Source of the DNA: an uncultured Candidatus Saccharibacteria bacterium
Lineage (GTDB): Bacteria; Patescibacteriota; Minisyncoccia; UBA6257; UBA9933
Direction of reading: 5' to 3'
NCBI GenBank assembly: GCA_964482855.1
Contig: CAYZYY010000009.1
Location: 1-12,055 of the forward strand
DNA: 12,055 nucleotides
Position 1 is the stretch's first letter. Each line of letters opens with the position of its first letter. Shown piece by piece: positions 1 through 12,055 of the stretch. Position numbers and translations under genes: made by a program. The notes under the pieces were generated by a model. It was given only the letters and a program-made list of their open reading frames with translations, had not been told where the DNA came from and did not search any database.

Positions 1-158
1 TGTTAATCAAGCCCTTCCGGCGGCTGTCGTTTTATTTATTCGAAAAAAAACTTTACCAGGACATAGTTAACCGGCGCAACCCCGGATGGATTTCTCATAA
101 TTTCCCCCGCCGCGCCAGGGAAGACAATTTTTACATCACCCGCTCCCTGATACGGGCA

Positions 159-1412
159 ATGGACAAAGGCCTGTCCAGAGGACTCATTTCCAAAAAGTCC
201 TGGCGGAAAGCATTCGAGTTTGCCGGTGTCCACATACCCAAAAAAATCAAAGGGGCAAAATCCGCTTTTTTGAAAAAATACGGATTCAAAGCGCCGGCGC
301 TACTGGCGATTTCAATAACCAAACGATGCAATTTGAAATGCCTGGGCTGCTACGCCGACGGCTCGCGGACAAGCCGGGAAAAACTGCCGTTTGAAATCAT
401 TTCAAGAATAATCAAAGAACAAAAAACTCTTTGGGGTTCGCACTTCACCGTTATCACCGGCGGCGAACCGTTTTTGTACGAAGACAACGGCAAAACCTTT
501 CTTGATTTGGCCGCGGAGCACCAGAATACGTTTTTCCTGGTTTACACCAACGGAACCCTGATTGACGAAAAAATGGCGAAGAAAATCGCCGATTTGGGAA
601 ACATCACGCCGGCTATTTCGGTTGAGGGCTTTGAAAAAGAAACCGACGAACGGAGAGGAAAAGGCGTTCATCAAAAAATTCTCAGGACATTCGAAGCGCT
701 CAGAAAGGCCGGCGTAATGTTCGGCATTTCCATCACTCCCACCCGCCAAAATCTTGAGTTGACGCTGAGCGACGAATTTATTGATTATTACTTTGAAAAA
801 CTCGGAGCGGCTTACGCCTGGGTTCTCCAGTACACGCCTGTCGGCCGCGACCCGGATTTAAACCTGATGGTTACTCCGGAACAAAGAATGAAAATGTTCA
901 GGCGGGTCTGGCAAATAATCAGGGAAAAACAAATTCCGATGATTGATTTTTGGAATTGCGGCACGGCCATCGGCGGCTGTATCGCGGCCGGCAAGCCCCA
1001 AGTGGGATATCTTCATATTAACTGGCGGGGCGACGTCACCCCCTGCGTTTTCAAACCTTATTTCAGCCAGAACATTATTAAGATTTACGAAAAAGGCGGG
1101 GACTTGAATTCCATTTTGTTTTCGGATTTTTTCAAAAAAATCCGGCGATGGCAAAACGAATACGTCACGGGTAATACCATTGCCTGCTGTCCGGCCAGGG
1201 ACCATTACCAAATGTTATATCCCGTTCTTTGCGAAAAAGAAGTTAAGCCCATTGACGATTTGGCAAAAAAATCCCTCAAAAACAAGGTTTTGCGCCAAGG
1301 GTTGTTTGATTACGGGGAGAAATTCAGAACTCTTTCCGGAGAAATCTGGAAGAAAGAATATTTAGCGCCGGAAACGAAATCCGCTCCTGGCCGCGAAAAT
1401 CCCGATGATTAA
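159..1412 (+). CDS. Radical SAM enzyme with C-terminal SPASM/twitch-like auxiliary Fe-S domain; substrate unknown (maturase-like).
   Basis: ATG at 159. CX3CX2C motif (C57-N-L-K-C61-L-G-C64, nt ~327-350) inside 'ISITKRCNLKCLGCY'. Glycine-rich SAM motif 'ITGGEPFLY', followed by 'VYTNGTL' and 'ISVEGFEKE'. C-terminal Cys cluster: C267, C274, then 'GYLHINWRGDVTPC296' (SPASM-type beta-hairpin GxxxxVxxxGxVxPC), then C343-C344 and C358 (nt ~957-1232). The roughly 55-aa N-terminal extension is too short for a full RRE domain. Confidence 0.85.
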   Translation: MDKGLSRGLISKKSWRKAFEFAGVHIPKKIKGAKSAFLKKYGFKAPALLAISITKRCNLKCLGCYADGSRTSREKLPFEIISRIIKEQKTLWGSHFTVITGGEPFLYEDNGKTFLDLAAEHQNTFFLVYTNGTLIDEKMAKKIADLGNITPAISVEGFEKETDERRGKGVHQKILRTFEALRKAGVMFGISITPTRQNLELTLSDEFIDYYFEKLGAAYAWVLQYTPVGRDPDLNLMVTPEQRMKMFRRVWQIIREKQIPMIDFWNCGTAIGGCIAAGKPQVGYLHINWRGDVTPCVFKPYFSQNIIKIYEKGGDLNSILFSDFFKKIRRWQNEYVTGNTIACCPARDHYQMLYPVLCEKEVKPIDDLAKKSLKNKVLRQGLFDYGEKFRTLSGEIWKKEYLAPETKSAPGRENPDD

Positions 1413-2972
1413 AGCGGACAAGGCAAGTATCCAGTCGCCGAAACGGTTATAAAAAGTCCGGTGGGAAAAAATTTTAACCTCGGCATTGATAACTTCGTTG
1501 CCGATTTTTTCGTTTTTAACCATTAATTTTCCGGTCTGGTCAACGACGAAAGAATCTCCCTGATTGGCCGCCTGAACGAAATACCGACCGGTCTCCGCCG
1601 CCCTTACCCGGGCCATGGATAAAATCTGTCCCAAAATAAATTTATTCCCTTTGAAAATGGCGTCGCTGGCCGGACTGACGAAAAATTCCGCTCCCTGCCG
1701 GGCAAACTCCCTGTATAAGTAAGGAGAGGCGATTTCCGAGCACATTAAACCGGCTATTTTGACGCCGGCGTATTCGGCAATCGTCAGCTCCTCGCCCTTT
1801 TCATATCCGCGGGTTCTTTCCAAATCAACCAGCCAGTCTTCGCGGCCGGCTAATTTAAAAACCGCCGTCATAAAATAAGGAAGGTAATCTCCCACCGGCA
1901 TCAAAAGCGTTTTATCGTAAGCGGCGATAATTTTTTGTTCTTTTAAGTCAAAATAAACGAGTCGGGTTGAGGTCTCCGAGGTCCGGCGATCCAAATGCCA
2001 ACCGCTGTCAATAACCAGCGCTTCCGGACGATTTTCGGCCGATTCCGAAGAAAAAAGGCCGGGGTAAAAACGATTTAATCTCGGCAAAAAATTGGCGTGT
2101 TCCGGAAAAACGATTATCCGGGGCCATTCTTTTTCTTCCAGCGCTTCTTTAAAAAGACCGAGTTGAACTTCAGAAAATTCTTTTTCCTGTTTTTGGGTAT
2201 AATTAAAAAGAGAAGGGAAATTCGTTTGGACAAGGGTAATTGGAATTGTTTTTTTAAAAGACGGGGATTTTAAATTTTTGATTTCTGACAAAATATATGG
2301 AGCCAGTAACAGAAATATTGTTAAAAACAAAAAACTCAAACCGTAAACGGCTTTTTTTTGAAAAAGTAATTTTTCAAATAAAAAGAAAACCAGATAATTA
2401 ATAAGAGCCAGAAAAAAACTTAGCCCGTAAATACCGGCTATTCCGGCAATTAAATTAAAAGAAGAACTTCCCAGTCCGTAACCCAAATGGCCCAGAGTAA
2501 AATGAGCTCCCCAGAGAGAACCCGGCCCCCAGTTAAAAACGGTGAATGCCCATGCCCTCAAATATTCAAAAATTATCCAGAGGGAGGAAAAAAGGAAAAT
2601 ATCCGGCCACTGGCCGGTTTTTAAACGGGAAAAAACGTAAATACCGCCGGCAAAAAAGAATGAAGAAAATAAAACGTAAATCAGCCAGGCCAGCGATAAA
2701 ATAAACATGGTAATGATTTTGCCGTCTGCTCCCGCCCAATCGGCCATTGAAGCGAATAAAAAATAGCTCGTGGTGGCGCCGAAAAAAATGAGGCCGGTCA
2801 AATATCCTCCTGAGAACGCCCTGTTTTTAGAAGAATTCAAGCTGATAAAAACCAGTAAAGGAATCAGAGCAAACCAGAGTAAAAAATTAATGCCGTAAGG
2901 AGGATAACCAAAAATCAGCATAATCCCACTAACAACGGGCAAAACAAAATAAAGGTAATTGAATTTAATCAT
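1362..2972 (-). CDS. lnt: Apolipoprotein N-acyltransferase (Lnt-like): polytopic membrane N-terminus, CN-hydrolase (nitrilase-fold) domain, C-terminal transmembrane helix.
   Basis: ATG is the reverse complement of 2970-2972; stop is the reverse complement of 1362-1364. Multiple N-terminal hydrophobic helices. Nitrilase-fold catalytic-triad motifs: 'IVFPEHANF' (Glu), 'YDKTLLMPVGDY' (Lys, compare E. coli Lnt 'YNKHHLVPFGEF'), 'GLMCSEIASP' (Cys). The terminal hydrophobic helix 'WILALSALIIGIFAA' is typical of Lnt. Confidence 0.8.
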   Translation of the reverse strand: MIKFNYLYFVLPVVSGIMLIFGYPPYGINFLLWFALIPLLVFISLNSSKNRAFSGGYLTGLIFFGATTSYFLFASMADWAGADGKIITMFILSLAWLIYVLFSSFFFAGGIYVFSRLKTGQWPDIFLFSSLWIIFEYLRAWAFTVFNWGPGSLWGAHFTLGHLGYGLGSSSFNLIAGIAGIYGLSFFLALINYLVFFLFEKLLFQKKAVYGLSFLFLTIFLLLAPYILSEIKNLKSPSFKKTIPITLVQTNFPSLFNYTQKQEKEFSEVQLGLFKEALEEKEWPRIIVFPEHANFLPRLNRFYPGLFSSESAENRPEALVIDSGWHLDRRTSETSTRLVYFDLKEQKIIAAYDKTLLMPVGDYLPYFMTAVFKLAGREDWLVDLERTRGYEKGEELTIAEYAGVKIAGLMCSEIASPYLYREFARQGAEFFVSPASDAIFKGNKFILGQILSMARVRAAETGRYFVQAANQGDSFVVDQTGKLMVKNEKIGNEVINAEVKIFSHRTFYNRFGDWILALSALIIGIFAARSGFRFRR

Positions 2973-2988
2973 ACCCGTTGATTATAAT
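2959..2988 (+). promoter_or_regulatory. Candidate sigma70-like promoter for the + strand block starting at 3047: TTGAAT (2959-2964), 18-nt spacer, TATAAT (2983-2988).
   Basis: Hexamers read directly from the sequence. The -35 lies inside the lnt start region (divergent arrangement). The 58-nt leader has no Shine-Dalgarno sequence. Speculative. Confidence 0.2.
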
Positions 2989-3046
2989 ACATCGCAGTTG
3001 AAATTTTAAGCCGGATAAAGTATCATTAAACAATAATTTTAAATTT

Positions 3047-3685
3047 ATGGTAATCACTTTTTACGGCGAGGGCTGTTTTAAAGTCCAAAGCGGAGACCTT
3101 GTCGTCCTGACGGACCCTTTTGACAAAAATACCGGCCTGACGCCGCCGCGCTTCAAATCCGACATTACCCTGAAAACCCTTACTCTCATACCGATAATTG
3201 ACCAGCAGATTGACGAATCCATCGGCCATCCCATCTGGGGTCCGGGCGAATACAATATTAAAGACGTAAACATCAACGGCTTTCTTCTATCCGGCGAATC
3301 TTCGGAAAAGTTTTTGAAAACCGTCTATTTGGCGGAAGTGGAAAATATTAAGCTCTGTTTCCTGGGACATATTTCCGAAGCGCCCGAGCCCGCCATTCTG
3401 GAGCGTCTGGGAGAAATTGACATTTTATTCATCCCGGCCGGCGGCGCGCCTTTCATTAACCAAAAATCCGCGGCGAAATTAATCAAACAAATCCAGCCCA
3501 AAATCGTGGTTCCCTGTTTTTTCAAAATCCCTTCCCTGAAAAGAACCGCCGACAAACTTGAAACGTTCTTGGACGAATTTAACGGTTCGAAAACGAAAGA
3601 ATCCGAAGGGCAGGATAAGTTGGTGATAAAAAAGAAGGATTTGGATAATGTGAAAAAGACGGAACTGATGATATTAAAGGCGTAG
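3047..3685 (+). CDS. MBL-fold (UPF0173-like) protein that appears to lack the canonical HxHxDH metal-binding motif; possibly a non-catalytic or divergent hydrolase.
   Basis: N-terminus 'MVITFYGEGCFKVQSGDLVVLTDPFD' resembles the beta-strand start of MBL/UPF0173 proteins (..ITWLGHACF....LIDPF..). Where HxHxDH is expected the sequence reads 'SDITLKTLTLIPIID'. The alignment is from memory and not computed. Confidence 0.55.
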   Translation: MVITFYGEGCFKVQSGDLVVLTDPFDKNTGLTPPRFKSDITLKTLTLIPIIDQQIDESIGHPIWGPGEYNIKDVNINGFLLSGESSEKFLKTVYLAEVENIKLCFLGHISEAPEPAILERLGEIDILFIPAGGAPFINQKSAAKLIKQIQPKIVVPCFFKIPSLKRTADKLETFLDEFNGSKTKESEGQDKLVIKKKDLDNVKKTELMILKA

Positions 3686-3691
3686 CGCTTT

Positions 3692-3985
3692 ATGTGGCAG
3701 AAGATTAAAAAAACGCTGAAAAGTATTCAAAATTCCGACGAAGCCAATAAAAAACGCTGGTTAATCGGGGCAAGCGCGGCTTCAATGATTATAGTGGTAG
3801 GGCTCTGGTTGATATATCTCAAATTCACCGTTGAATCCGGCAGCCCAAGCGTTGAAGCAAAAGAATCCGTCGGCTTCTGGCAAATTTTAAAAAACGGCCT
3901 GGTTATCATCTTCCAATCAATTAAAGAAAACATTACGAATTTCATTTCGGAATTAAGCAAGGGGAAAACAATTACGATAGAATAA
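3692..3985 (+). CDS. Small hypothetical membrane protein (97 aa, one predicted transmembrane helix).
   Basis: Six nt after the upstream stop. Charged N-terminus, then hydrophobic helix 'LIGASAASMIIVVGLWLIYL'. No recognisable domain. Confidence 0.4.
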   Translation: MWQKIKKTLKSIQNSDEANKKRWLIGASAASMIIVVGLWLIYLKFTVESGSPSVEAKESVGFWQILKNGLVIIFQSIKENITNFISELSKGKTITIE

Positions 3986-4009
3986 ATTTCCTTAAATAAT
4001 TTCCAAACT

Positions 4010-6484
4010 ATGCCAAAAGATTCGAACGAAGCCAAAAAAAACGAAATCGGGAAAGTTGAGGAACGCGAAATAACCGAAGAACTGCGGGAATCGTATTTAA
4101 GTTATGCCATGTCGGTAATCGTTTCCCGGGCCCTTCCCGACGTCCGGGACGGGCTAAAGCCGGTCCAACGGCGCATTTTGTGGACAATGTGGGAAGAAGG
4201 ACTGACTCATAACGCCAAATTCAGAAAGTCAGCGACCGTTGTCGGGTCTTGTCTCGGCCGTTATCACCCTCACGGTGACACTGCGGTTTACGACGCCATG
4301 GTCAGAATGGCCCAGGATTTTTCTTTGCGTTATCCCCTGGTTCAGGGACAGGGAAACCTGGGTTCGATCGATGGGGACGCGCCGGCGGCCATGAGATACT
4401 CGGAGGCAAAACTCAGTAAAATCGCGGAAGAACTTCTGTTCGACATTGAAAAAGAAACCATTGACTGGCGGCCGAATTATGACGGTTCCCGCCAGGAACC
4501 AAAACTTTTGCCGGCCAAATTACCCAACCTTTTGTTAAACGGCACCGTGGGAATTGCCGTGGGAATGGCAACCAATATTCCACCTCATAATTTAAATGAA
4601 ATAATCGACGCCCTTATCCACTTAACCGGACACCCCAAGGCAACTACCGAAGACTTGGTGGAATTCGTCCAGGGGCCGGATTTTCCCACCGGCGGCATTA
4701 TTTACGATAAAAAAGCCATTACCGAAGCGTATGTTTCCGGCAAAGGAGCCATTACCTGCCGCGCCAAAGCCGAGATTGAAGAACGCAAAGCCGGTCAGTT
4801 CAACATCGTCATTACCGAAATCCCTTACCAGGTCAACAAAGCGGAGTTGATTATTAAAATCGCCGGGATGGTCCAGGATAAAAAACTTGAAGGCATCCGC
4901 GACCTGCGCGATGAAAGCGACAAAGAAGGCCTGAGAATTATGATTGAGCTTAAAAATGACGCCAATCCCCAGAAAATTTTAAACCGGCTTTATCAGTATA
5001 CCGATCTTCAGAAAAATTTTTATCTCAATATGATTGCCCTGGTTGCCGACGGCCTCCAACCCCAGCTTCTTTCCCTAAAAGAAGTTTTGACCGCCCATTT
5101 GGAACACCGGCAGGTCGTCGTTGAACGCCGGACGAAATTCGAGTTGAAAAAAGCCCAGGAAAGGGCGCATATTCTGGAAGGGCTGGCAAAAGCGCTTTCG
5201 TCAATTGACCAAATAATATCCACCATTAAAAAATCAAAAGACCGGCAGGAGGCGCATCAAAACCTGGTTAAAAAATTCAAATTCACCGATATTCAGACCA
5301 ACGCCATTTTGGAGATGAAACTTCAAACCTTGGCTGGCCTGGAGCGCCAGAAAATTGAAAACGAACTGAAAGAAAAAAAGAAATTAATCGGCGAACTGCA
5401 GGCGCTTCTGAAAAGTCCGCAAAAAATTATCAACGTCATTAAAGAAGAATTTTTGGAACTGAAAAAAAATTACGGGGACCAGCGCCGGACGAAAGTAATC
5501 GTTTCCGGACTGAAAGAATTTAAAGAGGAAGACCTTATCCCCCAGGAAGAAGTGGTTATTACCCTTTCGCAAAGCGGTTATATTAAAAGAGTGGCGCCGA
5601 CCGCCATCCGTGTTCAGCACCGCGGAGGAAAAGGAATCGTCGGTTCCGAAATGAGCGAAGAGGATTTTATCAGCCACTTTATTTCCGCCGACACCCACGA
5701 TAACATTTTGTTCTTTACCGACCAGGGACGGGCTTTCCAAACGAAAGTTTACGAAATTCCCGCCGGCTCCAGAACGGCCAAGGGCAAAGTTATCCAAAAT
5801 TTTCTGGAAATTCCTCCGGATGAAAAAATCAGCGCCATCATTTCTTACGCCGCCAATAACCAAAAATCGGAAAGCGGCGATTATTTAGTAATGGCGACGA
5901 AAAACGGATTGATTAAAAAAACTTCCCTTAATGATTTTGCCAATGTCCGGAGAAGCGGGCTTATCGCCATCAAACTGCAAAAAGACGATGAACTTAAATG
6001 GGTTAAAATGTCTTCGGGAAAAGACGAAATAATTTTAGCGACCGTCCAGGGACAGGCAATTAGGTTTAAAGAAACTCAACTGCGGTCAATGGGACGAAAT
6101 GCCGCCGGCGTTAAATCCATCAGGCTCAAAAGGGGTGATTTTGTCGCCGGACTTGATATAATAAAAGAAAAGGCGGGAGGGAAAAGCCAAAAACTGTTGG
6201 TTGTTACGGAAAACGGCTTTGCCAAACAAACGCCGCTCAATCAGTATAAAATCCAGAGTCGCGGCGGACAGGGAATTAAAACCTCAAAGATAACTTCCAA
6301 AACCGGTTTAATAATCAGCGCCAAAATTATCATTGATGAAGAAGAACTATTGGCTCTTTCCGGCAAAGGACAGATTATTAAAACCAAAATTTCCAGCATT
6401 CGGACCGCCGGCCGGGCCACTTCCGGGGTAAAAATCATGAGACTGAAACAAGGAGATAAAGTGGCCGGAATAGTATGTTTATAA
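4010..6484 (+). CDS. gyrA: DNA gyrase subunit A.
   Basis: '[26 protein letters not shown]' N-terminal signature. QRDR '[17 protein letters not shown]'. Active-site region '[19 protein letters not shown]' with catalytic Tyr. GyrA-box 'QHRGGKGI' in the C-terminal beta-pinwheel domain. Length 824 aa, normal for GyrA, so no intein. Confidence 0.97.
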
Positions 6485-6488
6485 AAAT

Positions 6489-7799
6489 ATGAATCTCTCA
6501 CGCAATCAAATCATTATTATAGGAATTGCCGGTCTGATTGTTTTAATCTTCATTCTGATGCTTCTCGGCGTTATTCCCGGGCTAAAAGGACCGGGGGGAG
6601 GCGGTTTTGGTTTCGGGGGAAGCGAACAAACTGAAATCGTTTTTTGGGGCGTTTCCGATGCCGATAATTCAAATGCCATCCAATCAATAATAGATGAATA
6701 TTCGTCAACGGAACCAAACGTTAAAATTAATTATCGCCGATTCGACAACGCCGATACCTATGAAAAAACCCTTTTAAACGCTTTGGCTACGGGACAGGCG
6801 CCGGATATCTTCATGTTCCACAACGGCTGGCTGCCTAAACACTACGATAAAGTCGTGCCCGTTCCCGAATCTTATTTGCCCCTGACTCAGTTCCGGCAGT
6901 TATTCCCGACCGTGGCCGAACAGGATTTCGTTTCGGGCGGAAGAATTTATTCCATACCTCTTTACATTGACACTCTGGCTTTTATTTACAACAAGAATAT
7001 TTTTGACGCGAAATCCGTCGCCATTCCGCCCAAAACCTGGCAGGAATTTCAGGGTTTGATTCCCCAATTGAAACAGGTAAACGTTCTCAATCAAATCGTA
7101 AAGCCGGCGGCGGCTCTGGGCGGCTCGGAAAAAAATATCGATTCGGCTTCCGACTTGCTGGCGCTTTTAATGCTCCAATTCGGCAGCCAGATGATGGACC
7201 AGTATGGAAAAATAAATTTCGGCTCCGAGGGTCTCTCTGCTTTGAATTTTTATCTCCAATTCAGCAACCCATCCAACCCTTATTACACCTGGAATGAAAA
7301 TCTGCGCTCTTCCCTGGATAGTTTTGCCGAAGGTTCAACCGCCATTATTTTCGATTACGCGTCTTCTCTTCCTTTAATCAAAGCGAAAAATCCTTATCTT
7401 GATATCGGAGTCAGTCCGATGCTCCAATTTTCCGACCCGAATCAAAACCAACCGATTAATTATGCCGACTATTGGGGGTTGAGCGTTTCCAATCAAAGCC
7501 GAAACCAAGATTCGGCCTGGAATTTTATTTTCTCGGCAACGATGGATTCCCAGATTTCCGAAATTTACCTCCAAGCCGGCGAAAAGCCGCCGGCCCTCCG
7601 TTCCTTGATTGAAAAATACAAAAACGACCCGAATTTGGGAGTTTTTGCCAGACAAGCATTAACTGCCCGCTCCTGGCGGCAACCGGACAACGCCGCAATC
7701 AGACAAATTTTTTCCAATATGATAGAATATATTTTAAATGGACGGCTTAATCCGGAACAAGCGATGGAACAAGCTGAAAACGAAATAAATTCATTATAA
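6489..7799 (+). CDS. Membrane-anchored extracellular solute-binding protein (ABC-transporter SBP family 1-like), orphan: no permease or ATPase adjacent.
   Basis: N-terminal transmembrane helix 'IIIIGIAGLIVLIFILMLLGVI', Gly-rich linker 'GPGGGGFGFGG', then 'EIVFWGVSDADNSNAIQSIIDEY...NVKINYRRFDNADTYEKTLLNALATGQAPDIFMFHNGWLPKHYDK', which matches the conserved N-lobe pattern of family-1 SBPs. The ATG is 4 nt after the gyrA stop. Confidence 0.75.
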   Translation: MNLSRNQIIIIGIAGLIVLIFILMLLGVIPGLKGPGGGGFGFGGSEQTEIVFWGVSDADNSNAIQSIIDEYSSTEPNVKINYRRFDNADTYEKTLLNALATGQAPDIFMFHNGWLPKHYDKVVPVPESYLPLTQFRQLFPTVAEQDFVSGGRIYSIPLYIDTLAFIYNKNIFDAKSVAIPPKTWQEFQGLIPQLKQVNVLNQIVKPAAALGGSEKNIDSASDLLALLMLQFGSQMMDQYGKINFGSEGLSALNFYLQFSNPSNPYYTWNENLRSSLDSFAEGSTAIIFDYASSLPLIKAKNPYLDIGVSPMLQFSDPNQNQPINYADYWGLSVSNQSRNQDSAWNFIFSATMDSQISEIYLQAGEKPPALRSLIEKYKNDPNLGVFARQALTARSWRQPDNAAIRQIFSNMIEYILNGRLNPEQAMEQAENEINSL

Positions 7800-7813
7800 A
7801 CCGATATAAATTA

Positions 7814-8200
7814 ATGAGAAAAATCATTTTAATTTCCAGTTTCTGTTTTTTGTCTTTGGTTTCCATTACTCAGGCAGCCGGCCTGGTGCCTTGCGGCGGC
7901 AGTACCGGAATAGAATGCACCTGGTGCCACTTAATGCAGTTGTTTAAAAACATCATTGATTTCATGCTCTACCTCGTCATTCCTCTGGCGATAATAATGA
8001 TAGTAGTCGGAGGAATCATGGTTATGACCGCCGGCGGCTCAACCGAGCGCGCTTCCAAAGGCAGAGAGATTATTACCGCCGCCGTTATCGGTCTCGTTAT
8101 TGCCTTGCTTTCCTGGTTAATTATTGATATAATAATTAAAGTAATTGGACAGGGCTGGAATACTTTAAAAATCGGGCCCTGGAACGAATTAAATTGTTAG
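7814..8200 (+). CDS. Pilin-like small secreted protein P1 (VirB2/TrbC-like putative T4SS pilin; subfamily A).
   Basis: Signal peptide 'MRKIILISSFCFLSLVSITQAAG', then 'LVPCGGSTGIECTWC'. Hydrophobic helix 1 '...LVIPLAIIMIVVGGIMVMTAGG', charged loop 'STERASKGRE', hydrophobic helix 2 'IITAAVIGLVIALLSWLIIDIII'. Helices, loop and MTAGG motif are shared with P5 and with P2-P4. Confidence 0.6.
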   Translation: MRKIILISSFCFLSLVSITQAAGLVPCGGSTGIECTWCHLMQLFKNIIDFMLYLVIPLAIIMIVVGGIMVMTAGGSTERASKGREIITAAVIGLVIALLSWLIIDIIIKVIGQGWNTLKIGPWNELNC

Positions 8201-8210
8201 AAAACGCATT

Positions 8211-8528
8211 ATGCAAATTGACGAAAAGAAGCTTAAAAAGATTTTAAAAGAACAGCGCGAAGATTATCAGCGTTATTTGGGTATTTTGACCGAAGATTTC
8301 GGCTCAAAAACGGAATTAATCGCTGAATCACTTTTAGGCCTTCAAAGTCAGCTTAAATCCATCAAAGAGATGATAGGCAGAAACACCGAGGATATTGAAA
8401 TGATGAAAATGGACTTGCATATTATCAGAAATGACCTCAAAGAAAAAATTGACAGAAATGAATTTTTGGTTTTAGAAAAAAGAGTATTTAAGTTGGAAAA
8501 AAAAATAACCGCAAAAATAACCCGTTAA
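8211..8528 (+). CDS. Hypothetical cytoplasmic coiled-coil protein (105 aa) embedded in the pilin-like array.
   Basis: No signal peptide and no transmembrane helix. Highly charged, with K/E/L heptad-like periodicity ('KLKKILKEQREDYQRYL...LKSIKEMIGRNTEDIEMMKMDLHIIRNDLKEKIDRNEFLVLEKRVFKLEKKI'). Tightly coupled to its neighbours (10 nt and 4 nt). Confidence 0.5.
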   Translation: MQIDEKKLKKILKEQREDYQRYLGILTEDFGSKTELIAESLLGLQSQLKSIKEMIGRNTEDIEMMKMDLHIIRNDLKEKIDRNEFLVLEKRVFKLEKKITAKITR

Positions 8529-8532
8529 AACG

Positions 8533-8928
8533 ATGAAAAAGAGTAATATTGCAAAAATACTATTAATAAGCTTTGTGTTTCTTAGTTTATTTAATATTTC
8601 ATCCGTTAATAAACCCGTTTTGGCCGAGGATTATAGCCAGCAAAGCGCGATTAAGAAGCTTTGTGAAAATCCCGACGATTGTCCAATTAAAGCCCCGAGT
8701 GACGTTTTTAAAATCCTGGCAAAAGCCGTCCGATACGTTTACACTATTTTTTTCATCGTGGCAATAATCTTTATTCTTGTGGCGGCTTTCAACTTCCTAA
8801 CGGCCCAAGGAGAACCGGAAAAAATCAAGAGCGCCAGAAATCAAGTCTTCTGGGCGGTGATTGCCATTGCCATTGCCTTGATTTCGGTCGGCGCCGCCCA
8901 AATCATTAAAGCTTTTATAACGCCTTAA
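8533..8928 (+). CDS. Pilin-like small secreted protein P2 (VirB2/TrbC-like; subfamily B).
   Basis: Signal peptide ending '...VLA', variable region with a Cys pair 'CENPDDCP', then conserved 'VRYVYTIFFIVAIIFILVAAFNFLTAQGEPEKIKSARNQVFWAVIAIAIALISVG'. Confidence 0.65.
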   Translation: MKKSNIAKILLISFVFLSLFNISSVNKPVLAEDYSQQSAIKKLCENPDDCPIKAPSDVFKILAKAVRYVYTIFFIVAIIFILVAAFNFLTAQGEPEKIKSARNQVFWAVIAIAIALISVGAAQIIKAFITP

Positions 8929-8931
8929 AAT

Positions 8932-9414
8932 ATGTTTGGGAAAAAACTTATTTTTATCGCTTTGATAGTTTCGTTCGTTTGTTTGCCTTTTTTAAGCCAG
9001 GCAATTAATCCCGGCAGCATACCCGGGGCCAAAGACCTTGGAATCAGTCAGGAATCCCCGATACAGGGGCCTGGAGGACTATTAAACGTCGTTGCCGGCA
9101 TTGTTAAATGGGTTTATACCTTATTCTTTGTCATTGCGGTTCTTTTCATTCTTTTTGCCGCTTTCAATTATCTGACAGCCGGCGGCCAGCCGGAAAAAGT
9201 CAAAAGCGCCCAAGACCAATTGCTTTACGCCGCCATTGCCATTGCCATTGCCTTGATGGCAATCGGAGTCACTGCTATTATTAAAAATGTTCTGGAAGGA
9301 AAAACGAGCTCTTCGTCTCCGACTGAAAATAATTACTATAATTACCCGAATTACGAAGCGCCCCCGGGCACTTCTCCCAACAACGAACTACCTCCGGGCA
9401 CTTACAACATTTAA
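8932..9414 (+). CDS. Pilin-like small secreted protein P3 (subfamily B) with a C-terminal Tyr/Asn/Pro-rich low-complexity tail.
   Basis: Signal peptide '...LSQA', variable Gly/Pro-rich region, then conserved 'VKWVYTLFFVIAVLFILFAAFNYLTAGGQPEKVKSAQDQLLYAAIAIAIALMAIG'. Tail 'SSSSPTENNYYNYPNYEAPPGTSPNNELPPGTYNI'. Starts 3 nt after the P2 stop. Confidence 0.65.
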   Translation: MFGKKLIFIALIVSFVCLPFLSQAINPGSIPGAKDLGISQESPIQGPGGLLNVVAGIVKWVYTLFFVIAVLFILFAAFNYLTAGGQPEKVKSAQDQLLYAAIAIAIALMAIGVTAIIKNVLEGKTSSSSPTENNYYNYPNYEAPPGTSPNNELPPGTYNI

Positions 9415-9469
9415 AATCCGAATCAAAAAATTAAAAGGTCGGGATAAAAATTGAATTAGAAAATAAAAT

Positions 9470-9844
9470 ATGAAATTATCAAAAACAAAAGTTATTAAAC
9501 TTTCTCTTGTAATTTCCGTTATTGGGGTATTGGCGTTGGGGAGTATTGCTTTCGGGCAGGTTGCCCAAATCCCGGGAGTAAACCCAACCGGCCCGTCAAC
9601 CGTCGGGGGATTAATTGACGTAATAAGAGCCGTTGTCAGATGGGTTTATATCATATTCTTTGTTCTCGCGGTTTTGTTCATTCTCTTCGCGGCCTTCAGT
9701 TATTTGACCGCCGGAGGTGACGCGGAAAAAGTGGACAAAGCCAAAAGCCAGATTATTTACGCGGCAGTGGCCATTGCCGTTGCTTTGTTGGCGGTAGGAT
9801 TCGAAGTAATCATCAGAAATTTCCTTTCTTCCCCCACCGCTTAA
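9470..9844 (+). CDS. Pilin-like small secreted protein P4 (subfamily B).
   Basis: Signal peptide/transmembrane helix 'LSLVISVIGVLALGSIAFG', variable region, then conserved 'VVRWVYIIFFVLAVLFILFAAFSYLTAGGDAEKVDKAKSQIIYAAVAIAVALLAVG'. Confidence 0.65.
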   Translation: MKLSKTKVIKLSLVISVIGVLALGSIAFGQVAQIPGVNPTGPSTVGGLIDVIRAVVRWVYIIFFVLAVLFILFAAFSYLTAGGDAEKVDKAKSQIIYAAVAIAVALLAVGFEVIIRNFLSSPTA

Positions 9845-9863
9845 CGAAATCGTTTATAAAGAA

Positions 9864-9896
9864 AACTCAGCCCTTTTTCAGGGGCTGAGTTTTCCC
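9864..9896 (+). terminator. Rho-independent terminator after P4.
   Basis: Perfect 9-bp stem ACTCAGCCC (9865-9873) / GGGCTGAGT (9882-9890), 7-nt U-rich loop, then TTT and CCC. Confidence 0.6.
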
Positions 9897-9911
9897 AAAG
9901 TAAAATTGACA

Positions 9912-10283
9912 ATGAAATTTTTGAAAAAAATAAATTCTCTTAAGCTAAAATTAACCGGCCTGATACTGTCCGGCTCGGTTTTTTTAACGAATAAGGTTTT
10001 CGCGCAAACAACCGGAGGAAGTCCTTCTACTAAACTTGAAAATCCATTAGGAGAAACTAGCATTATTAAAATTATTAGTAATGTCCTAAATTATCTTATT
10101 TACATCAGTTTTCCTATTTTGGCTTTGATGATTCTAATTGGAGGTTTCCAGATTATGACCGCCCAAGACAATCCGGAAAAAATCAAAAAGGGCAGGACAA
10201 CCATAACATACGCGGTTATAGGCTTTGTAATCGTTTTAATATCCAAAGGAAGCGTTTTAATACTTTTAAAGATAATAAAATAA
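9912..10283 (+). CDS. Pilin-like small secreted protein P5 (subfamily A, closest to P1).
   Basis: The ORF track starts at TTG 9906; the first ATG is at 9912 (MKFLKK...). Signal peptide ending '...VFA', variable Ser/Thr/Gly-rich region, then 'LIYISFPILALMILIGGFQIMTAQDNPEKIKKGRTTITYAVIGFVIVLIS', which aligns with P1 'LVIPLAIIMIVVGGIMVMTAGGSTERASKGREIITAAVIGLVIALLS'. Confidence 0.6.
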   Translation: MKFLKKINSLKLKLTGLILSGSVFLTNKVFAQTTGGSPSTKLENPLGETSIIKIISNVLNYLIYISFPILALMILIGGFQIMTAQDNPEKIKKGRTTITYAVIGFVIVLISKGSVLILLKIIK

Positions 10284-10286
10284 AAA

Positions 10287-10321
10287 AACCCCCGACTGTA
10301 ATACTACTTAGTAGGGGGTTT
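10287..10321. terminator. Bidirectional hairpin terminator; the strong U-tract is on the minus-strand side, ending the 10348..12029 operon.
   Basis: A-run 10282-10288, stem AACCCCC (10287-10293) / GGGGGTT (10314-10320), inner sub-stem TACTA/TAGTA. Read on the minus strand: hairpin followed by T7. Confidence 0.5.
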
Positions 10322-10330
10322 GAAGCGAGT

Positions 10331-10367
10331 GTGTCTACTGAATTAACTTAGTAGACATTTCTTTTTA
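10331..10367 (+). terminator. Second hairpin plus T-tract; likely the plus-strand terminator for P5. It overlaps the last codons of the minus-strand gene.
   Basis: Stem TGTCTACT (10332-10339) / AGTAGACA (10350-10357), 10-nt loop, then TTTCTTTTT (10359-10367). Confidence 0.45.
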
Positions 10368-10881
10368 TAAAAACTTCGGCTGATTCGCCTTCCTTGCCGT
10401 AAAGGCGGAATATGCCGTTGGTTGGCCGGACGCCGTCATGGGCCGGTTGGTTCGGTTGGCGGATGAATTTTCTTCCGTCAACGTACTCGATTATAACCGG
10501 AGTATTGTAATCTATCCGGTATTCCGAGCCGGGTGGTGTGATTATCCAACCGCCCACTTCTCGTGACAGCCGTTGCCCCGAAGGAATCAACCTTACTTTG
10601 AGCTGGTCTTTTTCCGAGAAGTCGTAGTTCGGATAAATCTGGGCAATTGCCTCCATTTGAGAAACCGGTCTGTTGTACCACTTGTATCCCAGATATACTC
10701 CCAGCGGTACCAAAACGATTACGATGATCCAGCCGACACTTATCTTTTTTTTTGTAGCCGTTGCAGTCGCTGTGGTTTGTTGTGGGCCTTGTTGTACGTC
10801 CACCGCTGTTTTTTTACTGCGTATTCCGTAGTAAAAAAGCACTACCGCAGCAACGAAAAAAAGAATTAAGTCTACTCTCAT
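10348..10881 (-). CDS. Hypothetical membrane protein (two transmembrane helices, Thr/Ala/Gln-rich linker, roughly 110-aa C-terminal beta-rich soluble domain); translationally coupled partner of the SPFH protein.
   Basis: ATGA overlap with the upstream gene (10878-10881). Strong Shine-Dalgarno sequence GAAGGAGGAG 7 nt upstream. Transmembrane helix 1 'LILFFVAAVVLFYY', linker 'QQGPQQTTATATATKKK', transmembrane helix 2 'VGWIIVIVLVPLGVYLGY'. Not recognisably NfeD-like. Confidence 0.5.
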   Translation of the reverse strand: MRVDLILFFVAAVVLFYYGIRSKKTAVDVQQGPQQTTATATATKKKISVGWIIVIVLVPLGVYLGYKWYNRPVSQMEAIAQIYPNYDFSEKDQLKVRLIPSGQRLSREVGGWIITPPGSEYRIDYNTPVIIEYVDGRKFIRQPNQPAHDGVRPTNGIFRLYGKEGESAEVFIKRNVY

Positions 10882-12029
10882 TTTCTCTCCTCCTTCTTTT
10901 CTTCTTTCTTAAAACTTTCTCCTATTGCGGAAGCGATACCTACCAGCTCAGAGAAGCCAGAGGAACCAATAACTATAGTTTTTTGACCGGGGTTTTGTGT
11001 GATTACCCTGGCTGTTTCCGCGCCTAGGGCTGCCGAGCCGTGGATTTGAAGTTCATTCGCCATTTGTTTTAAACCCTCCGTTCTACCGAAGAGAGTGGCT
11101 TTTTCTTTAGCTCCTAGTCCTTCGCCTTCAAGACGGTCTTTTTCTCTGGTTAGATTCGCTATCGGCACTGACGCAATAGCTGTGTTGAGGGAACGATTAA
11201 AGTTAATTACTTTGACCTGAACGTCTTCCAATTCAATTCCCCAACCAGTAATCCTTTTTTCGATTTCGTATTCGAGACTCATGCTGTATCTGCCAAGATT
11301 CGCCAAAGCCACAGCCGGTGTAATTTTTGCAAACTCGCGGGTAAGAGAACTAATTGCACGGTCTTCCATTTGCCGGCGAGCCTCTGTCCTACTGCCGATA
11401 GTGGTCAAAAACCGAATAAAATTTTTGATTTTCCAACGGATAACAGGGACAACTTCCGCAGTTACTCTGATATCAAGGGGATCGTCCTCTGGGAAAGCTG
11501 TTAGATCCAGTTCTTTCTCTCCTTCGGAAGTTACAAGCTTAATCTTTTCAAGTTCTTTAATTCCCTTTTTAAACCCGAAAGGAATCCTTATTGGCGGGAA
11601 AAATCCGGGAGGTACGATTTCTACATCTTCTTTTCTGAAGATATGTTGAGGGTCCGCAGGAATTTCATCTTGGATTGTAAGCCTGGTTTCTTTTTCTAGT
11701 TGGCATATTCCAAATGGAACAAATACGAAACCCGAAGAAAGTTCATATAATGGTTTACCAAAGAAGAGCTTCGCTCCAAGTTCCGTCGGTCCCACCATTC
11801 TAATACTGATGAGTACGTAAATTATTTGGGTCAAAAACGTCGCCAACCCCCAGTTCCATTTCAATTCTATTTCGAAGAGACTCACCGATTTTGAATAATT
11901 CGATAACCAGAAAATTTCCGCGAGAAGAAAGATTGCGAAAATTGAACTTGTAATTACCCAAAAAACCGTCATTTTTTTCTTTCTATCTCCTTTTTCTTCT
12001 TCCGTATCTACATCTACTAAAGAATTCAT
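10878..12029 (-). CDS. SPFH/band-7 (stomatin/HflKC/flotillin-like) domain membrane protein with a Lys/Glu-rich C-terminal tail.
   Basis: Preferred start is ATG (reverse complement of 12027-12029) with AGGAG 6 nt upstream. The ORF also stays open to the window edge (TTG at 12050), so the 5' end is uncertain. N-terminal transmembrane helix 'VFWVITSSIFAIFLLAEIFWL'. SPFH-like core 'MVGPTELGAKLFFGKPLYELSSGFVFVPFG...' and '...ITGWGIELEDVQVKVINFNRSLNTAIA...REKDRLEGEGLGAKEKATL' follow the conserved SPFH pattern (V.P.E.GV..FGK...L.PG.HF..PF ... WGI.V..V.I.DI..P..V..AM...AEGE). Tail 'KKEEKKEERK'. Confidence 0.7.
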   Translation of the reverse strand: MNSLVDVDTEEEKGDRKKKMTVFWVITSSIFAIFLLAEIFWLSNYSKSVSLFEIELKWNWGLATFLTQIIYVLISIRMVGPTELGAKLFFGKPLYELSSGFVFVPFGICQLEKETRLTIQDEIPADPQHIFRKEDVEIVPPGFFPPIRIPFGFKKGIKELEKIKLVTSEGEKELDLTAFPEDDPLDIRVTAEVVPVIRWKIKNFIRFLTTIGSRTEARRQMEDRAISSLTREFAKITPAVALANLGRYSMSLEYEIEKRITGWGIELEDVQVKVINFNRSLNTAIASVPIANLTREKDRLEGEGLGAKEKATLFGRTEGLKQMANELQIHGSAALGAETARVITQNPGQKTIVIGSSGFSELVGIASAIGESFKKEEKKEERK

Positions 12030-12055
12030 ATTCGTCTCCTTTCCAGCCAATCGGC

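Follow-up and report, generated by a model that had tools for sequence, protein, structure and literature searches.

The window, a DNA stretch of 12,055 nucleotides, was shown by profile searches to encode predicted hairpin proteins of the T4SS-pilin superfamily (PF18895, related to TrbC/VirB2). Five ORFs, P1–P5, all on the plus strand within 7814–10283, make up the array. Our interpretation of the whole, which we hold to be moderately probable, is that this is the Paceibacteria/Wolfebacteria form of the VirB2-like pilin array, feeding a T4SS pilus or conduit at host contact. The nearest relatives of the array are found in Candidatus Wolfebacteria (class Paceibacteria, Patescibacteria/CPR), and also in Paceibacterota MAGs.

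Layout of the array

The features, with positions in the window, are:

6489–7799, plus strand: SBP, a family-1 (oligosaccharide/MalE-type) solute-binding protein with a membrane anchor, whose conserved gene opens an SBP-pilin module
7814–8200, plus strand: P1, 128 aa
8211–8528, plus strand: a 105-aa coiled-coil ORF between P1 and P2, a non-pilin gene inside the array
8533–8928, plus strand: P2, 131 aa
8932–9414, plus strand: P3, 160 aa
9470–9844, plus strand: P4, 124 aa
9861–9894, plus strand: a stem-loop with a perfect 15-bp stem and A- and U-tracts, separating P1–P4 from P5
9906/9912–10283, plus strand: P5, 125 aa from TTG or 123 aa from ATG
10286–10321, plus strand: a weaker hairpin after P5, between P5 and a 177-aa minus-strand gene convergent with it

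The database copy of P5 (P0001) begins at the ATG (9912). The stem-loop at 9861–9894 gave an RNA fold of −24.2 kcal/mol (z −6.47), equalled by 0 of 200 shuffles. It resembles a bidirectional intrinsic terminator and may act as one; the consensus terminator scan did not list this hairpin, so we only infer that function. With so strong a hairpin between P4 and P5, the latter probably forms a transcription unit of its own; P1–P4 appear to be co-transcribed. The hairpin at 10286–10321 is weak (−17.1 kcal/mol, z −2.1).

Family membership

An earlier note on this DNA had called the proteins VirB2/TrbC-like and proposed an HMM search as a check. The check was positive, through PF18895 for all five proteins and PF04956 for P5. 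Matches to PF18895 (T4SS_pilin, Pfam) had E-values from 1.6e-11 to 2.1e-5, with scores of 38.2 bits for P1, 25.0 for P2, 26.2 for P3, 38.1 for P4 and 44.5 for P5. The gathering cutoff of 26.6 bits, a whole-protein score, was passed by P1, P4 and P5; P2 (E 2.1e-5) and P3 (E 8.6e-6) were marginally below it. For PF04956 (TrbC/VirB2; gathering cutoff 27.9 bits) only P5 passed (28.5 bits, E 1.8e-6, profile positions 1–92 of 98), with P1 at 14.1 bits and P2–P4 without a match. P1–P5 also matched the NCBIfam profile NF045849 (Mycoplasma ICE pilin-like) at E 1.6e-8 to 5.7e-3, with P5 at 1.6e-8 and P2 at 8.8e-7. When P5-family members and paralogs were searched, PF18895 matched 75/75, NF045849 74/75 and TrbC 22/75 (Pfam counts at E ≤ 1e-3).

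Other genomes keep the entire array, gene for gene, and this conservation and the PF18895 matches speak against chance as the source of the five ORFs of common architecture that the note had described. The link that the note drew to multi-copy pilin arrays in Patescibacteria proved real and is published (PMC12102498, PMC10633639, PMC12857230).

Architecture of the proteins

Each protein has a predicted Sec-type leader with an n-region, an h-region and an AXA-like site (TQA↓AG, VLA↓ED, SQA↓IN, AFG↓QV and VFA↓QT for P1–P5). By hydropathy, the signal peptide is followed by a short variable segment and then by two hydrophobic stretches of ~30 aa, split by a short basic loop with 3–4 K/R residues. 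The signal-peptide and hairpin architecture described earlier was thus seen in all five, with cleavage predicted, as were the motifs (MTAGG, LTAQG, LTAGG, LTAGG and MTAQD, with PEK.K close by). The hypervariable segment had been put at 30–45 aa; in the mature proteins it measures about 15–26 aa. Of two proposed subfamilies, B (P2–P4) held up, with 48–56% identity over the hairpin, but A (P1 and P5) is weak, P1 and P5 sharing 34% identity and P5 and P2 33%.

A Sec signal peptide (here with putative cleavage), two TM helices and a short positive loop are the topology of TrbC/VirB2-type pilins. The AF2 model of P5 comprises a helix (51–82), a turn and a second helix (88–122), with pLDDT above 90. 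Structure comparison of the modeled hairpin matched any helical hairpin, and is therefore non-specific for solved conjugative pilins such as F TraA, T-pilus VirB2 and archaeal CedA1-type pilins; a profile search of PDB sequences found no pilin. Some remote loci encode the same hairpin with a large extracellular domain attached at its N- or C-terminal side, as in a 990-aa Ig-like fusion (L025) and a lysozyme-like SLT_3 fusion (L056; 26.1 bits against a cutoff of 27). These fusions fit an arrangement with both hairpin ends outside, and a cell-wall-crossing apparatus.

Type IV pilins (T4P/T2SS pseudopilins) were considered and rejected for P1–P5. Such pilins combine a class III signal peptide, cut by prepilin peptidase at G↓F/M-x-x-x-E, with just one hydrophobic helix, at the N-terminus, whereas P1–P5 have Sec-type n-h-c leaders and two TM helices, are without the G-F-T-L-x-E motif, and had no T4P pilin family among their Pfam matches.

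Several paralogs have features of their own. P1 directly follows the SBP gene in nearly all loci. Its mature N-terminus is rich in Cys (C-x7-C-x2-C) and its C-terminal tail also closes with a Cys, a pattern kept in most orthologs. Among orthologs, identity of the N-terminal mature segment is lowest for P2, at 25%. P3 ends in a 37-aa low-complexity, N/Y/P-rich tail with an internal repeat (DNA at 9346–9373 and 9376–9403), which is just 8% conserved among orthologs. Of the five, P5 most resembles TrbC and is the best conserved; an NPLG motif precedes its helix 1, and 99 homologs were found, at up to 77% identity. Its type is single-copy in nearly all loci and, in loci outside the clade of the window, takes second place in the array.

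A solute-binding protein gene coupled to the array

The earlier note treated the SBP as an orphan and mere context; yet of the array's partners it is the one linked most tightly. The SBP gene and the first pilin gene share a strand in 50 of 51 loci, with the SBP gene upstream at a distance of at most 150 nt (median gap 5 nt), and when 76 metagenome loci were selected on the SBP, 73 had a pilin gene no more than 200 nt downstream. The coupling persists without gyrA linkage (L024, L035, L038 and L060) and through an inversion in L016. The array is tightly coupled, in operon-like fashion, to the upstream SBP gene and, in most loci, to gyrA as well. The setting is a housekeeping block of Lactamase_B_3, a small TM protein and gyrA. 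Since gyrA was upstream in 54/54 loci, SBP adjacency could be due in part to generally frozen synteny of the region.

The SBP matched PF01547 (92.6 bits, 5.8e-26) and PF13416 (6.1e-23), and searches against PDB profiles gave sugar SBPs, with 5ci5 at 3.5e-29. Its AF2 model (pLDDT 79) had only oligosaccharide SBPs as top Foldseek matches. The N-terminus consists of a TM helix and then a Gly-rich linker. There was no ABC permease or ATPase gene (BPD_transp, ABC_tran) in the annotated neighborhoods. The link between SBP and array goes unmentioned in PMC12102498, and our literature search found no paper joining SBP and pilin-array terms.

Why several paralogs

Across Paceibacteria the array has a single P1-type gene and a single P5-type gene, together with B-type genes whose number varies. 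The order is 1-2-3-4-5 in 13 loci; in the others it is 1-5-B-B... Identity of P1–P5 to their 1:1 orthologs was 75/69/57/75/80% in L001 and 62/58/about 65–66/70/69% in L005; the corresponding values for neighboring genes in L001/L005 were 74/68% for Lactamase_B_3, 78/64% for the SBP and 87/80% for GyrA. By these ortholog identities, P1–P5 evolve no faster than adjacent genes. Identity between the paralogs is 23–48%, the longest exact DNA repeat between them is 15 nt, and the array has no invertible or cassette structure.

The earlier note had left a choice between a multi-subunit filament and antigenic or host-range diversification. With 1:1 orthologs, neighbor-like rates and no long repeats, a set of fixed, non-redundant, specialized subunits fits better than antigenic variation. 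That the paralogs are interchangeable major pilins, with multiplicity serving mainly antigenic or host-range variation and diversification selected for evading or matching different hosts, appears to us unlikely, although the idea has been proposed for Patescibacteria (PMC12102498). B-type copy number does range from 1 to 7 between genomes, but the P1 and P5 types are single-copy and ancient. Likewise the exposed segments are the least conserved parts (25–55% identity among orthologs for the N-variable segment and 8% for the P3 tail, versus 59–72% for the hairpin), but every paralog has a 1:1 ortholog in conserved order, at identities equal to those of housekeeping neighbors. Repeats of 15 nt at most offer nothing to permit switching or gene conversion, and P1–P4, being apparently co-transcribed, would all be made together.

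Secretion machinery

As the earlier note had stated, T4SS ATPase and channel genes are absent from the window: its ORFs and their Pfam matches include no VirB4, VirB6, VirB3 or VirD4. A VirB4-like ATPase was likewise not found around the array in 56 genome loci, covered to about 10 kb on each side, or in 80 metagenome loci, covered to about 5 kb on each side. Conjugative pilins are encoded next to VirB4 and VirB3/VirB6, or at least share a genome with them; linkage was not seen at the array, so its functional link to a T4SS is indirect.

The available part of a published Table S1 gives VirB4 as 'Yes' for three genomes that carry the SBP-pilin array locus, namely GW2011_GWA1_44_24 (L016), RIFCSPLOWO2_01_FULL_47_17b (L026) and Harrisonbacteria RIFCSPLOWO2_01_FULL_44_18 (L052), and lists VirB4 in 12 of 13 Wolfebacteria rows. 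VirB4 has been reported in 2,417 of 3,035 Patescibacteria assemblies, and VirB2-like genes adjoin virB4 in 1,135 of the 1,948 assemblies having both (PMC12102498). The pilin array of Southlakia epibionticum lies inside its T4SS cluster and is essential for epibiotic growth (PMC10633639). A pilus of this kind has been named as a possibility only, with none reported in any Patescibacterium.

Proposed role and alternatives

If the array does supply a T4SS, the exported pilins would, after insertion and cleavage, pool in the membrane with their two termini on the outer side and the K/R-rich loop on the inner side. A T4SS of the Patescibacteria type (VirB4/TrsD/VirB3/VirB6), with its genes at another chromosomal site, would extract and polymerize them into a heteromeric pilus or conduit where the cell touches its host. 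P5 would be the core subunit and P1 a specialized minor, tip or base subunit, stabilized by disulfides, and the variable exposed ends of the B paralogs would contribute surface diversity. The SBP, co-transcribed, may work at the same surface structure, either as a carbohydrate-binding receptor/adhesin or as the capture step for uptake.

A more specific proposal, which we offer tentatively and regard as rather doubtful taken together, is that the MalE-type SBP and the three pilin types form one co-transcribed module apart from the motor. The SBP would then be a component of the pilus system, either a tip or base receptor/adhesin for glycans on the host surface or the step that captures host oligosaccharides for uptake by way of the pilus, and P1, given its Cys at both exposed termini, a disulfide-closed analogue of cyclized TrbC/VirB2.

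We consider it improbable that the module is independent of any T4SS, its SBP and hairpin proteins (10 TM helices) forming a membrane complex of their own for uptake or sensing, or serving as surface-display anchors. Such a complex would suit a coupling that is tight both ways and outlasts both loss of gyrA linkage and the L016 inversion, a neighborhood with neither ABC permease/ATPase nor T4SS genes, and the anchor-like carriage of unrelated extracellular domains by the hairpin in some loci. Yet the homology is specific to conjugation/T4SS pilin families in three independent libraries, VirB2-like genes sit beside virB4 in the 1,135 assemblies above, the S. epibionticum pilin genes lie within an essential T4SS cluster, and VirB4 is reported in three genomes with the SBP-pilin locus. 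Also counting against this alternative, we know of no SBP-dependent transporter (ABC, TRAP or TTT) made of cleaved 2-TM subunits.

A reading of P1–P5 as small membrane peptides of a holin, bacteriocin or immunity type, with no secretion role, is hardly credible: they are small, with two hydrophobic helices and multiple tandem copies, and the fold search matches generic hairpin proteins too, but no such family matched in Pfam or NCBIfam at E up to 1, Sec signal peptides are predicted, the genes are transcribed together with gyrA as part of a housekeeping block and show class-level conservation, and no lysin, immunity or ABC-export genes are adjacent.

Comparison with known systems

Arrays of 2–11 divergent VirB2-like pilin genes in Patescibacteria have already been published (Wang 2023, PMC10633639; Quinonero-Coronel 2025, PMC12102498), so the array here is of a known kind. 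Published arrays are defined as 2–11 pilin genes of low identity in Patescibacteria, in tandem or split by one non-pilin gene (PMC12102498). Ours has five tandem small genes of the PF18895/PF04956 type in a Patescibacterium, interrupted by one non-pilin gene as some published arrays are; its paralog identities compare with a published mean of 25% and maximum of 54%, and there is likewise no relaxase nearby. It differs in belonging to class Paceibacteria (Wolfebacteria), in its housekeeping block with a MalE-type SBP ahead in nearly all loci, and in its fixed three-type composition with 1:1 orthology. The six-pilin array of S. epibionticum ML1 lies in the T4SS cluster (Wang et al. 2023, PMC10633639), whereas the array here is away from virB4.

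With TrbC/VirB2 of diderms (Agrobacterium VirB2, RP4 TrbC, F TraA) the proteins share a long Sec signal peptide, a mature length of ~70–100 aa and two hydrophobic helices with a short basic loop, and P5 scores above the PF04956 cutoff. Unlike those systems, the organism here is monoderm, has five divergent paralogs rather than one major pilin, and has no virB operon adjoining the array. There is no sign of head-to-tail cyclization; in P1, conserved Cys residues stand at both exposed ends instead. No similarity in sequence to solved pilins could be detected, and structural similarity is non-specific.

Mbov_0395/MMCAP2_0565 of Mycoplasma ICEs (NF045849) is also a small two-helix protein, from a monoderm MPF-FATA-type conjugation system. 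Although 74/75 family members and P1–P5 match its profile at E 1e-10 to 6e-3, all scores are under the curated equivalog cutoff of 40 bits, making the array pilins relatives of that family and not members. Divergent virB2 genes amplified in tandem are also known from Bartonella/Anaplasma, but those lie within the virB operon of an intracellular pathogen and are read as antigenic variation, whereas the genes here have orthologs stable across species and no recombination substrate.

Much of the diversity of uncultured bacteria belongs to Patescibacteria, whose cells live attached to those of a host. The role of their T4SS has been described as completely unknown (PMC11665869), and the T4SS with its pilin array was essential in the one species tested (PMC10633639). 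The array described here is no new kind of element; it is a clean, widely conserved example with useful traits, its pilin genes being detached from the motor, of three stable types and SBP-coupled in nearly all loci. These regularities predict fixed-stoichiometry heteromeric filaments, an SBP–pilin interaction and an oligosaccharide ligand for the SBP, and they speak against the default 'antigenic variation' reading in the Paceibacteria lineage. Should the SBP be a component of the pilus system, a substrate or ligand of the essential Patescibacteria T4SS would be hinted at concretely for the first time.

The 105-aa ORF

The ORF at 8211–8528 was absent from the earlier note's description. It had no significant Pfam or NCBIfam match, and hydropathy indicated no hydrophobic segment, TM helix or signal peptide. 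The ORF is missing from most syntenic loci, and a search of 5.8 billion proteins yielded only 15 relatives. Of the homologs, with 37–51% identity, those in L012, L053 and L145 lie in or beside pilin arrays, and that in L144 does not.

Gene content and transcription units

The earlier note had reported five tandem pilin-like ORFs (P1–P5) at 7814–10283, and the ORF listing confirmed their coordinates, sizes and number. The array also holds something that note overlooked, a 105-aa ORF between P1 and P2.

Features of the array region, from the ORF listing
3047–3685, +, Lactamase_B_3-like protein
3692–3985, +, TM protein, 97 aa
4010–6484, +, GyrA, 824 aa
6489–7799, +, solute-binding protein (SBP), 436 aa
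7814–8200, +, pilin-like P1
8211–8528, +, 105-aa ORF
8533–8928, +, pilin-like P2
8932–9414, +, pilin-like P3
9470–9844, +, pilin-like P4
9912–10283, +, pilin-like P5
10348–10881, −, TM protein, 177 aa, convergent with the array
10878–12050, −, SPFH/Band_7 protein, convergent with the array

Sequence and ORF listing together gave intergenic gaps of 3–67 nt in this same-strand gene run. The nine genes from Lactamase_B_3 to P4 (3047–9844, one strand, gaps 3–55 nt) end at a strong hairpin, a perfect 15-bp stem-loop between P4 and P5 (9861–9894; −24.2 kcal/mol, z −6.5) with A- and U-tracts on its flanks. P5 is therefore probably transcribed on its own, apart from gyrA-SBP-P1-P4. P1–P4 probably share a transcript with the essential gyrA, implying constitutive expression. 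Neither Rfam nor a tRNA scan gave any match in the window. Upstream, a radical-SAM-like ORF (159–1412, +) and an Lnt-like multi-TM ORF (1362–2972, −) overlap at their 3' ends by 51 nt (1362–1412).

Membership of the T4SS-pilin family

All five proteins matched the T4SS_pilin profile PF18895 (P1 38.2, P2 25.0, P3 26.2, P4 38.1 and P5 44.5 bits), P1, P4 and P5 scoring above its 26.6-bit cut-off and P2 and P3 below. P5 also passed the TrbC/VirB2 profile PF04956 (28.5 bits, cut-off 27.9), and the pilin identity first proposed from the sequence is upheld by profile search. A third, independent link is to NF045849, the NCBIfam model for the Mbov_0395 family pilin-like conjugal transfer protein of Mycoplasma ICEs; all five matched, P5 best at 1.6e-8, and all were below the 40-bit equivalog cut-off. 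When 70 P5 homologs were aligned with the paralogs, matches were 75/75 for PF18895, 22/75 for TrbC and 74/75 for NF045849.

Hydropathy predicts one topology for P1–P5: an N-terminal leader with an AXA-type site, an exposed segment of 15–26 aa, and two hydrophobic helices of ∼30 aa each around a K/R-rich loop (T-A-G-G-x-P-E-K-x-K). The helical hairpin that had been expected of structure prediction was returned with confidence by AlphaFold2 for P5 (helices 51–82 and 88–122, pLDDT above 90), the N-segment being disordered. Searching PDB sequences with a five-paralog profile found no pilin, so the claim of homology leans on sequence profiles rather than fold. On that footing, P1–P5 are hairpin proteins of the T4SS-pilin family. 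Type IV pilus pilins were ruled out by the Sec-type leaders, the two TM helices, the lack of a G|F-x-x-x-E site and the lack of a family match. Searching 72,556 plasmids with P5 (tblastn) gave no match.

Nearest homologs of the pilins are in Candidatus Wolfebacteria and other Paceibacteria MAGs. A survey based on the two Pfam models applied here, PF18895 and PF04956, described 441 arrays of 2–11 VirB2-like genes in 383 Patescibacteria assemblies, with a mean paralog identity of 25% and a maximum of 54% (Quinonero-Coronel et al. 2025; PMC12102498). In Southlakia epibionticum ML1 an array of six pilin genes lies inside the T4SS cluster and is essential (Wang et al. 2023; PMC10633639). As a 2025 review points out, no monoderm T4SS other than that of Patescibacteria has VirB2-like pilins (PMC12857230). 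Features of this sort are therefore on record already, and the window adds one more case; we are highly confident in assigning the array to the T4SS-pilin family and to the kind known from Patescibacteria, and by itself it would not surprise specialists.

Three pilin types across Paceibacteria

Scanning species-representative genomes with an alignment of the B-type pilins (P2–P4) yielded 56 loci with up to 9 pilin-profile ORFs each (mode 5), counts that include some overlapping ORFs and are 1–2 on short contig fragments. Each pilin was typed by its best-matching window paralog. The order was 1-2-3-4-5 in the window's clade (13 loci); in most other Paceibacteria the P1-type gene is followed by one of P5 type and after that by one to seven of B type. 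The P1 and P5 types are single-copy and old, and B is the expandable type. Hairpin-core identities were 48–56% between B types, 34% for P1–P5, 21–22% for P1–B and 27–33% for P5–B. The record titles of several MAGs with a Paceibacteria-type locus (L008, L013, L030, L031 and others) read 'uncultured Candidatus Saccharibacteria', 'Spirochaetia' or 'Nanoarchaeota'. Such species-representative records are probably mislabelled or mis-binned.

In most P1 orthologs the exposed N-segment retains a cluster of Cys residues (VPC...C-x2-C), and a further Cys follows a GPWN motif at the C-terminus. Both ends of P1 are predicted to lie outside, and we infer a disulfide between the cluster and the C-terminal Cys. 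Such a putative end-to-end bond would recall cyclised TrbC/VirB2.

Orthology and rate of change

The gene order of the window is shared by a Wolfebacteria contig (L001) and three more contigs (L005–L007). Compared with the genes at the same positions, P1–P5 show identities of 75, 69, 57, 75 and 80% in L001 and of 62, 58, 65, 70 and 69% in L005; among themselves the window paralogs are just 23–48% identical. Neighboring genes gave similar values (L001/L005: Lactamase_B_3 74/68%, SBP 78/64%, GyrA 87/80%), so the pilins are not fast-evolving. An intein (Pfam Intein_splicing) is present in GyrA of L001, the closest named relative (1,210 aa; 1148–4780), and in that of L048 (3968–7627); the window GyrA has none.

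Within orthogroups, identity was 59–72% in the hairpin, 25–55% in the exposed N-segment and 8% in the C-terminal tail of P3. That tail (9304–9411, residues ∼125–160) is low-complexity and Asn/Tyr/Pro-rich, with an internal repeat EAPPGTS / ELPPGTY (DNA copies at 9346–9373 and 9376–9403); predicted to be extracellular, it is a candidate contact surface. Exact DNA repeats between paralogs reached only 15 nt, leaving no substrate for recombination or phase variation in the array, and the comparison gave no sign of gene conversion or switching. We consider it unlikely that variation is what drives the multiplicity of the paralogs.

Coupling to a solute-binding protein

The SBP is a true member of the MalE-type oligosaccharide-binding proteins and carries a TM anchor at its N-terminus together with a Gly-rich linker. 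In 51 loci its gene immediately precedes the first pilin gene on the same strand, within 150 nt in 50 of them; the median gap is 5 nt, and many pairs overlap by 4 nt. The link is kept in four loci without upstream gyrA (L024, L035, L038, L060). In Wolfebacteria GW2011_GWA1_44_24 (L016, 8350–12097) an inversion has left SBP and P1 on the minus strand, transcribed towards the other pilins; that they stay together despite it marks SBP–P1 as the tightest unit of the module.

The reverse test used 80 metagenome loci picked by SBP alone (39–78% identity), 76 with room downstream. A pilin gene followed the SBP within 200 nt in 73 of the 76 and at 240–600 nt in the other 3, and gyrA was upstream in 54/54 SBP-selected loci. 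Synteny is generally frozen across this chromosomal block, and adjacency alone is no proof that SBP and pilins share a function. The annotated neighborhoods of L001 and L005–L007 contain no ABC permease or ATPase genes.

The 2025 array paper does not mention SBP or gyrA (PMC12102498), and no searchable paper combines Patescibacteria, a solute-binding protein and a pilin. Neither the strict coupling to the SBP nor the fixed three-type architecture seems to have been described before; both make the system accessible to concrete experiments.

Secretion machinery and proposed mechanism

The array is physically separate from T4SS genes: no VirB4-like ATPase lies within ∼10 kb in 56 genome loci or within ∼5 kb in 80 metagenome loci. 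Large Walker-A ORFs near arrays were considered as VirB4 and rejected at all loci, being FtsH, ComM, PilB/T2SSE, H+-PPase, IF-2, RecA and integrase. The only secretion ATPase near any array is a PilB-like type IV pilus assembly ATPase (T2SSE plus MshEN) ∼3 kb downstream in L022 (4691–6412) and L023 (13528–15237), probably a coincidental neighbor. VirB4 occurs in 2,417 of 3,035 Patescibacteria assemblies overall. Table S1 of PMC12102498 lists the genomes containing L016, L026 and L052 as VirB4-positive, along with 12 of the 13 Wolfebacteria rows read.

On balance we lean towards a T4SS-pilin-family array whose products a T4SS builds into a heteromeric host-contact pilus or conduit. Sec insertion and leader cleavage would supply a membrane pool of pilins, which a Patescibacteria T4SS encoded elsewhere would polymerise into the pilus or conduit at host contact. 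P5 may form the core of the structure, with P1 as a subunit of specialised role and the B types as subunits of variable surface; the SBP would act at the same structure. A complex of SBP and hairpin proteins with no T4SS involvement seems improbable to us. Holin- or bacteriocin-like peptides can be set aside as exceedingly unlikely on leader type, topology and the lack of any such family match in Pfam or NCBIfam.

Remote loci encode proteins in which this hairpin carries large extracellular parts. A 990-aa protein (L025, 6093–9065) has a leader and places Ig-like domains and a poly-Gly linker ahead of its P5-type hairpin, and P1-type proteins of 412–500 aa occur in L037 (4222–5460), L102 (6322–7677) and L130 (6307–7809). 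The long C-terminal stretches of the P1-type proteins in L102, L130, L045 and L039 matched no Pfam domain. In L056 (6773–7609) the partner of the pilin hairpin is a lysozyme-like SLT_3 domain, which at 26.1 bits scores marginally below its cut-off of 27. All these fusions agree with an N-out/C-out topology. VirB1 serves cell-wall crossing in T4SSs; by analogy, the L056 fusion would also fit an apparatus needing passage through the cell wall.

Accessory genes

The 105-aa ORF product is coiled-coil and predicted to be cytoplasmic, with no Pfam or NCBIfam family assigned. Its family is very rare, with only 15 relatives in a 5.8-billion-protein collection; relatives lie within or beside pilin arrays of other Patescibacteria in L012 (1251–1604), L053 (8281–8583) and L145 (638–985), but not in L144. 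The gene occurs sporadically, as a passenger or an accessory, and is of the same sort as the 'non-pilin gene' inside some of the arrays published in 2025.

Downstream of the array, the small TM protein and the SPFH/Band_7 protein keep their position, with counterparts in L001 (8404–9945), L005 (10400–11760) and L007 (10406–12045). Their sequences are essentially unalignable between genomes (≤44% identity over ≤121 aa); the adjoining pilins, SBP and GyrA are 57–87% identical. In L005–L007 the pair is followed by a XerC/D-like integrase. The arrangement resembles a hypervariable cassette of two genes next to a tyrosine recombinase.
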